A stretch of DNA of 64,000 bases, from NCBI GenBank assembly GCA_964497315.1, contig CAZCCH010000001.1, positions 56,106 to 120,105 of the forward strand, given 5' to 3'. The DNA comes from an uncultured Planctomycetia bacterium. GTDB lineage: Bacteria > Omnitrophota > Gorgyraeia > Taenaricolales > CAZCCH01. Positions within the stretch are counted from its first letter, which is position 1, and each line of letters opens with the position of its first letter. Below are positions 1-64,000 of the stretch, one piece after another. A model generated the notes under the pieces. That model ran no database searches, was not told the DNA's origin, and saw only the letters and a list, made by a program, of their open reading frames with translations. The position numbers and the translations under genes were made by a program.

Positions 1-96
1 CACGGCAGCATCATCACCTATGCCTCTTAGGACCGAATTGCCTGTCTTGGTATGTCTGGCTATTTGCTCAATTAATGCAAACTCACCTAAATCTCT
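1..96 (-). CDS. N-terminal 32 aa of a PurM-superfamily protein, probably thiamine-monophosphate kinase ThiL; the gene continues beyond the left edge of the window
   Basis: The reverse complement of 1..96 translates without a stop to MKKIRDLGEFALIEQIARHTKTGNSVLRGIGDDAAV. The EF.LI..I and GIGDDAAV motifs are typical of ThiL and related AIR-synthase-family N-termini. Confidence 0.45.
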
Positions 97-104
97 TATT
101 TTCT

Positions 105-1136
105 TCATTTAGAATTGTCTTTTGATAATTTATTTGGTTTAAATATTCCTTTTTCAGTGACAATTGCAGTTATTAGTTTAGCAGGTGTAACATCAAAGGC
201 AGGATTGTAAACCTTAACCTTTAAGGGCGCTGTTATTCTATTGCCCCAGCGTATTACCTCATTTCTACCTCGATGCTCTATTGGTATATCATTACCTGTT
301 TTTAAGCTAGTATCCATCGTAGAAGTAGGGGCTATTACATAAAAAGGTATTTTATGGTGATGAGCAAGACAGGCTAGGCTATAAGTGCCTATTTTATTAG
401 CGGCATCTCCATTTGCAGCAATTCTATCTGCCCCTACAAAAATTTTATTTACCATGCCTTGTTTCATAAGCAATGCTGCCATATTGTCGCATATAAGTGT
501 TACATCTATTTTTTCTCTCATGAGCTCCCATGTTGTAAGTCTTGCACCTTGCAGGAGAGGTCTTGTTTCATCAGCGTAAACTTTGAATTTTTTGCCTTGG
601 TGCTTCGCCTGATACATCACACCAAGTGCCGTTCCAAAATCTACAGTGGCCAAGGCCCCGGCATTACAATGGGTTAGAAGTGCGTCTCCATTTTTTATAA
701 GTCTTGCGCCATGCTTGGATAACCTTCTGCATAAATCTTTATCTTCTCGAAGTATTCTTTTTGCCTCTTCTAAGATTATTTCTTTAATCTCATTGACTGA
801 TTTTTGCTTATTTTTATTTGCTGTCTCCTCAATTCTTTTTAATGCCCAGAAAAGATTTACAGCTGTCGGCCTTGAGGTACTTAAATATCCTATTACCTTC
901 TTTAGTTGATGCTTAAATTGCTTCCAGTTTTTTGCCTTTGAATCTTTAATGCCAAGATACGCACCTAACGCACCTGCAGCACCTAAAGCAGGTGCACCCC
1001 TCACTTGCAAAGTCTTTATTGCTTTCCATAATTGTCTAATGTTTTTTAAGTTAATTATTGCAAACCTGCTTGGTAATTTTGTCTGGTCTATTATTCTAAC
1101 GTGAGAACTCTTCCATTCTATTGTTGAGATGGGCAT
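105..1136 (-). CDS. mtnA: S-methyl-5-thioribose-1-phosphate isomerase (eIF-2B alpha/beta/delta family)
   Basis: 343 aa. N-terminus MPISTIEWKSSHVRIIDQTKLP and the GAPALGAAGALG motif are characteristic of MtnA/e2B2. Confidence 0.75.
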   Translation of the reverse strand: MPISTIEWKSSHVRIIDQTKLPSRFAIINLKNIRQLWKAIKTLQVRGAPALGAAGALGAYLGIKDSKAKNWKQFKHQLKKVIGYLSTSRPTAVNLFWALKRIEETANKNKQKSVNEIKEIILEEAKRILREDKDLCRRLSKHGARLIKNGDALLTHCNAGALATVDFGTALGVMYQAKHQGKKFKVYADETRPLLQGARLTTWELMREKIDVTLICDNMAALLMKQGMVNKIFVGADRIAANGDAANKIGTYSLACLAHHHKIPFYVIAPTSTMDTSLKTGNDIPIEHRGRNEVIRWGNRITAPLKVKVYNPAFDVTPAKLITAIVTEKGIFKPNKLSKDNSK

Positions 1137-2284
1137 TTTTTCATACTCCTAATTTTTCTTTTTATGCTCAATGCAAAATTTAAAAGCTTTTTTAATAATG
1201 ATTGTTTAAATTCTATAGCATTGCTAGGACATAATTCATGACAGCAGTAACAACATATGCACTTAGAATAATTTATCTTACATGATGAATCTGTTATGGT
1301 TATAGCATTTACTGGACAAGCTTTTGCGCAAGTCTGGCACCTCGTGCATTTTTGTTTGTTTACTTTGGGGTATAGCTTCATGGCTTTTCCAAAAAGCCAT
1401 AATAAAGACCCTGACAACTGAAGCATTACTGAAGGCTTAGGTAGGGAAAACCCAGGCATTTTTACACCTACTATCTCTTCCCCTAATACCTCAATATCTT
1501 CTGGGGTTGCTACACCCAATTTTCTCTCATGACCTATTTTTATTGTAGGCACACTAAATGGCGAAATATCTACAAGTTGTGCAAAAACAGAATCTAGCGC
1601 TATTGCATCTTTACTTGATAATATCAAACCTATACTCTTGAGCTTGCCTCCTGCTGGACCGTCGCCTTCCATACCCACAACCGCATCCATAATGGTTAGT
1701 TGTGGCTTAACATGTGAAAATATATCTACCAATTGAGAAGAAAAACTCACTGGATCTGAAAATTTAAGGTGTAAGCTTAATTTATGCCCACCAACAACTG
1801 CCCCAAACATATTTTTCACACCACCTGTTAAAACTGTAAGATTGTGGGTTTTCATCTTAGGGGCAGATATTATATAATCTACCTCTTTTAAGGCTTTGGC
1901 AATTGGGATCCCGTCTATCTGCACAACCTGGCTAAACCTTATAAGCTTAACATCCTCTTCCTTGCATAGTCTTTCTATGCCTGAGGCTTTATAAATCTCA
2001 TCTATATCCTTATCTGAAAAACACGAAGGGCTATCCCCTACTAGAATTTCTGCCTGTACTTCTTTTAAGATAGTAATTATCGCTCTGATAACCTCAGGAT
2101 GTGTAGTTACGCCCTCTTCTGGCCTCCTTGCTGAAAGGATATTTGGTTTTATTAAAACCCTCTGCCCAGGCGCTATAGAGTCAGATACACCACCTATTAA
2201 ATCAATAGATCTTCTTACAGCGGTTAAGATATTGGTTGGGTTATAGTCCTGGCATTTTATAATTGATACCTGCGTCTTCTTCAT
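1118..2284 (-). CDS. DUF362-type iron-sulfur protein with a C-terminal 2x[4Fe-4S] ferredoxin domain
   Basis: 388 aa. C-terminal CTRCQTCAKACP and CICCYCCHELCP are ferredoxin-type cysteine motifs. The N-terminal region resembles DUF362. Confidence 0.55.
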   Translation of the reverse strand: MKKTQVSIIKCQDYNPTNILTAVRRSIDLIGGVSDSIAPGQRVLIKPNILSARRPEEGVTTHPEVIRAIITILKEVQAEILVGDSPSCFSDKDIDEIYKASGIERLCKEEDVKLIRFSQVVQIDGIPIAKALKEVDYIISAPKMKTHNLTVLTGGVKNMFGAVVGGHKLSLHLKFSDPVSFSSQLVDIFSHVKPQLTIMDAVVGMEGDGPAGGKLKSIGLILSSKDAIALDSVFAQLVDISPFSVPTIKIGHERKLGVATPEDIEVLGEEIVGVKMPGFSLPKPSVMLQLSGSLLWLFGKAMKLYPKVNKQKCTRCQTCAKACPVNAITITDSSCKINYSKCICCYCCHELCPSNAIEFKQSLLKKLLNFALSIKRKIRSMKKCPSQQ

Positions 2285-3408
2285 GCAATTGTCTTGAGTA
2301 GCTGTTTAAATATAAATATAAATGAAACCGTTAGACTGTTATGTAAAATATGTACAGTAAAAGAAGGAATTAGAGAACCTGTTTTCTCATATAAAAACCC
2401 GAGTAAAATACCCAGTACCAGAATAGGAAAAAATCCTACCACATCTGCATGCAACCATGCAAATAGCACTGCTACTACTAAAAGGGAGGCCTTAACCCCT
2501 AGCTTGCCCCTTATGGCTTTATAGGTAAATCCCCTAAAAAATATCTCCTCTGCCAGTGGGCCCATAATAGAAACAAACACAGTCATATAAAACAAGACCT
2601 TTGGGTTTGTTTGCCTTAAAAATAAACCTACTACAGGTTGAACCGGTGGTCTCCAGCCAATTAACTCAATCACCCAAACAACCCCAAACAGGACGATTGC
2701 CAAAATTGGCAAGATTGCAATATAGCCTAAGAATCCGATTAAAATATTCCTGCCCCAATCCTTTAAAGACAAACCTACCTCAGAGATTTTCTGGCCATAC
2801 TTTTTTATAACAAAACATACCACAAGTCCTATTATCAAAATATCCGAAAAGGAAGTATGAAAAAGCATTCTGATATCTTCGCTTAATGGCCTAACCCCAA
2901 ATATTTTTTTAAAAAATATTTCTCCTAAAGATAGCAAGTGACCAAAGAAAAACAAAGTTATAACTACCTTTGCAACATCTAAAAAATCCCACTTGGAAGT
3001 CTTGTGCTTGTGGGTAGGCTTAATAAGTTCTCTGCCTTTAGACCTTAAATAGACATAAACTATCAATAAAATTACACCACTGGCTAAGCCACACATAATT
3101 AGAATACTAAGAAAACTTACAATCGCACCAAGGGCTGGACGCTGTTCTAAAAAGCGCTTTACCTCATCAGGAGAAGAAAATTTTTCCTTAAGTTTGTCCT
3201 GTAAGGCTGTTAATTCCTTTGTTGCCTCAACCTCTGGCGTTGCAGCAATCGAAGTTACCTTTTCTAGTTTATGAGATAATCCTGCTATGAGATTGCAAAT
3301 TATCATAAATGCAATCATCAGAAGGTATATCTTTTCTTTTTTGATAAAATCCTTTACTTTTAGCATTTGAAATTTAGGTAAGGGGGGACATCTTGCGCAA
3401 TTTCTCAA
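2281..3408 (-). CDS. Membrane protein with a C-terminal CPBP (CAAX/Abi) intramembrane metalloprotease domain
   Basis: 375 aa, multi-TM. The EEIFFRGF ... FAWLHAD motifs are typical of CPBP family proteases. Confidence 0.55.
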   Translation of the reverse strand: MRNCARCPPLPKFQMLKVKDFIKKEKIYLLMIAFMIICNLIAGLSHKLEKVTSIAATPEVEATKELTALQDKLKEKFSSPDEVKRFLEQRPALGAIVSFLSILIMCGLASGVILLIVYVYLRSKGRELIKPTHKHKTSKWDFLDVAKVVITLFFFGHLLSLGEIFFKKIFGVRPLSEDIRMLFHTSFSDILIIGLVVCFVIKKYGQKISEVGLSLKDWGRNILIGFLGYIAILPILAIVLFGVVWVIELIGWRPPVQPVVGLFLRQTNPKVLFYMTVFVSIMGPLAEEIFFRGFTYKAIRGKLGVKASLLVVAVLFAWLHADVVGFFPILVLGILLGFLYEKTGSLIPSFTVHILHNSLTVSFIFIFKQLLKTIA

Positions 3409-4531
3409 TGATTTCTGGAAGAACGCTAGCGCAATGATCTATTTCTCTTTGTGTATTTTTACTCCCTAGTGAAAATCTTATTGAGCCCTGTGCGATATCA
3501 ACAGGTATTCCCATCGCAGTCAATACATGAGATGGCTCCAATGTTCCTGAAGTGCAGGCAGAACCTGTAGAAACACAAATGCCTTTTAAGTCTAAATTCA
3601 ACATTATAGACTCACCCTCTATAAACCTGAAGCTTAAATTTAAGGTATTTGACAATCTTTGAGTAGGGTGTCCGTTTAAATATACTTCGGTTATTTTCTC
3701 AGTAATTTGTTTATGAAGGCTATCTCTTAAACTTGTAAGGTATTTAGTTTGTTTATCAATATTTTTCCTTGCTAGACTAACTGCCTTTCCAAAACCTGCA
3801 ATGCCACCAACATTTTCAGTTCCAGCCCTTAGCCTTCTTTCATGATGACCGCCATGCATTAAAGGAATTATCTTAACACCTTTTTTTACAAAAAGAGCAC
3901 CTACGCCCTTTGGGCCATAAATTTTATGCGCTGAAACGGAAAGTAAATCTATACCTAAATCTCCTACATTAATAGGAAGCTTTCCAAAGGCCTGGACGGC
4001 ATCTGTATGAAACAAAACTCTCTCCTGTCTTGCAATCTTAGCTAGTTCCTTTATGGGTTCAACTGTCCCAACTTCATTATTGGCATACATAATAGTAACC
4101 AAGCAGGTCTCTTTCTTTATAGCCTCTTTAAGTTGTGCTGGGTCTATAAGACCATATTTATCAACAGGTAAATATGCAACCTCAAAACCTTCTTTTTCTA
4201 GCTGCTTACAAGCAGTCAACACTGCCGCATGTTCAATGGAACTTGTTATAATATGTCTCTTTTTATCTTTATTTGCCCAGGCAACGCCTTTTACTGCCAT
4301 GTTATCGGCCTCTGTCCCGCCGGATGTAAATAAAATATCCTCTGGTTCTGTCTGTAAGAAATCTCCTATTTCCTGACGGGCTTCATCAACTGCCTCTCTT
4401 GCCTGCCTTCCCTTTACGTGCAAACTTGATGCATTGCCATAGACATCTTTATAGAATGGCTCCATCACCTTAAATACCTCAAGGTGCGCGCTTGTTGTAG
4501 CATTGTGGTCAAAATATATTGGTTCTTTCAT
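3374..4531 (-). CDS. iscS: Cysteine desulfurase (class V aminotransferase, IscS/NifS type)
   Basis: 385 aa. It contains SAHKIYGPKGVGALFVKKG (PLP lysine region) and the C-terminal active-site Cys loop STGSACTSG. Confidence 0.85.
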   Translation of the reverse strand: MKEPIYFDHNATTSAHLEVFKVMEPFYKDVYGNASSLHVKGRQAREAVDEARQEIGDFLQTEPEDILFTSGGTEADNMAVKGVAWANKDKKRHIITSSIEHAAVLTACKQLEKEGFEVAYLPVDKYGLIDPAQLKEAIKKETCLVTIMYANNEVGTVEPIKELAKIARQERVLFHTDAVQAFGKLPINVGDLGIDLLSVSAHKIYGPKGVGALFVKKGVKIIPLMHGGHHERRLRAGTENVGGIAGFGKAVSLARKNIDKQTKYLTSLRDSLHKQITEKITEVYLNGHPTQRLSNTLNLSFRFIEGESIMLNLDLKGICVSTGSACTSGTLEPSHVLTAMGIPVDIAQGSIRFSLGSKNTQREIDHCASVLPEIIEKLRKMSPLT

Positions 4532-4533
4532 AA

Positions 4534-6060
4534 TTATCTCCTAGGAAACAAAGGGGTTCCTTTACTTATCTTTGTACCTGGTTTTGTCAGACCCCATTTA
4601 AGTTCTGAAAACCCCTGCTTGGAAATCTCCGTAGATTGACCTATCTGCTTCCACATCTTGCCTGCCGCATCTGGTATTATAGGCCAAAGCCCAATACTGG
4701 CAAGTCTTAATACTTCAGCAAGATAATAAAGCATTGTAGAAATCCTATCTAACTCTTTATTCTTCCATAGCTTCCATGGGGCAGTTTCTTCAATATATTT
4801 ATTGGCTGAATTCACAACTTCTAAAATAGACACCAAGGCAGATTGAAAATCTAAATTTGCCATAGCGCTATCTATTTTCTTTGCTAGGCCTTCGGCCTTT
4901 TTCTTTAAAGCATCATCTAAGGAGGTAGTTTTTTTAACAGCTGGAATCTTAGCTTGAGTATATTTTTCAATCATTGTAAGCGTACGGTTTAGGAGATTGC
5001 CTATATCGTTTGCCAAATCACTATTCAGTCTTATAACAATCGCCTCTTTAGAATAAACACCATCCTGTCCGAATTTTACCTCACTTAATAAAAAGTACCT
5101 ATATACATCGGCTCCATATTCGGCTATCATCTCAAAAGGATCTATGACCTTTCCTTTTGACTTTGAAATCTTTTCCCCTCCTAACGTCCACCACCCATGG
5201 GCAAAGATTGTTTTCGGTGGCTCCAGGCCTAATGCATGCAGCATAATGGGCCAATATACAGCATGAGGTCTTAAAATGTCTTTGCCTATTAAGTGGTAAT
5301 CACACGGCCAGAATTTTTTAAATTTTTTCTTATCTGAAAGCCAACCGCATCCTGAAATATAATTAAGCAAAGCATCAAACCATACGTATACAACGTGTTC
5401 TTTGCTAAAAGGGGCCTCAATACCCCAATTTATCCTAGATTTTGGTCTTGTGATACAAAGATCGGATAAAGGATTTTCTAAAAAACTTGTAACTTCATTT
5501 TTTCTATAAGACGGTCTTATAAAATCAGGGTGTTTTTCTATATAATTCTTAAGCCAGTCTTGATATTTGGACATTTTGAAAAAGTAGTTTTTTTCTGAGA
5601 TCTCCTCCAGAGGCCTTTTGCATTCTGGGCATGAGTTTCCTTCAAGCTGCATCTTGGGCCAAAATGTCTCACAAGGCACACAATACCATCCTTTATATTC
5701 ATCTAAATAAAGATCACCTTTTTCCTCAAGTAGCATCAATGCCTCTTGGACAGCTTTAACATGGTCTTCATCGGTAGTTCGGATAAAGTAGTCATACTCA
5801 ACGGAGAGTTCTTTCCATAAATCCGTAAACCTTTTAACTACCTTATCTGCAAAGTCTTTTGGCTGAAGGCCGCCTTCGTTGGCAGCCTGGGCTATTTTTT
5901 GCCCATGTTCATCTGTGCCAGTCATAAAGTAAACTTCTTTACCTTTTAGCTTCATATATCTAGATAGGCAATCGGCTGCTACCTCAGTATAAGAATGCCC
6001 AATATGGGGTGCGGCATTTACATAATATAACGGAGTTGTAACATAAAAAGCCTTACTCAA
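4534..6060 (-). CDS. metG: Methionyl-tRNA synthetase
   Basis: 508 aa. It has the HIGH motif (PHIGHSYT), the KISKSKG (KMSKS) motif and a Zn knuckle CPECK. Confidence 0.9.
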   Translation of the reverse strand: MSKAFYVTTPLYYVNAAPHIGHSYTEVAADCLSRYMKLKGKEVYFMTGTDEHGQKIAQAANEGGLQPKDFADKVVKRFTDLWKELSVEYDYFIRTTDEDHVKAVQEALMLLEEKGDLYLDEYKGWYCVPCETFWPKMQLEGNSCPECKRPLEEISEKNYFFKMSKYQDWLKNYIEKHPDFIRPSYRKNEVTSFLENPLSDLCITRPKSRINWGIEAPFSKEHVVYVWFDALLNYISGCGWLSDKKKFKKFWPCDYHLIGKDILRPHAVYWPIMLHALGLEPPKTIFAHGWWTLGGEKISKSKGKVIDPFEMIAEYGADVYRYFLLSEVKFGQDGVYSKEAIVIRLNSDLANDIGNLLNRTLTMIEKYTQAKIPAVKKTTSLDDALKKKAEGLAKKIDSAMANLDFQSALVSILEVVNSANKYIEETAPWKLWKNKELDRISTMLYYLAEVLRLASIGLWPIIPDAAGKMWKQIGQSTEISKQGFSELKWGLTKPGTKISKGTPLFPRR

Positions 6061-6836
6061 TATTTCACCTCAATTTGCCTTCCTTCTCCAATGTCCACCA
6101 AACAAGCACGTTTTAATATATTTACATCAATGACTTTTCCTGTGCCTTGTTTTGTTCTAATGGTTTGACCCTGCTTAGGCAATCCCTTGGAAAGCCTTTT
6201 ATACAAACATGATTCAAAAGATAAGCAGCACATAAGCCTACCACAAAGCCCGGATATCTTAACAGGGTTCAATGATAAATTCTGATCTTTGGCCATCCTT
6301 ATTGTAACGGGTTCAAAGTCTTTTAAAAATTTTGCGCAGCATAAACCTCGTCCACACGGACCAAATCCTCCAAGCAACCTTGCTTCATCTCTAACGCCTA
6401 TCTGCTTCAATTCTATCCTTGCCTTAAAATAACTGGCCAAATCCTTTACTAAATCCCTGAAATCCACCCTGCCCTCTGCTGTAAAATAAAAAATCAGTTT
6501 TGATCTATCGAAGGAATACTCGGCACATATTAATTTCATGGACAGTTTTCTTTCCTGAATCTTTCTGTCGCACACATTGATAACATCCCGTATGCGGCCT
6601 TTATTCTTCTGTATTTGCTCTGAGTCTTGTTCTGTCGCAACCCTTACTATCTTACGCACAGGTCCTTCTCTACTTTTATCAACTGCCGGTTCAGGCATTG
6701 TTAAAACCTGACCATACTCAAGACCCCTTTCTACCTCAACAATGCAATAATCTCCAGGTTTTACTTTAATTGCCTGTGTATCATAATAAGAGATCTTGCC
6801 TGCCTCTCTAAGTCTTACTTGAGCTAGGGTCTGCAT
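6057..6836 (-). CDS. ricT: PSP1 C-terminal domain protein (RicT/YaaT-like regulator)
   Basis: 259 aa. PSP1-like region with a cysteine-rich segment GPCGRGLCCAKF...CGRLMCC. It sits in the conserved holB-tmk neighbourhood, as yaaT does in Firmicutes. Confidence 0.65.
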   Translation of the reverse strand: MQTLAQVRLREAGKISYYDTQAIKVKPGDYCIVEVERGLEYGQVLTMPEPAVDKSREGPVRKIVRVATEQDSEQIQKNKGRIRDVINVCDRKIQERKLSMKLICAEYSFDRSKLIFYFTAEGRVDFRDLVKDLASYFKARIELKQIGVRDEARLLGGFGPCGRGLCCAKFLKDFEPVTIRMAKDQNLSLNPVKISGLCGRLMCCLSFESCLYKRLSKGLPKQGQTIRTKQGTGKVIDVNILKRACLVDIGEGRQIEVKY

Positions 6837-6840
6837 CTAT

Positions 6841-7836
6841 TTATTTCCTCTGTGTGGGTTTTGAAATCTCTGCTACCAAATTGGTTAAGGCAAGTTTCGG
6901 GTTTGCATTTTTTGTAATAAGTTGCTGTACGTTTAAAATACAATTGATGGTACTCGTTAAAGATTCATATGAATGCTCCTTGGACAACCCATCTATTCGT
7001 TTAGTCTTGTCGATATTTGCTAGGGCAGCAGGGTTTTTAGTTTGTTTATAAATTAATATGTCCCTGTACCACCACAATAACGCAACAAGTGCTAGTTGAA
7101 GCTTTTGTTTTGATTCATTATAAAGCATTGAGTCTTTTTTTAAATCTCGCAAGCTAGATTCAAATTCATCAATCACGTCGTTTTTATACTGCAGGCAATC
7201 TCCCTGTTGTGTGAATTCATTTGTAAAACCAGATTCTGAAATCCTGCTTAAATAGCTAGCCTCATCTTTATTTAAATCAAAACTCCTAATTAAAATTTCC
7301 TGTCTGTCTTTAAGCTTAAGGGGAGAAAATTTTACTATTTGGCACCTTGAAACTATAGTATCTAGCAATCGATGGATATTATTCGTAGTCAAAATCAAAA
7401 TACTACCTTTGGGTGGTTCTTCTAATGTTTTCAGTAAAGCATTAGATGCCTGCTCTGTCATAAAATCAGCATCTAGCACAATGTAGAATTTCCACTTGGC
7501 CTCATAAGGTTTAAAGAAAAGTGCATCTTGGAGTTGACGTATGTCTTCAATTTTTATACTACCTCGCGCACCCTCTGGCTTAAGCCATCCTATATCTGGA
7601 TGGTTAAAATTCTCTATTTTTTTGCAACTTGGGCATTTATCACAACAATCTATAAATTCGGTATTTTCCTTAACATCTTGACAATTTAAAACCTTAGCGA
7701 AATTTTTTGCAAAAAGCCTTTTACCTATTGCATCAGGTCCTGTAAAAAGATATGCATGGCTAAGCCTGTCTGACTTTATTTGTTGTTGCAATATCTTTAT
7801 TGGTCTTTCCTGGCTAACTATCCCGCTAAAGGACAT
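6841..7836 (-). CDS. holB: DNA polymerase III delta-prime subunit
   Basis: 331 aa. Contains the HAYLFTGPDAIGKRLFAKNFAKVLNC P-loop-like region, a CDKCPSCKKI zinc module and the SRCQ sensor motif. Confidence 0.8.
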   Translation of the reverse strand: MSFSGIVSQERPIKILQQQIKSDRLSHAYLFTGPDAIGKRLFAKNFAKVLNCQDVKENTEFIDCCDKCPSCKKIENFNHPDIGWLKPEGARGSIKIEDIRQLQDALFFKPYEAKWKFYIVLDADFMTEQASNALLKTLEEPPKGSILILTTNNIHRLLDTIVSRCQIVKFSPLKLKDRQEILIRSFDLNKDEASYLSRISESGFTNEFTQQGDCLQYKNDVIDEFESSLRDLKKDSMLYNESKQKLQLALVALLWWYRDILIYKQTKNPAALANIDKTKRIDGLSKEHSYESLTSTINCILNVQQLITKNANPKLALTNLVAEISKPTQRK

Positions 7837-8452
7837 TTGATATATATTTCCTTATAAGTTTTTGAGTTTCTAAAATAGCGCCCTTTGTTGATATAACTCT
7901 AACCCTGCGTGTGTGTTGTTTTGCAATCTTTAGATAACCCCTTCTTAGTCGACGATGGAATGCAATTGCCTTTTTTTCAATTCTGTCCTTGGCACAAGCA
8001 CGCCTTAGACCCTCTTTTGTCTCAATGTCTAAAAGTATGGTAAGGTCTGGCTTTAAACCACTGGTTGTGAAATCCCCTAATCTTTTTAAAAGCCCAAGGT
8101 CTAATCCATTGCCATAGCCCTGGTAGGCAACAGTCGCATCATGGAAACGATCACATATAACAATCTTTCCTTTTTTTAAAGCAGGTAATATTTTTTCTTT
8201 TACTATCTGTGCCCTACTGGCTAAATACAAAAGCGCCTCACAGATATCCGTCATTTCTTTTAATTTTGGATCCAGTAGAATCTTTCTAATCTTCTCGCTT
8301 ATCTTCGTACCACCGGGTTCTCTTGTATGCAACACACTAAAACCCTTTCTCCTTAGGTATGAAACCAACATCTTAGCCTGGGTAGACTTGCCACTACCTT
8401 CAGGCCCTTCAAAGGTTATGAATTTGCCTTTTTTTAGACCTTTCTTCGCCAT
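7826..8452 (-). CDS. tmk: Thymidylate kinase
   Basis: 208 aa. FITFEGPEGSGKST P-loop; the DRF motif is also present. Confidence 0.9.
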   Translation of the reverse strand: MAKKGLKKGKFITFEGPEGSGKSTQAKMLVSYLRRKGFSVLHTREPGGTKISEKIRKILLDPKLKEMTDICEALLYLASRAQIVKEKILPALKKGKIVICDRFHDATVAYQGYGNGLDLGLLKRLGDFTTSGLKPDLTILLDIETKEGLRRACAKDRIEKKAIAFHRRLRRGYLKIAKQHTRRVRVISTKGAILETQKLIRKYISNVL

Positions 8453-9885
8453 GTTGTCCTCTCTTTAGTATCTTCTAAAATAATACCTTCCTCTTCTAAT
8501 TCTCGTCGTATTCTGTCAGCATTTTTAAAATCTTTCTGCTTTCTGAAATTCTCTCTTGCATCAACTAATAACTTAATTTCTTCATCTGGCTTTGATAATG
8601 GCGTTTCTTTAAAAGATAAGCCAAAAATATCCCCAAATTCCCTGATGGTTTTACTAGCGTATTTTAATGCTGGTAGATATTCTTTTGAGTAGGCTCCATA
8701 TAAAACAGTATTGCCCACGCGTACTATCTCAAAGAAAACTGCTATTGCCTGGGGTGTATTAAAATCATCGTCCATGCTTTTTATAAAATGTTCGCGATAT
8801 TCTTCAAGTCTTTTTCTTAATTCTTCAGGTGAAAATCTTTTATTATTTCTATACTCGGCAGGTAACTTTCCTTCTTCTCTTTGTCTAGTAAATTTTAAGA
8901 AGCGTATTATGCCGTATAGCGCTTCCTCTTTTTCCTTAATTATATCCCACGTAAAATCTATAGATTGCGAATAATGTGCGCTCAAAAAGAAAAGCTTGAG
9001 TGCATCATAATTATTATTATATTTCTTTCCGAAATCCTTTATCGTAACAAAATTCCCTAAAGACTTTGCCATCTTTTCGTTATTTATTGTCAAAAGGCCA
9101 TTGTGTATCCAATATCTAGCGAATTTATTTCCCGCTCCTTCAGATTGCGCTATTTCGTTTTCATGGTGCGGAAACACCAGGTCTATCCCGCCACCATGTA
9201 TGTCAAATTCAGGGCCTAAAATATCAGAGCTCATAACAGAACATTCTATGTGCCAACCTGGACGACCTCTACCCCATGGGCTCGGCCATGAGGGTTCGCT
9301 TTCCTTAGCCTTCTTCCATAAAGCAAAATCTAAGGGGTCTTTTTTATTTTCACCAGCTAAAACCCTCGCACCTGCCTCCATGTTATCAATAGATTGATTT
9401 GATAGCTTTCCATAACCAGAGGCCTTTCTTATGTCAAAATAAACATCTTCTCCTGCTGCATAGGCAACACCCTTGTTTATCAAAAGTTTTATGAACGTTT
9501 GCATCTTTTTGATGTAGCGAGTTGCCTTTGGTTCTTTGGTAGGAGATTTTATCCCCAATGCTTGCATATCATCGTGATATACACCGAGATACTTCGCCGA
9601 TATTTCTTTGACCGCTGCGTTTAAATCTTTGCCTGCAGTTTCCTGCCTTGCCTTATCAATAATTTTATCGTCGACATCGGTTACGTTTCTGACGAAATTC
9701 ACTTTAAACCCACGGTACTCCAAATACCGGCGTATAACATCAAATACATACGCACTCCTTGCATGGCCTATGTGCGGCACATCATACACTGTTGGCCCAC
9801 ATACATATATACCAACACGTCTTTTTTTTAAGGGTGTGAAATCTTGTTTTTTTCTAGTTAAGGTATTTGTGATTCGGATGGTCAT
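8434..9885 (-). CDS. cysS: Cysteinyl-tRNA synthetase
   Basis: 483 aa. HIGHARSA (HIGH) and KMAKSLGN (KMSKS) motifs. Confidence 0.9.
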   Translation of the reverse strand: MTIRITNTLTRKKQDFTPLKKRRVGIYVCGPTVYDVPHIGHARSAYVFDVIRRYLEYRGFKVNFVRNVTDVDDKIIDKARQETAGKDLNAAVKEISAKYLGVYHDDMQALGIKSPTKEPKATRYIKKMQTFIKLLINKGVAYAAGEDVYFDIRKASGYGKLSNQSIDNMEAGARVLAGENKKDPLDFALWKKAKESEPSWPSPWGRGRPGWHIECSVMSSDILGPEFDIHGGGIDLVFPHHENEIAQSEGAGNKFARYWIHNGLLTINNEKMAKSLGNFVTIKDFGKKYNNNYDALKLFFLSAHYSQSIDFTWDIIKEKEEALYGIIRFLKFTRQREEGKLPAEYRNNKRFSPEELRKRLEEYREHFIKSMDDDFNTPQAIAVFFEIVRVGNTVLYGAYSKEYLPALKYASKTIREFGDIFGLSFKETPLSKPDEEIKLLVDARENFRKQKDFKNADRIRRELEEEGIILEDTKERTTWRRKV

Positions 9886-10554
9886 TTAGGATTTCTCTAA
9901 TCTGTCAATTCTCGCCTTCAGTTGCTCAACGTCCTGTAAGATTGGATCAAACACATGTATGTGATCTAGGGTAGTGTCTATCTTTTTGCCGTCTTGCTTT
10001 GTAATGCGTCCTGGAACACCTACTACTGTGGAGTTTGGCGGGATATCCTTGAGCACTACTGCATTTGCACCTATATAAGAATTGTCACCTATTGTTATGT
10101 CGCCAAGTATCTTAGCCCCCGTACCTGCAACTATATTATTCCCCAAAGTGGGATGTCTTTTGCCTCTTTCTTTTCCAGTACCTCCAAGGGTTACCCCTTG
10201 ATAAAGAGTCACATTATCCCCAATGATTGCTGTCTCGCCAATAACTACACCCATACCATGGTCTATAAATAAACTCTTTCCTATTTTAGCCGCCGGATGT
10301 ATCTCAATGCCTGTAATGAACCGTCCGATTTGAGAAATAAGTCTTGGCAGGAAGGGTATTTTTATCTTAAGGAACACATGTGCAATTCTATGGAAAATCA
10401 AGGCATGTAACCCAGAGTAAGTCAAAACCACTTCTAAGAAATTCACAGCAGCAGGATCACGCTCAAAACAACCCTTTATTTCATGCTTGAACGCTATGCT
10501 AACCCAAATAATACCAAGAATAAAAACTCCTAAAATAACTAAAAGGTAACTCAT
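9886..10554 (-). CDS. cysE: Serine O-acetyltransferase with an N-terminal membrane anchor
   Basis: 222 aa. Hexapeptide-repeat left-handed beta-helix with [28 protein letters not shown]. It is adjacent to cysS. Confidence 0.8.
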
Positions 10555-10574
10555 TTTTTAACTCCTTGTATTTA

Positions 10575-11051
10575 TTATTTTTTCTTAGTAAGCACTGCGG
10601 TTGCATATGCAGCTACGGCTTCACCCTTACCTATATCCCCAACGCCTTCGTTAGTTGTAGCCTTAACATTTACAGAAGAATTTGCAATGCTTAAGGTACG
10701 CGCTATGATTATCCTCATCCTATCTTTAAATGGTTCAATCTTTGGTTCTTCCATTATTAATACGGCATCTATGTTATTAATGCGAAATCCTTCCTTTTCT
10801 ATCAGCTTTAAAACGGTTTTTAGCAATTCCACACTGCTTTTATCTTTAAATGCAGGGTCGGTATTTGGAAAATGCTGGCCAATATCACCCAGGGCTGCTG
10901 CACCTAATATCGCATCACATATTGCATGTAAAAGGACATCAGCGTCAGAATGACCTTCTGGACCTCTTATAGAAGGTATCTCTACTCCACCTAAAATTAG
11001 CTTTCTGCCTTCTGCTAGCCTATGTATGTCATATCCTATACCTACTCGCAT
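10575..11051 (-). CDS. ispF: 2-C-methyl-D-erythritol 2,4-cyclodiphosphate synthase
   Basis: 158 aa. MRVGIGYDIHRL and GHSDADVLLHAICDA motifs. Confidence 0.9.
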   Translation of the reverse strand: MRVGIGYDIHRLAEGRKLILGGVEIPSIRGPEGHSDADVLLHAICDAILGAAALGDIGQHFPNTDPAFKDKSSVELLKTVLKLIEKEGFRINNIDAVLIMEEPKIEPFKDRMRIIIARTLSIANSSVNVKATTNEGVGDIGKGEAVAAYATAVLTKKK

Positions 11052-11733
11052 TTAGTATCGCCTCCCCAACAATTAAATCAAAGGGTGTTGTAATCTTTAT
11101 ATTCTCACATAACCCATTTACTATCTTCACCCTCTGGCCAAGTTTTTCAACCAAACAAGAGTCATCTGTAGCATGGCATCTATTCCTGCCTGCTTTTTTG
11201 TAGGCAGCTAGAATTAAAGCCTTTTTAAAAACCTGCGGTGTTTGAACTTCCCATAAACTGCATCTATTGGTAGTTAACTTTACAAAATTACCTTCATTGG
11301 ATTGCTTTATTGTAGAAGTGGCTGGTATTGCCAAAATTGCAGCGCCAAATTTTTTAGCTTCAAGCATGCATTTGGTAACCGTGCCTTTACTTACAAATGG
11401 CCTTACGCCATCATGGATTAAAATCAACTCAGCATTTTTATCAACGACCTTTAAACCTTTTGATACTGAGTCGGCCCTAGTCTTTCCTCCTGCAATAATC
11501 TTTTTTATTTTCTTGAATTTATATTTTTTTACAACTGATCTAGATGTAGTTGTTATGTCTTTTTTGTTTGCTACAAGTATGATTTCATTAATACTCTTAA
11601 GGCTTTCAAATATTGCCAGTGTGTGTGCCAGTATGGGCTTTCCCCCAAGAAGAATGTAGGGCTTTCTTGTTCTAAAAGCCCTTTTCATTCTTTTTGAATT
11701 GCCCGCGGCAACAATTATAGCCGATACTTTCAT
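11029..11733 (-). CDS. ispD: 2-C-methyl-D-erythritol 4-phosphate cytidylyltransferase
   Basis: 234 aa. VSAIIVAAGNSKRM N-terminal nucleotide-binding motif; overlaps ispF. Confidence 0.85.
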   Translation of the reverse strand: MKVSAIIVAAGNSKRMKRAFRTRKPYILLGGKPILAHTLAIFESLKSINEIILVANKKDITTTSRSVVKKYKFKKIKKIIAGGKTRADSVSKGLKVVDKNAELILIHDGVRPFVSKGTVTKCMLEAKKFGAAILAIPATSTIKQSNEGNFVKLTTNRCSLWEVQTPQVFKKALILAAYKKAGRNRCHATDDSCLVEKLGQRVKIVNGLCENIKITTPFDLIVGEAILNASRYRI

Positions 11734-12759
11734 TTAGCTTCTGTGTTTGTTTTTAGGCCTTTGAGGATGCTGCGGCTTTGCAAAAATCATTCTTCCTGCT
11801 GATGTTTGTAATACACTTGTGATGGTTACGTTAAGGCTAGAACCTATCATATGCTTTGCATCATCTACAACCACCATGGTTCCATCTTCAAGGTATGCCA
11901 CGGCCTGGCTGTATTCCTTGCCTTCTTTTATCAAGCGAACTTCCATGATTTCTCCAGGTAGGACTACAGGCTTAAGGGCGTTTGCCAAGTCATTTATATT
12001 CAACACAGGTACTCCCTGCAGCTCTGAGATCTTATTAAGGTTATAATCGGTAGTCAGAACTTTGGCATTTAAAACCTTGGCAAGTTTTACAAGTTTAGCA
12101 TCCACGTCTGTCAGCTCTGGGAAATCCTCATCGTGAATCTTTATATCCATAGCCTTCAGTTTCTTTATGCGGTTTAAAATGTCTAATCCTCGTCGACCTC
12201 TGTTGCGCTTTAATGCATCCTGGGAATCAGCGATTTGCTGAAGTTCTCTTAAGACGAATCTTGGGACTATAAACCTACCCTCTAGGAATTTAGTCTGGCA
12301 AAGGTCTGCTATCCTGCCATCAATTATCGCACTGGTATCCAGTACTATAAACATTTCGCTTTGATGCTGTCTGGAAAATTTTATATACGGAATAATCACA
12401 CTAAATTCATCCCTTCCCCTTATTGCAATGACCATACCAAGATAACAGAATATTACCGTAAGGATTAATTGCAAAGAAGAAGCAAAGAGTTTATCCATTG
12501 GAACAAGTACAAAGGCATCCGTAATAAACTTGGCCATAATCATACCAAAAATCAAACCAAAGACCGCTGAAGAAAGCCCTCTTACGGAAACCTTCCTCAT
12601 CCCAAATTCAAAAGCTATAATTGCACATGATAAAAGAAACCCAATGGCAGCTCCGAATAAATCAGGCCTGCCGCCACCACTCATAAATGGGACTCCTATT
12701 TGATAACCAACTACAGTACTTACAACTATAAAAAATACCCTTATAAAAATAATAGTCAC
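11734..12759 (-). CDS. yacL: Membrane-anchored PIN + TRAM domain protein (YacL-like)
   Basis: 341 aa. It has N-terminal TM helices, a PIN domain (IVLDTSAIIDGR) and a C-terminal TRAM-like beta-barrel. It sits in the conserved ispDF neighbourhood. Confidence 0.65.
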   Translation of the reverse strand: MTIIFIRVFFIVVSTVVGYQIGVPFMSGGGRPDLFGAAIGFLLSCAIIAFEFGMRKVSVRGLSSAVFGLIFGMIMAKFITDAFVLVPMDKLFASSLQLILTVIFCYLGMVIAIRGRDEFSVIIPYIKFSRQHQSEMFIVLDTSAIIDGRIADLCQTKFLEGRFIVPRFVLRELQQIADSQDALKRNRGRRGLDILNRIKKLKAMDIKIHDEDFPELTDVDAKLVKLAKVLNAKVLTTDYNLNKISELQGVPVLNINDLANALKPVVLPGEIMEVRLIKEGKEYSQAVAYLEDGTMVVVDDAKHMIGSSLNVTITSVLQTSAGRMIFAKPQHPQRPKNKHRS

Positions 12760-12798
12760 TTAACTTCTCACCTCCTTTTTTAAAATTTTATCCACTTT

Positions 12799-14289
12799 TC
12801 AATCTGCTACCTTAAACCCCGAGAAAAAAGTAGAAGTTGAATCTGCGTAAAGTGTTCTATTGTTATCCGTATCACCATTTGCTACACGTACCTCAAAATA
12901 ATCGTTAATTCCATCGGCAGATACCAGTTTTGAAATGCTGCGAACAGCAGATGAAACGCTAGCAGTTTTATCTATGCCATAAGCAACAATTGTTTCTTTC
13001 TTGTAGATATATACTCTGCGATGTAAATTCTTATTAGCCATTCGTACGGATGCAGTCAAAAAGTATTTACCTGGCTTTTTTGGCTTAAATCTATCTGTGG
13101 TAAGGTCAAACTCATCATTTGTATCAAAATCCTCGGTTGACCAATCAACCAATACGTGATTATTTTTACTGTTCTTGGGCACAACTTGGTTAACATCATC
13201 TTTACAAACCGTGAAAGCAGAGTTGTTCCCTGCTCGTCGCCAGCTAGTCCCATTGTGCCATTTGAGAGTATTATTGTCTTGGGAATCAATAACAATATCT
13301 CCGGCAGCGCCTGTTGCGGGAAGTGCTGAAGGTTCTATGCGCATTCCATCAGTGCTAGCAACATGTAAGGTTCTTGCTGGAGTAGTCGTCCCAATGCCGA
13401 CGTTGCCATCTGTTTTGATAGTAAGTACGGTACCAGAACCAACATAGGGCAAGACTCCTTGAGGTGCATCGATTTTAAGTTTATCAGAATCATCATTATC
13501 AACACCAATACCCCAATCTTGTGCATCTGCTATAGTAAATAAAACTTGAGGGTCTCCACCCGAAGATCCAGCTGTCTTAATATCAAGCTGAGCACTGGAT
13601 AGGCCGTTAGTGTTATCGGTGTTATCTAATCGAATAATGCTATACTCGCCAGGTGTATCTTCGGAAACATGTAGATCGTGCGCTGGCGACGTCGTCCCGA
13701 TGCCGACGTTGCCAGTGGAACTTATAGAAATGTACTGTAGGCCAACAAGATTTATCAGCTTGAGAGAGTTATCGTTGTTGTTATAGATCAAAGAACCTTT
13801 AAGTTGAGTTGAAAGGCCTGGTTGGACCATTCCAAAACTGATGCTGTTTTGTCTATTGCTGGGAGAGTCTAGTGCAATAGCTACATTATCGCTTGCTGAT
13901 TCCATTCCAAGGAGTGTTCTTGGATCCGTCGTCCCGATGCCGACCTTGCCTGCGTCATAATAAATATTTGTTCCATTCGCTGCTGTTGTCCATGCGCCAC
14001 CACTTAAAGAAGTCCATCCTCCTGCATCTTCTTCGCAGTAATAAAGGCCTTTGGGGTTAGTACCTGTTCCATTATCAAAATAAAACATACCTTCTAGTTC
14101 TGAACCTGCAGCAACAGGTGGAGCAGCTCCAGGTGTAAGTGTAAGGGTTTCTGTTTCCAAGTCGTTATAGTTACCCGTAGGGGCTGGGTAGTAGGTTGTG
14201 AGTGTTATCTCCTCTGCTATGGCAGAAATAATACCCATTAAAACTATGCCCACTATAATAAGCGGGATGAGTCTATAAGAGTAGGTCAT
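12799..14289 (-). CDS. Secreted or anchored protein with G[KN]VGIGTT[ST]P...LHV repeats (tail-fibre-like) and a C-terminal C1q/TNF-like jelly-roll domain
   Basis: 496 aa. N-terminal hydrophobic anchor MTYSYRLIPLIIVGIVLMGIISAIA. There are at least four GKVGIGTTDP / GNVGIGTTSP / GNVGIGTTTPARTLHV repeats. The last ~130 aa (SAFTV...PGKYF...YFEVRV...FFSGFKV) follow the C1q globular-domain pattern. Confidence 0.5.
   Translation of the reverse strand: MTYSYRLIPLIIVGIVLMGIISAIAEEITLTTYYPAPTGNYNDLETETLTLTPGAAPPVAAGSELEGMFYFDNGTGTNPKGLYYCEEDAGGWTSLSGGAWTTAANGTNIYYDAGKVGIGTTDPRTLLGMESASDNVAIALDSPSNRQNSISFGMVQPGLSTQLKGSLIYNNNDNSLKLINLVGLQYISISSTGNVGIGTTSPAHDLHVSEDTPGEYSIIRLDNTDNTNGLSSAQLDIKTAGSSGGDPQVLFTIADAQDWGIGVDNDDSDKLKIDAPQGVLPYVGSGTVLTIKTDGNVGIGTTTPARTLHVASTDGMRIEPSALPATGAAGDIVIDSQDNNTLKWHNGTSWRRAGNNSAFTVCKDDVNQVVPKNSKNNHVLVDWSTEDFDTNDEFDLTTDRFKPKKPGKYFLTASVRMANKNLHRRVYIYKKETIVAYGIDKTASVSSAVRSISKLVSADGINDYFEVRVANGDTDNNRTLYADSTSTFFSGFKVAD
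13381..13950 (-). repeat. Intragenic near-identical DNA repeats (~25 nt: CGTCGTCCCGATGCCGACGTTGCC and variants) encoding the GIGTT motif
   Basis: gtcgtcccaatgccgacgttgcc (~13384), cgtcgtcccgatgccgacgttgcc (~13690) and cgtcgtcccgatgccgaccttgcc (~13921) are directly visible. Confidence 0.8.
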
Positions 14290-15656
14290 TTTAGTACCCT
14301 CCTAAGCACTGTATTCAGCGCTTCTTTTAGTTTCTCAACACCAATTAATTCCATATCTAAACTTAATTTTATATTTTTTAAATTTCCATTAGGAATTAAA
14401 GCCTTTTTAAATCCTAGCTTTCTAGCTTCTTTAAGCCTTGCTTCTATTTGACTCACTGCCCTTACTTCTCCACCTAAGCCTACCTCACCTACTATTACTG
14501 TATCTGTCTGTGTTGGTATTTCTTTAAGGCTTGAGGCTATGGCAGTGGCTGTGCCTAAGTCTGCTGCTGGCTCTGATACCTTGATACCCCCTGCAACATT
14601 TACAAAACAATCAGAATTAGACAGGTGCAAACCTACCTTTTTCTCTAATACTGCTATTAGAAGAGAAAGCTTGTTATAGTCAAGGCCTGTTGTCCTGCGC
14701 GTAGGTATGCCAAATGATGCACGAGCCACCAAGGCTTGGATTTCAACCAACAATGGCCTTGAGCCTTCTATGGTGGGTACAACTACAGAACCAGGGGTCC
14801 CTTTAGGTCTTTCTGATAAAAACATGACAGATGGATTGACAACCTCGCTTAAACCATGAGAATCCATTTCAAATACGCCTATTTCATTTGTTGAGCCAAA
14901 TCTATTTTTTACCGCACGCAAGATTCTAAAACTTGCAAACCTCTCCCCTTCAAAATAAAGAACAGTATCTACTAAATGCTCAAGTACCCTTGGGCCAGCT
15001 AACGCACCCTCTTTAGTAACATGCCCCACTAACAAAAGGCTGACTTCTTTCTTTTTTGAAAAAACAGTCAGGTTATGCGCACACTCTCTGACTTGACTAA
15101 CGCTCCCAGGGCTTGAAGATAGCTGTTCACAATGCATAACCTGTATTGAATCTATTACAACTACTTTTGGCTTTAAATCCTCTATATGCGTTTTTATTGC
15201 TTCTATATTAACCTCATTAAGGATGTAAAGATTATCTGTTTTAATATTAAGTCTTTCTGCGCGTAATTTAGTCTGCCTTGTGGATTCCTCGCCTGTTACA
15301 TAAAGAATCTTTCTTTGGTCAGAAGCCATTTTTTCACAAGCCTGAAGAAGCAAGGTTGATTTTCCTATACCCGGGTCTCCTCCGATTAAAACCACAGAAC
15401 CTAAAACAAGACCTCCCCCTAAAATTCTATCTAGTTCTTTTATGTTAGTCTTAATTCTTATATCGTCATCTATGCCTACCTGACTCAATGGCTTTAAATC
15501 TTCTTTGGATACTTTTGCTTTTGGCTTTGCGGAAGATTGAACTGTAAAAATCTCCTCTGCAATAGTATTCCATTGAGTACACTCAGGACATCTGCCGCTC
15601 CACTTGGGAGTTTGATAACCACAATTCTGACAGGAGAAAATTGTCTTTACTTTCAC
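14286..15656 (-). CDS. radA: DNA repair protein RadA (Sms)
   Basis: 456 aa. N-terminal Zn finger CQNCGYQTPKWSGRCPEC, a RecA-like P-loop GGDPGIGKSTLLLQ and a Lon-protease-like C-terminal domain. Confidence 0.9.
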   Translation of the reverse strand: MKVKTIFSCQNCGYQTPKWSGRCPECTQWNTIAEEIFTVQSSAKPKAKVSKEDLKPLSQVGIDDDIRIKTNIKELDRILGGGLVLGSVVLIGGDPGIGKSTLLLQACEKMASDQRKILYVTGEESTRQTKLRAERLNIKTDNLYILNEVNIEAIKTHIEDLKPKVVVIDSIQVMHCEQLSSSPGSVSQVRECAHNLTVFSKKKEVSLLLVGHVTKEGALAGPRVLEHLVDTVLYFEGERFASFRILRAVKNRFGSTNEIGVFEMDSHGLSEVVNPSVMFLSERPKGTPGSVVVPTIEGSRPLLVEIQALVARASFGIPTRRTTGLDYNKLSLLIAVLEKKVGLHLSNSDCFVNVAGGIKVSEPAADLGTATAIASSLKEIPTQTDTVIVGEVGLGGEVRAVSQIEARLKEARKLGFKKALIPNGNLKNIKLSLDMELIGVEKLKEALNTVLRRVLK

Positions 15657-16297
15657 TTTTTCTTGCGCTTGCTCCTTTTGGGTTTATGCAGTAATTTCCA
15701 GGGATTCTTCTTTATATCTTCCACAAATTCGCTTAAATCTTTGTAGACCTTTTCATCTGTCATTAGCTTACCTATGGTACCTTCGCCTCTTTTTACCTTT
15801 GACATAACCTCATTCAAAGAATCCAAGCTTTCCTGTGCCTCAAGGGCAATTTCATAGCCTTTTTGTTTAATCTTCTCCATTGGTATAGTATCATTCCCCA
15901 TTAAAACATCGCCCTCTTGAACCAAACCACTGCCTTTGGTGCCTGGCAATATTTCAAGGTATTTCTCACCCAAAAGCCCCAATGTATTTATATAGGCCTC
16001 TGCATCTTTTTCAATGCCTATGTGTTTTTCAACCCAGGCAGTAAGTTCAATTTGGTTTATTTTTTTTGTAGAATCATAAAATATCTTTATGTCCTCAACG
16101 CGTCCCACCTCTACGCCTGCGTACCTGACAGGGGAACCTTTTTCTATCCCATCGGCAAAATTAAATACAGTCTTTATCCGGCATCCTGGCCTGAAGACAT
16201 AAAAATCACCTATAGAAAATACAATATAGACCAATACCAGCAACCCAAAAAATACAAACACCCCTACCCTGAATTCAAATTTACTTTTATCAAGCAT
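15653..16297 (-). CDS. mlaD: MCE-domain protein MlaD
   Basis: 214 aa. N-terminal TM then an MCE domain. Immediately downstream of mlaF and mlaE. Confidence 0.75.
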   Translation of the reverse strand: MLDKSKFEFRVGVFVFFGLLVLVYIVFSIGDFYVFRPGCRIKTVFNFADGIEKGSPVRYAGVEVGRVEDIKIFYDSTKKINQIELTAWVEKHIGIEKDAEAYINTLGLLGEKYLEILPGTKGSGLVQEGDVLMGNDTIPMEKIKQKGYEIALEAQESLDSLNEVMSKVKRGEGTIGKLMTDEKVYKDLSEFVEDIKKNPWKLLHKPKRSKRKKK

Positions 16298-17063
16298 CGC
16301 TATTGCCCCCTGTAGTTATAGGACCAACTGCGGCCCCGGTAATAAACTGTTTAACGATCGGATTCTTGGTATTTTTGATTTGTTCGGGAGTGCCGATTTC
16401 TATAATCTTGCCCTCATAAAGCATGGCTATCCTATCAGCAATTTTATACGCACTGCTCATATCATGAGTTACAGCAATAGATGTAATTTTTAATTTATCA
16501 TGCAGATCTTTTATTAAATCATTTATGGCATCACCCATTATAGGGTCAATCCCTGTAGTTGGTTCATCGTACAACACAATGGTTGGATCCATGCATATCG
16601 CCCTAGCTAGACCTACGCGTTTTTTCATCCCACCGCTTAATTCAGATGGCATCAAACGTTCTATTCCCTCAAGTCCTACTAGAGCTAAGCAATTATTTAC
16701 TTTAGATTTAATTACGTCCTCATCAAGATCGGTATGTTCGATTAAGTTAAACCCTACATTTTCACCAACACTAAGCGAATCAAAAAGTGCGGCCCCTTGA
16801 AATAACATGCCAAAGCTAAGCCTTAACTGATCTAATTGTTTTTGTTCTATCTGGGTTAGGTCTTGTGAGTTTATCATAACTTTTCCTGAATCAGACTTCA
16901 TAACACCTATGATGTGTTTTAACAAAACGCTCTTACCGCAACCAGACCTTCCTATAATAACCATAGTCTCACCTGTCTGGATGGTAAGATTTACCCCCTT
17001 TAATACTTTTTTCTCGCCAAACGATTTGTATAAATCTACTATCTCTATCATTTTAGAATGCAA
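16290..17063 (-). CDS. mlaF: ABC transporter ATP-binding protein MlaF
   Basis: 257 aa. Walker A GRSGCGKS and the LSGGM signature. Confidence 0.8.
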   Translation of the reverse strand: MHSKMIEIVDLYKSFGEKKVLKGVNLTIQTGETMVIIGRSGCGKSVLLKHIIGVMKSDSGKVMINSQDLTQIEQKQLDQLRLSFGMLFQGAALFDSLSVGENVGFNLIEHTDLDEDVIKSKVNNCLALVGLEGIERLMPSELSGGMKKRVGLARAICMDPTIVLYDEPTTGIDPIMGDAINDLIKDLHDKLKITSIAVTHDMSSAYKIADRIAMLYEGKIIEIGTPEQIKNTKNPIVKQFITGAAVGPITTGGNSDA

Positions 17064-17841
17064 AATAGAAAAATGCCGTAAATAGACAGTCCGCGGCGAT
17101 TATCAGGATAAAGGAAAGAACAACAGACAAAGTCGTTGCCTTTCCTACTCCCTCAGCGCCCCCTTTTGTAACAAATCCTTGATGACAGGCAACAATGCAT
17201 ATGATCATAGCAAAAAAGAATGCCTTAAGTAGACCTGTAAAGAAATCCTTCAGCACTAAAGGATCAAATGTCATGTTGATATACATATCCGAACCTATGC
17301 CTAATTTAAATACCCCTACTATATACCCACCAGCCATGCCGATAAAGTCTGCATATATGGTCAAAAGTGGCAGGACTACTATCAATGCTAAAAACCTAGG
17401 TACGACGAGGTACTTGACTGGATTTGTAGCCAATGTCTCTAAGGCGTCTATTTGCTCTGTTACATTCATAGTCCCAAGCTCTGCTGTTATAGAAGCCCCC
17501 ACCCTACCGGCTACAACAAGGGCTGTCAAGACAGGTCCAAGTTCTCTGCACATTGACAGTGCTACAAGACTTGCAATATACATTTGCGCTGAGATTTTCT
17601 GCATCTGATATGCGCTCTGCAAAGCAAGCACAACACCTGTAAACATAGAAGTAAGAAAAACTATCGGCAAACTTGCAACACCTATTTTTGCCATCTGATC
17701 AAAAACATGCCTTCGTTTAAAAGGCGGTACGAAACTCCAAAATACTGTCTGCACAAATAGACGTGAAGTCCCGCCGATGTATTCGGCAGCAGTAACTATT
17801 TTCTTACCAAATCTTTTAATCCAATTTTCCAGTTTTCCCAT
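17053..17841 (-). CDS. mlaE: ABC transporter permease MlaE
   Basis: 262 aa, multi-TM permease of MlaE architecture. Operon with mlaF and mlaD. Confidence 0.8.
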   Translation of the reverse strand: MGKLENWIKRFGKKIVTAAEYIGGTSRLFVQTVFWSFVPPFKRRHVFDQMAKIGVASLPIVFLTSMFTGVVLALQSAYQMQKISAQMYIASLVALSMCRELGPVLTALVVAGRVGASITAELGTMNVTEQIDALETLATNPVKYLVVPRFLALIVVLPLLTIYADFIGMAGGYIVGVFKLGIGSDMYINMTFDPLVLKDFFTGLLKAFFFAMIICIVACHQGFVTKGGAEGVGKATTLSVVLSFILIIAADCLFTAFFYFAF

Positions 17842-17854
17842 TTTTTTGTTTTGT

Positions 17855-19255
17855 TTAAAATTTCAGTTTATGTTCCAAACTAAAAAATTCCTCATCTTTT
17901 TTAAGGCGCATTTTAACTCTTTGTTCTTCAGTAAGCTTGTATTCTATATCTAGCTCTTCTTTTAAATCTGACTCATCCCAAGCCTGCTCATCGTTTAAAT
18001 ATCCCATAAATGTAATACGTAAATCCTTACCTATATCCTTTTTCACCTTAATCTCAGGGGACTCTAAGGGCTTTGTTATATCCCAACCATTCCAGATAAT
18101 AGTCTCACTCCTAAAAGCCAAATCGAGAACCTTTTTATCGCTTGAGCATAACTGCTTCAAATCAATCGTTCCATCAAGCTTTAAAACATCTTCTTCTCTG
18201 AAAACTTTGGAATCCACAAACTTTAATGTCGAACCTTCGCCTTCTATATTTACATTGATATATCTATAATTCAAGCTTCTCATTTTGCCTTCTCCTAAAT
18301 CTAGGTGCCCTTTTGTTTTAAGATTTGTGAGTGGTCCTGTTAATTTTATCTGACCGTTAGCTTCTCCTAAGAGTATATCCTGTCGTTTGGGATTAGCCAA
18401 TGAGGAAATTTTGTTTAAGTCGGCTTTTTTAATATCCAAAACTAAGTCTGCTTCTCTTTCTCCGCTCAAGTTGCACCACCCTGAAAGTTTGTATTCATCT
18501 CCAAGTACTAAGGAAGAAATTTTTAAAACATCTCTCTCTATGTCGAACTTCGCCGTTAATTCCTCAAAGGGTTCATAATCTAAAACAGTCCCCGAACTGA
18601 TCAATTCGGCAGTTAATTTAGGTATATCGCTCTCACCAGAGGTGAAAAATTTTCCTTTGAGGTCTATTTTTGTAGAAAGATCAAACCTTGATATTTTAAA
18701 ATGGTCCAAGTCTAAAGATGCGCTAAAAGCTTTATCCGAAAAAGTGCCGGATACCTTAACTGGCCTTCTATTAATTTGGCCTGTTGTTAGAGAAGCTAGT
18801 TCAAATTTAAAATCTCTAGTCTCCTTTTTATCTAATGGCACCTCCAGGCGTCCGTTTAAACTTTTTAGAAAGCAAAATTTACCTGCAGAAGAAAGCCTCG
18901 CGTTTTCTATATCTAAAATCAGCGTCTTTGGCTTGGAGAAGTTCTTGTATTTTAGTTTATCGCATACTAAATGCCAAAGGGTTAAATTCGTAGTTACTTT
19001 TTCACTCTCAAACACAATTAAATTGCGCGCATCTTTTATTCTTACCTTTCTTAAAATCAAGGGTTGGAATGCGCCTCCTTGAAAATGCCTAAAATTCACT
19101 TTTGCACCTGCTGTTTTGCTTATGCTGTTTGCAAAAAAACTTTTAAGTGGCCACAAAAAGATATTTTGCTGACTCACAAAGATATTGACGATCAATATCA
19201 AAAGCAACGCAGATAGCAAAAACCTCAATCTTATTTTAAAAGTTAAATAGCGCAT
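17855..19255 (-). CDS. Hypothetical N-terminally membrane-anchored protein (AsmA-like?) heading the mlaEFD operon
   Basis: 466 aa. Single N-terminal TM (LLSALLLILIVNIFV), then a predominantly beta-rich lysine/serine-rich sequence with no recognisable motif. Confidence 0.35.
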   Translation of the reverse strand: MRYLTFKIRLRFLLSALLLILIVNIFVSQQNIFLWPLKSFFANSISKTAGAKVNFRHFQGGAFQPLILRKVRIKDARNLIVFESEKVTTNLTLWHLVCDKLKYKNFSKPKTLILDIENARLSSAGKFCFLKSLNGRLEVPLDKKETRDFKFELASLTTGQINRRPVKVSGTFSDKAFSASLDLDHFKISRFDLSTKIDLKGKFFTSGESDIPKLTAELISSGTVLDYEPFEELTAKFDIERDVLKISSLVLGDEYKLSGWCNLSGEREADLVLDIKKADLNKISSLANPKRQDILLGEANGQIKLTGPLTNLKTKGHLDLGEGKMRSLNYRYINVNIEGEGSTLKFVDSKVFREEDVLKLDGTIDLKQLCSSDKKVLDLAFRSETIIWNGWDITKPLESPEIKVKKDIGKDLRITFMGYLNDEQAWDESDLKEELDIEYKLTEEQRVKMRLKKDEEFFSLEHKLKF

Positions 19256-19258
19256 AAT

Positions 19259-21700
19259 TTACTTTTCTGAACTAAATATCAATCGGTCATTCTTCACTGA
19301 AACCATAACGGGTATATTTTCCTTTAAGGACCCTGAAATTATCTCCTCAGCCAAGGGGTCTTCAACATAGCGCTGTATGGTCCTTTTTAAGGGCCTAGCT
19401 CCAAATACCCTATCAAACCCCTTCTCTATAAGAAATTCCTTAGCCTGTTTTGTAAGCTCTATGCTTATATTTCGCTCATGCAGTCTTTTTTGAACCTCGC
19501 CCACTTCAATCTCAATTATCTTCAGTAAGTCCTTCTTTGTGAGAGAGCGAAATACTATTACATCATCAAGCCTGTTTAAAAATTCAGGCTTGAATGTTTT
19601 CTTTACTTGCTCAAGAAGCTTTTCTTTCATCTCTTTATAGACAATCTCTTCCTTTGTTGGCTTAAAGCCTATGGAGCCCTGCTTCTGTAGCATTTCAGCA
19701 CCTATGTTTGAAGTCATAATCAAGACTGTGTTTCTAAAGTCCACTTTTCTTCCAAACGAATCTGTCAAGCGTCCTTCTTCTAAAACCTGCAACAATATGT
19801 TAAAGATGTCCGGATGTGCCTTTTCAATTTCATCAAGCAAAACTACTGAATATGGTTTTCGTCTTATTTTTTCAGTCAGCTGGCCACCCTCTTCATAACC
19901 CACATATCCTGGTGGCGCACCTACGAGTCTTGAAACATTGAATTTCTCCATGTATTCAGACATATCCAGCTGAATCATTGCATCTTCATCTCCAAACAGA
20001 AATTCCGCCAATGCCCTTCCGAGGAGCGTCTTTCCAACGCCTGTGGGCCCTAAAAAAACAAATGAACCTATGGGTTTTCTTCTGTCTTTCAAACCGGCAC
20101 GTGAACGCCTAATGGCCCTTGCAATAGCACCTATCGCTTCATCTTGACCAACCACTCTTTTGTGTAAATCTTCTTCTATCTTCATAAGCTTCTCAGATTC
20201 TTTTTCCTCAAGTCGCGACAATGGAATACCCGTCCATTTAGAAATAATATAAGCAACGTCTTCTGCTGTAATCTGAGGTGTTGTTTCTGCTTGTTTCTTT
20301 TTCCATTCAGCCTTTACTTTTTCCATGTCTGCCTTGGCTGTTCTTTCCTGGTCTCTTAACTTAGCTGCCTTTTCAAAATCCTGGCCTTTAATAGCTGCCT
20401 CTTTTTCCTTTTTTAAGTTTTCTATTTTTTCCTCTATTTCTTTTATGTTGGGGGGGGCTGTCATAACAGAAAGTCTCGAACGAGCCCCAGCCTCATCTAT
20501 CACATCTATAGCCTTATCTGGCAGGTGCCTTCCAGAGATATATCTTTCTGAAAGCTCTGCAGCTGCTTTTAAGGTCTCATCTAAAATCTTTACTCTATGG
20601 TGTGCTTCATATTTATCTCTCAATCCCTTTAATATTTCAATGCTTTCCTCTACAGAAGGAGGCTCAACCATGATAGTCTGAAATCTCCTCTCTAGGGCAG
20701 CATCTTTTTCAATATGCTTGCGGTACTCAGTGAGCGTGGTAGCACCTATGCACTGGATCTCACCTCGTGAGAGAGCGGGTTTTAATATGTTCGATGCATC
20801 TATTGCTCCTTCTGCCCCACCTGCACCAACTAATGTATGCAACTCATCAATAAAGATGATGATATTTTCAGAACGTTTTATCTCATCCATTACTGCCTTT
20901 ATGCGTTCTTCAAACTGGCCTCTATATTTTGTCCCTGCCACCATAAGTGCCAAATCCAGAATAATTACTTTTTTATCTCGCAAGATTTCCGGGATATCTC
21001 CTGCTATAATCTTCTGTGCAAGCCCTTCAACTATGGCAGTCTTGCCTACACCCGCTTCACCTAAAAGCACGGGATTGTTTTTAGTCCTTCGGGACAATAT
21101 CTGTGTAACCCGCTCAATTTCATCCTTTCTTCCGATTACAGGATCTAATTTATTTTCTTTTGCCAGAATCGTTAGGTTTCGACCAAAGGCATCTAGGGCC
21201 GGGGTCTTGCCCTTTCCGCTGCCAGGTGCTCCCGGATATTCTACTTCCGTATGCCCGGGCGTGGCTGAACCTAAAAGATTCATAACTTCACCCCTAACTT
21301 TATTTAAATCTAGTCCTAAATTTTGTAAAACCTGGGCAGCAACACCTTCTCCTTCTCTAATTAATCCCAAAAGAAGATGTTCTGTGCCAATATAGTTATG
21401 TCCTAAGTTTCTTGCTTCATCCATTGCTAACTCTATAACTTTTTTTGCCTTGGGTGTAAATGGTATATCCCCTGAAACTATTGTTGTAGGGCCCGGCTGG
21501 ACTAACTTTTCTACCTCAATGCGTATTCCTTCAGGACTTAAGCCTAAATTTTGCAATACAGCAGCTGCAACACCTTCTCCTTCTCTAATTAAACCTAAAA
21601 GGATATGCTCAGTGCCAATATAATCATGATTAAATCTCTTGGCTTCTTCCTTAGCCAGCAGTATGACTTTTCTTGCTCTTTCTGTAAACCTGTTGAACAT
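19259..21700 (-). CDS. clpC: ATP-dependent Clp protease ATP-binding subunit ClpC (double Clp-N, two AAA+ modules, UVR motif)
   Basis: 813 aa. Duplicated Clp-N repeats (GTEHILLGLIREGEGVAA twice), Walker A GEAGVGKT and GPTGVGKT, and a UVR-like coiled coil. Confidence 0.9.
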   Translation of the reverse strand: MFNRFTERARKVILLAKEEAKRFNHDYIGTEHILLGLIREGEGVAAAVLQNLGLSPEGIRIEVEKLVQPGPTTIVSGDIPFTPKAKKVIELAMDEARNLGHNYIGTEHLLLGLIREGEGVAAQVLQNLGLDLNKVRGEVMNLLGSATPGHTEVEYPGAPGSGKGKTPALDAFGRNLTILAKENKLDPVIGRKDEIERVTQILSRRTKNNPVLLGEAGVGKTAIVEGLAQKIIAGDIPEILRDKKVIILDLALMVAGTKYRGQFEERIKAVMDEIKRSENIIIFIDELHTLVGAGGAEGAIDASNILKPALSRGEIQCIGATTLTEYRKHIEKDAALERRFQTIMVEPPSVEESIEILKGLRDKYEAHHRVKILDETLKAAAELSERYISGRHLPDKAIDVIDEAGARSRLSVMTAPPNIKEIEEKIENLKKEKEAAIKGQDFEKAAKLRDQERTAKADMEKVKAEWKKKQAETTPQITAEDVAYIISKWTGIPLSRLEEKESEKLMKIEEDLHKRVVGQDEAIGAIARAIRRSRAGLKDRRKPIGSFVFLGPTGVGKTLLGRALAEFLFGDEDAMIQLDMSEYMEKFNVSRLVGAPPGYVGYEEGGQLTEKIRRKPYSVVLLDEIEKAHPDIFNILLQVLEEGRLTDSFGRKVDFRNTVLIMTSNIGAEMLQKQGSIGFKPTKEEIVYKEMKEKLLEQVKKTFKPEFLNRLDDVIVFRSLTKKDLLKIIEIEVGEVQKRLHERNISIELTKQAKEFLIEKGFDRVFGARPLKRTIQRYVEDPLAEEIISGSLKENIPVMVSVKNDRLIFSSEK

Positions 21701-21715
21701 TTAATACCTCCCAAA

Positions 21716-22768
21716 TCACTTCTTTATTAACTTCGTCCTAATAAGTTCTGCTCGTTTGACATCGCGCTCATGCGCAGAAAGCATTTTTTTCTCCATCCTT
21801 TGTAAGTGGGCAGGTTGAATAGATATAAAAAGTTGGTTTATATCAGCTGTGTTGAGTTGTTTTACCAACCCCATATCTACTCCTAACCTAACCATAGACA
21901 AAAGTTCTACTGTTTCATTGCTAGTGATTATGTGTGCATTCTTCAGCGTACCATAAGCCCTAAAAATGCGATCCTCTATCTCTGTTCTATTGCGCGCCTG
22001 CAGGTCCTTCCTGGCACTTTGTTCATAACCTATAATTTGGCGTATGATTCTCTCTAAGTTATCTATTACCTCGGTTTCTGCATGTCCCAATGTAATCTGA
22101 TTAGAAATCTGAAAGAAATTACCGCTTGCTTGGGTACCTTCTCCGTATAAGCCTCTAGCCGTAAGGTTTAATTTTGAAATTGCCTGTATAACGCGGTTTA
22201 TCTGCTTAGTCATCACCAAAGCTGGCAAATGGAGCATTACAGAAGCCCTCATTCCTGTGCCTGTATTAGTCGGGCAAGCTGCCAAAAACCCAAAATCCAA
22301 AGAAAACGCATAATTTAATAGCGTGCCTAGATCTGAGTCAATCCTGTCTATAATACGCCAGGCTTCATTCAAATTCAGACCTGATTGAATCACTTGAATA
22401 CGCAAGTGATCTTCTTCGTTTATCATTATTGATATGATTTCTTTCTCGCTTATGGCAACTGCCTTGCTATCTTGGCCCACTAAATGTTCCTTACTAACCA
22501 GATGGCGCTCTAATAAGAATTGCTTGTCTATATTGCTCAAGCCCTCTAATTCTAGGAAAAGTGCACCTTTCATAAATAGGTTTTCTGATATTGCATCTTT
22601 GCAGACTCGCAAGACATCCTGCCTTTGTTTTTTGCTCGCTCTTTGTGTGAATGTATACTTGGCTAAATTTCTTGCCAGGCGTATCCTGCTAGATATGACA
22701 ATATCGGAATTAGGGCCTGAGGCTTTTAGCCATTCGCTCGTTTGTTTTACTAAATCGTTCAACTTCAT
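21716..22768 (-). CDS. mcsB: Protein arginine kinase McsB (ATP:guanido phosphotransferase)
   Basis: 350 aa phosphagen-kinase catalytic-domain homolog, immediately upstream of clpC and downstream of mcsA. Confidence 0.8.
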   Translation of the reverse strand: MKLNDLVKQTSEWLKASGPNSDIVISSRIRLARNLAKYTFTQRASKKQRQDVLRVCKDAISENLFMKGALFLELEGLSNIDKQFLLERHLVSKEHLVGQDSKAVAISEKEIISIMINEEDHLRIQVIQSGLNLNEAWRIIDRIDSDLGTLLNYAFSLDFGFLAACPTNTGTGMRASVMLHLPALVMTKQINRVIQAISKLNLTARGLYGEGTQASGNFFQISNQITLGHAETEVIDNLERIIRQIIGYEQSARKDLQARNRTEIEDRIFRAYGTLKNAHIITSNETVELLSMVRLGVDMGLVKQLNTADINQLFISIQPAHLQRMEKKMLSAHERDVKRAELIRTKLIKK

Positions 22769-23271
22769 TTTTTTCCTCTCTGGGTTTTCCCTAATTCTTT
22801 TATCTTGTCTCTTATCTTCGCAGCTTCTTCAAATTCTTCCATCTCAATTGCCCTATGCAATTTTGCTTTTAATTGTTGCAGTTGAGAAGGTACGCCTTTT
22901 GCAACATGACTCTTTGGCATAGTCGTTTTGCCTATATGTTGAGTTGAACCATGAATCCTTTTTAAAAGAGGTAGCAGGTTTTTCTTAAAGGCCTTATAGC
23001 AGTCCCCGCAGCCAAACCTACCGCTTTTTTTAAAATCATAATAGCTAAGCCCGCATTTTGGACATTTTAACTTGCTATCAATGTCAACTTCTGCCTGTTC
23101 GCCAATATCGGCTAGACCAGCTAAAAGATCAGATAGGCCGAAGTGCTTTTCCATCTGCGCCCCTTTTTTCTTAGCACATCCCTCGCAAAGATGTAGTTCA
23201 GTCATCTGTTCATCTATTATCTCTGTCAGATGGACCGTTGCCTGAGTTTTACCGCAAATATCACATAACAT
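22765..23271 (-). CDS. mcsA: McsA (zinc-finger + UVR domain activator of McsB)
   Basis: 168 aa. CxxC pairs (CDICG, CEGC, CPKCG, CGDC) and a C-terminal UVR motif EEFEEAAKIRDKIKEL. Confidence 0.75.
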   Translation of the reverse strand: MLCDICGKTQATVHLTEIIDEQMTELHLCEGCAKKKGAQMEKHFGLSDLLAGLADIGEQAEVDIDSKLKCPKCGLSYYDFKKSGRFGCGDCYKAFKKNLLPLLKRIHGSTQHIGKTTMPKSHVAKGVPSQLQQLKAKLHRAIEMEEFEEAAKIRDKIKELGKTQRGKK

Positions 23272-23282
23272 TCTATTCTCCT

Positions 23283-24155
23283 TTAATACTTCGCTCCATC
23301 AACCTTTGTTAATTTTCTAAATTCTTTCAGTAACTTTAAGGTCGCTTTACCTGGTTTACCGCTGCCAATAATCCTGCTGTCTATTTTTACAACAGGTATT
23401 ATCTCAGCTGCAGTCCCGGTAAGAAAACATTCATCTGCATTAAAAAGGTCGTGTCTAGTTAAAACTTCTTCTTGCACGCATAATTTTTGCTTTTTTGCTA
23501 ACTTTATTACGGCATCCCTTGTAATACCCCTTAGGGCACCCGCATAAATTGGGGGGGTGAAGATACAATTTTGCTTGATGATAAAAATATTATCCCCCGT
23601 GCATTCAGCTACAAAACCTTCAGAATTTAGCATTATCGCCTCTTCAAATCCACAGTTAGTTGCCTCAATCTTAGCCAAAATGTTATTGAGGTAGTTCAAA
23701 GACTTAATTTGTGGATTGACGGCCTCTGGAATATTGCGCTGAGTGGCAACAGTAATAATCTTAAGACCTTTTCTGTAGAACTCTTCAGGATACAGTGCGA
23801 TTTTATCTGTAATTATAAACACATTGGCTCTCTTGCACTTTCTGGGATCAAGACCCAAGTCACCCTCTCCCCTTGTAACCACAAGGCGTATATAGGCGTT
23901 TTTTAAACCATTGGCCTTTAAGGTCTTCACAACAGCCTTTATCATATTTTGTTTTGTCATAGGAATTTTCAGCATGATAGTATGCGCTGACTCATAAAGC
24001 CTATCAATGTGTTCTTTTAGTTTAAACACAAGGCCATTATAAGAGCGTATTCCTTCAAAAACTCCATCGCCGTATAAAAGCCCGTGGTCAAAAACTGAAA
24101 TCTTTGCATCTTTCTTATCTACCAATTCTCCGTTTAAATAGATCTTGATGCTCAT
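23283..24155 (-). CDS. ilvE: Branched-chain amino acid aminotransferase (PLP fold type IV)
   Basis: 290 aa. GDGVFEGIRSY and a class IV aminotransferase lysine region. Confidence 0.7.
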   Translation of the reverse strand: MSIKIYLNGELVDKKDAKISVFDHGLLYGDGVFEGIRSYNGLVFKLKEHIDRLYESAHTIMLKIPMTKQNMIKAVVKTLKANGLKNAYIRLVVTRGEGDLGLDPRKCKRANVFIITDKIALYPEEFYRKGLKIITVATQRNIPEAVNPQIKSLNYLNNILAKIEATNCGFEEAIMLNSEGFVAECTGDNIFIIKQNCIFTPPIYAGALRGITRDAVIKLAKKQKLCVQEEVLTRHDLFNADECFLTGTAAEIIPVVKIDSRIIGSGKPGKATLKLLKEFRKLTKVDGAKY

Positions 24156-24173
24156 TTAGTCCTCCTTATAAAA

Positions 24174-24845
24174 TCAAACAAATAGTCCGTCTTTTATATG
24201 AAATGCCTTATCTGCTAACTTGGCAATATCTTGTTCGTGCGTCACTAATATTATTGTCAGTCCTTTTTCTTTATTTAACCTTAACAAAAATTGTAAGATC
24301 TGATTGCCGGTTTCTGAATCCAGGTTGCCTGTAGGTTCATCACAAAATAGGATATCCGGTTCATTCATTAGTGCCCTGACTATAGCCGTCCTTTGCTGTT
24401 CTCCTCCAGATAGCTGATGGGGCTTGTGATTAAGCCTATTGCTAAGACCTACAATATCCAATAACTCACCAGCTTTCTTTTTTATCTGCAAAGTCGCTTG
24501 CCGGCGATTTTTATCTATCAATACTGGTAATAATGCGTTCTCAAGTGCTGAAAATCCAGGCATAAGATGATAAAACTGAAACACAAACCCTATTCTTTTA
24601 TTTCTTATCTGGGCCCTTTTTTGCTCGTTGGTTCTGTAAAAATCAATTCCATCAAAGTTAACCCTACCCTTTGTTGGTCTATCAAGGCCACCTAATATAT
24701 GCAGCAAGGTTGACTTACCAGCACCGGAAGGCCCTAGTATTGAAACAAATTCTTCCTTTCGTACTTTTAAGCTTATCCCTTTAAGAACGTGCAATTTTTT
24801 GCTGCCCACACAATAGCTTTTATGTAAATCGCACGCTTCAATCAT
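24174..24845 (-). CDS. lolD: ABC transporter ATP-binding protein, LolD/MacB-like
   Basis: 223 aa. Walker A GPSGAGKST, LSGGEQQR and Walker B ILFCDEPTGNLD. Confidence 0.7.
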   Translation of the reverse strand: MIEACDLHKSYCVGSKKLHVLKGISLKVRKEEFVSILGPSGAGKSTLLHILGGLDRPTKGRVNFDGIDFYRTNEQKRAQIRNKRIGFVFQFYHLMPGFSALENALLPVLIDKNRRQATLQIKKKAGELLDIVGLSNRLNHKPHQLSGGEQQRTAIVRALMNEPDILFCDEPTGNLDSETGNQILQFLLRLNKEKGLTIILVTHEQDIAKLADKAFHIKDGLFV

Positions 24846-26020
24846 TCGTATCTAAGTGCCTCAACTGGTTCAAGTCTCGATGCCTGCCAAGCAGGATAAA
24901 CGGTAGCTAAAAAACTTATGACAATAGCGGCAACTGCTACTAAGCCTAAGTCCATCCATTGAATTTCTATCGGCAGTTTATCTATATAATAAATATCTTT
25001 TGGCAGCTGAATAATTTGGTAACGTCCAAGCAAAAAAGAAAACCCTATCCCAGAAATTAAACCTAAAAGTGTTCCTGCCACACCTATCAACAAGCCCTCT
25101 ATAGTAAATATAGCATGAATGGATTTATTGGTCGCGCCCATAGATTTAAGTATGCCTATATCTTTTACTTTTTCAGTAACCATCATTATCAAGGTACTTG
25201 CAATATTAAAACTAGCTACTACAACTATTAAAACTAAAATAATAAACATCGCTGTTTTTTCTAATTTTAAAGCATTAAAAAGATTTTTGTTTATATCCAT
25301 CCAGCTTCTTATTACAAAGGAAAACCCTAGCCTTTCCTGCATTATGCGTTTCATTCTTTTTGCATGATATGGATCCTTTAATCTTACCCCTATTCCAGTT
25401 ACCCTGTTACCTAAATTAAAAATTTCCTTGGCATCGTGAATATTTGTAAATACCAAATTCATATCATAGTCATACATGCCGGATGTAAAAATCCCGCTTA
25501 TCGCAAATCTATATTGCTTCCCGCCTGAAGGGGAAACCATGGTTATTGAGTTACCGATATCTAAATTAAAACTATTGGCTAGTTCACTTCCTACAAGTAC
25601 TCCCCCCACCCCTGGTAGTTTTCCAGCTTTTAAATATTTTTTGATTTGGGTAACCTTCGTTTCTTTCTTCGGCTCAATGCCCCGCACAACTACACCGCGG
25701 GTAGACTTGCCACGCTGAAGGATTGTCTGGCCCATAATAAAGGGTGAGCTCTCTAGGACCTCGGGAAAATGCTTTACTTCATCCATCACAACCTTATAAT
25801 CTTCCATTGGGGCATTGGATTCAACTAAAATATGGGCATTTGCACCTACGATTTTATCTTTCAGCTCTTTGTCAAACCCAGCCATCACTGCCTGCACTAC
25901 TATAATGCATGCCACCCCAATTGCAATGCCCAGTATGGCGATAATGCTAATCAAAGATAAAAATCTTTCTCTTTGTTTGGTAATTAGATATCTTAGTGCT
26001 ATAAAAAACTCATACCTCAT
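24842..26020 (-). CDS. FtsX-like permease (LolC/LolE family)
   Basis: 392 aa. N-terminal TM, a large periplasmic loop and three C-terminal TM helices (FtsX/MacB fold). Overlaps lolD. Confidence 0.7.
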   Translation of the reverse strand: MRYEFFIALRYLITKQRERFLSLISIIAILGIAIGVACIIVVQAVMAGFDKELKDKIVGANAHILVESNAPMEDYKVVMDEVKHFPEVLESSPFIMGQTILQRGKSTRGVVVRGIEPKKETKVTQIKKYLKAGKLPGVGGVLVGSELANSFNLDIGNSITMVSPSGGKQYRFAISGIFTSGMYDYDMNLVFTNIHDAKEIFNLGNRVTGIGVRLKDPYHAKRMKRIMQERLGFSFVIRSWMDINKNLFNALKLEKTAMFIILVLIVVVASFNIASTLIMMVTEKVKDIGILKSMGATNKSIHAIFTIEGLLIGVAGTLLGLISGIGFSFLLGRYQIIQLPKDIYYIDKLPIEIQWMDLGLVAVAAIVISFLATVYPAWQASRLEPVEALRYE

Positions 26021-27063
26021 ATTAAGCCTTTTACCTTCTCGCGATCGCTTATATGTAAAACTAGGGTTTCATTAGTTATCTTGCCATCTCTGTGCAGCTT
26101 TAATAATGCCTGATCCATAGATTGCATACCATGCTTGGAACCTGTTTCAATCAAGACGTCAATCTGATGGGTGTTGCCTTCTCTTATGAGATTGCGCACA
26201 GCTGGTGTTACTATCAATATTTCACATGCAACAATCTGTCCGCCGCCCCTTTTGGGGACTAACTGCTGGCTAACTATACCCTCCAGGGTAATAGCTAGCT
26301 GATATCTTATCTGTTGCTGTTGAGTAGGTGGGAAAACATCTATTATCCTATCTATCGTTTGACTTGCATTTAAAGTGTGAAGCGTTCCAAACACAAGGTG
26401 TCCGGTTTCAGCGGCTGTTACTGCCGCTGCTATAGTCTCTAAATCCCTCATCTCTCCAATCATAACTACATCTGGGTTTTGTCTTAGGACATATTTTAAA
26501 GCAGAGGCAAATGACATGGTGTCATTGCCGACTTCTCGTTGTTCTACAACCCCTTTTTCGTGCGCATACAAAAATTCTATTGGATCTTCTACTGTTATCA
26601 CATGGGAATTTCTATTCTCGTTTATATGGCTAACCAGGGTGGCAAGAGTAGTGGATTTTCCACTTGCAGCCCTACCTGTAACCAACACAAAACCGTGGTC
26701 AAGCTTGCAAAATTTAATAAGTATATCCGGTAGGTACAATTCTTTAAAACCGGGTATCTCTTTAGGAATTGTCCTGATGCTTGCTGCTACGCTACTTCTT
26801 TGAAAGTGGACATTAACCCTAAAACGACTTAAGCCTGGTATATCATAGGTGAAATCTAATTCCCTGTTTTTCTCTAATCTCTTAATTTGATTTTCATTAA
26901 GAAGGCTGTAGATTAAATCCTTGCAATCTTTGGGAGACAGAATACCCAAATCCATTTTTGTCATCTGTCCTTCTATTCTTAAAACCGGCGGTACCCCTAC
27001 AGTTAAAAGCAAGTCTGAGGCATTAGCCTCTGCACTCCTTTGTAGTAACTCTAAAGTTTCCAT
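26017..27063 (-). CDS. pilT: Type IV pilus retraction ATPase PilT
   Basis: 348 aa. Walker A TGRAASGKSTT and the PilT-specific AVRNLIREG motif. Confidence 0.8.
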   Translation of the reverse strand: METLELLQRSAEANASDLLLTVGVPPVLRIEGQMTKMDLGILSPKDCKDLIYSLLNENQIKRLEKNRELDFTYDIPGLSRFRVNVHFQRSSVAASIRTIPKEIPGFKELYLPDILIKFCKLDHGFVLVTGRAASGKSTTLATLVSHINENRNSHVITVEDPIEFLYAHEKGVVEQREVGNDTMSFASALKYVLRQNPDVVMIGEMRDLETIAAAVTAAETGHLVFGTLHTLNASQTIDRIIDVFPPTQQQQIRYQLAITLEGIVSQQLVPKRGGGQIVACEILIVTPAVRNLIREGNTHQIDVLIETGSKHGMQSMDQALLKLHRDGKITNETLVLHISDREKVKGLI

Positions 27064-27099
27064 AATTATATTTCCTCCGTTACAATTTTAAAGCAAGAG

Positions 27100-27786
27100 T
27101 TAATCTTTCTTTAGTTTTTTAATAGTATTCCTGCGACCCACTATAATCAAACTGTCTCCTTCTTGAATTTTGTCTTCAGCTTTAGGTGTAATATTCAAAA
27201 CTTCCTGGACTTCCTCTATGCCTTTTTTTGTTGTGGTCTTGCGCTTACTTTTTATGGCAATAACGTTGGCATCATATTTAACGCGCAGGCGCAGCTGCTC
27301 TAAGGTCTTGCCTAAAAAATCCTGCGGAGGTATTGTTTCAAAAATGCTATACCCAGAGGAAAGATTTATTTGCTCTATCACATCAGGCAATATAAGGCTA
27401 TGCGCAAGTTTTGCACCCATGTCTATCTCTGGGGAGACGATTCTAGTAGCACCTACCTTCTTAAGAACATTTGCCTGTGTTTTTGTAATTGCCTTTGCTA
27501 TAATCTCTCTTATCCCTATTTCTTTTAGCGCTAAAGTTACTAAGATAGATGCGTCCAAGCGAGTACCTATGGAGACTATTGCAACATCCACATCCTTAAT
27601 ACCAACTGAACGAAGCGTCTTTTCATCTGCAGCATCAATGCAGACAGCATTTGTTGCAAACTCCGAGGCTTCCTGAACTAGTTCTTCGTTAATATCGATT
27701 ACCAAGACTTGTTGGCCTAGCTCTGTCAATGTCTTGGCAACGCTTAAGCCAAACCTTCCCAGCCCTATAACTGCAAATTGTGCCAT
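27100..27786 (-). CDS. trkA: Potassium transporter peripheral subunit TrkA/KtrA (RCK_N + RCK_C)
   Basis: 228 aa. Rossmann GLGRFG motif. Confidence 0.8.
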   Translation of the reverse strand: MAQFAVIGLGRFGLSVAKTLTELGQQVLVIDINEELVQEASEFATNAVCIDAADEKTLRSVGIKDVDVAIVSIGTRLDASILVTLALKEIGIREIIAKAITKTQANVLKKVGATRIVSPEIDMGAKLAHSLILPDVIEQINLSSGYSIFETIPPQDFLGKTLEQLRLRVKYDANVIAIKSKRKTTTKKGIEEVQEVLNITPKAEDKIQEGDSLIIVGRRNTIKKLKKD

Positions 27787-27800
27787 GCCTTCCTCCTGTA

Positions 27801-29168
27801 TTATCCAACCATTATGCGTTCTTCTGGATATATAAAACTTACCTTTTCTTCTCTTACTGCAACTGCCATTGCTAGGGTTAATGGTCCTATCCTACCTACA
27901 AGCATAGTAACAGTAATTAATGCTTTACCTAACACAGAAAGTCCTTGTGTTATTCCTGTAGTTAGTCCGACTGTTCCAAAAGCAGATGTGACCTCGAATA
28001 GGTTATTTATCAAAAAGTTTCCACTGGAAATGTTTTTCCCTTCCGCAATTGACAATAGAAAGGTAAACACAAATACCCAGCTTAAAGATAAAAGTAATAT
28101 TACAAATGCCCTGCGAAATATTGTTCTGGGGATGCTTTTTCTAAACATGGAAATGCGTCCCCTATTTTTCATCATCGCCCAAACAGCTGCTATTAATACA
28201 CCTATCGTAGCTGTCTTTACGCCTCCTCCAGTAGAGCCAGGAGAAGCACCTATAAACATAAATATAAGAAGTAAAAAAAGTGTGGGAGAAGCAAATCTTG
28301 CTGTTGGCAACGTATTGAATCCTGCTGTACGCGGTGTAACTGAATGAAAATAACAAGAAAGTATTTTTTCTTTAAGGCTCATGCCAGCTAGCGTATTATT
28401 TCCTTCTAGAATAAACATTCCAACAAAGGCCAACAGTATCAAACAAAAAGAAATGAGCAAAACCATTTTTGTCTGTAAGCTTAACTTTGAAAAAAAGAAA
28501 CGGGGACCTTTCTTTAGGAATTTAATATTTCTTAAGTCTATTAAAACCAAAAATCCCAATCCGCCCAATATGATTAAGCTTGTCATGATTAAATTTATGC
28601 TAGCATCAGACCTAAAACCACTAAAGCTATCTTTGTAGAGACTAAAACCCGCATTACAAAATGCTGATACTGAATGAAATATGCTTTCGTAAGCAATTCT
28701 AAGATTATTGATCTCTAAATTGTTTGACCATTTAAGATATAATAATCCAGCACCTATGAGTTCAATAGTAAACGTCAACAACAATATATATTTTATTAAA
28801 CTACGAAGGTTCTCTACCTTGTGATGGTCTAAAGCGCTTTGCACAACAAGATTATCTTTTATCGTAAGCTTCCTGCCTAAAATGATTGCAAAGGCTGTAG
28901 AAAATGTCATAATGCCCAAGCCTCCCAATTGAATTAGGCAGAGTATAACAATTTGGCCAAAGGGTGTAAAGAAACTAGCGGTGTCTTTGACAACCAGGCC
29001 TGTTACACAGGTTGCACTTGTGGCAGTAAAAATTGCATCTACCAATTTAATGCCTGTATAGGTAGAGATAGGCAAACTCAAAAGTATTGTCCCAACGAAA
29101 ATCGCCAGCAGGAAACTACCTATTATTGCCTGCGGGGGGTTTAGCCTAAAAGAACCAACCCTTGCCAA
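27801..29168 (-). CDS. trkH: Potassium uptake protein TrkH/KtrB
   Basis: 455 aa polytopic protein with repeated GLG-type selectivity-filter motifs (QLGGLGIM, LGGLGFL, GASPGSTGGG). Confidence 0.8.
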   Translation of the reverse strand: MARVGSFRLNPPQAIIGSFLLAIFVGTILLSLPISTYTGIKLVDAIFTATSATCVTGLVVKDTASFFTPFGQIVILCLIQLGGLGIMTFSTAFAIILGRKLTIKDNLVVQSALDHHKVENLRSLIKYILLLTFTIELIGAGLLYLKWSNNLEINNLRIAYESIFHSVSAFCNAGFSLYKDSFSGFRSDASINLIMTSLIILGGLGFLVLIDLRNIKFLKKGPRFFFSKLSLQTKMVLLISFCLILLAFVGMFILEGNNTLAGMSLKEKILSCYFHSVTPRTAGFNTLPTARFASPTLFLLLIFMFIGASPGSTGGGVKTATIGVLIAAVWAMMKNRGRISMFRKSIPRTIFRRAFVILLLSLSWVFVFTFLLSIAEGKNISSGNFLINNLFEVTSAFGTVGLTTGITQGLSVLGKALITVTMLVGRIGPLTLAMAVAVREEKVSFIYPEERIMVG

Positions 29169-29174
29169 TTTTGT

Positions 29175-29540
29175 TTATCCTTTCAGTTTTAATGCCTGTT
29201 TAGCAGTTTTTACTAACTCTGCAAAGGCTTGTTTATCACTTACAGCCAATTCTGCTATAAGCTTCCTGTTGATTCCCACCTTGGCCTTTTTTAATCCATT
29301 CATGAATTTGCTATAAGACAAACCTGAGGGCTTGACTGCTGCGTTTATCCTAGCAACCCATAAAGACCTAAAGGAACGTTTTTTTACTCTTCTGTCTCTG
29401 TAGGCATAGTATAGCGCACGCCTGACAGACTCAACAGCCGTCCTATAAAGCTTAGACCTTCCTCCTCTAAAGCCCTTGGCCCGCTTTAAAATTTTCTTCT
29501 TTCTTTTCTTTCTAGCAACGCTATGTCTAGTCTTTGGCAT
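29175..29540 (-). CDS. rplT: 50S ribosomal protein L20
   Basis: 121 aa. [27 protein letters not shown]. Confidence 0.95.
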
Positions 29541-29553
29541 CTTTATTTACCTT

Positions 29554-29751
29554 TCATTTGTACGGTAGTAACTTCTTTATCTTCTTGCTCTCGCTCTTCC
29601 TTAGCAAGCTTTTTCTTTTTAGTTTTCTTTTTCTCTTTCTAGATTTTTTTGTTAAGATGTGGCCTTTAAAGGCCTTGGCTCTTTTTACTTTGCCGCTTTT
29701 TGTAAGCTTAAACCGCTTAGCAACAGCTCTTCTTGTCTTTAACTTAGGCAT
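29554..29751 (-). CDS. rpmI: 50S ribosomal protein L35
   Basis: 65 aa. [24 protein letters not shown]. Confidence 0.9.
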
Positions 29752-29769
29752 GCAAATCCCTCCTTAGCT

Positions 29770-30279
29770 TTACTTAGGTGCAAAAATTATATAAATATAT
29801 CGACCTTCTCTAGTAGGACCTCTTTCAACTTCAGCTATGTGAGATAAGTCACTAATTAGCTTATCTAATACGCGTCTTCCTAATTCCGGGTGGGCCATTT
29901 CTCTTCCCCTGAACATCATTGTAACTTTGGCCTTGTCCCTGCGTTTTAGGAAACGCTCTAAATGATGAAGCTTAAATTGATAATCATGTTCTTCTATTTT
30001 TGGCTTCATCCTGATTTCTTTTAAATGGCCTGCCTTTTGGTGTTTGCGCGCCTCTCTTTCTCTTTTTTCCTGTTCATACTTGTACCTACTAAAATCCATG
30101 ACGCGGCAGACAGGTGGGCTACTGGTTGGAGAGACTTCTACTAAATCTAAGTTACTTTCTTTAGCAGTTTTTAAGGCATCCTCAGAAGACATAACCCCTA
30201 ACTGCTCTCCCTCCGCACCAATAACTCTAATTTTAGCTGAGCGTATTCTTTCATTTACTCTAATAAATTTACGAATAAT
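29770..30279 (-). CDS. infC: Translation initiation factor IF-3, probably initiating at an ATT codon (30279 or 30276) upstream of the in-frame ATG listed at 30192
   Basis: The reading frame upstream of the listed ATG is open. It encodes I-I-R-K-F-I-R-V-N-E-R-I-R-S-A-K-I-R-V-I-G-A-E-G-E-Q-L-G-V, the conserved IF3 N-domain. Two ATT codons sit at 30279 and 30276. An AUU start is the known autoregulatory feature of infC. The start overlaps the thrS stop. Confidence 0.75.
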   Translation of the reverse strand: MIRKFIRVNERIRSAKIRVIGAEGEQLGVMSSEDALKTAKESNLDLVEVSPTSSPPVCRVMDFSRYKYEQEKREREARKHQKAGHLKEIRMKPKIEEHDYQFKLHHLERFLKRRDKAKVTMMFRGREMAHPELGRRVLDKLISDLSHIAEVERGPTREGRYIYIIFAPK

Positions 30280-31990
30280 CTTTCACCTCCTTTGAAACCC
30301 TCTGGATAAATTCATCCAACTTCACGACACCTTCATTGGCATTAGCTTTGCTCCTCACTGAAACCGTATTACCTTCTTTTTCCTTTTGACCAACAATTAA
30401 CATGTAAGGGACCTTCTGTGTTTGATTATCCCTAATTCTATAATTGAGTGTTTCTGACCTTGAGTCAACTTCAGCCCTTATGGAATTATCGATTAAATTT
30501 CTTTTTACTTCTTCTGCGTATTCTGTAAATACCGAAGATATAGGAATTATTACAACTTGAACGGGTGCTAACCAAACAGGCAAAGCCCCTGCATAATGCT
30601 CCAATAATGCACCCATAAAGCGTTCTATGCTGCCAAGGACAACCCTGTGTAACATAACAGGTCTTTTCTTTTTTCCTTCTGTATCAATATATGAAAGCTT
30701 AAACCTTTCAGGTAAAGCAAAATCACACTGTATGGTTGCACACTGCCAGTTTCTGCCTAAGGCATCTTTTAATTTTATGTCAATTTTTGGACCATAAAAG
30801 GCACCTTCGCCTTGGCATATTTCATATTCTAAATTGTGTTTTTCTAAGGCTCCCCTTAGGGCATCTTCGGCCTTCTTCCAGTCCTGGTCAGTACCTATGG
30901 ATTTTGCTGGCCTTGTGCTTATTTCAATTCCAAAGGAATTAAACCCAAAAATCTTTAACGCATCAATTACAAAATCAATCACCTTTGTTATCTCATCAGT
31001 CAATTGTTCTGGCAGGCAGAATATATGCGCATCGTCTTGAGTAAAACCTCTGACTCGCAAAAGACCATGTAGTACCCCGGCCTTTTCATATCTGTAAACA
31101 CTGCCAAGTTCAAAATACCTAAGTGGTAATTCTTTATAGCTTCTTATAGTATTACTATATATTAAAATGTGTCCTGGGCAATTCATAGGTTTAACAGCAT
31201 ATTCCTGGCCTTCAATCTTAAATATATACATCATGTCTTTGTAATACTCATAATGCCCAGACTTCACCCAGATATCAGATTTTAATATGTGAGGCCCTAC
31301 TGCTAGTTGATAGCCTCTTTTTATGTGTTCTTTCTTTAGCCAGTCTTCGATTAGTGTACGAAGCATTGCACCCTTGGGGTGATACAACGGGAGGCCTGCA
31401 CCTATTTCAGGATGAAAACTAAAAAATCCAAGTTCTTTTCCAAGTTTACGGTGATCTCTTTTTTCAGCTTCTTTTATTAAATTTAGGTATTTCCTAAGGT
31501 CTTTCTCAGTAGGAAAGGCAGTGCCATAAATCCTCTGAAGCATAGGGTTGGTTTCAAGACCATGCCAGTAAGCACCTGCAACGCTCAACAACTTAAATGC
31601 CTTCACCTGAGCAGTTGACTCAACATGCGGCCCCTTGCAAAGATCAATGAAACTCCCATGTCTATAAATTGAAACTTCATTATCCGGTAATGCCTCTATT
31701 AGCTCTAGCTTATAGGTTTCCTTTAGTTTTTTAAAGAGCTTGATGGCCTCTTTTTTTGGCATTGTCTCTTGTTCGAACTTATAGTCCTTTTTTATGATCT
31801 CGGCCATTTTCTTTTCTATTCTTTTAAGGTCTTCGGGGGTGAAGCTATCTGGTACATCGAAGTCATAGTAAAACCCATCCTTAATGGCCGGACCAATGCC
31901 AAGTCTTGCCTTAGGATAAAGCTGTTTTACTGCATCTGCCATTATGTGTGATGCGCTATGTCGTAATGCATTTAAGTTCATTTTAATCAC
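30269..31990 (-). CDS. thrS: Threonyl-tRNA synthetase, short form lacking the N-terminal TGS (N1) domain
   Basis: 573 aa. It begins at the editing-domain motif RHSASHIMADAVKQLYP (compare E. coli RHSCAHLLGHAIKQLWP), and the class II catalytic motifs are present. It is about 65 aa shorter at the N-terminus than full-length ThrS. Confidence 0.9.
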   Translation of the reverse strand: MIKMNLNALRHSASHIMADAVKQLYPKARLGIGPAIKDGFYYDFDVPDSFTPEDLKRIEKKMAEIIKKDYKFEQETMPKKEAIKLFKKLKETYKLELIEALPDNEVSIYRHGSFIDLCKGPHVESTAQVKAFKLLSVAGAYWHGLETNPMLQRIYGTAFPTEKDLRKYLNLIKEAEKRDHRKLGKELGFFSFHPEIGAGLPLYHPKGAMLRTLIEDWLKKEHIKRGYQLAVGPHILKSDIWVKSGHYEYYKDMMYIFKIEGQEYAVKPMNCPGHILIYSNTIRSYKELPLRYFELGSVYRYEKAGVLHGLLRVRGFTQDDAHIFCLPEQLTDEITKVIDFVIDALKIFGFNSFGIEISTRPAKSIGTDQDWKKAEDALRGALEKHNLEYEICQGEGAFYGPKIDIKLKDALGRNWQCATIQCDFALPERFKLSYIDTEGKKKRPVMLHRVVLGSIERFMGALLEHYAGALPVWLAPVQVVIIPISSVFTEYAEEVKRNLIDNSIRAEVDSRSETLNYRIRDNQTQKVPYMLIVGQKEKEGNTVSVRSKANANEGVVKLDEFIQRVSKEVKDYS

Positions 31991-32597
31991 TAATAGTCTT
32001 TGTTAAATGCTCCTCTATAGAGTTATTTAGCCACTCCCATAATTTTAAATTATGGTATTGCAATGTCGCAATACCATATTGAGACCATTGCTTATGCTCT
32101 TTGCTCCTCTTATCTGTATGTGTATATGTAAGAATCCTGCTTGGTGATATTTTCAACTTTTTCACCCAGTACTTCTTAGCTTTTTCTTTGCTAAAATCCT
32201 TATAGACTCGAACATATAATCTAAGTCTTTCCTCATGCACCCTGCAAATCTTTCTCAAAAACTCTACAAACAGTTGCAGCATTCTAGGATCTAGGTTTGC
32301 AAGTTGTGTTGAGCCTTTCGCTGATTTACTACCCTCGGCCCAATATAACATTAGCCCGGTTAGCAAAAGATCTTTTTCTCTTCCACTAAGTCGCTTTTTG
32401 ATGTTAAAGGGGTCTCCTTTTGGATTCAATTTACAATATGTGCTATCGCTATATGCTCTTCGGTCTAACCCATGCTTTTTCATCCAATAATTGACTGTTG
32501 CGTGCGTAGTATTTAATCTACTAGCTATATCCATCATGGATAATTTCTTTTTATTGTACAAATCAAAAAGTAGTTTCTTTTGCATAGTTACCTTCAT
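31983..32597 (-). CDS. Hypothetical HTH-containing protein with a weak LAGLIDADG-like motif (possible homing-endonuclease-like)
   Basis: 204 aa. N-terminal HTH (LSMMDIASRLNTTHATVNYWMKKHGL). There is a segment LLLTGLMLYWAEGSKS resembling LAGLIDADG/LAGFFDAEGS dodecapeptides. It overlaps the thrS start by 8 nt and abuts the tRNA pair. Confidence 0.35.
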   Translation of the reverse strand: MKVTMQKKLLFDLYNKKKLSMMDIASRLNTTHATVNYWMKKHGLDRRAYSDSTYCKLNPKGDPFNIKKRLSGREKDLLLTGLMLYWAEGSKSAKGSTQLANLDPRMLQLFVEFLRKICRVHEERLRLYVRVYKDFSKEKAKKYWVKKLKISPSRILTYTHTDKRSKEHKQWSQYGIATLQYHNLKLWEWLNNSIEEHLTKTISD

Positions 32598-32603
32598 TCA
32601 ATA

Positions 32604-32680
32604 TGGTGGGCGGTACAGGATTTGAACCTGTGGCCTTTTCCATGTCAAGGAAACGCGCTAGCCAACTGCGCCAACCGCCC
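32604..32680 (-). tRNA. tRNA-Val (anticodon GAC)
   Basis: The reverse complement reads GGGCGGTTGGCGCAGTTGGCTAGCGCGTTTCCTTGACATGGAAAAGGCCACAGGTTCAAATCCTGTACCGCCCACCA. It forms a cloverleaf with anticodon loop TTGACAT and an encoded CCA. Confidence 0.85.
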
Positions 32681-32682
32681 TC

Positions 32683-32770
32683 TGGTGCCGGGAGCCGGAG
32701 TCGAACCGGCACGAGCTTAAAGCCCAATGGATTTTAAGTCCACATTGTCTACCAATTCCAACATCCCGGC
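32683..32770 (-). tRNA. tRNA-Leu (anticodon TAA), long variable arm
   Basis: The reverse complement reads GCCGGGATGTTGGAATTGGTAGACAATGTGGACTTAAAATCCATTGGGCTTTAAGCTCGTGCCGGTTCGACTCCGGCTCCCGGCACCA. Anticodon loop CTTAAAA; 88 nt with an encoded CCA. Confidence 0.85.
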
Positions 32771-32948
32771 GTTCTTTTGCTATACTCTTGTCCTTCTTCT
32801 ATTATAATATAGTATGGGTATAATAGCAAATAGCTTTTATTATGTCAAGTATTCTTATGATAGTCTCCCTATTTATATTGTGAAAATCTTCACAAGGCAT
32901 AAAGCAGCTCTTTTATACCCTTTTTAAGGTAACATTTAACTTTTTTAG

Positions 32949-34352
32949 CTATTCAACTAAAAATACAGCTATTAATCCACCACCCCTGGAAACATTTACT
33001 ACCTGTTTTTGAGAAGATCTTCCCAAAAACGCAATGCCTGAAGGTGTGGCTGCAAACCCTGAAACAACAAAAAGCTCTTTGAAAAACAACCGACCATCTT
33101 TGGTAATAACAGGGAATTTATCTTTGTATATAGGCACTGCTTCTTGGACTACCATAGTGCTGGGGTGCTTAACCGCTCTTTCTAAGGTCTTCTCCCATTT
33201 ACCTTGGTTTGTTTCCCTACCTATTACTACACCCTCACCACCACAGGCGCGATTAGGCTTTATGACAAGTTCTGTCCTATTAGAACGAATGTATTTTATT
33301 AAATCAATTTTCTTTTCCTTTTTATCTTTTGTTTTTCTTTCCCATATAAGTCTAGTCCAAGCAACATGTTTTCTAAAAAATCCCCGTTGTGCTTGAGTAA
33401 AGCATTTCTTAAATTCTGATGAGGTAAAAACCTCAAAAGAAGATTTGTGATCAAAGTCTCCTGAAAAACCTGATATTACTCTATTCTCCTTAAAGGCCTC
33501 TCTTATTGCCTCAATAGAGTCTCCTGCTTCTTCCATTTCAATAAGTTCTTCTAATTCGCTGTCACGATATATTATATCGACGGGCGTATCATCATAACAA
33601 ACCTTTCCCTTCTTCAAGTGTAACTGCCTGGGGTCTGCAACAAATGCCTTTATACCTCGCTGGTTGAAAAATTCAGCTATGCTTGAAAGTTCATCTGTGC
33701 CTTCTTGATAAGACCTGTCCTCAATAAAAACAACTCTGTTAAGCTCACGGCCCAATTGTTTAGAGTGTGTGAGCATAACCTCCATTAAAAGCTCTCGGAC
33801 ATCTTTGAGTTTTTGTAATTTTAGTTTTGGAGAAAACTGTTTTAATTGCGGTAAGATTAATTCTTCTATTAACTCAACTGCTGCAGGTATGTAATGAATT
33901 CCGCCTGCAGCAACAGAATTTGCCTCTATAAATTTAAAGCTAGTCTTCCAGTCTTTATGCCAAAATAAGGCGTTTGCATCCAGTCTTTCAAAAACACTTT
34001 GTGGGGTTTGTGGCTTGACAGGACAAATCTCATGAAACCACTCATCTTCTTTTTGAGAAAGTGGGATGATTTTTCTTATAGGTGGGTAGGCTAGGTATAA
34101 ACTGAATAGCTCAGAGAGTGCGTCTCGCAGGAGAAGTGATGCCTTCTTGAAAAATACCTGTTGTTCTCGACTAACAAACCAGGGTGAGAGCTCTACATTA
34201 ATAGGAATAACTTTCGCCTTTTCATCATAAACAATAAGACCCTTTTTTAGGGTCTGTTTTTCTATTTTTCTATAAAGCTCTCTTATGGTTTGGCTTGATA
34301 ATTTAGCGAATGCCTCGAATATACGCTCTCTAGCAAATTGTTCTTTCTTCAC
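32949..34352 (-). CDS. ATP-grasp-superfamily-like protein, possibly a circularly permuted ATP-grasp / glutathionylspermidine-synthetase-like ligase
   Basis: 467 aa. Near the C-terminus it has LVIKPNRACGGEGVVIG (the ATP-grasp central-domain signature [VI]xKPxxxxxGxGV) followed by VSRGGG. The N-terminal ~350 aa cannot be assigned. The assignment is tentative. Confidence 0.35.
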   Translation of the reverse strand: MKKEQFARERIFEAFAKLSSQTIRELYRKIEKQTLKKGLIVYDEKAKVIPINVELSPWFVSREQQVFFKKASLLLRDALSELFSLYLAYPPIRKIIPLSQKEDEWFHEICPVKPQTPQSVFERLDANALFWHKDWKTSFKFIEANSVAAGGIHYIPAAVELIEELILPQLKQFSPKLKLQKLKDVRELLMEVMLTHSKQLGRELNRVVFIEDRSYQEGTDELSSIAEFFNQRGIKAFVADPRQLHLKKGKVCYDDTPVDIIYRDSELEELIEMEEAGDSIEAIREAFKENRVISGFSGDFDHKSSFEVFTSSEFKKCFTQAQRGFFRKHVAWTRLIWERKTKDKKEKKIDLIKYIRSNRTELVIKPNRACGGEGVVIGRETNQGKWEKTLERAVKHPSTMVVQEAVPIYKDKFPVITKDGRLFFKELFVVSGFAATPSGIAFLGRSSQKQVVNVSRGGGLIAVFLVE

Positions 34353-34427
34353 ACTACTATTTTACTAAACTATAGAACATATTTCCATTGAATTTTTCTA
34401 CACCAAATGCTATAGTAAGCACTGAAA

Positions 34428-35873
34428 ATGAAAACATTGCTTTCGAAAACAATTAAGCATCTAAAAAAATCAGGCGTCGACTATGCTGACCTTCGATATA
34501 TAACATCAACACATGAGGCAATCTTAGTAGAAAATAACCAAGTCAAGTCAATATCTTTTGATGTTGATGAGGGTGTTGGTGTAAGAGTTTTTTCAAAAGG
34601 CAGCTGGGGTTTTGCCTGCACGCCTAAGCTTACATGGGATCAAATTAAATCAACTGCTGATGTGGCCTTAGCAATTGCTCGTTCCTGTAGCTCTATAAAT
34701 AAGAAAAAATATAAATTCCCCTCGGGAAGTCCAATAAAGGCAAATTTCAAAAGTCCTTTTGAAATAGATCCATTTACCATACCTTTAGAAAAAAAACTTG
34801 ACTATCTTCTGTGGGCATCTCAAGAATTAAAATCCCACCCCAATATAAAAACCGCTATATCTGGTTTTGATTTTTTCAAAACAAATAAATTATTTTTTAA
34901 TACAGAAGGTTCTGAAATCAGCCAAAAGATTTTAGAAAGCGGGGGACATATTGAGGCAATTGCTACAGGTGCAGGTGATGTGCAAAAGCGCTCTTATCCA
35001 TCTTCTCATCATTGCGAGCTTGCACAGGCAGGCTATGAATATGTAAAGGCCTTAGACTTAGTAGGGGGTGCTAGAAAAATACGCAAAGAGGCAGTTAGCC
35101 TCCTCAGGGCAAAGGAATGTCCGAATAAAAAAACTACGCTTATCCTTGATGGCTCACAAATGGCTTTACAAATACATGAATCTTGCGGCCATCCGGCAGA
35201 ATTAGACAGACTCTTAGGTAGAGAAATCTCTTTAGCCGGTGATAGTTTTTTAACTTTAGAAAAGCTAAATAAATTTAAATATGGCTCTAAGCTCGTCAAT
35301 ATCTATTCTGATCCAACAATAGAAGGAGGTGCGGGAAGCTTTGGATATGATGATGAAGGAACCCCTGCTAAAAAGGCATACTTGGTTAAAGATGGCATTT
35401 TCACAGGATACCTTACCTCGAAAGAAACCGCTGCACACTTTGATATAGAAAACACCGGCTGCATGCGTGCAAGCGGGTGGAATAGAACACCTCTTATTAG
35501 AATGACCAATATAAACATAGAGCCCCAAGATGCAACACTAGAAGAACTCATCAAAGAGGTAAGAAACGGTGTTTTTATGTCAACAAATAAAAGCTGGTCC
35601 ATTGATGAAAAAAGATTAAATTTTCAGTTTTCTACAGAGATTGCCTGGGAGATAAAAAATGGAGAGCTTACTCAGGTATTAAAAAACCCGCTATATGCCT
35701 CAACTACTCCTATCTTTTGGAATAGCTGCAGTGGCATTTCCAATAAAGATCATTGGCGGATGTGGTCTGTTTCAGATTGCGGAAAGGGTGAACCCATGCA
35801 GACAATGCATGTCGGCCATGGAACAGCACCTGCCAGATTTGAAAATATACAGGTGAGGTCTGCTGCAAAATGA
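34428..35873 (+). CDS. tldD: Metalloprotease TldD
   Basis: 481 aa. N-terminus YADLRYITSTHEAILVENNQV, the metal-binding HESCGHPAE (HExxxH) motif and the C-terminal GxC motif region of the TldD/PmbA family. Confidence 0.85.
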   Translation: MKTLLSKTIKHLKKSGVDYADLRYITSTHEAILVENNQVKSISFDVDEGVGVRVFSKGSWGFACTPKLTWDQIKSTADVALAIARSCSSINKKKYKFPSGSPIKANFKSPFEIDPFTIPLEKKLDYLLWASQELKSHPNIKTAISGFDFFKTNKLFFNTEGSEISQKILESGGHIEAIATGAGDVQKRSYPSSHHCELAQAGYEYVKALDLVGGARKIRKEAVSLLRAKECPNKKTTLILDGSQMALQIHESCGHPAELDRLLGREISLAGDSFLTLEKLNKFKYGSKLVNIYSDPTIEGGAGSFGYDDEGTPAKKAYLVKDGIFTGYLTSKETAAHFDIENTGCMRASGWNRTPLIRMTNINIEPQDATLEELIKEVRNGVFMSTNKSWSIDEKRLNFQFSTEIAWEIKNGELTQVLKNPLYASTTPIFWNSCSGISNKDHWRMWSVSDCGKGEPMQTMHVGHGTAPARFENIQVRSAAK

Positions 35874-37207
35874 TTGGTAAAGAAAAATCCCTAGATTTAC
35901 TATCAGGTTTAATAAAAAAATCCCCGGCGGATCAAACATCTCTTGTCTTGGTTAATACAAAAAGATTTACCTCTCGCTTTGCTAATTACGCAATCCATCA
36001 AAGCATGCAAGAGCAAGAGGTTGCAATTTATATTAAAGTAGCCTTAGGTTCTAAGCTAGGTGTTGCCTCAACCGGCTCTATAAAAAAGTCCAACTTAAAA
36101 ACTGCTCTCGAGCGGGCCCTGCATATTGCAAAACATTCCCCTAAAAACCCAAGGCTTAAATCCTTCCCTAAACCTGATGAACAAACTGAAATTAAAACCT
36201 GTCATCCAAAAACAACTTGTTTTAGTGCATCTGATAAGTTAGGGTTACTTTGTAAAATCTTTGATATGCACAAACCATCAAAAACAAACCCTGCTGGTTC
36301 TTTCTTGACGGGCGAAGAAGAAATGGCTGTAGTTAATTCAAATGGCCTCATAAAATATCAGCCTTTTAGCCTTGCAGGTCTTAAGTTGATTTCTGCTAAA
36401 GACCATGCCTCTGGTTTTGCAACTTGGGCATCAAGAAATATTGAAGATTTACAAATAGAGGCTGTTGTAGAGCAAGCAATAAGAAAATGTAACTTAGCTA
36501 AAAATCCCAAGCCAATAGCTCCGGGTAATTATGATTGTATTTTAGAACCGGCTGCTGTAGCTGAAATCTTACAGTGGCTCTCCTATATAGGTTTTGGCGC
36601 AAAGTCTTTTTGTGAAAGAATGAGTTTTTTATGCGGCAGGATAGGTGACAAGATAATGTCAAAAGACATTAGTATATACGATGATGGAGAAAACGCGGAA
36701 GGTTTTGCTAATCCCTTTGATTATGAAGGTGTAAACAAAAAAAGGGTTTCATTAATTGAAGAGGGTGTAGCAAGGGGACCCGTATACGACAGTGAGTATT
36801 CTTATATGAATGAGGGTTCCTCGACGGGACACGCCCTCCCCCCTGATGAAACCATTGGACCCTTACCTTCAAACTTGATTATGTTAAATGGCGAGTCTAA
36901 TTTAGGTGATATGATTACTTCTTTATCCAAGGGGATTTTAATAACACGTTTTCATTATGTAAATGGCCTTCTTAATACAAGAGAAGCTGTCATGACAGGC
37001 ATGACAAGGGATGGGACTTTCTTAATTCAAGATGGCAAGATAAAACATGCGCTTAAAAACTTAAGATTTACTCAATCTATCCTAAAGGCCTTCTCTCAAA
37101 TAGCTGCTATATCAAAACAAAGACAACTCATTGGTGACCTCACTCAGGATGAACCGCCCTGCCTTGTTCCAGCCCTCCTTATAAAAGATTTTACCTTTAC
37201 AAGTTGA
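35870..37207 (+). CDS. pmbA: Metalloprotease PmbA/TldE (TldD partner subunit)
   Basis: 445 aa TldD/PmbA family paralog, translationally coupled (4-nt overlap) with tldD. Confidence 0.8.
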   Translation: MIGKEKSLDLLSGLIKKSPADQTSLVLVNTKRFTSRFANYAIHQSMQEQEVAIYIKVALGSKLGVASTGSIKKSNLKTALERALHIAKHSPKNPRLKSFPKPDEQTEIKTCHPKTTCFSASDKLGLLCKIFDMHKPSKTNPAGSFLTGEEEMAVVNSNGLIKYQPFSLAGLKLISAKDHASGFATWASRNIEDLQIEAVVEQAIRKCNLAKNPKPIAPGNYDCILEPAAVAEILQWLSYIGFGAKSFCERMSFLCGRIGDKIMSKDISIYDDGENAEGFANPFDYEGVNKKRVSLIEEGVARGPVYDSEYSYMNEGSSTGHALPPDETIGPLPSNLIMLNGESNLGDMITSLSKGILITRFHYVNGLLNTREAVMTGMTRDGTFLIQDGKIKHALKNLRFTQSILKAFSQIAAISKQRQLIGDLTQDEPPCLVPALLIKDFTFTS

Positions 37208-37250
37208 AAAAAGACAGGTTCTATTGTAGAAGAACCTGTCCATATAATAA

Positions 37251-37765
37251 TGGTGCCGGGACCCAGAATCGAACTGATTGAGATAGCAAAATCTTCTTTG
37301 CTTCTCCCGAACCGTGCGTGCGGATTTCCCGCACACGGCTCTCTCTATGAGTCTGCACTCATAGACCAGCACCCCTTCGTTTGCTAGCGGTTAAACTAGC
37401 TTTAAAACACTACTATGGGTGCATCTGAGACCCTGCTTAATAGCAGGGGTTCACCCGGTCAGTTAATCAACTTTTCCTTGCATCCCAACCCTAACCACAC
37501 CCAGTATTAAGTTTGTGTTTTTGACTTCCCTGTTGTGCCGCTAGGTCGTCAATACTGGGAGCCACCGTGGGTTCGCTTTCGCTTTGGGCTGCAATTTGCT
37601 ATTAGGACCCTTTCTGAAACCTGTCTCCAAATTTCAGTGTCCGTTTGCTACTATGGTAAAACACTAACCATAGGCCCGATTCTAACGGACTAGCTAATTA
37701 ACCTGCAGGTCGCAAGGCACGCAGGGCTTTTCAGGCCCTCGCTCTACCAACTGAGCTATCCCGGC
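37251..37765 (-). tRNA. tRNA-Phe (anticodon GAA), split gene. Exon 1 is 37716..37765 (50 nt) and exon 2 is 37251..37276 (26 nt including CCA), separated by a 439-nt intron in the T-stem between tRNA positions 50 and 51
   Basis: Exon 1 reverse complement: GCCGGGATAGCTCAGTTGGTAGAGCGAGGGCCTGAAAAGCCCTGCGTGCC (acceptor, D-arm, anticodon arm with loop CTGAAAA, variable GCGTG, CC). Exon 2: CAGTTCGATTCTGGGTCCCGGCACCA. Joined, they give a canonical 76-nt tRNA-Phe with a perfect CCCAG/CTGGG T-stem and a GCCGGGA/TCCCGGC acceptor stem, closely matching E. coli tRNA-Phe. Confidence 0.8.
37277..37715 (-). other. ORF-less group II-like intron (439 nt) interrupting the tRNA-Phe T-stem. Domain V is at ~37305..37340
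   Basis: The RNA-sense sequence GAGCCGUGUGCGGGAAAUCCGCACGCACGGUUCGGG matches the group II domain V consensus. It has the AGC triad pairing with GUU, a GAAA-type loop and the conserved 2-nt bulge in the 3' strand. A short D6-like hairpin (AGCAAA...UUUGCU) follows, and the intron ends ...CUCAAU (AY). A possible EBS1 GGCAC (plus strand 37537..37541) could pair with the exon 1 end GUGCC. The intron begins UUGCG rather than the canonical GUGYG. Confidence 0.6.
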
Positions 37766-37828
37766 ACCTTGTATGCGTCACTATTGTATCAAATCATGTA
37801 TATATCTTCAAGAAAAATCAAAAATTGC

Positions 37829-38206
37829 CTAAATTAATCTTTTTTTGACTTCTTCTGGGATTTTCTTTGCTTTAAAATCTCTCCCTACGCATGCCAGTGT
37901 AGTCTTTGCTGTACAGATAAGTTTCTTATCCTGGTTTTCTACTTCGTATTCAAATTCAAGTCTTGTTCCTGAGACCTTGATAAGCCTTGTATCTATGTTT
38001 ATGATATCACCATAAATAGCAGGGGACTTATAATCAATTTCTTGGCGTGCTACTACAAACACTGTCTCATCCTGCGCAAGTTTTCTGATTAAAATGCCTC
38101 TTTTTTCCAAAAACTCCGTACGCGCCTCTTCTAAGAATTTCAGGTAATTGGCGTAATAAACTACCCCTCCGCAATCAGTATCGTGATAGAAAATCTTTTT
38201 TTTCAT
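37829..38206 (-). CDS. Acyl-CoA thioesterase (4HBT/YbgC hotdog family)
   Basis: 125 aa. YHDTDCGGVVYYANYLKFLEEAR is the canonical YbgC/4HBT N-terminal catalytic Asp motif. Confidence 0.75.
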   Translation of the reverse strand: MKKKIFYHDTDCGGVVYYANYLKFLEEARTEFLEKRGILIRKLAQDETVFVVARQEIDYKSPAIYGDIINIDTRLIKVSGTRLEFEYEVENQDKKLICTAKTTLACVGRDFKAKKIPEEVKKRLI

Positions 38207-38761
38207 TTAAATGCTGTGTGCTACTACCTCGGATAAAACAACTATATCTTCTGTACAGAAAATATCTTTTATATTCTCATCAAAAAGCACATTTGCCTCA
38301 GGACCAAACTCTTCATCACCGCGCCACAATTCAATAAGCAATGTCACATTCTTAAAAACCTCAAGTGCAACACTAAAATCTGCCGCCTGCACCCTCTTGG
38401 CCTTAAACCGCTCTGTCAATTTAAAAATCGCTTCTGGCTTTGCGCCATATTTTCTTGCTATAACATCAATAACGCGTTTTTTAAATACCGAATAATATGG
38501 CTGAGCACCACTTTCTAATTGCTTAAAGGAAATCCAGTTTTCCTTTAATGCTGGTAAGCCTTTAATCTTTTGTGTAAGATAATGCAATATCAGAATGCTT
38601 ATATGCGGCGTAGCAGGTGCGCTGCAGGATAAAGATAGAACGCGCTTATTTTCTAAATCAATACTGTATTCATCTGCTAGGAGTCTTACAGAAAACTTCT
38701 TTTCTTCTGTCAAGCTTGAAATATCTAACCATGCTTTTTCTGAAGCAGCACCGTATTCCAT
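38207..38761 (-). CDS. Hypothetical cytoplasmic protein
   Basis: 184 aa with no recognisable motif. Its start abuts the thioesterase gene stop, so it is in the same operon. Confidence 0.35.
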   Translation of the reverse strand: MEYGAASEKAWLDISSLTEEKKFSVRLLADEYSIDLENKRVLSLSCSAPATPHISILILHYLTQKIKGLPALKENWISFKQLESGAQPYYSVFKKRVIDVIARKYGAKPEAIFKLTERFKAKRVQAADFSVALEVFKNVTLLIELWRGDEEFGPEANVLFDENIKDIFCTEDIVVLSEVVAHSI

Positions 38762-38770
38762 AATAAACCC

Positions 38771-39568
38771 TTATTCCCCAAAGGGTAGTATTTTTTTAAG
38801 GCTCTCAGCTGCATCTTCGGCAGCATCCTTTGCCTTTTCACCTAATTCCCCACCGATCTCCAATGCATCGCCAGAACCCTCTATGGCTAATTTTCTTGCT
38901 GCACTCAATGCCTCAGAGGTCTGCTTCTTTAATGGTCCAAGATCAAAATCTGTGAGTCTTGCCACAGCAGTCTTTAGGAGTGCTTTTGTTATAATTAAGC
39001 TAGCCAGGGCACTTGGATCGGTTATATTCTCATATCGTTCATCAATATCAACTTCATATTCTGTAATCTTAGGTGGTATTCCTTGCGAGTAATCTTTATA
39101 AATAACTTTTCCTATTTTTAACTCCAGCACATCTATCTGAAAATCTGGTTTTTTCTTAGGCTTTTCCTTAGAAGGCTTATTTTTTTTCCCCTCTTTTGCT
39201 ACTTTAAGTGAATCGAGATTCACCTCTCCTTTTTCATTCTTTACTACAGTGAATTCCTTAAGGTTTATGCGTACCTTTTCAAGGTGTACTTTTCTTTTTA
39301 AAAACGCGCCTAAATCATAATCTACATAAATCTCAGGCATATCTACCATTAATTTATCCTTAAAACCTGGGGGGTTGTATAATCTTAAGCCTTTTATACC
39401 AATTAAAGTCCTGACTATACTAACATTCATGTCTCTCATGTTTAGTTTAAGCCCGGTCATGGTCCTAACCCCAGCTGAAACAACACCCCTGGCGACTGTA
39501 TTTTTAATAAAGGAAAATACAAATAATACAACTAAAAAAAGAGCAACTAGCTTAAAGATTTTTTTCAT
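38771..39568 (-). CDS. Hypothetical signal-anchored or secreted protein with a lysine-rich linker
   Basis: 265 aa. N-terminal hydrophobic segment LVALFLVVLFVFSFI, a central KEGKKNKPSKEKPKKKPD linker and an acidic C-terminus. Confidence 0.35.
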   Translation of the reverse strand: MKKIFKLVALFLVVLFVFSFIKNTVARGVVSAGVRTMTGLKLNMRDMNVSIVRTLIGIKGLRLYNPPGFKDKLMVDMPEIYVDYDLGAFLKRKVHLEKVRINLKEFTVVKNEKGEVNLDSLKVAKEGKKNKPSKEKPKKKPDFQIDVLELKIGKVIYKDYSQGIPPKITEYEVDIDERYENITDPSALASLIITKALLKTAVARLTDFDLGPLKKQTSEALSAARKLAIEGSGDALEIGGELGEKAKDAAEDAAESLKKILPFGE

Positions 39569-39582
39569 TTTATCCTTCTTTT

Positions 39583-40236
39583 TTATTCTGCGTAATAATC
39601 AAAATAAAAATCTCTGTTTACAACAAACCAATCAAGTACTAGTTCTACAAAAATTGCAGCCACAATAAATATAGCAAAGGTCCCACTGAAATTCTTGTTT
39701 AGTATCTTTGTGGCCATTACAGCAAGGGAAACTAAGAGAATATCAATATAATTTGCATAAACCCAGTTGCTAAATAGTTCTCTTGGCTGGAATTTACCAT
39801 TAGCCCATTTGGGGTTTTCTTTTATTTGGTAATTAAGATAACTCTTATTGTACCATTGGTCAATAACTAGAAAGACTAAGAATGCCCCCAAAAATGCATA
39901 GAAATGTACAATTGATATGCATAGTGCATAACCAGAATATAAATATAATTCTTCTCGAAGCTGTTCTATAGATTTTTCAGTATCTGTCTGCTTTTTTTCC
40001 TGGTGGCTGTAGAACTTTTTCATCCTTGGTTCTAATAAATGATATTTAATGCGTAGTAAGGCGCAAAATATAAACAAACATACTGAAATCCCTAAGTTGA
40101 AAGGTTGTCCTAAAATTGAAAAATTATTTGGATGCGCTGATGCAAAAAGTGCAGCAAATAATGCAAGCATTGATGCAATATAAATATTGTTTTCCTTTTT
40201 AAACCATTCCAAACTTACAGAGTCTCCTTTTGGCAT
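39583..40236 (-). CDS. Hypothetical polytopic membrane protein
   Basis: 217 aa with about 5 predicted TM helices. It overlaps the upstream NYN gene by 22 nt. Confidence 0.35.
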   Translation of the reverse strand: MPKGDSVSLEWFKKENNIYIASMLALFAALFASAHPNNFSILGQPFNLGISVCLFIFCALLRIKYHLLEPRMKKFYSHQEKKQTDTEKSIEQLREELYLYSGYALCISIVHFYAFLGAFLVFLVIDQWYNKSYLNYQIKENPKWANGKFQPRELFSNWVYANYIDILLVSLAVMATKILNKNFSGTFAIFIVAAIFVELVLDWFVVNRDFYFDYYAE

Positions 40237-40622
40237 TTGCCCCTCCTTGTTTTTACCAAATCCTGCGGCCTTAAAAGGCTTGCAGAATACGCCCGTGCGC
40301 TGTTGCGCACATAATTATCATCTGAGACAACCACTAGGTTGCCTTTATCAGAAAATCTTCTCATTAATTCTACTATCTTCTTATCTCCTTTACCTGTATC
40401 AGAAAATACATGTTCTTTTGGCTTGGGGATACCTAAGCCCCTGTATTGGTTTTGGCCATCAAAGACTACATAAACTTCTCCTACTCCACCTTTTTTTCTT
40501 TTGTATTCATTGGCCAGGTCGGTAACAGCGTCTCTTGCCTCCTGCAAGCTACTATCTGAAATATCAGATAAATAGTCAATTCTATTTATAGCATTATATC
40601 CATCTACTATTAGTATTTTCAT
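40215..40622 (-). CDS. NYN-domain ribonuclease, YacP/Rae1-like
   Basis: 135 aa. MKILIVDGYNAIN with acidic residues typical of the YacP-like NYN (PIN-related) fold. Confidence 0.6.
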   Translation of the reverse strand: MKILIVDGYNAINRIDYLSDISDSSLQEARDAVTDLANEYKRKKGGVGEVYVVFDGQNQYRGLGIPKPKEHVFSDTGKGDKKIVELMRRFSDKGNLVVVSDDNYVRNSARAYSASLLRPQDLVKTRRGKCQKETL

Positions 40623-40670
40623 AGTTTATGTTATATCACCTTTCAATATAAAAAACAAGGATTTTTGATG

Positions 40671-43600
40671 TTAGACAAAGGAATCAACTATTTTTTGATG
40701 GGAATGTTCAAGGAGATCCAATAGTTCTTCGGATGGTTTAATGACTGGGTGAAAGAGAAAGCGCCGCAAGAGGGACTTTGCCACCTCAGGAGGAAAGCTA
40801 GATATGTTTAATAGGTTTATAACATCGGCTGTTTCTACTTTTATATCAAGCGCTTGAAACTGTGCAACTATTCCTGCAAGGGGCACTGCCGCATCACCGT
40901 CTTTATGCCTAATAAGTGCTTCTGCCAAAATACAATATTCTCCAACAGGTAAATATTGCAAACTATCTGTATCCGGACTTAAACTTATAGGAAGTGGAAT
41001 TGCGCCACTTTCTAAGAGTCTTTCATCAATTGTTCCTACATTAAAACCATTAACGCCTGTTATAACAACGGTTCTGTCTGTAATTTTATTAAGATTAAAA
41101 GGCTCTATTCTAAATCCATTAATTTTAAACCATGTAGTTATCTCATCAATCTTTTCTTTAAGCTTTAGGTGTTTGTAAAACCTGAGACCTTTTTGGTCAA
41201 TCATAACACTTGCCCCTAACTGAATGCGTTCTTTTGTTTCAAGGGGTTCTGGAATCTTACTATAAAAACCATCAAGGGTTTTAGTGGTGAATCTGTCTGT
41301 TTGAGATATACGCATAATTTCTTTGCCATCCGGTAAGCTAATAAGCACATGTTCTCTTTTATCATCTTCTGTAAATCTGCTCGCACTAGGTGACAAAGAT
41401 AAAAACCCATCATCATCTCTTTGCTCCAACACCTCTGAAAGGACCCTCCATTGAGCTGAGCTTTCAAATATTGGTTTTGTGGAATCATGACCTGCTACAT
41501 AAGTAATTTCTACATGTTGGGCTGGTATCTCACCGAGCATTTCAAGCTCATCTATCAAATCGCCATCTTTTAATATAACCTTTCCTTTTCTAGCTAATAT
41601 TGCTAAATCTGAAATTTTTATTCTATATCCTGCAGGTGTTGTAAATAATTGTTCAGGTACCTCAGCTGTACCTAAAGCCTTTAGCCTCCGTCTAAAACTA
41701 TGACGCGTATCTTCATCTTGCAGGGCCTTCCTCGCATAACTTGTCCACATAGGTGCTATAGAAAAACTCCTTCCTCTCCTGCCAGTTTTGGGATAACCAT
41801 AGTTAAAATTATTATCTTTGTTTATAGATATTTCTTGAGCAAGGACAAAGATTGAGCCGTGGTAAACATATCCATCGCCCCTGGTCATTAAATCCCATAG
41901 CTTGCCTATAATTGCCCAATCATCAGCCTTTATAAGTGCTGACTCGGGTATATCCAAGTGTTCAATAAGGCAATTTTTAAACTCTTTCTGTCTATCTAGA
42001 AAACTAATGCGCAAATCTTTGTTTTTTGGGTTAAAAACAAGACCACTGGCTTCTTTGGATAAATTCAGGCAACTATGAACTTTTCTATATGCCTCTTCAT
42101 AATCGCCTGCGGTTAAATCTTGTTTGATTTTAGCAATAAGGGAAGCTAAGGAAGCAATGATGAGTTCTAATTTTTCTCTTGGGTCTGATTGTGAGGAGTT
42201 TTCAGAAAATCTTGCAGCTATTTCTTCTACAAAACCTTCATTTTCTTTCTTATTATGGTCAATCTTGATTAAATCTATCCTTCTCGTCATGACTCCAGGA
42301 GCTACGGGAATAGATTTTTTTGCATGGTCGTATGGAAATGAATTGATCCTAATAGCATCTAAAACTGCAGGCCCTTCATCAGTTGGCGTACCGGCAAGTT
42401 CTTTGGTAGAATCTTCCGCAAAGCGGGCGGTGTGGCTAAATTCTGGGATATTGTCAAACCTGAGTGACTTCCATTTATGGGGTGCCTCAGCCCATTTATC
42501 ATATGCAGAGCGCAGTAATCCTGCCCTGGTTGCGTATTTACCCTGTGCTGGAACAAATAATACGCGACAGATTACCTTTATGTTTACATCACCGTCTTTT
42601 ACTTTAGTAATCTCAAGAAGATCTCCGCTTTCAGGTATGCCTACCGGCATAACCATCTTGCCACCAGGGACAAGCTGGTCCACTAACTCTTTAGGTACGC
42701 TCTTAAACATGGCAGCGCATAATATCTTATTAAAGCGCCTACCGGGAAGGCCAAGTGCGCCATCTCCTGCACGGAAAGTAACATTCTTATAGCCACCGGT
42801 AACTGTGACTGCCTCTATTGCTCGCGGCAGAAGCACATCTCTTGATTCTATCGTATGCACATGGCCTCTCGAGGCAAGCTCTGCAAGAAGCGCTGTTACA
42901 TAACCGCTACCAGTACCAACCTCAAGGATTGCGTCTGTGGGTTGAATTCCTAAATGTTGTAACATCGAAGTTGTAAGTGCTGGGTCGGAATTAGTCTGGC
43001 CTGCGCCTATATCGATAATCACCGGATCGTAACATTCCTCCCGCACAGATACAGGAACAAACCAATGGCGTTTAACCTGTCTAAATGCAGCAAGGATACT
43101 ATCGTCTATGCCGCCTGTAACACCATAGGTCTGTTGAGCCTCCAGCTGTAACTTCGCAGAGAATGGATCGAATATAGGCGGTTCGACTTCCTGTCTCTTG
43201 GTACCAAAATTCTCCAATGGTTCAACACCAATTACCCCTGAGGGGTTCCCTTCGACCAGCAAAAGGTCGTATAAAGTATTGGCATGGGTAGTAACGTATT
43301 CACGTAGATCTGCTGTAGTCAAGGCCTCCTCATCGTGCACCCAGCAGAATTGATCACTTTCATAAGCGTCGATTTTACTTAGTATGCGGCCGATGTGTTC
43401 AGGATGCCCTTCCGCAAACCGGCCGGTGGATTTGGGAAGGCGTGTCTGGTCTATCAGCGAGGCTACTGTAACGGTTTTTGTGAGTCTTCGGGGCGGGGGT
43501 TTTCTTTCTGGACTACGCCTGTCTCTTTGTCTTTTCTGTCTTCTCTGTTTCTTTGGTCTTTTCTTTTTCTCCTGTTTTATTCTGTCCCGCATCTGGTTCA

Positions 43601-44588
43601 TCCAATGCGTGTGTTTTTTTATTGACTCTTTACTGACTTCTGGATTTGTTACATAAAGACCATTTTTGTCAAAATAGCGCATAATCTCATCTAGTAGCTC
43701 TGGACTAATTTCCCCATTCCTTCTGAACTGTTCAAAATCTCTCTTAAGCTTTTCAAGTCTTTCTTGGAATTTTCTAAGTTTTTCGTTAAAGATCTTCGTT
43801 TCCATCCTCTCTACAAGTATGCTTTCCTTTATTGCTTTTTGTCTTGCTGTATTAGCAGATATTTCTGAAGCTGCCTTGAAGCTAAGGTGAACAACAACTG
43901 TTACCAGGATGCCAACAACAAAAATAGCAAGTACAGGCCCTAGCCTAACCCTGCCTTCAACCTCCGTACCTTCAGCAAAGCGGTTGGATTTGGATGATTT
44001 GCTGTCTTTAGCTCGTCCAACTCTTGTTTTAGGATCTTGAAAATACCTGCGTATAGCTACTACTTGAGGCCACGTAAATCTTTTTGCACCTCGCGATCCT
44101 CTAATTGCAGCATCTGATATATCATCGCGCCCTATTGCCCTTCTGATGTCATCGGGCACAACATCTCCTCCTATCATATCTGCTATTTCTTGCGTGGAAT
44201 ATAACTTTTGCTTTTTGGCGGGTGACGTCTTCTTCCAAACAAATACATTTCTTGTACCATCGAAACAGTCAAGCTCAAAACCAAACTTGCGCAAATGGGC
44301 ACGCACTACATCAGCATCAAGCCCAAGTGCAGGGCTTTCTGGATGGAAATCAAAAGTTGAAGAAACGGATAAAAGCGCATCTAATTTTTGCTCTTTTTCC
44401 TTTGTTGCGCTCTCGGCAAAAGAAGAAATCACATCAGCCAAAGTTCTGGTATTTCTTGTTTTGGGTGCACGGTAGGTATGCTTGGAGAGGCGGGATGAGG
44501 CGGCCAGGGCATAATCCGACCCTATGACCGAAATTGTGAAGGTCAAAAGCAGAGTTATTGCTATTGTCTTAATAAGGGAAGATTTCAT
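40671..44588 (-). CDS. Giant (1305 aa) signal-peptide + single-TM protein containing a protein-L-isoaspartate (D-aspartate) O-methyltransferase (PIMT/PCMT) domain, a highly basic linker and a ~600-aa C-terminal region of unknown family
   Basis: Signal peptide MKSSLIKTIAITLLLTFTISVIGSDYALA. TM helix LGPVLAIFVVGILVTVVVHLSF (~nt 43890..43950). Coiled-coil region, then the basic tract KKKRPKKQRRQKRQRDRRSPERKPPPRR (~43495..43590). PIMT core with AdoMet motif I ILEVGTGSGYVTALLAEL (~42880..42935) and downstream motifs (KILCAA, GGKMVMPVG). The C-terminal ~620 aa show no recognisable motif. Confidence 0.6.
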   Translation of the reverse strand: MKSSLIKTIAITLLLTFTISVIGSDYALAASSRLSKHTYRAPKTRNTRTLADVISSFAESATKEKEQKLDALLSVSSTFDFHPESPALGLDADVVRAHLRKFGFELDCFDGTRNVFVWKKTSPAKKQKLYSTQEIADMIGGDVVPDDIRRAIGRDDISDAAIRGSRGAKRFTWPQVVAIRRYFQDPKTRVGRAKDSKSSKSNRFAEGTEVEGRVRLGPVLAIFVVGILVTVVVHLSFKAASEISANTARQKAIKESILVERMETKIFNEKLRKFQERLEKLKRDFEQFRRNGEISPELLDEIMRYFDKNGLYVTNPEVSKESIKKHTHWMNQMRDRIKQEKKKRPKKQRRQKRQRDRRSPERKPPPRRLTKTVTVASLIDQTRLPKSTGRFAEGHPEHIGRILSKIDAYESDQFCWVHDEEALTTADLREYVTTHANTLYDLLLVEGNPSGVIGVEPLENFGTKRQEVEPPIFDPFSAKLQLEAQQTYGVTGGIDDSILAAFRQVKRHWFVPVSVREECYDPVIIDIGAGQTNSDPALTTSMLQHLGIQPTDAILEVGTGSGYVTALLAELASRGHVHTIESRDVLLPRAIEAVTVTGGYKNVTFRAGDGALGLPGRRFNKILCAAMFKSVPKELVDQLVPGGKMVMPVGIPESGDLLEITKVKDGDVNIKVICRVLFVPAQGKYATRAGLLRSAYDKWAEAPHKWKSLRFDNIPEFSHTARFAEDSTKELAGTPTDEGPAVLDAIRINSFPYDHAKKSIPVAPGVMTRRIDLIKIDHNKKENEGFVEEIAARFSENSSQSDPREKLELIIASLASLIAKIKQDLTAGDYEEAYRKVHSCLNLSKEASGLVFNPKNKDLRISFLDRQKEFKNCLIEHLDIPESALIKADDWAIIGKLWDLMTRGDGYVYHGSIFVLAQEISINKDNNFNYGYPKTGRRGRSFSIAPMWTSYARKALQDEDTRHSFRRRLKALGTAEVPEQLFTTPAGYRIKISDLAILARKGKVILKDGDLIDELEMLGEIPAQHVEITYVAGHDSTKPIFESSAQWRVLSEVLEQRDDDGFLSLSPSASRFTEDDKREHVLISLPDGKEIMRISQTDRFTTKTLDGFYSKIPEPLETKERIQLGASVMIDQKGLRFYKHLKLKEKIDEITTWFKINGFRIEPFNLNKITDRTVVITGVNGFNVGTIDERLLESGAIPLPISLSPDTDSLQYLPVGEYCILAEALIRHKDGDAAVPLAGIVAQFQALDIKVETADVINLLNISSFPPEVAKSLLRRFLFHPVIKPSEELLDLLEHSHQKIVDSFV

Positions 44589-44810
44589 TATAATGAGATA
44601 AATAGCCTTTGTCGATTATATTTCGCATATAGTTTATTATGATTATATCATATATGTAATGGGAAATCAAGGAAAAATAACTTACTTTTTTATTTCCTAA
44701 TTTCTATGATAGCCTATTTAACTTATTGTAATATAAGGAGTTATAGAAAATAATGGGTGGGTTAAAAGGATAGTGGTCTGGTTGCGACGAAATCAAAAGA
44801 GCGTTTCAAC

Positions 44811-44888
44811 TGGCGGGGGCGACGGGGCTCGAACCCGCGACCTCGAGATCGACAATCTCGCATTCTATCCAAACTGAACTACGCCCCC
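44811..44888 (-). tRNA. tRNA-Asp (anticodon GTC)
   Basis: The reverse complement reads GGGGGCGTAGTTCAGTTTGGATAGAATGCGAGATTGTCGATCTCGAGGTCGCGGGTTCGAGCCCCGTCGCCCCCGCCA. Anticodon loop TTGTCGA. It is closely similar to E. coli tRNA-Asp and has an encoded CCA. Confidence 0.85.
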
Positions 44889-44940
44889 GCTACAGGTTTT
44901 ATACTTATACCTTAAATTAAAGAATTTTGCAAGAAAAAAA

Positions 44941-45017
44941 TGGTGGGCGATGCAGGACTTGAACCTGCGACCTTCTGAATGTAAATCAGACGTTCTAGCC
45001 AACTGAACTAACCGCCC
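44941..45017 (-). tRNA. tRNA-Val (anticodon TAC)
   Basis: The reverse complement reads GGGCGGTTAGTTCAGTTGGCTAGAACGTCTGATTTACATTCAGAAGGTCGCAGGTTCAAGTCCTGCATCGCCCACCA. Anticodon loop TTTACAT; encoded CCA. Confidence 0.85.
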
Positions 45018-45060
45018 AGGTGAAACGTTAATATATCACAAAGATCTGTTTTTTTCAAGA

Positions 45061-47305
<2,245 letters not shown>

Positions 47306-47306
<1 letters not shown>

Positions 47307-48817
47307 TATTTTGCAATAAACTTTTTCTTAAATTCATCTAAGGCTGACCTTATTCTCTCTCTTAACTCATCGGAAATGCGGCCCTTATGCTCTATTTCAT
47401 CAAGCAGTTTAATGTGTTCCTCGCGCATAAATGAAAGCGCTTCTGTTTCAAAGCGCTTTATATCTGAAACCGCAACTTCATCAACAACGCCTTCTGTACC
47501 TAAAAATATGCTCAATACCTGTTCTGCCATCCTCATTGGTGTGTATTGATCTTGCTTTAATATCTCGACAAGTCTCTTTCCACGCTCAAGCTGCTGAATG
47601 GTTGCCTTATCGAGTTCTGTGCCAAATTGTGCAAAGGCCTCTAGCTCTCTAAATTGTGCAAGTTCTAACCTCAAGCGACCTGCGACTTGTTTCATTGCCG
47701 GGATTTGGGCATTTCCACCAACCCTTGAAACACTCAATCCTACATTTATGGCAGGCTTTACCCCCTGATGGAAAAGATTTGTACCTAAGTATATCTGTCC
47801 GTCGGTAATTGATATAACATTTGTTGGAATATATGTTGAAACATCCCCCGCCTGGGTTTCTATTATAGGCAGCGCTGTTAATGAGCCACCACCTTGTTCT
47901 TCGCTGTATTTACACGCACGCTCTAAGAGTCTTGAATGGCAATAAAAAATATCTCCGGGGTATGCCTCTCTTCCAGGTGGACGTCTTAATAAGAGCGAAA
48001 GCTCTCTATATGCATTCGCATGTTTTGTTAAATCATCGTAAATTATTAAAACATGCTTTCCTTTGTCTCTAAAGTATTCTCCAATAGCACAGCCTGCATA
48101 GGGTACCAAATACTGCAATGGTGTTGGGTCACTAGCACATGCACTTACCACAATTGTGTAATCCATCGCCTTATTTCTTCTTAAGACATCTGCCACAGAA
48201 GCAACAGATGAGCTTTTCTGACCAATCGCAACATATATACAGATAACATCTTTGCCTTTTTGGTTTATAATTGCATCTATTGCTATTGCAGTCTTACCGG
48301 TCTGCCTATCACCAATTATTAACTCCCTCTGACCTTTTCCTATTGGGATCATCGAATCAATTGCCTTAATGCCTGTCTGAAGGGGCTCTTTTACAGGCTG
48401 GCGCTTTACAACGCCAGGGGCTATCTTTTCAATGTGCTCGCTTTTTTTGGCCTTTATAGCACCTTTGCCATCTATTGGCTGACCAAGTGCATTTACCACT
48501 CGACCTATTAATTCTTCTCCTGTTTGTATCTGTGCAATTTTTCCGGTAAGCCTTACTTCATCGCCTTCTTTTATATCTTTATCTTCACCAAAGATACATG
48601 CACCAACGATATCTTCTTCTAGATTTAATACCATACCGTATATATTATTAGGAAAAAGCAAAAGTTCACTTGCCATGGCATCATCCAAGCCAAATATCTT
48701 TGCTATGCCATCTCCTACTTCTATAACAGTTCCAATGGTAGCAGTATCCATGCGTGTTTTAAAAGACTCTATTTGCTTTTTGATTATCTGGCTTATCTCA
48801 TCAGGCTTTATCTTCAT
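47306..48817 (-). CDS. atpA: F0F1 ATP synthase alpha subunit
   Basis: 503 aa. Walker [10 protein letters not shown]. Confidence 0.95.
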
Positions 48818-48821
48818 TTTT

Positions 48822-49376
48822 TTAACCTTTGATTTTTTCTTTAAGTCTGTTTAGTTTTAACTCAAGCGTTCCATCCAAAATAGTATCCCCTATTTTTATA
48901 TACATACCACCTAAAATAGTTTTATCGTGTAACTCTTCAAGCAAAATATTTTTATTAAGCCTATTCTTCAACGCCTCTTTCAACTTTCGCCTTTGTTGAT
49001 CGCTAAGACTAACGGCTGTCTTAACAAATACCTTCTGCTGTCTCTTTTTAGCATCGTACAAATCTCTAAATCTTAAAAATACACCACGCAAAATTGCTAT
49101 TCTTTGCTTTATAAGCAAAACTTTCAAAAAGTTAAAAAACTCATCGCAAAATTTTAATTTTTCAGAAATATTTGAAAGTAGCTCAAGCTTTGCTGATATT
49201 TCTATTTCAGGATGAAAGAGGAACTTCTTCAAATCTTTATCCTGTTTGACGGCTAAAGCGAGTTCGGTAATATTTTCAAAGACCTTATCAAGCACATTAG
49301 CGTTTTCTGCTACTGCAATTAAGGCCTTGGCATATCTTTCATGTAAAATCTTTGCAGTCCCATCGCTATGATGCAT
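48822..49376 (-). CDS. atpH: F0F1 ATP synthase delta (OSCP) subunit
   Basis: 184 aa, OSCP-like. Between atpF and atpA. Confidence 0.8.
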
Positions 49377-49848
49377 TTTGTATTTCCTTTATGCAATCAT
49401 CTATCAACGCCTGGTGTTCCCCTGGGCTAACTTCTCTGTTTAAAATCTTTTTAGTAACTGCAATGGAAACTTCCGTTATCTGTCTTTTTAATTCCTTTTG
49501 AAGGTTTTTAAATTCCTTCTGGCTATCTAGTTTGGCTATCTCTATGAAACTAGCGGCTTGCTGTTTTGCTTCTTTTATAATCTTTAGCCTTTCCGCATCA
49601 GAAACCTTGCGCATTTCTTCTTTTATCTCTAAAGCTTCTTTTTTTGCTGTATTGAGGGCTTGCTGAGTTTTTTCAGCAGCCTTTTGTGCCTCCTCTTGGG
49701 CTGTTTGGGCATTCTCTAGCATACTAGCAACAGAATCTTTCCTTTCATCCAACATCTTTATGAGGGGTTTGTACAAAAACTTAGTCATGAGCCCTAAAAG
49801 AATAAGGAAGCTTAAAATCTGTAGGATTAGTGTAAAATTTAAATTCAT
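49366..49848 (-). CDS. atpF: F0F1 ATP synthase subunit b
   Basis: 160 aa. N-terminal TM then a long charged coiled coil. Confidence 0.8.
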   Translation of the reverse strand: MNLNFTLILQILSFLILLGLMTKFLYKPLIKMLDERKDSVASMLENAQTAQEEAQKAAEKTQQALNTAKKEALEIKEEMRKVSDAERLKIIKEAKQQAASFIEIAKLDSQKEFKNLQKELKRQITEVSIAVTKKILNREVSPGEHQALIDDCIKEIQNAS

Positions 49849-49866
49849 TTAACACACCTATTTTTA

Positions 49867-50133
<267 letters not shown>

Positions 50134-50142
50134 TTACCTCCT

Positions 50143-50868
50143 TTAGTCTCTTGCAACCGCAATATATGTTAGTGCCAACATACTGAAAACAAATGCCTGA
50201 ACCAAACCTACAAATAAACCAAAAAACCCTTGCAGGACTATCATGAGTCCCATCACCCCTGGTGCTAAAAACCACTTAGGGATAGATAGGATACCTGCAA
50301 TCTTAAATACAATGGGTACTGCCAAAGCAAGTATTATCCCACCGCCAAAGATATTTCCAAAAAGCCTAAAGGAATGGGATACCACTTTACCCACTTCACC
50401 AATTACATTAATTGGGAATAAAAAGAAAAATGGTTTAAAGTAATCCTTGATGTAATTAATTAAACCCTTATGCATCACTGCGGATATGTGCACTATAAAA
50501 AACACTAAAAGGCCAAATCCCAAGCAGGTATTTAAATCAGATGTAGGTGGATCTACATTAGGGATTGCACCAAGCCAATTAGAGATCAAAATAAACAAAA
50601 ACAACGTCATGACAAGCGGGAAGAATTTCTTCCAATCCTCGCCAAGTGCTTCTTTGCAGATATGGATAAAATATCCCACCAGCGTTTCAGTGGCAATCTG
50701 TATCCTGCTGGGGATAAGTTTTATCCTTGTCTTTATAAAAATAGAAAAAACAATAAGGGATATTATTATCCCCCAGGTAAAAATTAATGTAGTCGGATTT
50801 ATGGTTAGGGTAAAATCTAATCCTGGTATGTTAAAAGAAATTGTTTCTATCTGGCCTATATCATTCAT
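50143..50868 (-). CDS. atpB: F0F1 ATP synthase subunit a
   Basis: 241 aa polytopic protein with the conserved Arg region FRLFGNIFGG. Confidence 0.85.
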   Translation of the reverse strand: MNDIGQIETISFNIPGLDFTLTINPTTLIFTWGIIISLIVFSIFIKTRIKLIPSRIQIATETLVGYFIHICKEALGEDWKKFFPLVMTLFLFILISNWLGAIPNVDPPTSDLNTCLGFGLLVFFIVHISAVMHKGLINYIKDYFKPFFFLFPINVIGEVGKVVSHSFRLFGNIFGGGIILALAVPIVFKIAGILSIPKWFLAPGVMGLMIVLQGFFGLFVGLVQAFVFSMLALTYIAVARD

Positions 50869-50871
50869 AGT

Positions 50872-51117
50872 TTACTCTATGCCAAAAAGAAGTAAAACGG
50901 CTACTACCAAAGAATATATAGCAGTAGATTCTGTTATGGCCATAGCGATAAGCATGGTCTTCATTATTTGACCTGAAGCTTTAGGCCTATCGGTCATTGC
51001 CTCAGTACCTCTCATGCCACAAAGACCAATGCCCATTGCAGGGCCTATCGCACCAAATCCCATGCATAACCCTGCGCCTATAAAAGTAACCATTTTAAGT
51101 ACTTCTTGCGCATCCAT
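50872..51117 (-). CDS. Second ATP synthase c-subunit paralog, upstream of atpB
   Basis: 81 aa. GAGLCMGFGAIGPAMGIG ... IAMAITESTAIYSLVVAVLLLFG is a c-subunit hairpin with the ESTxxY motif. It is a distinct sequence from atpE at 49867. Confidence 0.75.
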   Translation of the reverse strand: MDAQEVLKMVTFIGAGLCMGFGAIGPAMGIGLCGMRGTEAMTDRPKASGQIMKTMLIAMAITESTAIYSLVVAVLLLFGIE

Positions 51118-51496
51118 CTATAAATAGAATTATCCTTATTGAAATAAAGCCACTTATAACACCTACAAACATAAGCTTATCTTTAGTAAATGAGGTAATC
51201 AAAGCAAGTGCTAGAACAAAATACAGAAGGAGGAATTTACTTGCTAGGTAAATTTTTATCCTTTTGACTTGACCGGAAGTAATTTTTCTTATGCTGGTGT
51301 ATGTATTTGCAAAGCTTGCGGTGGCTACTAGAAATCCGACTATATATCCAATGGAAAAATATCGCTTGCCTAAAACAAACGATACTACTGCAACTAGTAT
51401 TGTTAAGGTGAGGGATTTCCAAAGAATGTCTAGTCTGAATTTTTCAAATGTCTTTTCTTTCATCTTTGGCAATAATCTGCTTATATACCGAAACAA
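51095..51496 (-). CDS. atpI: AtpI-like ATP synthase accessory membrane protein
   Basis: 133 aa, 4 TM, in the position typical of atpI. Confidence 0.45.
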   Translation of the reverse strand: MFRYISRLLPKMKEKTFEKFRLDILWKSLTLTILVAVVSFVLGKRYFSIGYIVGFLVATASFANTYTSIRKITSGQVKRIKIYLASKFLLLYFVLALALITSFTKDKLMFVGVISGFISIRIILFIDGCARST

Positions 51497-51662
51497 ACCC
51501 TGCTGCTATACCTATTAATATAAACACAATAGAAAAGATACCTTTTGTGCCAAGCCAGGTATCTATATAGCGGCCTATCCATAGAGATAATAATATGCAT
51601 ATAATGATAGTAAGGCCGACTTGCGTGACTAAGCCAAAATAGTAGAAAATGCTATTTCTCAT
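51444..51662 (-). CDS. atpZ: AtpZ/AtpR-like small 2-TM protein
   Basis: 72 aa. The GRYIDTWLGTKGIF motif (GxxxDxxxxTxPxF-like) is typical of the AtpZ family found at the head of atp operons. Confidence 0.45.
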   Translation of the reverse strand: MRNSIFYYFGLVTQVGLTIIICILLSLWIGRYIDTWLGTKGIFSIVFILIGIAAGFVSVYKQIIAKDERKDI

Positions 51663-51666
51663 TATA

Positions 51667-51912
51667 TCACACTTTAACCAGCAAACTAACTGCTTTTTTG
51701 TTAACTTCTATAAACCCTTCTTTAATTTGGAGCTCTTTTTCTTCAGAAGGCGTGGTAATTTTAACTTTACCGGTTGCAAGTTTTGATAATAGTGGGGCGT
51801 GATTTGCCAATATAGTCATCTGCCCTTCTATGCCTGGTGCATTTACTGACGTAGCTAGGCCATGATATAGTTGGTTTTCTGGGGTGTTTATGGTAACTTC
51901 GAATTTTTTCAT
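51667..51912 (-). CDS. atpC: ATP synthase epsilon subunit, beta-sandwich domain only (C-terminal helical hairpin absent), encoded at the start of the operon
   Basis: 81 aa. LYHGLATSVNAPGIEGQMTILANHAPLLSKLATGKVKI ... EGFIEV aligns with the epsilon N-domain (E. coli ...[26 protein letters not shown]...GGILEV). Confidence 0.7.
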   Translation of the reverse strand: MKKFEVTINTPENQLYHGLATSVNAPGIEGQMTILANHAPLLSKLATGKVKITTPSEEKELQIKEGFIEVNKKAVSLLVKV

Positions 51913-51927
51913 AAACGCCTCTTGTCT

Positions 51928-52500
51928 TTATTTTTTTGAGCCAGGTTTTGTTAACGGTATTCCTTCTTTACACAACGGACATTCTTCTAAGTTGTATGTT
52001 GGTACATTTAGTTTTATAAGGCTTTTTACACGCTGACCTGCAAAGATTAAATCTTTCCCGGATCTATCTACTATAGTGGCTACTCCGATGATATCTGCTT
52101 TATGCGCTTCGGCTATTCCTACAACCTCAGCTGTTGAACCACCTGTAGTAATTACATCCTCAACTATTAAAACCTTTTCTCTTGGGCTTATTTCAAAACC
52201 GCGTCGTAGTTGCATCTGGCCATCTTTTCTTTCAGAAAAAATGTTTCGTGCGTTAACAGCTCTGGCAACTTCATAGGCAATTGTTATACCTCCCAATGCG
52301 GGACCAATAACTACATCTATTTTTCTATCTTTATATTTTTCTGCTAAGGCAATGCCAAGTTCTTCTGAAAGCTTAGGATGTTGTAATGCAAGAGCGCATT
52401 GCAGGTATTTGCTACTATGGAGTCCACTTGAAAGTTCAAAGTGCCCCTCTAAGAATGCCTTGTGTTTTCTAAAAATATCTAGAAGATGCTGCTCGTGCAT
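51928..52500 (-). CDS. pyrE: Orotate phosphoribosyltransferase
   Basis: 190 aa. PRPP-binding motif VLIVEDVITTGGS. Confidence 0.9.
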   Translation of the reverse strand: MHEQHLLDIFRKHKAFLEGHFELSSGLHSSKYLQCALALQHPKLSEELGIALAEKYKDRKIDVVIGPALGGITIAYEVARAVNARNIFSERKDGQMQLRRGFEISPREKVLIVEDVITTGGSTAEVVGIAEAHKADIIGVATIVDRSGKDLIFAGQRVKSLIKLNVPTYNLEECPLCKEGIPLTKPGSKK

Positions 52501-53192
52501 TATGCAATCTCCTTTATTATATCCCTAGCTGCCTCTGTCGGGTCTTTGGCTTCTGTTATAGGCCGACCCACTACAATGTAGTCTGCCCCATCCAAAACTG
52601 CCTGTTTCGGTGTGGCAACCCTTTTTTGATCATTGGTATCTTTCCCTCGAGGTCTTATCCCTGGGGTAACTATCAAAAACCCTTCGCCGCAAGTTTCTCT
52701 AACCAAGCTTGCTTCTTTAGGTGAGCATACCACGCCATTGCAACCTGCACTAAGTGCTAGTTTAGCAAGGGTTGCAATTTGCTCATCTGTTGATTTTGAT
52801 ACCCCTAAATCCATAAGATCTTTCTCATTTATGCTTGTTAATACTGTAACTGCTAAAACCTTTGGGCTTCGTTTATTTGCATTTGCAGCTTCTGCTGCCT
52901 TTTTCATCATCTCCAAACCACCAGATGCATGTATTGTAAGCATGGCTACATCTAATTTAGATATAGCCTCTATGGCATTTGCAACGGTATTTGGTATATC
53001 ATGCAGCTTTAAATCTAGGAATACCTCTGCACCCATTTTGTTTATGTCTTTTATTAACTCTGGTCCAAAATTAATAAATGCCTGAAGCCCAACTTTAAAA
53101 ATTCCAACATCAGGATAAAGTTTCTTTACTAAATCCTTTGCTTCTCCTATATCATTTACATCCAATGCTACAATTAACTTTTTGTTTTGCAT
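52500..53192 (-). CDS. pyrF: Orotidine 5'-phosphate decarboxylase
   Basis: 230 aa. LIVALDV and DLKLHDIPNTV catalytic motifs. Confidence 0.9.
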   Translation of the reverse strand: MQNKKLIVALDVNDIGEAKDLVKKLYPDVGIFKVGLQAFINFGPELIKDINKMGAEVFLDLKLHDIPNTVANAIEAISKLDVAMLTIHASGGLEMMKKAAEAANANKRSPKVLAVTVLTSINEKDLMDLGVSKSTDEQIATLAKLALSAGCNGVVCSPKEASLVRETCGEGFLIVTPGIRPRGKDTNDQKRVATPKQAVLDGADYIVVGRPITEAKDPTEAARDIIKEIA

Positions 53193-54136
53193 TTTAGGCT
53201 TCCAATAAGTTTTTTGATATCTTTTATTTTGTTTCTTTTCATAAATTTTTCTATTCCATCTATAATTTCAATTGTTGCTTTTGGGTTTACTATGCTTGCC
53301 GTGCCCACCTCTACTGCAGTTGCACCTGCAATTAAAAATTCTACTGCGTCTTGCGCATTCATAATCCCACCAACTCCTATTGTAGGTATCTTGACAGCAC
53401 GAGCTACTTCCCATACCATCCTTAATGCAATTGGTTTTATTGCAGGTCCACTTAAGCCACCTATAACATTCCCCAGTTGCGGTTTGCGGGTCTCTATGTC
53501 TATGGCCATTCCAAAAACTGTATTAATAAGGCTTATAGCATCTGAGCCTCCGCTTTCTGCAGCTTTAGCTATCGATGTAATATCTGTAACATTTGGGGAA
53601 AGCTTTGTTATGAGGGTAAGTTTTGTGAGGCGGCGCACTGTCTTGACTGTGTCAAAAACTGCTTTTGGGTCTTGTGCAATTAGCTTAACTTTTGAACCTC
53701 GCTTCTTAGTCCTTTTAATATTTGGGCATGAGATGTTTAATTCAAGAGCGCTAATCCCTTTTGTGCCATTTAGTGTTTTGGTAAGCTTTGTAAATTCTGA
53801 ACTAGATTCACCTGCAATAGACAAAATAATAGGGATGCCCAATTGGCTCAGGATGGGCAATTTCTCCTCGACAAAGGCATTTATCCCATCATTTGAAAGC
53901 CCTATTGCATTGAGCATCCCTGATTCGGTTTCAAAGATTCTCGGCGGAGGATTTCCGACTCGGGGCTTAAGGGTTACTGTTTTAGTAACTATTGCTCCAA
54001 GTCTTTTTAAATCAATGAGTTGCGAGAAATCCTCGCTAAAAGTCCCAGATGCTGTTATTACTGGGTTTTGCAAATACATATTACCACAAAGGTTTCCAAA
54101 TTTCAAGCATTTATTTTTATTTTTTTTCATTGCCAT
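53174..54136 (-). CDS. pyrD: Dihydroorotate dehydrogenase catalytic subunit (class 1B)
   Basis: 320 aa TIM-barrel DHOD (NPVITASGTF, GGSD..., GVGGI). Confidence 0.9.
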   Translation of the reverse strand: MAMKKNKNKCLKFGNLCGNMYLQNPVITASGTFSEDFSQLIDLKRLGAIVTKTVTLKPRVGNPPPRIFETESGMLNAIGLSNDGINAFVEEKLPILSQLGIPIILSIAGESSSEFTKLTKTLNGTKGISALELNISCPNIKRTKKRGSKVKLIAQDPKAVFDTVKTVRRLTKLTLITKLSPNVTDITSIAKAAESGGSDAISLINTVFGMAIDIETRKPQLGNVIGGLSGPAIKPIALRMVWEVARAVKIPTIGVGGIMNAQDAVEFLIAGATAVEVGTASIVNPKATIEIIDGIEKFMKRNKIKDIKKLIGSLKCKTKS

Positions 54137-54945
54137 AAAATTGCCTCTGCGTTAAACACCGGCCCGTCTTTGCAGACCCGTTTGTACACAAAATTCCTAG
54201 AGCTTGATTTACGCTTTTTAAAACTTTTAATCTTAATAACGCACCCTAAACATGCTCCGAGCCCGCATCCCATCCAGTTTTCAAGCGATATCTGGCAGGG
54301 AATTCTTTTGCTGCCTGAAATTTGTGCAATTTTTTTAAGCATAGGGCTGGGGCCGCAAGCATATATTGCTGTTTGCAAGTTTTTTTCTAATAAATCTGTT
54401 GCTAACCCTTTTTTCCCTAAAGAACCATCTTCCGTTGAAACTAAAACCTTAAAGCCTAGGCTTCGTAATTGACTAACAAAGAAAATTTCTTTTTTTGTCT
54501 TTGCGCCAAGGATTGCTATGTTTTTAATTTTAGATTTTGGTCTTTTGTTTTTTGCTATTTTTTCTGCTAAGAAAAATAAAGGTGCAATCCCCATGCCACC
54601 TGCTACTAATGCTACCGCTTCGTGTTTTTTGCGTGTTGGGCATAAATCAAAACCATTCCCTAAGGGGCCTACGATATCAAGTACTTCACCAGATTTTCTC
54701 TCTGATAAAATTTTTGTGCCTTTTCCCACCACTTTATAAAATATCTCTAAATAATTCTTCCCTACTCGGTGAATGCTCAAAGGTCTACGTAATAATGGAT
54801 TCATGCCTCCATTGCAACGGACATGAATAAACTGTCCTGGTTTGGCACGCCTTGCAATGGTAGGCGCTACGAGTGCCATCTTGAAGTGCTGCGATCCTAT
54901 TTTTTCAATAGAATTAATTTTAACTACAGATTGCGATGCAGGCAT
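54127..54945 (-). CDS. pyrK: Dihydroorotate dehydrogenase electron-transfer subunit (FAD/[2Fe-2S])
   Basis: 272 aa. Ferredoxin-reductase-like fold and a C-terminal Cys cluster CQISLENWMGCGLGACLGC. Confidence 0.85.
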   Translation of the reverse strand: MPASQSVVKINSIEKIGSQHFKMALVAPTIARRAKPGQFIHVRCNGGMNPLLRRPLSIHRVGKNYLEIFYKVVGKGTKILSERKSGEVLDIVGPLGNGFDLCPTRKKHEAVALVAGGMGIAPLFFLAEKIAKNKRPKSKIKNIAILGAKTKKEIFFVSQLRSLGFKVLVSTEDGSLGKKGLATDLLEKNLQTAIYACGPSPMLKKIAQISGSKRIPCQISLENWMGCGLGACLGCVIKIKSFKKRKSSSRNFVYKRVCKDGPVFNAEAILWQ

Positions 54946-56180
54946 TAAAATAACTCCATTTGTTTTTCGTTCTTTTCTTCTTCGCTTTCATCAAAAACGC
55001 GTATTGCACCATATACCCCATCATAACCGGGATTAATATTTACCTTACCCTCTCTTACTTTCATAATACCTTTGACAGTTTTAGAGGGGAGAGCGCCATC
55101 TAACTTTTCCTGTGGCATATTCATCAGTATATCAAATTCATTCCCAAGTCTTTGGATGGCTTGTTTATATTCTGTTTCAACTCCTACGGTTTGGGGGTTT
55201 TTGCCTTTGGCATCTGCAATTATTTCAACTAACCGAATTGCATTTTTAAACCCTATTGCACCCTCTGGCTTAAAACCCTCTTCTCTATCAGAAAGCTTCT
55301 CTACCCTGTGCATAACACCAACTGTTACAGATTTTCCGCATTTAGGACAACGCAGATTATTTGAAATTGTATCACGAGGATGCATGTTTACTTCACAAAG
55401 CCTGTGGCCATCCCAGTGATATTTTCCTTCTTGAGGAAAGAATTCTACTGTATACAAAAATCGTTTATTATCTTTTGTCTTTAAAATTTCTAAAATGGTC
55501 TTATAATCAAGTTCGCAGTCGAATACGTTTGCCTCTCTTCCGATGCGATTGGGACTATGGCTGTCAGAGTTTGAAATCAAACAAAACCTATCTAGCGCAC
55601 TTAAACGCCAACACATAGCAGGGTCTGCACTCAAACCTGTCTCTAAGGCAAAGATGTTTTTCGTTTCTTCTTCGAAACAATCTTCAATTATATCAAAACC
55701 TGCATTAGATCCAAATAAACTAAAATGAGGAGTCCATATATGGGCAGGTACAATGAGACAATCTTCACTCGCACCCAATACAATCTTAACTAATTCTTTA
55801 GCCTCAAAATTCAAAATGGGTCTGCCGTCTGCATTTAGGTTTCCAAAATACCCAAGTTCTTTGTTTATTTTTTCTACTGCTTCAAAGGTTGGGGCAAAAA
55901 TTACAATGTGTATCTTTTTGGCCCTACCTGCGACATAAAATATATTGCATACCTCAGCAGTTAAGCAAAAGTGCATACCGTCATATTCAAACAATCCATA
56001 GTCTTTGGGTGTTAGTTTCTCCTGTAAATTCTGAAACCACACAGGATGTGTAAAATCTCCCGTACCTAAAAGATTTACTCCCTTCCACTTGGCCCATTGG
56101 CTTAGGGCCTCTATGTCCATATCACGGCTTGTCGCCCTGCTATATTTTGAGTGGATGTGAAAATCAGCTATAATTCTCAT
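54945..56180 (-). CDS. PHP-domain metal-dependent phosphoesterase, EndoQ-like (TIGR00375 family)
   Basis: 411 aa. N-terminal PHP motif ADFHIHSKYSRATSRDM, a C-terminal zinc ribbon CPKCGKS and an overall length consistent with endonuclease Q. It is embedded between pyrC and pyrK. Confidence 0.5.
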   Translation of the reverse strand: MRIIADFHIHSKYSRATSRDMDIEALSQWAKWKGVNLLGTGDFTHPVWFQNLQEKLTPKDYGLFEYDGMHFCLTAEVCNIFYVAGRAKKIHIVIFAPTFEAVEKINKELGYFGNLNADGRPILNFEAKELVKIVLGASEDCLIVPAHIWTPHFSLFGSNAGFDIIEDCFEEETKNIFALETGLSADPAMCWRLSALDRFCLISNSDSHSPNRIGREANVFDCELDYKTILEILKTKDNKRFLYTVEFFPQEGKYHWDGHRLCEVNMHPRDTISNNLRCPKCGKSVTVGVMHRVEKLSDREEGFKPEGAIGFKNAIRLVEIIADAKGKNPQTVGVETEYKQAIQRLGNEFDILMNMPQEKLDGALPSKTVKGIMKVREGKVNINPGYDGVYGAIRVFDESEEEKNEKQMELF

Positions 56181-56638
56181 TTTGCAATCTTTATTTCACT
56201 AAAATATTTTTTTGCATTTCCCCAATGCGTACCTGCCCAATATATCTGTTTACACACAGGGCAAGTAGTAAAATCTTTTTGTGTTTTATAAACAAACGGC
56301 GGAACCTTCGCCTTTATCTGCCTCTTGGCTATTTGCTTTAATTCTTCATTGCAAGTTATACAGCGTGTAAACATAAGATCTTTTTTACGTTTTAAGCCAA
56401 GGGCCTTAAAAACTTGCGCTATTTGTTCTGTTATGGAATCGCTTTTTATCTTAAGCAGCCTTATCCCTCTATGGGTTGGGACCTTATTGTCCTTAGTTAA
56501 AAGTGTTCTCTCTTCTCTTAATGCTGCAATTGTTAGTATTGGAACATTTTCTGACTTATAATACAACGTATCGTATCCTAATATCCTAAGCCATCTGCAG
56601 AGCTTTCCTAATTCGCTCGTTACTATAAATCTTTCCAT
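56177..56638 (-). CDS. Mut7-C RNase domain protein (DUF82; PIN-like + C-terminal zinc ribbon)
   Basis: 153 aa. LGKLCRWLRILGYDT ... CITCN ... CPVCKQIYWAGTHW, as in Mut7-C family proteins. Confidence 0.6.
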   Translation of the reverse strand: MERFIVTSELGKLCRWLRILGYDTLYYKSENVPILTIAALREERTLLTKDNKVPTHRGIRLLKIKSDSITEQIAQVFKALGLKRKKDLMFTRCITCNEELKQIAKRQIKAKVPPFVYKTQKDFTTCPVCKQIYWAGTHWGNAKKYFSEIKIAK

Positions 56639-56653
56639 GCCGCACTGGCAGTA

Positions 56654-56953
56654 TCAATAGTTAAGAATCCTGTTTAGTTTCTTAATCTTTTTATCTGCTT
56701 CCTTGGCATAGCTGGTATTCGGATAGCCTTTAGAGACTTTTTGATAATAATCTAAGGCCTCTTCATAGTCTTCCATTTTATACAAAAGGTGTGCTGTGCG
56801 AATCCAGTCTCCTGCTATTTCCCTACCTTTAACATCAAGTCTTGTGAATTTAGAAGTCCCGCAACCTGTAAAAACGACGCAAACCAAAATCAAAATAGCT
56901 AAAACCCTTTTATCCGTCATTTGTCCCCCCTCTTTGATAAATAACTTTGCCAT
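56654..56953 (-). CDS. Small lipoprotein with a TPR-like helical motif
   Basis: 99 aa. Lipobox VFTGCG after a signal peptide; an ...EEALDYYQKV...YAKEA... TPR-like pair. Confidence 0.45.
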   Translation of the reverse strand: MAKLFIKEGGQMTDKRVLAILILVCVVFTGCGTSKFTRLDVKGREIAGDWIRTAHLLYKMEDYEEALDYYQKVSKGYPNTSYAKEADKKIKKLNRILNY

Positions 56954-58202
56954 GGCAAATAGTAGCTATCACTACACCTGGTAATTCCCAGCCAATGAAA
57001 GGTGAGTTTTTAGACATGCTTACTATTTTATCACGCTTTACGGTCCACTTGCTATCTGGGTCGAATATTAAAATATCCGCTTGTGAACCAACTGAAAGTG
57101 TGCCAGCATTAATTCCTAGAATCTTTGCTGGGTTTAAAGACATCTTCTCAATTAATTTTTCAATTGGAAGGATTTTTGTTTGAACCAACTCCTTTATGCC
57201 TAAACTCAAGGTAGTTTCAAAACCTATCATTCCTGAAGGGGCAAGTTGAAACTCTACATCCTTTTCTGCCTCTGAGTGAGGTGCATGGTCTGTTGTAATA
57301 ACATCTATAACTCCCTCTGCCAAAGCCTTTTTTATGGCCTCCACATCTTTTTTTGTTCTAAGTGGCGGGTTTACCTTAGTACTTGTATCAAAGTTTTTTA
57401 CAGCCTCGTCTGTCAAGGCAAAGTAATGCGGGCATGTTTCTGCTGTCACTGAAACACCTTCTTTTTTTGCAAGCTTTATTGCCTTAATTGATTCCTCGCA
57501 ACTTACATGTGCAATATGGATTTTACTACCTGTAAGCTTTGCAAGCTGAAGATCTCTTTGTACTGCTGTTGACTCAGCGGCTTTTGGGATAGGTTTAAAA
57601 CCCAAAAGCGTTGAAGTAAGTCCCTCATTCATTACCCCATTGCCACTCAGGTTTAAATCTTCGCAATGACTGATGAGGACTACATCAAGCATCTTTGCAT
57701 ATTCAAGGGCGCGTCTAAGAACCTCGGCATTTATAACAGGTTTTCCGTCATCGGAAATAGCTACGGCCCCTGCGTCTTTTAAATCGCCTATTTCAGAAAG
57801 CACATCCCCCTTTAACCCTTTTGTAATAGCTGCTATTGGATAAACATTTACAAGCCCTGCCTTTCTTGCTTCAGAAAAGACAAATTCAACTTGTCCGCGA
57901 TTATCGCAAACAGGGTCTGTGTTGGGCATTGCACACACCGACGTAATGCCTCCCTTTGCTGCTGATTTACTCGCTGAGAAAACAGTTTCTTCATCTTCCC
58001 TGCCAGGCTGACGCAGGTGTGCATGCATATCGAAAAGGCCGGGGGCTGCTATCTTCCCCTTTGCATCAATAACCTTTGCGCTAGTTGTCTTTATGTTTTT
58101 TGCGACCTTGCTAATCTTGCCTTTTTCAATAAGAATGTCTGATTCTTCATTTATCTTATTGGCCGGATCTATTACATGAGCGTTTTTGATTAAAATATCC
58201 AC
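56910..58202 (-). CDS. pyrC: Dihydroorotase
   Basis: 430 aa. Metal ligands DMHAHLRQPG, HIAHVS and TTDHAPH. Confidence 0.9.
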   Translation of the reverse strand: MDILIKNAHVIDPANKINEESDILIEKGKISKVAKNIKTTSAKVIDAKGKIAAPGLFDMHAHLRQPGREDEETVFSASKSAAKGGITSVCAMPNTDPVCDNRGQVEFVFSEARKAGLVNVYPIAAITKGLKGDVLSEIGDLKDAGAVAISDDGKPVINAEVLRRALEYAKMLDVVLISHCEDLNLSGNGVMNEGLTSTLLGFKPIPKAAESTAVQRDLQLAKLTGSKIHIAHVSCEESIKAIKLAKKEGVSVTAETCPHYFALTDEAVKNFDTSTKVNPPLRTKKDVEAIKKALAEGVIDVITTDHAPHSEAEKDVEFQLAPSGMIGFETTLSLGIKELVQTKILPIEKLIEKMSLNPAKILGINAGTLSVGSQADILIFDPDSKWTVKRDKIVSMSKNSPFIGWELPGVVIATICHGKVIYQRGGTNDG

Positions 58203-58207
58203 GTACC

Positions 58208-59140
58208 TTACTCCCCTTTTTCACCTTGACCTAATACTAAATATAAAACTGCCATGCGTATAGCGATGCCGTTTGTGACTTGTTCTAATATTACAGAATA
58301 TTTTCCATCCGCTACTTCTGGAGTAAGCTCAATGCCCCTGTTGATAGGACCTGGGTGCATTATTAAAACATCTTTTTTGGCCCATTGCATCTTTTGGTTG
58401 TCTATGCCAAATTTTTGCGAATATTCTCTTATTGATGGAAAAAGTCCTTTCTTCTGGCGTTCTAATTGTATGCGTAAAATATTTAAAACATCCGCTCCCT
58501 CTATGGCTTCTTTAATATCAGTGGTTACCCTAACACCCAGCTTTTCAATTTCAGCAGGAAGCAAGGTGGTGGGCCCGCACACCGTTACATTAGCACCTAG
58601 TTTTGTTAATCCAAATATATTTGAGCGCGCAACCCTTGAGTGTGCGATGTCACCTATTATGGAAACATTAAGCCCTTTAATGCGACCCTTCTTTTCTTTG
58701 ATAGTATATATATCTAGAAGTGCCTGCGTTGGGTGCTCATGAGCACCATCACCGGCATTTATAACAGAGGGCTCAATGGCCTTTGCTAAAATATGCGGTG
58801 CTCCAACACAAGAATGCCTCATTATAATTACATCAACCTTCATTGCCTCAATATTTCTTATTGTGTCTTTCAGGGTCTCACCCTTAGTAAGGCTGCTTGA
58901 TGAGCCGGCTACACTCAGTGTGTCTGCGCTGAGTCTTTTTGCGGCTAATTCAAAGGATGTTCTTGTCCTGGTAGAGGGTTCAAAGAAAAACAAAACTATG
59001 GTTTTTCCTCTTAGGGCTGGAACTTTTTTAATCGGTCTTGTTGAAATCTCCTTAAAAGAATCCGCCTGTTGTAAAATAAGATTTATCTCATCAGCTGATA
59101 AATTTTCTAGACCCAGGAGATCTTTTTTTGTCCACTTCAT
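58208..59140 (-). CDS. pyrB: Aspartate carbamoyltransferase catalytic subunit
   Basis: 310 aa. The STRTR motif (EPSTRTRTSFE) and HPGP motif. Confidence 0.9.
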   Translation of the reverse strand: MKWTKKDLLGLENLSADEINLILQQADSFKEISTRPIKKVPALRGKTIVLFFFEPSTRTRTSFELAAKRLSADTLSVAGSSSSLTKGETLKDTIRNIEAMKVDVIIMRHSCVGAPHILAKAIEPSVINAGDGAHEHPTQALLDIYTIKEKKGRIKGLNVSIIGDIAHSRVARSNIFGLTKLGANVTVCGPTTLLPAEIEKLGVRVTTDIKEAIEGADVLNILRIQLERQKKGLFPSIREYSQKFGIDNQKMQWAKKDVLIMHPGPINRGIELTPEVADGKYSVILEQVTNGIAIRMAVLYLVLGQGEKGE

Positions 59141-59694
59141 TTTTGCTCCTCTAAAACTTCTTGCACCACAATTTCATCGGTGCCATCTGATTCTTTTAGT
59201 TTCACCTGAACGGTTTCATTTTGTGCAGTAGGAATATTTTTACCAACATAATCGGGTCTTATGGGTAATTCCCTATGACCCCTATCTACCAACACTGCTA
59301 ATTGAATGCACTTTGGTCTTCCAAAATCAATTAATGCATCCAGTGCACAGCGTATAGTCCTTCCTGTATACAAAACATCATCTACTAAAATTATTGCCTT
59401 TGCTGTAATATCAAAACCTATTTCTGTCTTATGGACAACCGGATTTGGGGCAATTCTGGTAAAATCATCCCTATAAAGCGTAATATCCAGAATACCTACG
59501 GGTGGTTTTTGTTGTTCGATTTTCTCAATAATGTTTGCTATTCTTTCTGCTAGGTGAGCCCCCCTGTCTCTAATGCCTACTATAGCAATATTAGAGACGT
59601 CCTTATTTTTCTCCAAAATCTCATGAGAGATGCGCCTTAGTGTCCTGGCCATTGCTTCTTTATCCATAATCTTTGACTTATCTCTAAGATTCAT
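59137..59694 (-). CDS. pyrR: Bifunctional pyrimidine operon attenuation regulator / uracil phosphoribosyltransferase PyrR. The likely true start is the ATG at 59694 (the listed ORF begins at an upstream GTG, 59706)
   Basis: NKDVSNIAIVGIRDRGAHLAERIA matches the B. subtilis PyrR N-terminus. PRPP motif VILVDDVLYTGRT. GAGG-type RBS 6 nt before the ATG. Confidence 0.85.
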   Translation of the reverse strand: MNLRDKSKIMDKEAMARTLRRISHEILEKNKDVSNIAIVGIRDRGAHLAERIANIIEKIEQQKPPVGILDITLYRDDFTRIAPNPVVHKTEIGFDITAKAIILVDDVLYTGRTIRCALDALIDFGRPKCIQLAVLVDRGHRELPIRPDYVGKNIPTAQNETVQVKLKESDGTDEIVVQEVLEEQK

Positions 59695-59708
59695 AGCTAA
59701 CCTCACTT

Positions 59709-59815
59709 AAAAAAAATAACCCACCTACTCTAAAAGTAGCTGGGTTGCTATAACTTCCTATTTTAAAAGTTCTTTTGTAGATCATTTTGGCTCCTTTGCC
59801 AACCTCTCTGGGTTG
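59709..59815 (-). promoter_or_regulatory. PyrR-binding attenuator: anti-antiterminator loop (59788..59811) and an intrinsic terminator hairpin (59718..59746) plus U-tract (59709..59717) immediately upstream of pyrR
   Basis: Minus-sense CCCAGAGAGGUUGGCAAAGGAGCC matches the PyrR binding-loop consensus (UCCAGAGAGGCUGGCAAGG). About 40 nt downstream there is a hairpin AACCCAGCUACUUUUAGAGUAGGUGGGUU followed by AUUUUUUUU. Confidence 0.65.
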
Positions 59816-59881
59816 ACTTAAAAGGTGTTTAAGTTCTTGTAATTCTAGCATTTTAGGCTTGATTTGTCAAGGAAAATATTG

Positions 59882-60544
59882 TTATTTTTGGTTAATAACT
59901 ACTACGAATTCACCCCTTGGTTTACGCATCTTAAAATGCTCAAGAAGCTCTAGCGCAGCACCCCTTTTTACTTCCTCGAATTTTTTCGTAACCTCCCGTA
60001 TATAAACAACTTGCGCTTTTGGAAGGATGTCTGAGATATCAGCCAACGCCTTAACTATTCTATGGGGAGATTCGTACAATATAATAGTCCTTTTTTCACA
60101 AGCTAATTCCTTAAGCCTTTTTCTCCTGGCAGCAGATTTGTGCGATAAAAACCCCTCAAAGACAAACTTATCTGTTGGCAACCCAGATAGCACAAGCCCA
60201 CTAACCAAAGCACAGGCACCAGGTATAGTTGTGACCTCTAAGCCACTCTTTATTGCTTCCCTTATTATATAAAACCCTGGATCAGAAATACCAGGGGTCC
60301 CTGCATCAGAAACCAGCGCTACATTTTTACCTTCTTTAAGGAACCTAATAATATAATCTGCTTTTTTAATCTTATTATGTTCAAAATAGCTCGTTAAGGG
60401 CTTGGATATGCTATATGCCTTGAGAAGCTTTCCTGTGTGGCGGGTGTCTTCTGCTGCAATTAAATCAACGGCCCTCAAAACTTCGAGGGCTCGTAGGGTA
60501 ATGTCTTTTAAATTACCTATGGGTGTCGCAACTATATAAAGCAT
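59882..60544 (-). CDS. rsmI: 16S rRNA (cytidine1402-2'-O)-methyltransferase
   Basis: 220 aa. MLYIVATPIGNLKDITLRALEVL and the AAEDTR motif of the tetrapyrrole-methylase-like RsmI. Confidence 0.85.
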   Translation of the reverse strand: MLYIVATPIGNLKDITLRALEVLRAVDLIAAEDTRHTGKLLKAYSISKPLTSYFEHNKIKKADYIIRFLKEGKNVALVSDAGTPGISDPGFYIIREAIKSGLEVTTIPGACALVSGLVLSGLPTDKFVFEGFLSHKSAARRKRLKELACEKRTIILYESPHRIVKALADISDILPKAQVVYIREVTKKFEEVKRGAALELLEHFKMRKPRGEFVVVINQK

Positions 60545-60547
60545 GGT

Positions 60548-61402
60548 CTATCCTATTTTTGCAGCTAATGCCTCTAGCTTTGCAACCCTCTGTTCTACTG
60601 GTGGGTGCGTGCTAAACAATCGTGCCATACCGCCACCTGTTAGGGGATTAACGATAAACATGTGTGCAGTAGCAGGAGATGCTTTTTGCATTGGAGTTCT
60701 TTGTGAGCTAAGGTGTAGTTTGCGCAAGGCATTTGCTAATCCTTGGGGTTTACCACAAAATCTTCCGCCTTTTTCATCTGCCCTGAATTCCCCGGCACGA
60801 GATATTGCAAGTTGAATTAATATTGCTGCAATTGGTGCAACTATGGCAACAAGTAAAAGCCCTAATGCGCTGCCACCGCGCCTATCCCTTCCTCCGAATC
60901 CTCCAAAAATTGCAGTCCATCTAGCCATGTTGGCTAACATAAATATCGCACCGGCAATTGTTGCAGCAATGCTACCTATTAAAATGTCCCTGTTTTTCAC
61001 ATGAGCCAATTCATGCGCTAGGACACCTTCTAGCTCATCTTCATTTAGAAGTTGTAGAACCCCTTCTGTTACAGCCACTGCAGCATGATTTGGATTGCGT
61101 CCTGTAGCAAATGCGTTTGGAGCTTGGGTTGGGACTATATAAATTTTAGGCATGGGCAAGCTTGCCTTTTGTGTAAGCTCGCGGACTATTCTAAAAACAG
61201 CAGGGATTTCTGCTTCTTTGGCTTCTTGTGCTTTATACATCATAAGCACTATTCTGTCTGAAAACCAAAAACTGGTGAAATTTAACACCAAGGCAAATGT
61301 AAAGGCTATCATCATTCCGCCTCTGCCGCCAATCATGCCTCCAACCCAAACAAGCAAAAGTGTCAATGCGGTTAAAAGAACCATTGTTTTAAATATATTC
61401 AT
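60548..61402 (-). CDS. htpX: Zinc metalloprotease HtpX (M48)
   Basis: 284 aa. [10 protein letters not shown] zinc motif and 4 TM helices. Confidence 0.85.
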
Positions 61403-61609
61403 TTTCCTATCCCCCCTGACTACGCAAGTAGCATCAAAGCTTTCTATTTATAAAACTGGCGTCTCCACCCTGACTCCTTCAACGCGGACAAATTATTGTC
61501 TCTGTGGGAATGCATTTTCCGTTTCCCCCTATTATATCAGATAATAATTCCCTGTAAAGCTCCATTTTGAATACATGGCAAAGTAAAATACTTGGTTTTC
61601 AAAATCAGC

Positions 61610-61629
61610 AATACTACTTATAAGTAGTA
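61610..61629. repeat. 20-bp perfect palindrome ATACTACTTATAAGTAGTAT (copy 1), 18 bp downstream of the HTH gene stop
   Basis: Self-complementary over all 20 nt. An identical copy is at 62905..62924. Confidence 0.9.
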
Positions 61630-61646
61630 TACAAAATTTTATAACT

Positions 61647-62165
61647 TTATTTTAGCGCAACAACTAATTTTTTATCAAAGGCATCCGCTATCCGCTTAAG
61701 AGTGCCTATTGAAATATTCTCGCGACCGCTTTCAATCTTAGAAATATACTGCTGAATTACGCCTAATTTTTTCGCTAGCTCTTTTTGTGTGTACCCCAGC
61801 TTTATGCGTATGTCTCTGATTTGGCCAGCTAATGCTGCTCTTTCTGGTGGAATTTTTGTTCTTTGGGGCACCTGTCTTATTGCCACCCCCTTTTCTTTTA
61901 AAACCTCAAGGCGGCGTTCATGCATAGCTTGCCAAAAAACTATCTTGTTTTTAAGCCAGCGATCTCTTGCTAACCTTTTCTTTATGCCTGGCCAGCTTTT
62001 ACAAAAAACTACTTCATCGATGTAGCCAAAAACTACCGTAGGATCCGAAACCCTGGACAAAAGCTTCGCTGCGTACATTTCGAATTTCGGATGTTTTGCA
62101 TTTTTTAAAATGGCTCGCGCCTCTTTTTTGCTCAATTTACTATCCCACAACCAATTAGTTTTCAT
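61647..62165 (-). CDS. XRE-family HTH protein (C-terminal HTH), putative antitoxin or regulator of the adjacent nucleotidyltransferase gene
   Basis: 172 aa. C-terminal YTQKELAKKLGVIQQYISKIESGRENISIGTLKRIADAF is an XRE HTH. The N-terminal ~100 aa are unassigned. Confidence 0.5.
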   Translation of the reverse strand: MKTNWLWDSKLSKKEARAILKNAKHPKFEMYAAKLLSRVSDPTVVFGYIDEVVFCKSWPGIKKRLARDRWLKNKIVFWQAMHERRLEVLKEKGVAIRQVPQRTKIPPERAALAGQIRDIRIKLGYTQKELAKKLGVIQQYISKIESGRENISIGTLKRIADAFDKKLVVALK

Positions 62166-62175
62166 TTTTTCAACC

Positions 62176-62874
62176 TCACGTCATTAGTTTATCCGGTAAC
62201 TTCTTTAAAATTTCATCATCAAGATGTTTTAAAATTTTTGCCGTATCAACTTTTGCAACTAAATCCAACAACTCAAGTTTTAGTTCCATTCTGTTAAAAC
62301 TTTTAAACCAGCCAATCAAACGCTCTGCTTTATCGTAAGAAAAATACTCAAAGAAAAAATCTGACACGGGCTTATAGTGTTTAGATAAATAATAAACATC
62401 GAATAGATCCTTTGCCGTCTGGCGACCCGTAGCCATAACATCTCCGGTGATACTTCTTTTTTCCTGGAACCCCATGGTTGCAGTAAGCTTTCTGAAATAG
62501 ATATCTTCTATAGAGTGAAGTCCATTTCTTACCCTCTTGATGTTTTCTTGAAAATCCTGAACGAAGTCTATTTTTAAAACATTGTTTTTCTCTAGTTGCA
62601 AAAAATAGACTTTCATGGGTATTAATTCAGGATCATTCTGTTCGGCTTCAAGTTTAAAATCAAAACCTGTCTTTTTTGAAACAAATTTCATTATTCGTTC
62701 AGGGTTTTTCTGTTTATGCTTTTGGCTGAAAAAATCCAAATCTTCAGAAAATCTATGGTTAAAATAAAAAGATAGAGCTGTGCCTCCTGTCAAATAATAG
62801 GTCTTAAAGTTTTCTGTTACTGTCTTTGATATTCTTCTCTGCTGCTTTTTAATATAGGCGATTTCGCTTTTCAT
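62176..62874 (-). CDS. Nucleotidyltransferase of the AbiEii/AbiGii toxin family (DUF1814-like)
   Basis: 232 aa. GGTALSFYFNHRFSEDLDFF matches the AbiEii Pol-beta-type NTase motif (GG.A..... hR.S.DlDf). Confidence 0.55.
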   Translation of the reverse strand: MKSEIAYIKKQQRRISKTVTENFKTYYLTGGTALSFYFNHRFSEDLDFFSQKHKQKNPERIMKFVSKKTGFDFKLEAEQNDPELIPMKVYFLQLEKNNVLKIDFVQDFQENIKRVRNGLHSIEDIYFRKLTATMGFQEKRSITGDVMATGRQTAKDLFDVYYLSKHYKPVSDFFFEYFSYDKAERLIGWFKSFNRMELKLELLDLVAKVDTAKILKHLDDEILKKLPDKLMT

Positions 62875-62904
62875 TGACTTCTCCTTTTATCTCTACTATA
62901 AATT

Positions 62905-62924
62905 ATACTACTTATAAGTAGTAT
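62905..62924. repeat. 20-bp perfect palindrome ATACTACTTATAAGTAGTAT (copy 2), 30 bp upstream of the nucleotidyltransferase gene start; a putative operator
   Basis: Identical to the copy at 61610..61629. Together they bracket the two-gene cassette. Confidence 0.9.
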
Positions 62925-62943
62925 TGTCAAGCAAAATAATGGC

Positions 62944-62957
62944 GTCCCCACGGGGAC
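62944..62957 (-). terminator. Possible intrinsic terminator of the integrase gene (GUCCCCGUGGGGAC hairpin + weak U-rich tail)
   Basis: The palindrome GTCCCCACGGGGAC lies ~100 nt downstream of the integrase stop and is followed in minus sense by GCCAUUAUUUUGCUUG. Confidence 0.35.
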
Positions 62958-63060
62958 TTGAATTCATTTGAGCTCATTATAGCACTTTCACCACCAAAAG
63001 TCACCACCAAAATTACCCCGTCATTGCGAGGAGCGCAGCGACGAAGCAATCTCCAGTCCA

Positions 63061-64000
63061 TCATTTCCCACCTCCCATCAGCTTGCTCTGTTCAATTACC
63101 TGTTTTGTGCCCTCGCTTGTGCTGTGGGCATAGATCTTGAATGAATCTATGTCTTTATGGCCTGTTACGGCCATGATATCGCGCTCTGCGTGGCCTTCTC
63201 TCAACATCCTGGTACAGAATGAGTGCCGGAACTCATGAGGGGTCAGCTGTTTGCCTATTATTTTCTCAGATACTCTCTTGATGTACTCTGTGTAATGGCC
63301 GCCATGAATGATATTGCCGTCTCTATTGGGAAAAAGCCATTGAGTTTTTCTTCTGTCAAAGGCATATCGCTTAATAATCCTGGCAAACTCTTCGTCTATG
63401 TCGCGGTATATGAATGGCTCGTTGGTTTTAGTGTCCTGCGGCTCAATTAATATCTCAACCGGCTTTAAACCGAGCCATTTGATATTGTGTCTTTTAATAG
63501 ATAAAGCTTGTGTTCTTCTCCAGCCAAATCGCATAATAATATATGTCGGGCCATAGTAATCAGGCCTGTCTTTCTTTATAAAGTTAAGCAATGATAGCAT
63601 TTCATTACGCGTGATTTCTTTATATCCTCTCCTGCGGCCCTTTGGCTTTTTGAATTTAGCAAATACTTCTGTCTGAATCACGCTATCGCAGCATCCGATA
63701 GCCACTAACTTGTTAAACATTGTCTTCAGTTTACCCAATTCCTCTCTCCATCCATTAACCCTGCCTTGCTCGACGACAACCCATTGCTTGTATTCTTCTA
63801 TAATATTGCTTGTGATTTGATTTGCACCTGTTAAATCCGGGCGCTTGGCAGGCAAAAACTTCTCAAAGAAGTTACGGAATACAGACCTGGTATTCTTAAG
63901 CGTCTTTGCCCTGACATTATCTGCTTTCAGCTTTACCTCTAATTTCTCCCAAAGCTCAGAAAAAGAAGGTGTATCTTCGCTTTTAGAATGAGGGCCCCCG
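63061..64000 (-). CDS. Tyrosine recombinase/integrase (phage integrase family), 5'-partial: the reading frame is open to the window edge
   Basis: C-terminal catalytic motifs HEFRHSFCTRMLREGHAERDIMAVTGHKDIDSFKIYAHS (R...HxxR...Y). The frame upstream of the listed start (actually TTG) remains open for another 48 codons to position 64000. Confidence 0.8.
   Translation of the reverse strand, partial: GGPHSKSEDTPSFSELWEKLEVKLKADNVRAKTLKNTRSVFRNFFEKFLPAKRPDLTGANQITSNIIEEYKQWVVVEQGRVNGWREELGKLKTMFNKLVAIGCCDSVIQTEVFAKFKKPKGRRRGYKEITRNEMLSLLNFIKKDRPDYYGPTYIIMRFGWRRTQALSIKRHNIKWLGLKPVEILIEPQDTKTNEPFIYRDIDEEFARIIKRYAFDRRKTQWLFPNRDGNIIHGGHYTEYIKRVSEKIIGKQLTPHEFRHSFCTRMLREGHAERDIMAVTGHKDIDSFKIYAHSTSEGTKQVIEQSKLMGGGK

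Follow-up and report, generated by a model that had tools for sequence, protein, structure and literature searches.

The window analysed here, a 64,000-nucleotide stretch of contig CAZCCH010000001.1 from an uncultured Omnitrophota bacterium, carries a gene for a 467-aa protein on the reverse strand and, pointing away from it, a tldD-tldE pair in which a single ATGA (35870-35873) contains both the stop codon of tldD and the start codon of tldE. The original prediction had described these three open reading frames, their divergent arrangement and the 75-bp spacing between them, all of which were confirmed; the features are collected in Table 1. The PmbA_TldD Pfam domains score 135 and 148 bits in the two forward-strand proteins, against a cut-off of 22, and the pair corresponds to TldD plus TldE, since only the 481-aa protein has both HExxxH and Cys-Gly-Lys, HESCGH and CGK being absent from the 445-aa protein. 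The NCBIfam TldD/PmbA equivalog models give 168, 116 and 34 bits against cut-offs of 635, 513 and 438, and, judged by sequence, the two proteins are divergent members of the TldD/TldE family.

Table 1. Features of the ligase-tldDE locus (positions in the window)
Feature	Position	Strand	Assignment or evidence
Ligase gene, 467 aa, GTG start	32949-34352	-	Putative circularly permuted ATP-grasp carboxylate-amine ligase
C-terminal active-site strand and loop, VVNVSRGGG (residues 451-459)	32976-33002	-	Aligned with 'VVNSSQGGG' of 3n6x
ATP-binding lysine (K365) and glycine-rich loop, KPNRACGGEGVVIG (residues 365-378)	33219-33260	-	Aligned to Pfam CP_ATPgrasp models, 3n6x and Cp1B
E-x-N Mg/ATP motif, E143-A-N145	33918-33926	-	Aligned with 'LEDN' of 3n6x
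Divergent spacer, 75 bp	34353-34427		Back-to-back promoter-like hexamers, consensus matches only
tldD, 481 aa, catalytic TldD/E metallopeptidase subunit	34428-35873	+	Pfam PmbA_TldD 1st, 2nd and 3rd domains
HESCGH (HExxxH) of tldD	35175-35192	+	Motif; active-site residues H250 and E251
Cys-Gly-Lys (CGK) metal ligand of tldD	35778-35786	+	Motif
tldE (pmbA), 445 aa, non-catalytic partner subunit	35870-37207	+	Pfam PmbA_TldD_3rd, 147.6 bits; no HExxxH

The 467-aa protein had been guessed, from a nucleotide-binding motif near its C-terminus, to be a circularly permuted ATP-grasp amidoligase, and profile and fold searches place it in that group and not in a non-ligase family. Its direct matches to CP_ATPgrasp_2 (PF14403; 26.8 bits, residues 352-410 only) and CP_ATPgrasp_1 (PF04174; 17.1 bits) lie below the respective gathering cut-offs of 32 and 23.1, with about 60 residues aligning to these models; a single-sequence search of the PDB returned only a weak match to 3n6x, and no NCBIfam model matched. 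At the level of the family, PF14403 is matched by 28 of the 38 relatives at E <= 1e-3 (best 2.7e-8), and the family profile reaches 3n6x, the CP_ATPgrasp_1 structure, at E 5.6e-10. The best Foldseek matches are eukaryote-type glutathione synthetases, over the full length and with TM values of 0.64-0.71. The ATP-grasp segments follow one another in permuted order: the E-x-N motif is N-terminal to the ATP-binding lysine, in contrast to its C-terminal position in ordinary ATP-grasps, and this is a signature of permutation.

The motifs quoted in the original prediction were recovered in the protein at residues 365-378 and 451-459. With residue roles assigned from the corresponding motifs of 3n6x and Cp1B, the conserved nucleotide- and Mg-binding set (the lysine, the glycine-rich loop, E-x-N and the C-terminal Asn/Arg) is present. 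Among 38 family members with 32-67% identity to the window protein, E143, N145, K303, K365, G371, G372, Q403, R445 and N453 are invariant, as are P366, V375 and G378 of the lysine loop and V452 of the C-terminal strand, and G458 and G459 are nearly so. The protein belongs to an uncharacterised family distantly related to both CP_ATPgrasp_2 and CP_ATPgrasp_1, and all characterised members of the circularly permuted ATP-grasp clade suggest, by analogy, an ADP-forming carboxylate-amine ligase that would operate via an acyl-phosphate. The family comprises several hundred "hypothetical proteins", is carried by at least 547 species and spans six or more phyla, most of them uncultured, with a phylum-wide and apparently single-copy distribution.

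Conservation of the pairing in related genomes was a check set out in the original prediction, and it was borne out in Omnitrophota, where tldDE adjoins the ligase gene in 26 of 27 informative loci and the adjacency is kept between ligases only 37-47% identical, with variable genes on the other flanks. The same adjacency occurs again in one Anaerolineae subclade, where the genes are co-directional, and it arose again, also in a different orientation, at locus L082. Outside the tldDE lineages, the ligase is fused in frame to an M32 carboxypeptidase or to a Peptidase_Mx domain, its gene and the beginning of a DUF885 zincin gene overlap in some lineages, and in others it adjoins an S9 peptidase gene; the earlier notion of a ligase working beside a peptidase gains independent support from these fusions and adjacencies, which involve four further peptidase families and lie in other phyla. 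The tldDE pairing is clade-specific and not a property of the whole ligase family. About 25 of 80 species loci have no peptidase within 8 kb, including part of Myxococcota, Thermoflexales, Pirellulales and one Chlamydiae MAG, although in high-GC loci many ligase-adjacent ORFs lack a Pfam match and may be spurious, which makes "no peptidase" a soft negative there. In one Anaerolineae group methyltransferase genes lie between the M32 gene and the ligase gene. The biotin operon, recurrent in Omnitrophota, and the SpoU and RsmI methyltransferases and cystathionine beta-synthase found in Anaerolineae were considered as ligase partners and rejected as unrelated housekeeping genes. No description of an ATP-grasp association with TldD or with M32 was found in the literature.

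The genes surrounding the locus in the window are tRNA genes, thrS, infC and rplT (in the order thrS-infC-rplT), a 4HBT thioesterase gene, a DUF3786 gene, an AsmA-like gene and an NYN-domain gene, and no additional tailoring, export or immunity genes occur among these neighbours. The intergenic regions of the window contain tRNAs and a group II intron, which probably interrupts a tRNA-Phe gene in the interval 37765-37251; the intron is missing from the related loci, and two metagenome pattern scans on this observation returned either nothing or organelle-like loci only. A small-ORF screen of 25 Omnitrophota loci found no conserved small ORF near the ligase and tldDE, in agreement with the precursor-less locus noted in the original prediction; a precursor peptide was rejected, the only candidates being antisense shadows of tldD and a Cys-rich peptide in two loci.

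These data point to the ligase and its partner peptidase as a functional two-enzyme module acting on short peptides, a reading to which we assign a probability of roughly 0.55. By analogy, the ligase would activate a carboxylate as an acyl-phosphate and then join it to an amine. The carboxylate most likely belongs to the C-terminus of a short peptide or to an amino-acid-like acid, and the amine most likely to an amino acid. The partner peptidase, which is the caged TldD/TldE heterodimer here and across Omnitrophota, would act on short, unfolded peptides, and in other lineages the M32 carboxypeptidase, DUF885, Peptidase_Mx or S9 enzymes, sometimes fused to the ligase, may fill the role of TldD/E. 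Both enzymes would share one small-peptide pool, in which the peptidase may trim a peptide to the form extended by the ligase or, alternatively, may hydrolyse the ligase product, as in a synthetase/hydrolase pair of the glutathionylspermidine synthetase/amidase type. A shared promoter region in the 75-bp spacer, as proposed in the original prediction, may co-regulate the ligase gene and tldDE. Against the module, there are the loci with no peptidase within 8 kb and the Anaerolineae group in which the M32 gene is set apart from the ligase gene; the genes of the window are divergent and not co-transcribed, and the spacer hexamers (TTGAAT-17-TATAGT toward tldD and TGGAAA-17-TAAAAT toward the ligase gene) do not exceed chance in a region with 16 promoter-like sites against 12 +/- 3 expected; moreover, TldD/E, M32 and S9 are common housekeeping peptidases.

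A role of the ligase unrelated to proteolysis is possible, because all its characterised structural relatives, including Cp1B (PMC12568646), are ligases that use small molecules. The enzyme might make a small metabolite, such as a glutathione-like thiol peptide, a polyamine conjugate or a dipeptide, unconnected with TldD/E, and the adjacency in Omnitrophota would then be inherited synteny devoid of functional meaning; the family members that have no nearby peptidase, together with the divergent orientation and the weak promoter evidence, fit this reading. Nevertheless, we regard it as unlikely, since the adjacency survives a drop in ligase identity to 37-47% and a change of both outer flanks and has re-arisen in a different orientation in Anaerolineae and at L082, and since drift would hardly account for gene fusions with non-homologous peptidases or for start and stop codons that overlap with theirs. 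If the two enzymes do cooperate, the ligase could instead extend peptides or proteins by one or more residues, at the C-terminus or at a side-chain carboxylate, and so direct them into the caged peptidase, as a bacterial counterpart of tag-dependent proteolysis or of the tubulin tyrosination/carboxypeptidase cycle. Such tagging was reportedly proposed by Iyer et al. in 2009 for Anbu-containing CP_ATPgrasp_1 operons. The partner peptidases are compartmentalised or are exopeptidases that require free termini (PMC5810440), and in ammosamide biosynthesis the C-terminal addition of Arg turns a peptide into a TldD/E substrate; nothing, however, points to macromolecular substrates, the structural neighbours use small molecules, the genes conserved near the ligase include no adaptor, unfoldase or target, and a carboxypeptidase fused to the ligase would undo the tag unless the steps were ordered, so that this alternative appears very unlikely.

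Least probable of all is a RiPP-like or pearlin-like pathway, in which the ligase would modify a ribosomal precursor or scaffold peptide whose gene lies at another site, and TldD/E would remove the leader or release the product. TldD/E does mature microcin B17 and other RiPPs and releases an ammosamide intermediate, and one giant protein (P0244) combines NRPS C-PCP-TE domains with repeats of a module from the ligase family; this has to be set against the result of the small-ORF screen, the tRNA genes, thrS-infC-rplT and thioesterase that stand in the window where tailoring, export and immunity genes would be sought, and a spread of the family closer to that of core metabolism than to that of a sporadic biosynthetic cluster. 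Beyond the two-enzyme reading itself, the ligase and its interchangeable peptidase may represent a system, widespread but as yet undescribed, that edits peptide termini, an extension that we consider quite unlikely. In its tag version, the added C-terminal residue may commit peptides or proteins to the caged metallopeptidase, without ubiquitin or Pup; in its cofactor version, the pair may be responsible for both synthesis and turnover of a new small peptide cofactor or thiol in groups where the known ones are lacking (for example Omnitrophota, Anaerolineae and Myxococcota).

Almost all bacteria and archaea have TldD/E, whose known roles are microcin maturation and CcdA degradation. A conserved ligase that pairs interchangeably with TldD/E or with M32, DUF885, Peptidase_Mx and S9 peptidases, and that some lineages have fused to one of them, offers a testable handle on the housekeeping role of TldD/E, and the substrate of the ligase should reveal what these cytoplasmic oligopeptidases do alongside it. 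A fold and a probable chemistry can now be assigned to the several hundred proteins of the family, the natural fusion proteins, among them the ligase-M32 fusion P0138, are ready-made constructs for biochemistry, and the recurrent pairing, which points to an undescribed two-step peptide-processing pathway, is a useful lead to function.

The partners of CP_ATPgrasp_1/2 are GCS2 ligase, alpha-E, transglutaminase, M20 or Anbu, in contrast to the TldD/E, M32, DUF885, Peptidase_Mx and S9 partners of the present ligase. None of those five adjoins the window ligase in a Pfam scan of its neighbours, and alpha-E, transglutaminase-like and Anbu genes are likewise missing from the nine window neighbours scanned and from the annotated recurrent neighbour clusters of the 80 loci. 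The CP_ATPgrasp families are circularly permuted amidoligases, represented in structure by 3n6x (Mfla_0391), and both of their gathering cut-offs lie above the scores of the window protein; a synthesis of small peptides or peptide tags was reportedly predicted for them by Iyer, Abhiman, Burroughs and Aravind (2009). The E. coli glutathionylspermidine synthetase/amidase GspSA (2io7/2io9) and its paralogues YgiC and YjfC (7uka, 7uk6) share about 10-11% identity with the ligase. As in GspSA, the ligase is fused (M32, Peptidase_Mx) or adjacent (TldD/E, DUF885, S9) to an amide-bond hydrolase, which is here a metallopeptidase (TldD/E, M32 and others), whereas that of GspSA is a CHAP-type cysteine amidase. 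The eukaryote-type glutathione synthetases (human 2hgs, yeast 1m0w, soybean hGS 3kal), which extend a short peptide by an amino acid at its C-terminal carboxylate, have the size (about 470 aa) and the order of catalytic motifs of the ligase, but only 11-15% identity and no sequence-level match to it. No gamma-glutamylcysteine ligase gene adjoins the window ligase.

In E. coli, the tldD and tldE genes are unlinked and are not known to adjoin a ligase gene. E. coli TldD/TldE (5njc; PMC5810440) has the same domain architecture, HExxxH and the distal Cys being likewise confined to TldD, which again has a tldE partner, and the window proteins are divergent from it (116 and 34 bits against the NCBIfam equivalog cut-offs of 513 and 438). 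Cp1B (9cjn; PMC12568646), the ATP-grasp ligase of E-64 biosynthesis, is fungal and belongs to a secondary-metabolite cluster that also encodes an oxygenase and an amide-bond synthetase; it has no peptidase partner. In the ammosamide pathway (PMC12424672), the PEARL AmmB4 activates a peptide C-terminal carboxylate in an ATP-dependent manner and adds an amino acid, after which the TldD/E-like heterodimer Amm12/Amm13 cleaves at the extended C-terminus. PEARLs are LanB-like and aminoacyl-tRNA-dependent, and the gene cluster for ammosamide encodes a precursor peptide along with many tailoring enzymes, whereas the window locus has none of these; the likeness lies in the pairing of an ATP-dependent C-terminal amino-acid addition, as predicted for the window ligase, with a TldD/E heterodimer.

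The 467-aa protein encoded divergently from tldD and tldE is almost certainly an ATP-grasp ligase of the circularly permuted type. In the Pfam search, the top matches were CP_ATPgrasp_2 (PF14403; 26.8 bits, cut-off 32) and CP_ATPgrasp_1 (PF04174; 17.1 bits, cut-off 23.1), though both were sub-threshold and confined to residues 352-410, and no NCBIfam model matched; formally, the ligase lies outside both families and belongs to a sister family, with PF14403 matches at E <= 1e-3 for 28 of 38 members. The alignment of 38 family sequences has 35 invariant columns, among them E143-x-N145, K303, K365-P366, G371-G372, Q403, R445 and N453, and the family profile matches the CP_ATPgrasp_1 structure 3n6x across both halves (E 5.6e-10), with 'flEpN' lined up with 'LEDN' and the K-P-x-x-x-G-G segment also aligned. 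The AlphaFold2 model derived from this alignment is confident (pLDDT 93.6, pTM 0.92) and has an ATP-grasp fold; Foldseek against the PDB returned full-length matches (E 1e-16 to 1e-10) to eukaryote-type glutathione and homoglutathione synthetases, Cp1B (the fungal ligase of E-64 biosynthesis), 3n6x, YjfC/YgiC and glutathionylspermidine synthetase. The original prediction had suggested a circular permutation from a nucleotide-binding signature near the C-terminus, and this was correct, since the E-x-N motif precedes the ATP-binding lysine by about 220 residues.

The three predicted ORFs are all present in the window as described, including the 75-bp gap between the divergent ligase and tldD starts; promoter-like hexamers lie back to back in this spacer, but they are no more frequent than chance predicts in so AT-rich a region. 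The closest relatives of the ligase are found in Candidatus Omnitrophota MAGs. The G+C content of the window is about 38%, and nearly all its genes lie on the minus strand, an exception being the tldDE pair, which overlaps by ATGA and is marked by a local reversal of GC skew. Both plus-strand proteins contain PmbA_TldD domains far over the Pfam cut-offs, and the HExxxH motif (HESCGH) with a distal Cys-Gly-Lys occurs in the 481-aa protein only, being absent from the 445-aa protein; because this arrangement matches the Escherichia coli pair, in which HExxxH and the distal Cys mark TldD as the catalytic subunit and TldE is non-catalytic (PMC5810440), the former is assigned as TldD and the latter as TldE. 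Against the NCBIfam equivalog models the two scored 34-168 bits (cut-offs 438-635), and both are divergent family members. The ligase gene is immediately followed by tRNA-Leu(taa) and tRNA-Val(gac) genes with a near-consensus promoter-like site of their own (TTGACA-17-TATTAT, 11/12 matches), and these by thrS-infC-rplT; a 204-aa ORF between tRNA-Val and thrS, the last 8 nt of which overlap the start of thrS, has weak, sub-threshold Pfam matches only (MarR-type HTH, N-terminus) and none in NCBIfam.

Features of the ligase-tldDE region (window coordinates)
Feature	Coordinates	Strand	Remarks
204-aa ORF	31983-32597	-	
tRNA-Leu(taa) and tRNA-Val(gac), with their promoter-like site	32604-32770 (minus strand) and 32820-32848		
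Ligase gene	32949-34352	-	467 aa, GTG start
tldD	34428-35873	+	481 aa
tldE	35870-37207	+	445 aa
Split tRNA-Phe(GAA), whole element	37212-37811	-	
Promoter-like site	37811-37783	-	tRNA-Phe element
5' exon, 50 nt	37765-37716	-	acceptor strand, D arm, anticodon arm
Intron	37715-37277	-	Rfam matches to domains 1-4 and to domains 5/6 (58 bits; cut-off 40)
3' exon, 26 nt	37276-37251	-	T loop, acceptor strand, encoded CCA
Terminator hairpin	37241-37212	-	end of tRNA-Phe element

Between tldE and a thioesterase gene lies an apparently complete tRNA-Phe(GAA) interrupted by a group II intron that is about 440 nt long and contains no ORF. When spliced in silico, the exons form a canonical 76-nt tRNA-Phe, with the predicted junction inside the T stem; the precise position of the 5' junction is uncertain, as the intron would begin with UUGCG, not GUGYG, at the junction that is optimal for the tRNA. 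ARAGORN did not call the unspliced tRNA in the window, and there is no second tRNA-Phe elsewhere in it. The element is absent from eight related Omnitrophota loci, two metagenome pattern scans returned nothing or organelle-like loci only, and a literature search turned up no bacterial example.

The ligase family is widespread: when 1.84 billion representative proteins were searched exhaustively by HMM, 547 clusters matched at E <= 1e-30 and 2321 did so at E <= 1e-10, and at least 547 species (one genome scanned for each), from Omnitrophota, Chloroflexota, Myxococcota, Planctomycetota and other groups, carry relatives. In 80 species loci, TldD/E were located by tblastn and the results placed on a neighbour-joining tree of the ligase. 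Within the Omnitrophota clade (33 loci and the window; ligase identity to the window 37-47%), 27 loci extend far enough upstream to be informative, and in 26 of these, all except L034, tldD, or tldD-tldE, lies divergently upstream; the tldD-ligase gap is usually 60-400 bp, with an insertion in two cases. The outer flanks vary, with a biotin operon in some loci and unrelated genes elsewhere, and only the ligase-tldD-tldE trio is kept. In a separate Anaerolineae subclade, a TldE-type gene follows directly downstream in the same direction (6/6 informative loci), together with tldD in L061, and 34 nt downstream of the more distant family member P0146 (locus L082) lies a TldD-type gene encoding HESIGH. 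Three Anaerolineae loci with tldE downstream of the ligase (L056, 11007-11567; L057, 11583-12131; L076, 11199-11888; all minus strand) also share a convergent gene, just past tldE or one ORF on, for a conserved protein (about 185 aa) that contains the HExxH-like motif HELTH and matches no Pfam family.

Other ligase relatives have other peptidases as partners. Among the long proteins of the family search, four join the ligase to M32 (P0134, P0138, P0149 and P0136, the last truncated) and one, P0189, joins Peptidase_Mx to the ligase; both full-length M32 fusions (P0134, P0138) keep the ligase K-P-N-R-x-Y-G-G and the peptidase HExxH, and P0189 retains the Peptidase_Mx HEAGH and the ligase E-x-N. 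L072 and L074 carry the same M32 fusion with no in-frame stop codon; the fusion genes stand alone, with no further conserved partners. As separate genes, M32 lies 1.3-3.5 kb downstream of the ligase in the same direction in six Anaerolineae loci, an S9 (prolyl-oligopeptidase family) gene is directly upstream and co-directional in L071 and L064, and DUF885, which sits in the Pfam zinc-metallopeptidase clan (PMC12572635), overlaps the ligase stop (ATGA) in L088 and L089 and, in two Myxococcota loci, is found upstream of the ligase on the other strand. The ligase is therefore paired with five peptidase families, most of them mutually unrelated, in at least seven separate clades of its tree, including fusions and overlapping start/stop codons, and by a rough estimate these pairings far exceed chance adjacency with genes forming a few percent of a genome. 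About 25 of the 80 loci, among them part of Myxococcota, Thermoflexales, Pirellulales and a Chlamydiae MAG, have no peptidase within 8 kb, a soft negative given the crude ORF calling in these high-GC contigs. A Ser/Thr protein kinase is the next downstream gene, in the same direction, for the distant members P0181 (L083, 6658-9057) and P0160 (L086, 1814-2224), and in the Chlamydiae MAG (L023, 6317-7342, minus strand) a D-Ala-D-Ala-ligase-type ATP-grasp gene is divergently upstream, placing two amide ligases back to back.

Functional coupling of the ligase to peptidases is probable, and for the ligase-peptidase module as stated, taken whole, we estimate a probability of roughly 0.55. A RiPP-type cluster is unlikely, because 25 Omnitrophota loci had no conserved small ORF within the module or near it, as anticipated by the original prediction, which had seen no precursor-peptide ORF; because export and immunity genes are missing from the window neighbours and the recurrent neighbours in the species loci; and because tRNA-Leu and tRNA-Val, downstream of the ligase, and the tRNA/group II intron element, downstream of tldE, fill the intergenic space of the window. 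Neither set of neighbours included alpha-E, transglutaminase, Anbu, GCS2 or M20 genes. L006 (4893-5069) and L010 (4207-4386) each have a Cys-rich ORF (about 58 aa; MLTAFNCCVQCQNF...CCNSCSK...), which lies a few bases past the tldE end in the former and at most about 200 nt from it in the latter, and is not conserved in the other loci.

The partner enzymes are oligopeptidases or exopeptidases, M32 being carboxypeptidases by Pfam name, and in the simplest reading the ligase and a replaceable peptidase would act on one and the same short peptide: either the peptidase would trim it and the ligase then extend it, or the two may form a synthetase/hydrolase pair, as in GSP synthetase/amidase. A single 3684-aa protein from the representative-protein search, P0244, has NRPS condensation, carrier and thioesterase (C-PCP-TE) domains followed by five ligase-family stretches; it could be a real assembly line using permuted ATP-grasp modules or a gene-calling artefact, and this single case fits a role of the family in small-peptide synthesis.

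The permuted-amidoligase fold (Pfam CP_ATPgrasp_1, CP_ATPgrasp_2) is already known, and the idea of peptidase-linked permuted amidoligases was reportedly put forward by Iyer et al. in 2009. To our knowledge, all characterised members of this fold clade activate a small carboxylate as an acyl-phosphate and then couple it to an amine. Glutathione synthetase acts on the C-terminus of gamma-Glu-Cys, and GSP synthetase on that of glutathione. The carboxylate of Cp1B is epoxysuccinate (PMC12568646). TldD/E takes only unfolded peptides, threaded through a pore (PMC5810440), and in ammosamide biosynthesis a TldD/E pair removes a C-terminal dipeptide only once the peptide has received a C-terminal Arg from a ligase (PMC12424672); according to the title of a review cited in the latter paper, TldD/E homologues are also small-molecule N-deacetylases. 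The present family is outside the curated models and without functional annotation, and no description of its partner set (TldD/E, M32, DUF885, Peptidase_Mx, S9) was found in the literature on ATP-grasp with TldD or M32. Nothing categorically new is demonstrated for the ligase-peptidase module; in relation to these known systems, it is a lead, with good support, to what a widespread ligase family does and possibly to the housekeeping role of TldD/E.

What the first reader, a model, noticed from the sequence alone, without database searches (positions are those of the whole stretch)
37251..37765. tRNA-Phe gene split in its T-stem by a 439-nt ORF-less group II-like intron
The two halves of a canonical tRNA-Phe(GAA) lie 439 nt apart. 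Joined at positions 50/51 they restore a perfect CCCAG/CUGGG T-stem and a 7-bp acceptor stem. The intervening RNA carries an unmistakable group II domain V (GAGCCGUGUGCGGGAAAUCCGCACGCACGGUUCGGG, with the AGC triad and a 2-nt bulge), then a short D6-like hairpin, and ends in AU. Bacterial tRNA introns described so far are almost all group I insertions in the anticodon loop. A ~440-nt ORF-less group II-type ribozyme inserted in the T-arm would be a very unusual architecture. It is a candidate minimal self-splicing, or host-factor-dependent, intron. If this is the only tRNA-Phe gene in the genome, splicing would be essential. The intron start is UUGCG rather than GUGYG. This makes the exact 5' boundary uncertain and is a noteworthy deviation.
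Basis: partly seen in the sequence, partly recalled or inferred. Interest (0 to 1): 0.85.

Follow-up and report, generated by a model that had tools for sequence, protein, structure and literature searches.

The report
Group II intron splitting bacterial tRNA-Phe
In an uncultured Omnitrophota bacterium, the tRNA-Phe gene is interrupted in its T-stem by a complete, protein-less 439-nt group II ribozyme; a diverged sister lineage keeps the same intron at the same site, so it is very probably spliced, and no bacterial tRNA intron of this kind has been described at this position.

Summary
On the minus strand, tRNA-Phe(GAA) exon 1 (37765-37716) and exon 2 (37276-37251, CCA encoded) are separated by a 439-nt intron (37715-37277). 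ARAGORN calls the joined exons a 76-nt tRNA-Phe.

The intron has all six group II domains and no ORF:
- D5-D6 match Rfam RF00029 at 58 bits.
- D1 matches RF02001 at 40 bits, and D2-D3 match RF01998 weakly. These two models are the ones that hit genuine group IIC introns.
- D5, however, carries the AGC triad rather than the IIC CGC.
- EBS1 (GGCAC) pairs with the last five exon-1 bases (GUGCC), which fixes the 50/51 junction and the unusual UUGCG start.

A sister Omnitrophota lineage (L196/L197, about 75% protein identity) has the homologous 434-nt intron at the same site. It is 85% identical, also starts UUGCG, and shows 12 compensatory pair changes plus a covarying gamma-gamma' pair. A more distant syntenic relative (L078/L193) has an intronless tRNA-Phe.

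The gene has its own promoter and terminator. No reverse transcriptase lies within the 64 kb window.

Verdict: a real, conserved and very probably spliced ORF-less IIC-like intron, and a new variant of a barely documented kind. Splicing itself, and whether this is the only tRNA-Phe gene, remain untested.

The parts
37783..37811 (-). sigma-70-like promoter: TTGAAG, 17-nt spacer, TG-extended TACAAT, ending 18 nt upstream of tRNA position 1
   Evidence: The intronless orthologue in L078 has TTGACA-17-TACAAT at the same place (read).
37716..37765 (-). tRNA-Phe(GAA) exon 1: positions 1-50, comprising the acceptor 5' strand, D-arm, anticodon arm, variable loop and the first two T-stem bases
37716..37720 (-). 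IBS1 (GUGCC), the last 5 nt of exon 1
   Evidence: Complementary to EBS1. Conserved in lineage B.
37277..37715 (-). ORF-less group II intron, 439 nt, from 5' UUGCG to AAU 3'
   Evidence: The homologue lies at L196 8199-8632.
37453..37710 (-). Domain 1 (intron nt 6-263), with an IIC-type D1d
   Evidence: RF02001 scores 40.3 bits at 37597-37473. Helices come from the MFE fold.
37535..37539 (-). EBS1 (GGCAC, intron nt 177-181), in the terminal loop of D1d
   Evidence: This is the loop position of the RF02001 consensus. It pairs with IBS1 and is conserved in L196.
37427..37452 (-). Domain 2 (intron nt 264-289), a short hairpin
37423..37426 (-). J2/3 (AGAU). A290 is the proposed gamma nucleotide that pairs with the last intron base.
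   Evidence: A290/U439 in the window becomes G/C in L196.
37369..37422 (-). Domain 3 (intron nt 294-347), with the CCCAUAGUA...CGAAGGGG motif
   Evidence: RF01998 scores 25.2 bits. Compensatory changes are seen in L196.
37344..37365 (-). Domain 4, reduced to a 9-bp hairpin with no ORF
   Evidence: The hairpin is kept in L196 through a compensatory change.
37309..37341 (-). Domain 5, 33 nt: AGC triad, 2-nt AC bulge, 4-bp distal stem with a GAAAU loop
   Evidence: RF00029 scores 58.3 bits. All 33 nt are identical in L196.
37280..37306 (-). Domain 6, with the bulged branch-point candidate A432 at window 37284, the 8th base from the 3' end
37251..37276 (-). tRNA-Phe exon 2: positions 51-76, comprising the rest of the T-arm, the acceptor 3' strand, A73 and CCA
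37212..37241 (-). Intrinsic terminator: 11-bp stem followed by a T-run, starting 9 nt after the CCA

Best explanation
This is a genuine, structurally complete, ORF-less group II intron of 439 nt. It sits between nucleotides 50 and 51 (the 5' strand of the T-stem) of the syntenic tRNA-Phe(GAA) gene of an uncultured Candidatus Omnitrophota bacterium.

How it most likely works:
1. The gene is transcribed on its own, from a sigma-70-like promoter to an intrinsic terminator (shown as consensus matches only).
2. In the precursor, the acceptor stem and the anticodon arm can already form. The intron folds into domains D1-D6 (predicted).
3. EBS1 (GGCAC, in the D1d terminal loop) pairs with IBS1 (GUGCC, tRNA positions 46-50). 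This sets the 5' splice site before UUGCG.
4. The first step uses either the bulged A432 of D6 (branching) or water (hydrolysis, the usual in vitro route for IIC ribozymes). Which one is inferred, not known.
5. Exon ligation rebuilds the CCCAG/CUGGG T-stem. Only then can the T-arm, and so a functional tRNA, exist.

The ribozyme is closest to group IIC. It is small, has no EBS2 and has a short EBS1-IBS1 pairing, and its D1 and D3 match the covariance models that hit bona fide IIC introns. Its catalytic core is IIA/IIB-like, with an AGC triad and an AGA-type J2/3.

The insertion site fits IIC target logic: a hairpin (here the anticodon stem-loop), a short spacer (GC), and then a short IBS1. This is an inference.

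The intron entered before two Omnitrophota lineages split and has been kept without an ORF ever since, so it is almost certainly spliced efficiently. Whether splicing is protein-independent or needs a trans-acting factor is open.
For: Anatomy:
- Joined exons give tRNA-Phe.
- RF00029 scores 58.3 bits, RF02001 40.3 bits and RF01998 25.2 bits.
- The six-domain MFE fold has z = -5.6, and the fold of the full precursor keeps the acceptor and anticodon stems.

Class:
- The pair RF02001 + RF01998 hits the terminator-associated IIC intron of phage Nanz197 at 135 and 63 bits (PMC12350094).
- The O. iheyensis IIC crystal-structure RNA (PDB 4FAW) is assigned to RF02001 (PMC3965019).
- Published IIC features are small size, no EBS2, a 3-4 bp EBS1-IBS1 pairing, a 5' exon hairpin in place of IBS2, and splice sites 3-11 nt after the hairpin (PMC1702495).

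Conservation:
- Lineage B (L196/L197; ThrRS 77%, DUF3786 71%, TrkH 75% amino-acid identity) has the homologous 434-nt intron at the same 50/51 site.
- It is 84.7% identical, with 78 substitutions.
- Of 164 predicted pairs, 130 are unchanged, 13 keep pairing through a one-sided change, 12 are compensatory on both sides, 7 are broken and 2 are gapped.
- Among pairs that changed, 25 are kept and 7 broken. Controls with shifted partners give 9-19 kept and 23-32 broken.
- D5 is identical, and EBS1, IBS1 and UUGCG are conserved.
- The proposed tertiary pair gamma-gamma' changes from A-U to G-C.
- The tRNA anticodon stem changes from G28-C42 to A28-U42.
- In lineage B, RF02001 matches over the full model at 50 bits.

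Polarity: outgroup lineage C (L078/L193) has an intronless tRNA-Phe at the syntenic spot.

Promoter and terminator.

Reality of the sequence: the identical sequence occurs in 9 contigs from independent assemblies, plus a tenth truncated one.
Against: - No splicing data exist: there are no junction reads and no in vitro assay.
- Position 1 is U rather than the near-invariant G, which normally contacts the penultimate base in the second step (Chanfreau and Jacquier, as cited in PMC4238363).
- The D5 loop is GAAAU on a 4-bp stem rather than a GNRA tetraloop on 5 bp, so the zeta-zeta' docking may be unusual.
- Two IIC hallmarks are not met: the CGC triad and the 11-nt epsilon' bulge containing AGGAA.
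- RF01998 scores below its gathering score.
- Only two diverged sequences exist, so covariation rests on one comparison and on an MFE structure derived from one of the two.
- The rest of the genome was not available. A second tRNA-Phe gene or a trans-acting maturase cannot be excluded.
Confidence: 0.8

Rival explanations
1. Splicing depends on a trans-acting protein. This could be a class C-type intron-encoded reverse transcriptase/maturase from a related intron elsewhere in the genome, or a host factor. On this view the intron is a non-autonomous derivative rather than a self-sufficient ribozyme.
For: [quoted passage not shown] The one noted exception is C.te.I1 (PMC4424553). In cells, IIC ribozymes work as ribonucleoprotein particles in which the maturase buttresses the short EBS1-IBS1 helix (PMC10190682). 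The non-consensus U1 and the unusual D5 loop may call for help.
Against: No reverse transcriptase was found in the 64-kb window by tblastn with four intron-encoded proteins (best E = 0.17). None is called on the 20.7-kb L196 locus. D4, the usual maturase-binding arm, is reduced to a 22-nt hairpin whose sequence differs between the two lineages.
Confidence: 0.4
2. The gene is a disrupted tRNA-Phe pseudogene. A retroelement copy landed in one of two tRNA-Phe genes, is no longer spliced, and is simply decaying. A second intact tRNA-Phe supplies the cell.
For: The intron starts with U instead of G, the D5 loop is atypical, and there is no intron-encoded protein. Group II introns rarely sit in essential genes (PMC13011429). 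The rest of the genome was not seen.
Against: Two lineages with about 25% protein divergence keep the exons as a perfect cloverleaf, with a compensatory change in the anticodon stem. D5 is 100% identical. Twelve compensatory and 13 pair-preserving changes occur in intron helices, and gamma-gamma' covaries. The promoter and terminator are intact. The locus is the syntenic counterpart of the tRNA-Phe gene of the outgroup. No other tRNA-Phe occurs in 64 kb.
Confidence: 0.1
3. It is an assembly or chimera artefact that joins a tRNA fragment to an unrelated intron.
For: None, beyond the metagenomic origin of the sequence.
Against: The identical 515 nt occur in 9 contigs from separate JGI and ENA assemblies, plus a tenth truncated one. 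A diverged homologue with the same architecture occurs in two further contigs.
Confidence: 0.01

Closest known systems
Group II introns in bacterial tRNA genes (mSystems 2026, PMC13011429)
   Same: A group II intron interrupts a bacterial tRNA gene. Most of the six reported cases also lack an intron-encoded protein: one was found in only one of the six.
   Different: The six lie in the anticodon loop (five) or the D-loop (one). They come from one cyanobacterium and one Phytoplasma genome and were found with ARAGORN, which cannot see a T-stem intron. This intron is at 50/51 in the T-stem, in Omnitrophota, and is IIC-like. No conservation across lineages is described in the passages of that paper read here.
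Group IIC (class C) introns, e.g. O. iheyensis O.i.I1, B. halodurans B.h.I1, phage Nanz197
   Same: The ribozyme is compact (412 nt for O.i.; 439 nt here). The D1 and D2-D3 covariance models RF02001 and RF01998 match. There is no EBS2 and the EBS1-IBS1 pairing is short. A hairpin lies a few nucleotides upstream of the splice site.
   Different: IIC introns have a CGC triad, a D5 distal stem 2 bp shorter, and an 11-nt AGGAA bulge. All known ones are retroelements carrying a protein, and they sit after terminators or attC sites outside genes (PMC1702495). This one has an AGC triad, a 5-6 nt bulge, no ORF, and lies inside a tRNA gene.
C.te.I1 of Clostridium tetani
   Same: It is a bacterial ORF-less group II intron with no cognate protein nearby and with a non-standard 5' splice-site arrangement (PMC4024640; PMC4424553).
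   Different: C.te.I1 is IIB-like, lies between protein-coding exons, splices alternatively, and has its 5' splice site shifted 8 nt upstream of GUGYG.
Organellar group II introns in tRNA genes (plastid trnK, trnV, trnI, trnA, trnG-UCC)
   Same: Group II introns, many ORF-less, are stably inherited in tRNA genes and depend on splicing for tRNA maturation (my own knowledge).
   Different: They are organellar, IIA/IIB, much larger and dependent on host factors. They lie in the anticodon loop or stem, or in the D-stem. To my knowledge none is in the T-stem.
Bacterial group I tRNA introns (tRNA-Leu, tRNA-fMet, tRNA-Arg and others)
   Same: A self-splicing ribozyme sits in a bacterial tRNA gene and is inherited vertically.
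   Different: It is a different ribozyme class and always lies in the anticodon loop (PMC13011429). No group I model hit the region here.
ORF-less group II intron family in tRNA(CAU) of Ktedonobacteria/Chloroflexia
   Same: The intron is ORF-less and compact (about 505-565 nt), and it resides in a tRNA gene. It is conserved with abundant covariation. Some members also start with UUGCG.
   Different: It is inserted at 38/39, uses a 7-bp EBS1 against the anticodon loop, and gives no RF02001 hit. Its sequence is unrelated apart from D3-D5.

Membership tests
Group II intron (general) | Domain 5 of about 34 nt with a catalytic triad and a 2-nt bulge | tested here: met
   RF00029 scores 58.3 bits against a gathering score of 40. 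AGC triad and AC bulge are present. D5 is 33 nt.
Group II intron (general) | Domain 6 with a bulged A 7-8 nt from the 3' splice site, and an AY 3' end | tested here: met
   A432 is bulged and is the 8th base from the 3' end. The intron ends AU in the window and AC in L196.
Group II intron (general) | Six domains radiating from a central wheel | tested here: met
   The MFE fold gives D1-D6 with z = -5.6. RF02001 and RF01998 match. Helices are kept by 25 pair-preserving changes in the homologue.
Group II intron (general) | 5' consensus GUGYG | tested here: not met
   The start is UUGCG in both lineages, so only position 1 deviates. UUGCG also occurs in 4 of 24 members of the covariation-supported Ktedonobacteria tRNA intron family.
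Group II intron (general) | EBS1-IBS1 pairing that defines the 5' splice site | tested here: met
   GGCAC in the D1d terminal loop pairs with GUGCC at the end of exon 1. Both are conserved in L196.
Group II intron (general) | Gamma-gamma' pair between J2/3 and the last intron nucleotide | tested here: met
   A290-U439 in the window corresponds to G-C in L196. This rests on a single comparison.
Group II intron (general) | Splicing activity | not testable with these tools
   This needs RT-PCR or RNA-seq, or an in vitro assay.
Group IIC (class C) | IIC-type D1 and D2-D3 structure | tested here: met
   RF02001 scores 40.3 bits in the window and 50.0 bits over the full model in L196 (gathering 32). 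RF01998 scores 25.2 and 28.6 bits, below its gathering score of 35. The same pair of models hits the IIC intron of phage Nanz197.
Group IIC (class C) | CGC triad and a D5 distal stem 2 bp shorter | tested here: not met
   The triad is AGC. The distal stem is 4 bp, against 5 bp in IIA/IIB (counted from the RF00029 consensus); Toor 2006 says the IIC stem is 2 bp shorter, i.e. 3 bp.
Group IIC (class C) | 11-nt epsilon' bulge with a conserved AGGAA | tested here: not met
   The homologous 3' bulge is only GAAAGG (intron nt 102-107). Model positions 1-37 are unmatched in the window.
Group IIC (class C) | No EBS2-IBS2, a short EBS1-IBS1 pairing, and a hairpin in the 5' exon 3-11 nt before the splice site | tested here: met
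   I found no EBS2 candidate by inspection. EBS1-IBS1 is 4-5 bp. The anticodon stem-loop ends 7 nt before the splice site. That the hairpin plays a role is an inference.
Group IIC (class C) | Encodes a class C reverse transcriptase and sits after a terminator or attC site, outside genes | tested here: not met
   There is no ORF, and the intron lies inside a tRNA gene.
tRNA-Phe | Cloverleaf with a GAA anticodon, A73 and a canonical T-loop after exon joining | tested here: met
   ARAGORN calls a 76-nt tRNA-Phe(GAA). The T-loop is UUCGAUU. The anticodon stem covaries with lineage B. One oddity: positions 15 and 48 are G and G.
Group I tRNA intron | Group I core, inserted in the anticodon loop | tested here: not met
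   No group I family matched at E up to 10, and the insertion is in the T-stem.

The most novel reading that the evidence does not exclude
The only tRNA-Phe gene of these Omnitrophota depends on a domesticated, protein-independent, minimal ribozyme of 434-439 nt. This ribozyme is a hybrid, with an IIC-type scaffold and an IIA/IIB-type catalytic core, and it has U at position 1. It has been inherited vertically in the T-stem since before two lineages split. That would make an essential step of translation dependent on group II self-splicing in a free-living bacterium. It would also supply one of the smallest natural, complete group II ribozymes for structural and engineering work.
Probability: 0.35. 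Interest if true: 0.85.

Novelty: new variant of a known kind. Interest (0 to 1): 0.72.

Why it matters
- Group II introns are thought to avoid essential bacterial genes, and IIC introns are thought to live only behind terminators as retroelements. Here an IIC-like ribozyme without any protein gene sits inside a tRNA and has been kept through speciation. That behaviour resembles an organellar intron rather than a selfish retroelement.
- Standard tRNA finders miss the gene, so such genomes would be scored as lacking tRNA-Phe.
- The intron is a natural experiment on two supposedly strict features: G1, and the GNRA loop of D5.
- It is a compact candidate for a self-splicing or easily reconstituted ribozyme.
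- The scans run for this finding also show that group II introns in bacterial tRNA genes are far more common than the six cases so far published.

Tried and rejected
- **BLAST against plasmids.** blastn of the 515 nt against PLSDB plasmids gave no match.
- **Pattern scans.** I scanned for D5 followed by a T-loop.
  - Viral contigs gave one chance hit in coding DNA.
  - GTDB species genomes gave 66 loci, none from this organism and none in a T-stem.
  - JGI metagenome contigs gave 107 loci, none homologous.
  - A second viral scan for ORF-less D3-D5 spacing gave three chance hits.
- **nhmmer.** Searches with the intron alone and with the two-lineage profile against all held loci found only D5-level similarity elsewhere.
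- **EBS2.** No convincing partner exists for the exon bases upstream of IBS1. The 14-nt internal loop at intron nt 196-209 has no complement in exon 1.
- **Alternative splice junctions.** Shifts of plus or minus 1 nt, or an intron starting at the exonic GUGCC, either break the tRNA or lose the EBS1 pairing, so I rejected them.
- **Extended 5' exon hairpin.** An extension of G24-U47 needs a bulge and overlaps IBS1, so I rejected it.
- **Discard.** That alignment used wrong coordinates for minus-strand loci. One search replaces it.
- **More relatives through synteny.** ThrRS homologues at 69-70% identity and DUF3786 homologues at 66-67% identity sit in other contexts, with no tRNA-Phe nearby.
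- **Selection from population variation.** This was not possible, because all lineage A contigs are at least 99.4% identical.
Full report
**Observation.** All coordinates refer to the minus strand.
- The sequence 37765-37716 reads GCCGGGAUAGCUCAGUUGGUAGAGCGAGGGCCUGAAAAGCCCUGCGUGCC.
- The sequence 37276-37251 reads CAGUUCGAUUCUGGGUCCCGGCACCA.
- ARAGORN finds no tRNA in the unspliced region. It calls the concatenated halves a 76-nt tRNA-Phe(GAA) with a 7-bp acceptor stem, a CCCAG/CUGGG T-stem, a UUCGAUU T-loop, A73 and an encoded CCA.
- The 439 nt in between (37715-37277) carry a group II D5-D6 (RF00029, 58.3 bits, gathering 40).
- They also carry a D1 match (RF02001, 40.3 bits, gathering 32) and a weaker D2-D3 match (RF01998, 25.2 bits, below the gathering score of 35).
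- The intron alone folds into six domains: -159.9 kcal/mol, z = -5.6, and no shuffle folds as well.
- In the fold of the whole precursor, the acceptor stem and the anticodon arm form around the same intron fold.
- No ORF fits in the intron, and D4 is a 9-bp hairpin.
- The 515-nt sequence is identical in 9 contigs from independent JGI and ENA metagenome assemblies, and a tenth contig, cut at its end, matches over its 251 nt.

**Splice sites.**
- The loop that holds EBS1 in the RF02001 consensus reads GCGGCACAAC.
- GGCAC is complementary to the last five exon-1 bases, GUGCC. This places the 5' splice site before UUGCG.
- Moving either junction by one base, or starting the intron at the exonic GUGCC, destroys either the tRNA or this pairing (read from the sequence).
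- D6 has a bulged A (intron nt 432, window 37284), the 8th base from the 3' end. The intron ends in AU.
The first base really is U.

**Expression signals.**
- A TTGAAG-17-TACAAT promoter with an extended -10 ends 18 nt before tRNA position 1.
- An 11-bp terminator hairpin followed by a T-run starts 9 nt after the CCA.
- These are consensus matches. The intronless orthologue shows the same layout.

**Organism and relatives.**
- All named ThrRS homologues, at 65-70% identity, are Candidatus Omnitrophica/Omnitrophota.
- The window corresponds to JGI contig Ga0117906_1000062, 122.7 kb.
- Three related lineages could be compared:

| Lineage | Loci | tRNA-Phe gene |
|---|---|---|
| A | the window | split by the 439-nt intron at 50/51 |
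| B | L196, L197 | split by a homologous 434-nt intron at 50/51 |
| C | L078, L193 | intronless, next to the same DUF3786 gene |

- A and B are closer to each other than either is to C:

| Protein | A-B identity | Identity to C (A-C / B-C) |
|---|---|---|
| NYN | 74% | 69% / 67% |
| AsmA-like | 64% | 57% / 54% |
| DUF3786 | 71% | 59% / 59% |
| TrkH | 75% | 71% / 71% |

- In lineage C, tRNA-Phe(GAA) lies at L078 7994-8068.
- In lineage B, the split gene lies at L196 8149-8658, between the same thioesterase gene and the tRNA-Leu/tRNA-Val/ThrRS block. The 434-nt intron is at the same 50/51 position.
- The simplest history is one insertion in the common ancestor of A and B. The alternative is a loss in C.

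**Comparative evidence for function.** The A and B sequences are 84.7% identical, with 78 substitutions and 7 gapped columns.
- D5 is identical at all 33 positions.
- UUGCG, EBS1 and IBS1 are conserved.
- The 3' end changes from AU to AC, and the first base of J2/3 changes from A to G. This is what the gamma-gamma' tertiary pair predicts.
- Of the 164 base pairs in the MFE structure of the lineage A precursor, 130 are unchanged, 13 keep pairing through a one-sided change, 12 changed on both sides and still pair, 7 are broken and 2 are gapped. The compensatory changes lie in D1, D3, D4, D6 and the tRNA anticodon stem.
- Several of the broken pairs are peripheral MFE pairs, for example two that involve exon 2 and the last intron base.
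- Among pairs that changed, 25 are kept and 7 broken. When the 3' partner is shifted by 1-3 columns, the result is 9-19 kept and 23-32 broken.
- The structure came from one of the two sequences, which favours it somewhat. Only one comparison exists, so this is good but not overwhelming support.
- The exons stay a perfect cloverleaf in both lineages.
- The lineage B intron also matches RF02001, now over the full model at 50 bits, and RF01998 at 28.6 bits.
- An unspliced relic would not be expected to keep all of this across about 25% protein divergence.

**Class.**
- RF02001 followed by RF01998 is the signature of the IIC intron of Mycobacterium phage Nanz197 (135 and 63 bits). [quoted passage not shown]
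- The O. iheyensis IIC crystal-structure RNA (PDB 4FAW) is assigned to RF02001 (PMC3965019).
- No other D1-D4 model matched, even at E = 10.
- Toor et al. 2006 (PMC1702495) define IIC ribozymes by six features:
  1. small size;
  2. a D5 with CGC and a distal stem 2 bp shorter;
  3. an 11-nt epsilon' bulge with AGGAA;
  4. a 3-4 bp EBS1-IBS1 pairing;
  5. no EBS2;
  6. a 5' exon hairpin where IBS2 would be, with splice sites 3-11 nt after it.
- This intron meets the size, EBS1, no-EBS2 and hairpin criteria. The anticodon stem-loop ends 7 nt before the splice site.
- It fails the D5 criterion: it has an AGC triad, a 4-bp distal stem and a GAAAU loop.
- It also fails the bulge criterion: the bulge is a 5-6 nt GAAAGG.
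- Its J2/3, AGAU, looks IIA/IIB-like (my own knowledge of ai5gamma).
- I therefore call it IIC-like with an IIA/IIB-type core, and not a member of class C.
- That a IIC-type preference for 'hairpin + spacer + short IBS1' explains the landing site in a tRNA is an inference.

**Protein cofactor.**
- tblastn with four intron-encoded reverse transcriptases taken from other loci finds nothing in the 64-kb window (best E = 0.17).
- No such gene is called on L196.
- Reviews state that bacterial ORF-less introns are rare and nearly always accompanied by related protein-encoding copies, with C.te.I1 as the exception (PMC4424553).

**The U at position 1.**
- G1 is thought to contact the penultimate intron base in the second step. 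Yet active natural introns deviate at these boundary positions: RmInt1 ends in CC (PMC4238363).
- In the ORF-less tRNA(CAU) intron family found in passing, the 5' pentamer is GUGCG, UUGCG, GAGCG, AUGCG or GCGCG. That family has 24 distinct sequences and 169 consensus pairs. Sixty-two pairs show compensatory changes, and only 1.7% of cells are non-canonical.
- U1 is therefore compatible with a maintained intron. Its conservation in lineages A and B points the same way.

**Literature.**
- A 2026 survey states that no group II intron in a bacterial tRNA gene had been reported before it. [quoted passage not shown] One was in a cyanobacterium and five in one Phytoplasma genome. They were found through ARAGORN (PMC13011429).
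- Searches for T-stem or T-arm group II introns in bacteria, and for Omnitrophota plus group II intron, returned nothing relevant.
- The kind is therefore just known. The T-stem position, the IIC-like ORF-less ribozyme, the phylum and the demonstrated vertical retention are new.

**Verdict.** This is a real, conserved, ORF-less IIC-like group II intron in the T-stem of tRNA-Phe, and it is very probably spliced. The open questions are direct evidence of splicing, autonomy, and whether this is the only tRNA-Phe gene.

Noticed in passing
L002-L067 (e.g. L002 3611-6374; internal tRNA at L002 4514-4584), and also L091, L099, L121, L124, L138, L144 and others: In about 50 proteobacterial genomes and MAGs (including Rhodocyclales, Massilia/Duganella, Rhodanobacter/Xanthomonadales and Solimonas), a tRNA-Gly(CCC) gene is split in the 3' strand of the anticodon stem, at about position 40/41 (...CUUCCCAAGC|GUGCGAC...). 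The interrupting group II intron is about 2.6-2.7 kb and encodes a reverse transcriptase (RF02012 + RF00029; a protein of about 580 aa with YADD). Inside the intron, between D1-D3 and the protein ORF, sits a second, intact tRNA-Gly(CCC) gene with a different anticodon-stem sequence. In 27 of 27 loci that hold both exons, the joined exons are called tRNA-Gly by ARAGORN. The arrangement looks like an intron that targets tRNA-Gly and carries its own replacement copy. I found no report of it.
   Followed up: partly
L006, L035, L058 (Chloroflexia/Ktedonobacteraceae MAGs) and about 45 soil metagenome loci (L081-L186), e.g. L035 5672-6272: A conserved ORF-less group II intron of about 505-565 nt lies at 38/39 of a tRNA(CAU) gene. 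There are 24 distinct sequences at 68-99.8% identity. The consensus structure has 169 pairs, 62 of them with compensatory changes. The exon 1/exon 2 anticodon stem covaries. EBS1 (UUAUGAG) pairs with the anticodon loop CUCAUAA. The 5' pentamer varies (GUGCG, UUGCG, GAGCG, AUGCG, GCGCG), and 0-7 extra bases separate it from the splice site, which resembles the shifted 5' splice site of C.te.I1.
   Followed up: partly
L056 3629-6047; L087/L116; L184; L084, L093, L096, L115, L131, L137, L151; L143: Further split tRNA genes turned up.
- Poribacteria: tRNA-Arg(UCG), split after position 43 by a protein-encoding intron.
- L087/L116: tRNA-Arg(UCU), split at about 36/37.
- L184: tRNA-Lys(UUU), split at 38/39 by an ORF-less intron with UUGCG and an 18-nt 5' extension.
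- A low-GC group (34-38%): an intron ends just before the T-stem of a tRNA-Gly-like 3' half. These contigs, and L143 (many tRNAs, LSU rRNA with an intron), may be organellar.
Group II introns in tRNA genes appear much commoner than the six published cases.
   Followed up: partly
L078 7994-8068 (also L193 4393-4467): The intronless tRNA-Phe of outgroup lineage C is itself odd. Its D-loop is AGAAGUA, without the GG18-19 pair, and its T-loop is UGCGAUU, with G at position 55. Rfam still scores it at 60.5 bits. Its bases 46-50 do not match the intron's EBS1.
   Followed up: no
L078 11569-12498 and 7270-7965; L193 1-892, 4496-5191 and 18257-18913: Lineage C carries LAGLIDADG-type ORFs. One lies between tRNA-Asp and tRNA-Val, which are only 52 nt apart in the window. 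Another lies after pheT. An unannotated 231-aa ORF replaces the thioesterase next to tRNA-Phe. This suggests mobile-element traffic around tRNA genes in these genomes.
   Followed up: no
window 37716-37765 (tRNA positions 15 and 48): In the spliced tRNA-Phe, the Levitt pair would be G15-G48 rather than the usual G15-C48. Lineage B has the same bases.
   Followed up: no
window 59710-59829 (-): A PyrR-binding attenuator (RF00515, 59.2 bits, gathering 54) occurs in an Omnitrophota genome.
   Followed up: no
window 40671-44588 (-): A 1305-aa ORF has a central protein-L-isoaspartate methyltransferase-like (PCMT) domain and long flanking regions without Pfam matches. It is conserved in the lineage A contigs.
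   Followed up: no

Follow-up and report, generated by a model that had tools for sequence, protein, structure and literature searches.

The stretch of DNA analyzed here (64,000 nt, referred to as the window) carries near its right end a two-gene cassette bracketed by two copies of a palindrome. The first gene encodes an AbiEii/DUF1814 nucleotidyltransferase (NTase), and the gene 3′ of it encodes an XRE-HTH protein, referred to below as the partner. A tyrosine integrase gene adjoins the cassette, and all three genes are on the minus strand. The features of the locus, with the strand where there is one, are as follows.

61531..61558, minus strand: promoter-like site of htpX, the downstream core gene (TTTACA-16 nt-TATAAT, TG-extended)
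61611..61630: O2, the second exact copy of the palindrome, 1,294 bp from O1
61647-62165, minus strand: partner gene (172 aa), putative antitoxin and autorepressor, with HTH_3 at aa 116-167
62176-62874, minus strand: NTase gene (DUF1814/AbiEii family, 232 aa), putative toxin (Pfam PF08843, E 8e-15)
62902..62930, minus strand: sigma-70 promoter of the cassette (TTGACA-17 nt-TATAAT, 12/12 consensus match)
62905..62924: O1, a perfect 20-bp palindrome and putative operator, spanning the promoter spacer and running 3 nt into the −10
62940..62962, minus strand: 23-nt tRNA 3′ fragment, tRNA-Glu-like, read from the sequence
~62988..63013: tandem 13-nt repeat, TCACCACCAAAA(G/T) twice, between the integrase stop and the tRNA fragment
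63061..64000, minus strand: tyrosine integrase, open to the window edge (PF00589, E 6e-18, plus a SAM-like N-domain)

The NTase ATG is at 62874, the partner gene starts 10 nt past the NTase stop, and the HTH stop codon occupies 61647-61649. The product of the downstream core gene was identified as HtpX (NCBIfam, E 2e-117). On the other side, the integrase measures 362 aa when read in the full contig (L003), and two terminator-like hairpins were found, at 63031..63016 and 62957..62944. The 13-nt tandem repeat that an earlier note on this DNA had seen beside the integrase was found again; that it represents arm-type recombinase sites is a guess. An Rfam scan of 61400-63200 with E values up to 10 gave chance-level matches only.

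The integrase is no part of the cassette, because no other cassette has an adjacent integrase. Between the two lies the tRNA fragment, composed of a T-loop (TTCAAGT), a T-stem (CCCCG), an acceptor (TGGGGAC), a G, and CCA. It ends 9 nt from the cassette −35, is unique in the window, and is taken by us to be of tRNA-Glu from the usual 3′ end of the bacterial tRNA. Because this fragment separates the integrase and the cassette, the earlier proposal that the right edge of the window is the border of an integrated element is borne out, and the fragment is probably the att scar of the integrase element. Neither the locus nor the 10 kb beyond it contains an intact tRNA, and a search over 3 kb downstream and 10 kb upstream gave no att-like repeat of the fragment. 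At the locus of the nearest htpX ortholog (77% identity), both cassette and integrase are missing, but the sequence is too diverged to set the insertion boundaries. Cassettes are enriched in the vicinity of tRNA genes.

The palindrome, ATACTACTTATAAGTAGTAT, was found exactly twice, at 61611-61630 and 62905-62924, as expected from the earlier description of a bracketed two-gene unit beside an integrase. With up to 3 mismatches allowed, there were no further copies in the 64 kb and none in 100 shuffles. Of the two spacings given earlier, that of O1, 30 nt upstream of the NTase ATG, is exact, whereas O2 lies 16 nt, not 18, past the HTH stop. Together with matching flanks, the two copies form a perfect inverted repeat of 23 nt, with CA+palindrome+A matching T+palindrome+TG. 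O1 cannot be an RNA hairpin in the cassette mRNA, because it is upstream of the transcription start. On the plus strand, the sequence around O2 looks like a promoter copy that has decayed (TCAGCA-17 nt-TATACA). The palindrome core had no counterpart in a search of the literature.

Analysis of the NTase showed a match to PF08843 over aa 24-220 (55.8 bits against a gathering cutoff of 22.5), and 13 AbiEii models of PADLOC matched as well. DUF1814 proteins are defined by motifs I/II, hG[G/S]x(9-15)DhD, with an Arg in II, a basic motif III, and motif IV, +DxxD (PMC3985639). The corresponding residues here are T29-G30-G31-x13-D45-L-D47 with R41, in the context R41-F-S43-E-D45-L-D47, for motifs I/II, R128-K129 for motif III, and K155-D156-L-F-D159 for motif IV. 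Across 24-25 homologs, the residues of all four motifs either never vary or are conserved to at least 90%. The AbiEii motif reported from the sequence alone is genuine, with the catalytic aspartates kept on alignment. In its AF2 model (pLDDT 84), the NTase has the MenT/JHP933 fold, and the top Foldseek matches in the PDB are all DUF1814 proteins: 4ok0 (JHP933), 8an4 (MenT1), 6j7p (MenT3), 6j7s, and 7c46. In alignment, S43 falls at the position of the phospho-acceptor residues, T65 in AbiEii and T39 in MenT1.

The partner consists of an ~100-aa helical N-domain followed by the XRE HTH. Pfam leaves aa 1-105 unassigned, which agrees with the earlier reading of an HTH protein with an unassigned N-domain, and no relatives of this domain were detected in Pfam or among PDB folds. 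A fold that has no known relative gives no hint of a mechanism. No AbiEi match for the partner was found in Pfam, NCBIfam, or PADLOC. The best PADLOC matches of the HTH part were regulator families, namely, HTH_VI, CapH, and control proteins. In the literature, we found no paper pairing AbiEii with an XRE partner. The partner is of a previously undescribed type, the third partner type for DUF1814 NTases, in a reversed gene order.

Approximately 38 related cassettes were found in several candidate phyla, with the same operator-in-promoter design down to 36% protein identity; relatives for the promoter and operator comparison were picked by protein similarity. The cassette is abundant in uncultivated phyla, e.g., Omnitrophota, Elusimicrobia, and Firestonebacteria, and a scan of viral contigs gave no relatives. 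Several trends were apparent. First, every close relative sampled has the order TTGACA, 0 to 2 nt, palindrome, and TATAAT or TATACT, and in all close members, the equivalent of O1 occupies the same position, either unchanged or with no more than 4 mismatches. More distant members (L067, L061, L065, L057, L131, and L132) have a palindrome of altered sequence. Single-base changes in the operator affected one arm in 37 cases and were symmetric in 7, with the right arm also constrained by the −10. Second, helix and site go together: the canonical TACTAC is found with IQQY helices and TACAAC with SQQL/I helices, the exception being L023, with an SQQL helix yet a canonical operator. Third, 7 or 8 loci have a second operator, 31 to 98 bp from the first. 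An O2-like copy downstream of the operon, however, is absent in the ~37 other cassettes and is limited to the present lineage. Fourth, 29 complete NTase-partner pairs were found; every NTase with at least 35% identity and enough downstream sequence has a partner, and a solo NTase was never seen. The converse does occur, as a partner gene stands alone in L028 and behind a HigB-like/HigA-like pair in L024. In other words, the toxin gene is never without its antidote gene, and orphan antidote genes exist, as in toxin-antitoxin pairs. Even where the partner is fused into a long protein with Mrr, TPR, and PIN domains, an AbiEii gene precedes it and overlaps it by 4 nt. Finally, the identical 20-mer is also present upstream of AAA ATPase genes without such an HTH gene nearby, and given these sites, a second protein may read the same 20-mer.

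Because ~38 cassettes share the promoter-embedded design, the palindrome appears to be an autoregulatory operator rather than a REP element or transposon end, and the comparison strongly suggests negative autoregulation through the promoter palindrome. This is in line with the earlier suggestion of an operator for the HTH protein. The reading that we favor, as the probable one, is a toxin-first two-gene module of the toxin-antitoxin kind in which O1 is the repressor site and the partner counters the NTase. The near-perfect sigma-70 promoter would drive the NTase and then the two-domain partner. The C-terminal XRE HTH, as a dimer, would bind the 20-bp palindrome between the −35 and the −10 and thereby shut off a very strong promoter. 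The helical N-domain would handle the NTase, most likely by direct binding, which would either block the enzyme or make it auto-phosphorylate on S43. Judged by its homologs, an unbound NTase would extend tRNA 3′ ends with nucleotides and so halt translation. O2 would be a lineage-specific extra operator copy that may aid repression by looping or may be a leftover.

As to O2 itself, it is quite possible, if somewhat doubtful, that it has no function, being left over from a duplication or from recombination of two cassette promoters, and that only the promoter copy matters. Its confinement to one lineage, its promoter-like flanks, and the unremarkable RNA fold around it (z = −1.6) would all fit a relic. 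But a neutral relic is expected to decay, and O2 is perfect at 20/20 positions, and at 23/23 as an inverted repeat. Moreover, two-operator control recurs in the family, and here, with the tRNA fragment 9 nt from the −35, there is no space for an auxiliary site upstream.

A second explanation, which we regard as unlikely, is that the HTH protein does not neutralize the NTase protein and is a sensor-repressor like CapH, BrxR, or the C-proteins of R-M systems, silencing transcription of the NTase as a defense effector and letting go of the operator on a signal. The regulator families matched by its HTH part point that way, as do the N-domain+HTH module preceding Mrr-TPR-PIN effector domains, the solo partner of L028, and the identical operator before AAA ATPase genes. 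The partner of L024, which follows a complete HigB-like/HigA-like pair, would likewise suit a general regulator. Against this, repression alone could hardly make a constitutively active MenT-type toxin on a consensus promoter tolerable, and the obligate pairing, the tight coupling (10 nt or a 4-nt overlap), and the lack of solo NTases are typical of toxin-antidote pairs. A further reading seems improbable to us: the N-domain+HTH protein and the palindrome would form a portable cross-phylum switch of conflict systems, governing NTase toxins, HigB-like toxins, COG1373/COG1672-type AAA ATPases, and Mrr-TPR-PIN effectors, with the N-domain as a signal sensor that releases the DNA and O1 and O2 looping the cassette. 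It includes the possibility that the same repressor acts in trans.

It is very unlikely that the cassette is invertible or mobile, with the 23-nt inverted repeats as recombination sites at which the adjacent tyrosine recombinase flips or moves the 1.27-kb segment. In favor of this explanation, a perfect 23-nt inverted repeat flanks the unit, a tyrosine recombinase gene that weakly matches models of Xer, integron, and invertase proteins lies 136 nt away, and the −35 is outside the repeat and the −10 inside, so that inversion would part them as an on/off switch. However, the second copy exists in the present lineage only, the ~37 cassettes with a promoter palindrome have no recombinase nearby, there is no target-site duplication, and the tRNA fragment beside the integrase explains the integrase better. 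In addition, the orientation is the same in all 7 contigs of the strain, which come from several samples; one of them is short and crosses the downstream copy. The earlier alternative of palindromes as ends of a mobile cassette is abandoned on these grounds, and a transposon- or MITE-like cassette was rejected on the lineage-specific second copy and the missing target-site duplication. The suspicion that a 1,320-bp contig marked a break in the assembly, or an inversion, at the palindromes also proved wrong; the contig runs from the 3′ part of the NTase through the HTH gene to htpX in normal orientation. Lastly, it is scarcely credible that the palindromes are REP-like repeats of a generic kind or intrinsic terminators that have nothing to do with the genes: the sequence is a perfect hairpin-former with one copy at the operon 3′ end, but there are only two copies in 64 kb, a search of 185,579 genomes gave 29 matches, about one per genome and mostly at the same promoter position, with no REP-like dispersal, the promoter copy is not transcribed from the cassette promoter, and no T-tract terminator was called at either copy.

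The favored toxin-antitoxin reading can be placed among known systems. AbiE of Lactococcus lactis and Streptococcus agalactiae is alike in NTase motifs I-IV and in its bicistronic operon, and it is autorepressed by its partner on promoter inverted repeats (PMC3985639), much as is predicted for partner binding in the present cassette. The differences are as follows. First, the operator here is one 20-bp perfect palindrome inside the promoter spacer. Second, the AbiEi gene lies immediately upstream of the toxin gene, whereas the present cassette is toxin-first, with only the promoter and the tRNA fragment upstream. Third, in AbiEi/COG5340 the winged HTH is N-terminal and the antitoxicity domain C-terminal, whereas the unrelated partner has its XRE HTH at the C terminus and a helical N-domain. 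The reversed gene and domain order pointed out in the earlier note stands, but its label of type IV is out of date, since the antitoxins of AbiE/MenAT are now reported to bind the toxin and induce its auto-phosphorylation (bioRxiv 10.64898/2026.01.19.700257). MenAT of Mycobacterium tuberculosis (MenT1 and MenT3/TglT) has a similar NTase fold (Foldseek 8an4 and 6j7p) and likewise a Ser/Thr two residues before the first catalytic Asp, the phospho-acceptor position, but sequence identity to the present NTase is just 14 to 15%. Diverse unrelated antitoxins are already known for the MenT toxin family (PMC11375011). The MenA antitoxins include no XRE protein with the present N-domain. The closest solved structure is JHP933 of Helicobacter pylori (PDB 4ok0/4o8s; E 6e-9, TM 0.62, 25% identity), which is likewise a DUF1814 NTase and is encoded in a variable part of the genome (PMC4125220). 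A partner or regulatory site like those seen here is not known for JHP933. In the type II modules HigBA and MqsRA, the toxin gene comes first, and the XRE HTH of a two-domain antitoxin binds a palindrome overlapping the promoter; in MqsA, the N-terminal domain binds the toxin and the HTH is C-terminal. The toxins of these two systems are RNases, whereas an NTase is found here, and the zinc domain of MqsA is unrelated to the present N-domain.

How unrelated antitoxins control the DUF1814 NTases, a major toxin family that includes AbiEii and MenT, is actively studied, and tools that require AbiEi would miss cassettes of the present type. The N-domain of the partner, compact, confidently folded, and without relatives, offers a good test of whether antitoxin-induced auto-phosphorylation generalizes. 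The 20-bp operator, kept while the proteins drop to 36% identity, provides a ready-made putative repressor/operator pair with a consensus promoter.

Two exact copies of the 20-mer ATACTACTTATAAGTAGTAT were found in the window, and no further copies were detected there at up to 3 mismatches, nor any in shuffled sequence. As the earlier note had claimed, they bracket a two-gene cassette encoding a nucleotidyltransferase (NTase; DUF1814/AbiEii) and a partner protein with an N-terminal domain followed by a C-terminal XRE HTH. All genes at this locus are on the minus strand:

61611-61630, downstream copy of the palindrome
61647-62165, minus strand, partner (HTH) ORF, 172 aa
62176-62874, minus strand, NTase ORF, 232 aa
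62905-62924, upstream copy of the palindrome
62930..62902, minus strand, cassette promoter
62940-62962, minus strand, 23-nt tRNA 3′ fragment, TTCAAGTCCCCGTGGGGACGCCA
62988-63013, 13-nt tandem repeat
63022-63051, GC-rich sequence, CATTGCGAGGAGCGCAGCGACGAAGCAATC
63061 to the window edge, minus strand, tyrosine integrase

The NTase ATG lies 30 nt past the upstream copy, and the downstream copy is 16 nt, rather than the 18 nt reported before, from the HTH stop codon. When the identity around the two palindromes was extended, the perfect inverted repeat grew to 23 nt. Both the integrase (PF00589 match) and the tandem repeat noted previously are real. CATTGCGAGGAGCGCAGCGACGAAGCAATC occurs once in the window, just past the integrase stop codon and adjoining the tandem repeat; its translations in two opposite frames are HCEERSDEAIS and RLLRRCAPRND, and presumably it resembles a short element common in metagenomic "hypothetical proteins."

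The cassette promoter, TTGACA-17 nt-TATAAT, matches the consensus at 12 of 12 positions, and the upstream palindrome supplies its spacer together with bases 1 to 3 of the −10 element. This means that this copy is not transcribed from the cassette promoter and that a protein bound there would exclude RNA polymerase. The best reading of the sequence comparisons is that the palindrome is an autoregulatory operator of the HTH protein, one of two roles proposed for it earlier, because its position in the promoter is conserved and recognition helices differ between the operator classes. First, hundreds of homologs of both proteins, labeled mostly Omnitrophota, were found at 60 to 70% identity. A good example is the L007 genome, where the NTase is 67% identical and the identical 20-mer occupies the same promoter position, in a neighborhood that differs from that of the window (rmuC, tRNA-Pro, cassette, acylphosphatase, and ligA, with no integrase). 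Among members with at least 52% identity, in a sample picked by protein similarity, the site was always present with at most 4 mismatches and in the same place between TTGACA and TATAAT or TATACT, and distant members carry palindromes of altered sequence, e.g., ATACAACTTATAAGTTGTAT and ATACTAGTTATAACTAGTAT, in that position. Second, IQQY recognition helices go with TACTAC sites and SQQL/I helices with TACAAC sites; one cassette (L023), in which helix and sites are combined in a mixed way, is a caveat. A further caveat is that single-base operator changes affected one arm in 37 cases versus 7 symmetric ones, the right arm also being constrained by the −10 element.

In an exact scan of 185,579 species genomes, the 20-mer turned up in just 29 stretches, or roughly one in each assembly; it is not a REP-like element. 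In about 18 of the 29, a homologous NTase-HTH pair starts 20 to 45 nt downstream of it; one of these is L023, whose proteins are just 36% and 42% identical to the window pair. In a Bacillales MAG (L022:4797-4816) the 20-mer is inside coding sequence and encodes ILLISSI of a signal peptide, so a few of the 29 matches are chance. A Clostridia contig opens with another such promoter (L026:31-50), TTGACA-palindrome-TATTAT, followed by an RBS and ATG GAT AAG AA; the contig end truncates the gene behind it. The identical 20-mer also precedes AAA ATPase genes that have neither an NTase nor an N-domain-HTH gene near them, namely, ATPase_2+DUF234 genes in six Lachnospiraceae/Clostridia genomes (L016, L032, L034, L038, L041, and L043; palindrome at ∼2100-3400 in each), with a conserved additional half-site, ACTTTAAMGTAGT, beside the palindrome, and an AAA_14+DUF4143 gene in one Omnitrophota genome (L030:5747-5766). 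Chance is an unlikely explanation for two independent matches to one rare gene type.

The assignment of the first gene to the AbiEii family is supported: the Pfam AbiEii match is far over threshold, 13 PADLOC AbiEii models match too, and the motifs defined by Dy et al. 2014 (PMC3985639) are present and show little or no variation (G30-G31-x13-D45-L-D47 with R41; R128-K129; K155-D156-x-x-D159). The top structural matches of its AF2 model (pLDDT 84) are only DUF1814 proteins, JHP933, MenT1, and MenT3/TglT, and S43 aligns, in register, with T65 in AbiEii and T39 in MenT1, their phospho-acceptors. The partner is likewise as described, with a C-terminal HTH resembling HipB, C-proteins, and the 434 repressor; no AbiEi signature was found in it, and the PDB contains no sequence relative of residues 1 to 100. 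The partner belongs to a small domain family, with 124 clusters among 1.84 billion representatives. In longer members of the family, the HTH is followed by Mrr_cat, TPR, and PIN domains; the genes for these long partners also come right after an AbiEii gene, which they overlap by 4 nt, and the operator is again placed within the promoter. Partner genes of other arrangements were as follows:

L131:788-3966 and L132:770-5088, giant partners (N-domain, HTH, Mrr_cat nuclease, TPR, PIN; 822-1195 aa), with ACAAC...GTTGT palindromes in their promoters
L028:5883-6518, solo N-domain+HTH gene without an NTase, behind the palindrome and convergent with a Fic gene
L024:5621-7096, N-domain+HTH gene without an NTase, following a Gp49/HigB-like + HigA-like pair that is behind the palindrome

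In the similarity-chosen sample, the partner gene was immediately downstream of every NTase with at least ∼35% full-length identity, and no NTase of the window clade was found without it. A toxin-antidote pair would be expected to show this pattern of an NTase never without its partner, a partner sometimes alone, and tight gene coupling. One contig (L057:679-2745) carries an NTase (1608-2267) between two partner homologs (HTH 679-1194 and 2293-2745), which suggests tandem cassettes.

The downstream palindrome copy is peculiar to the window lineage. A second operator was found in 7 or 8 of 38 unique cassette loci, always 31 to 98 bp from the first and inside the promoter region, and only the window lineage has a post-operon copy (+1294). 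The earlier suggestion that a mobile cassette ends at the palindromes is therefore unsupported, since in addition no target-site duplication was found around the inverted repeats and the orientation was identical in seven contigs of the window strain from several samples, one of them a contig of 1320 bp spanning the downstream copy. The RNA fold at this copy is unremarkable. It may be an auxiliary operator, since control by two operators recurs in the family and the tRNA fragment leaves the window cassette without upstream room. A relic left when promoter copies recombined is an equally good reading.

TTCAAGTCCCCGTGGGGACGCCA, 9 nt upstream of the −35 element and between the integrase and the cassette promoter, has exactly the layout of a tRNA 3′ end, starting precisely at the T-loop and running through T-stem, acceptor strand, and discriminator base to CCA. 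It resembles tRNA-Glu, and a terminator-like hairpin was also called at its stem. No intact tRNA or att partner for it was found in the window or within 10 kb beyond. Together with the adjacent integrase, the fragment probably marks an integration site, so the earlier placing of an integrated element's border at the right edge of the window is reasonable. By tRNA-att logic, the cassette lies outside the integrase element.

Four observations suggest that the cassette moves along with tRNA-targeting islands or survives from them. About 4 of 33 independent cassette lineages have a tRNA or tRNA fragment on the same strand within the 500 nt upstream, compared to ∼0.1-0.2 predicted from background. 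In L046 (2093-2443; also in L042), an intact tRNA-Pro and four tandem ∼55-nt tRNA-Pro 3′ copies (period, 65 to 71 nt) precede the cassette, the array ending ∼60 nt before its promoter, apparently the scar left by repeated integration at a single tRNA. At the nearest htpX ortholog locus, cutA is the gene immediately upstream, and both cassette and integrase are absent. Finally, cassette GC (0.34-0.39) is slightly low versus ∼0.38-0.46 in neighboring genes. In the nearest relative (L125:1-4211), both gyrB and gyrA, just upstream of cutA-htpX, contain inteins (Intein_splicing, HNH_3).

In its putative toxin and putative autorepression the cassette is like AbiE and MenAT, and in its gene order and two-domain putative HTH antitoxin it is like HigBA and MqsRA; it falls outside AbiE on the antitoxin, whose AbiEi signature the partner lacks. 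No description of an NTase paired with an N-domain/XRE-HTH protein was found in the literature searched.
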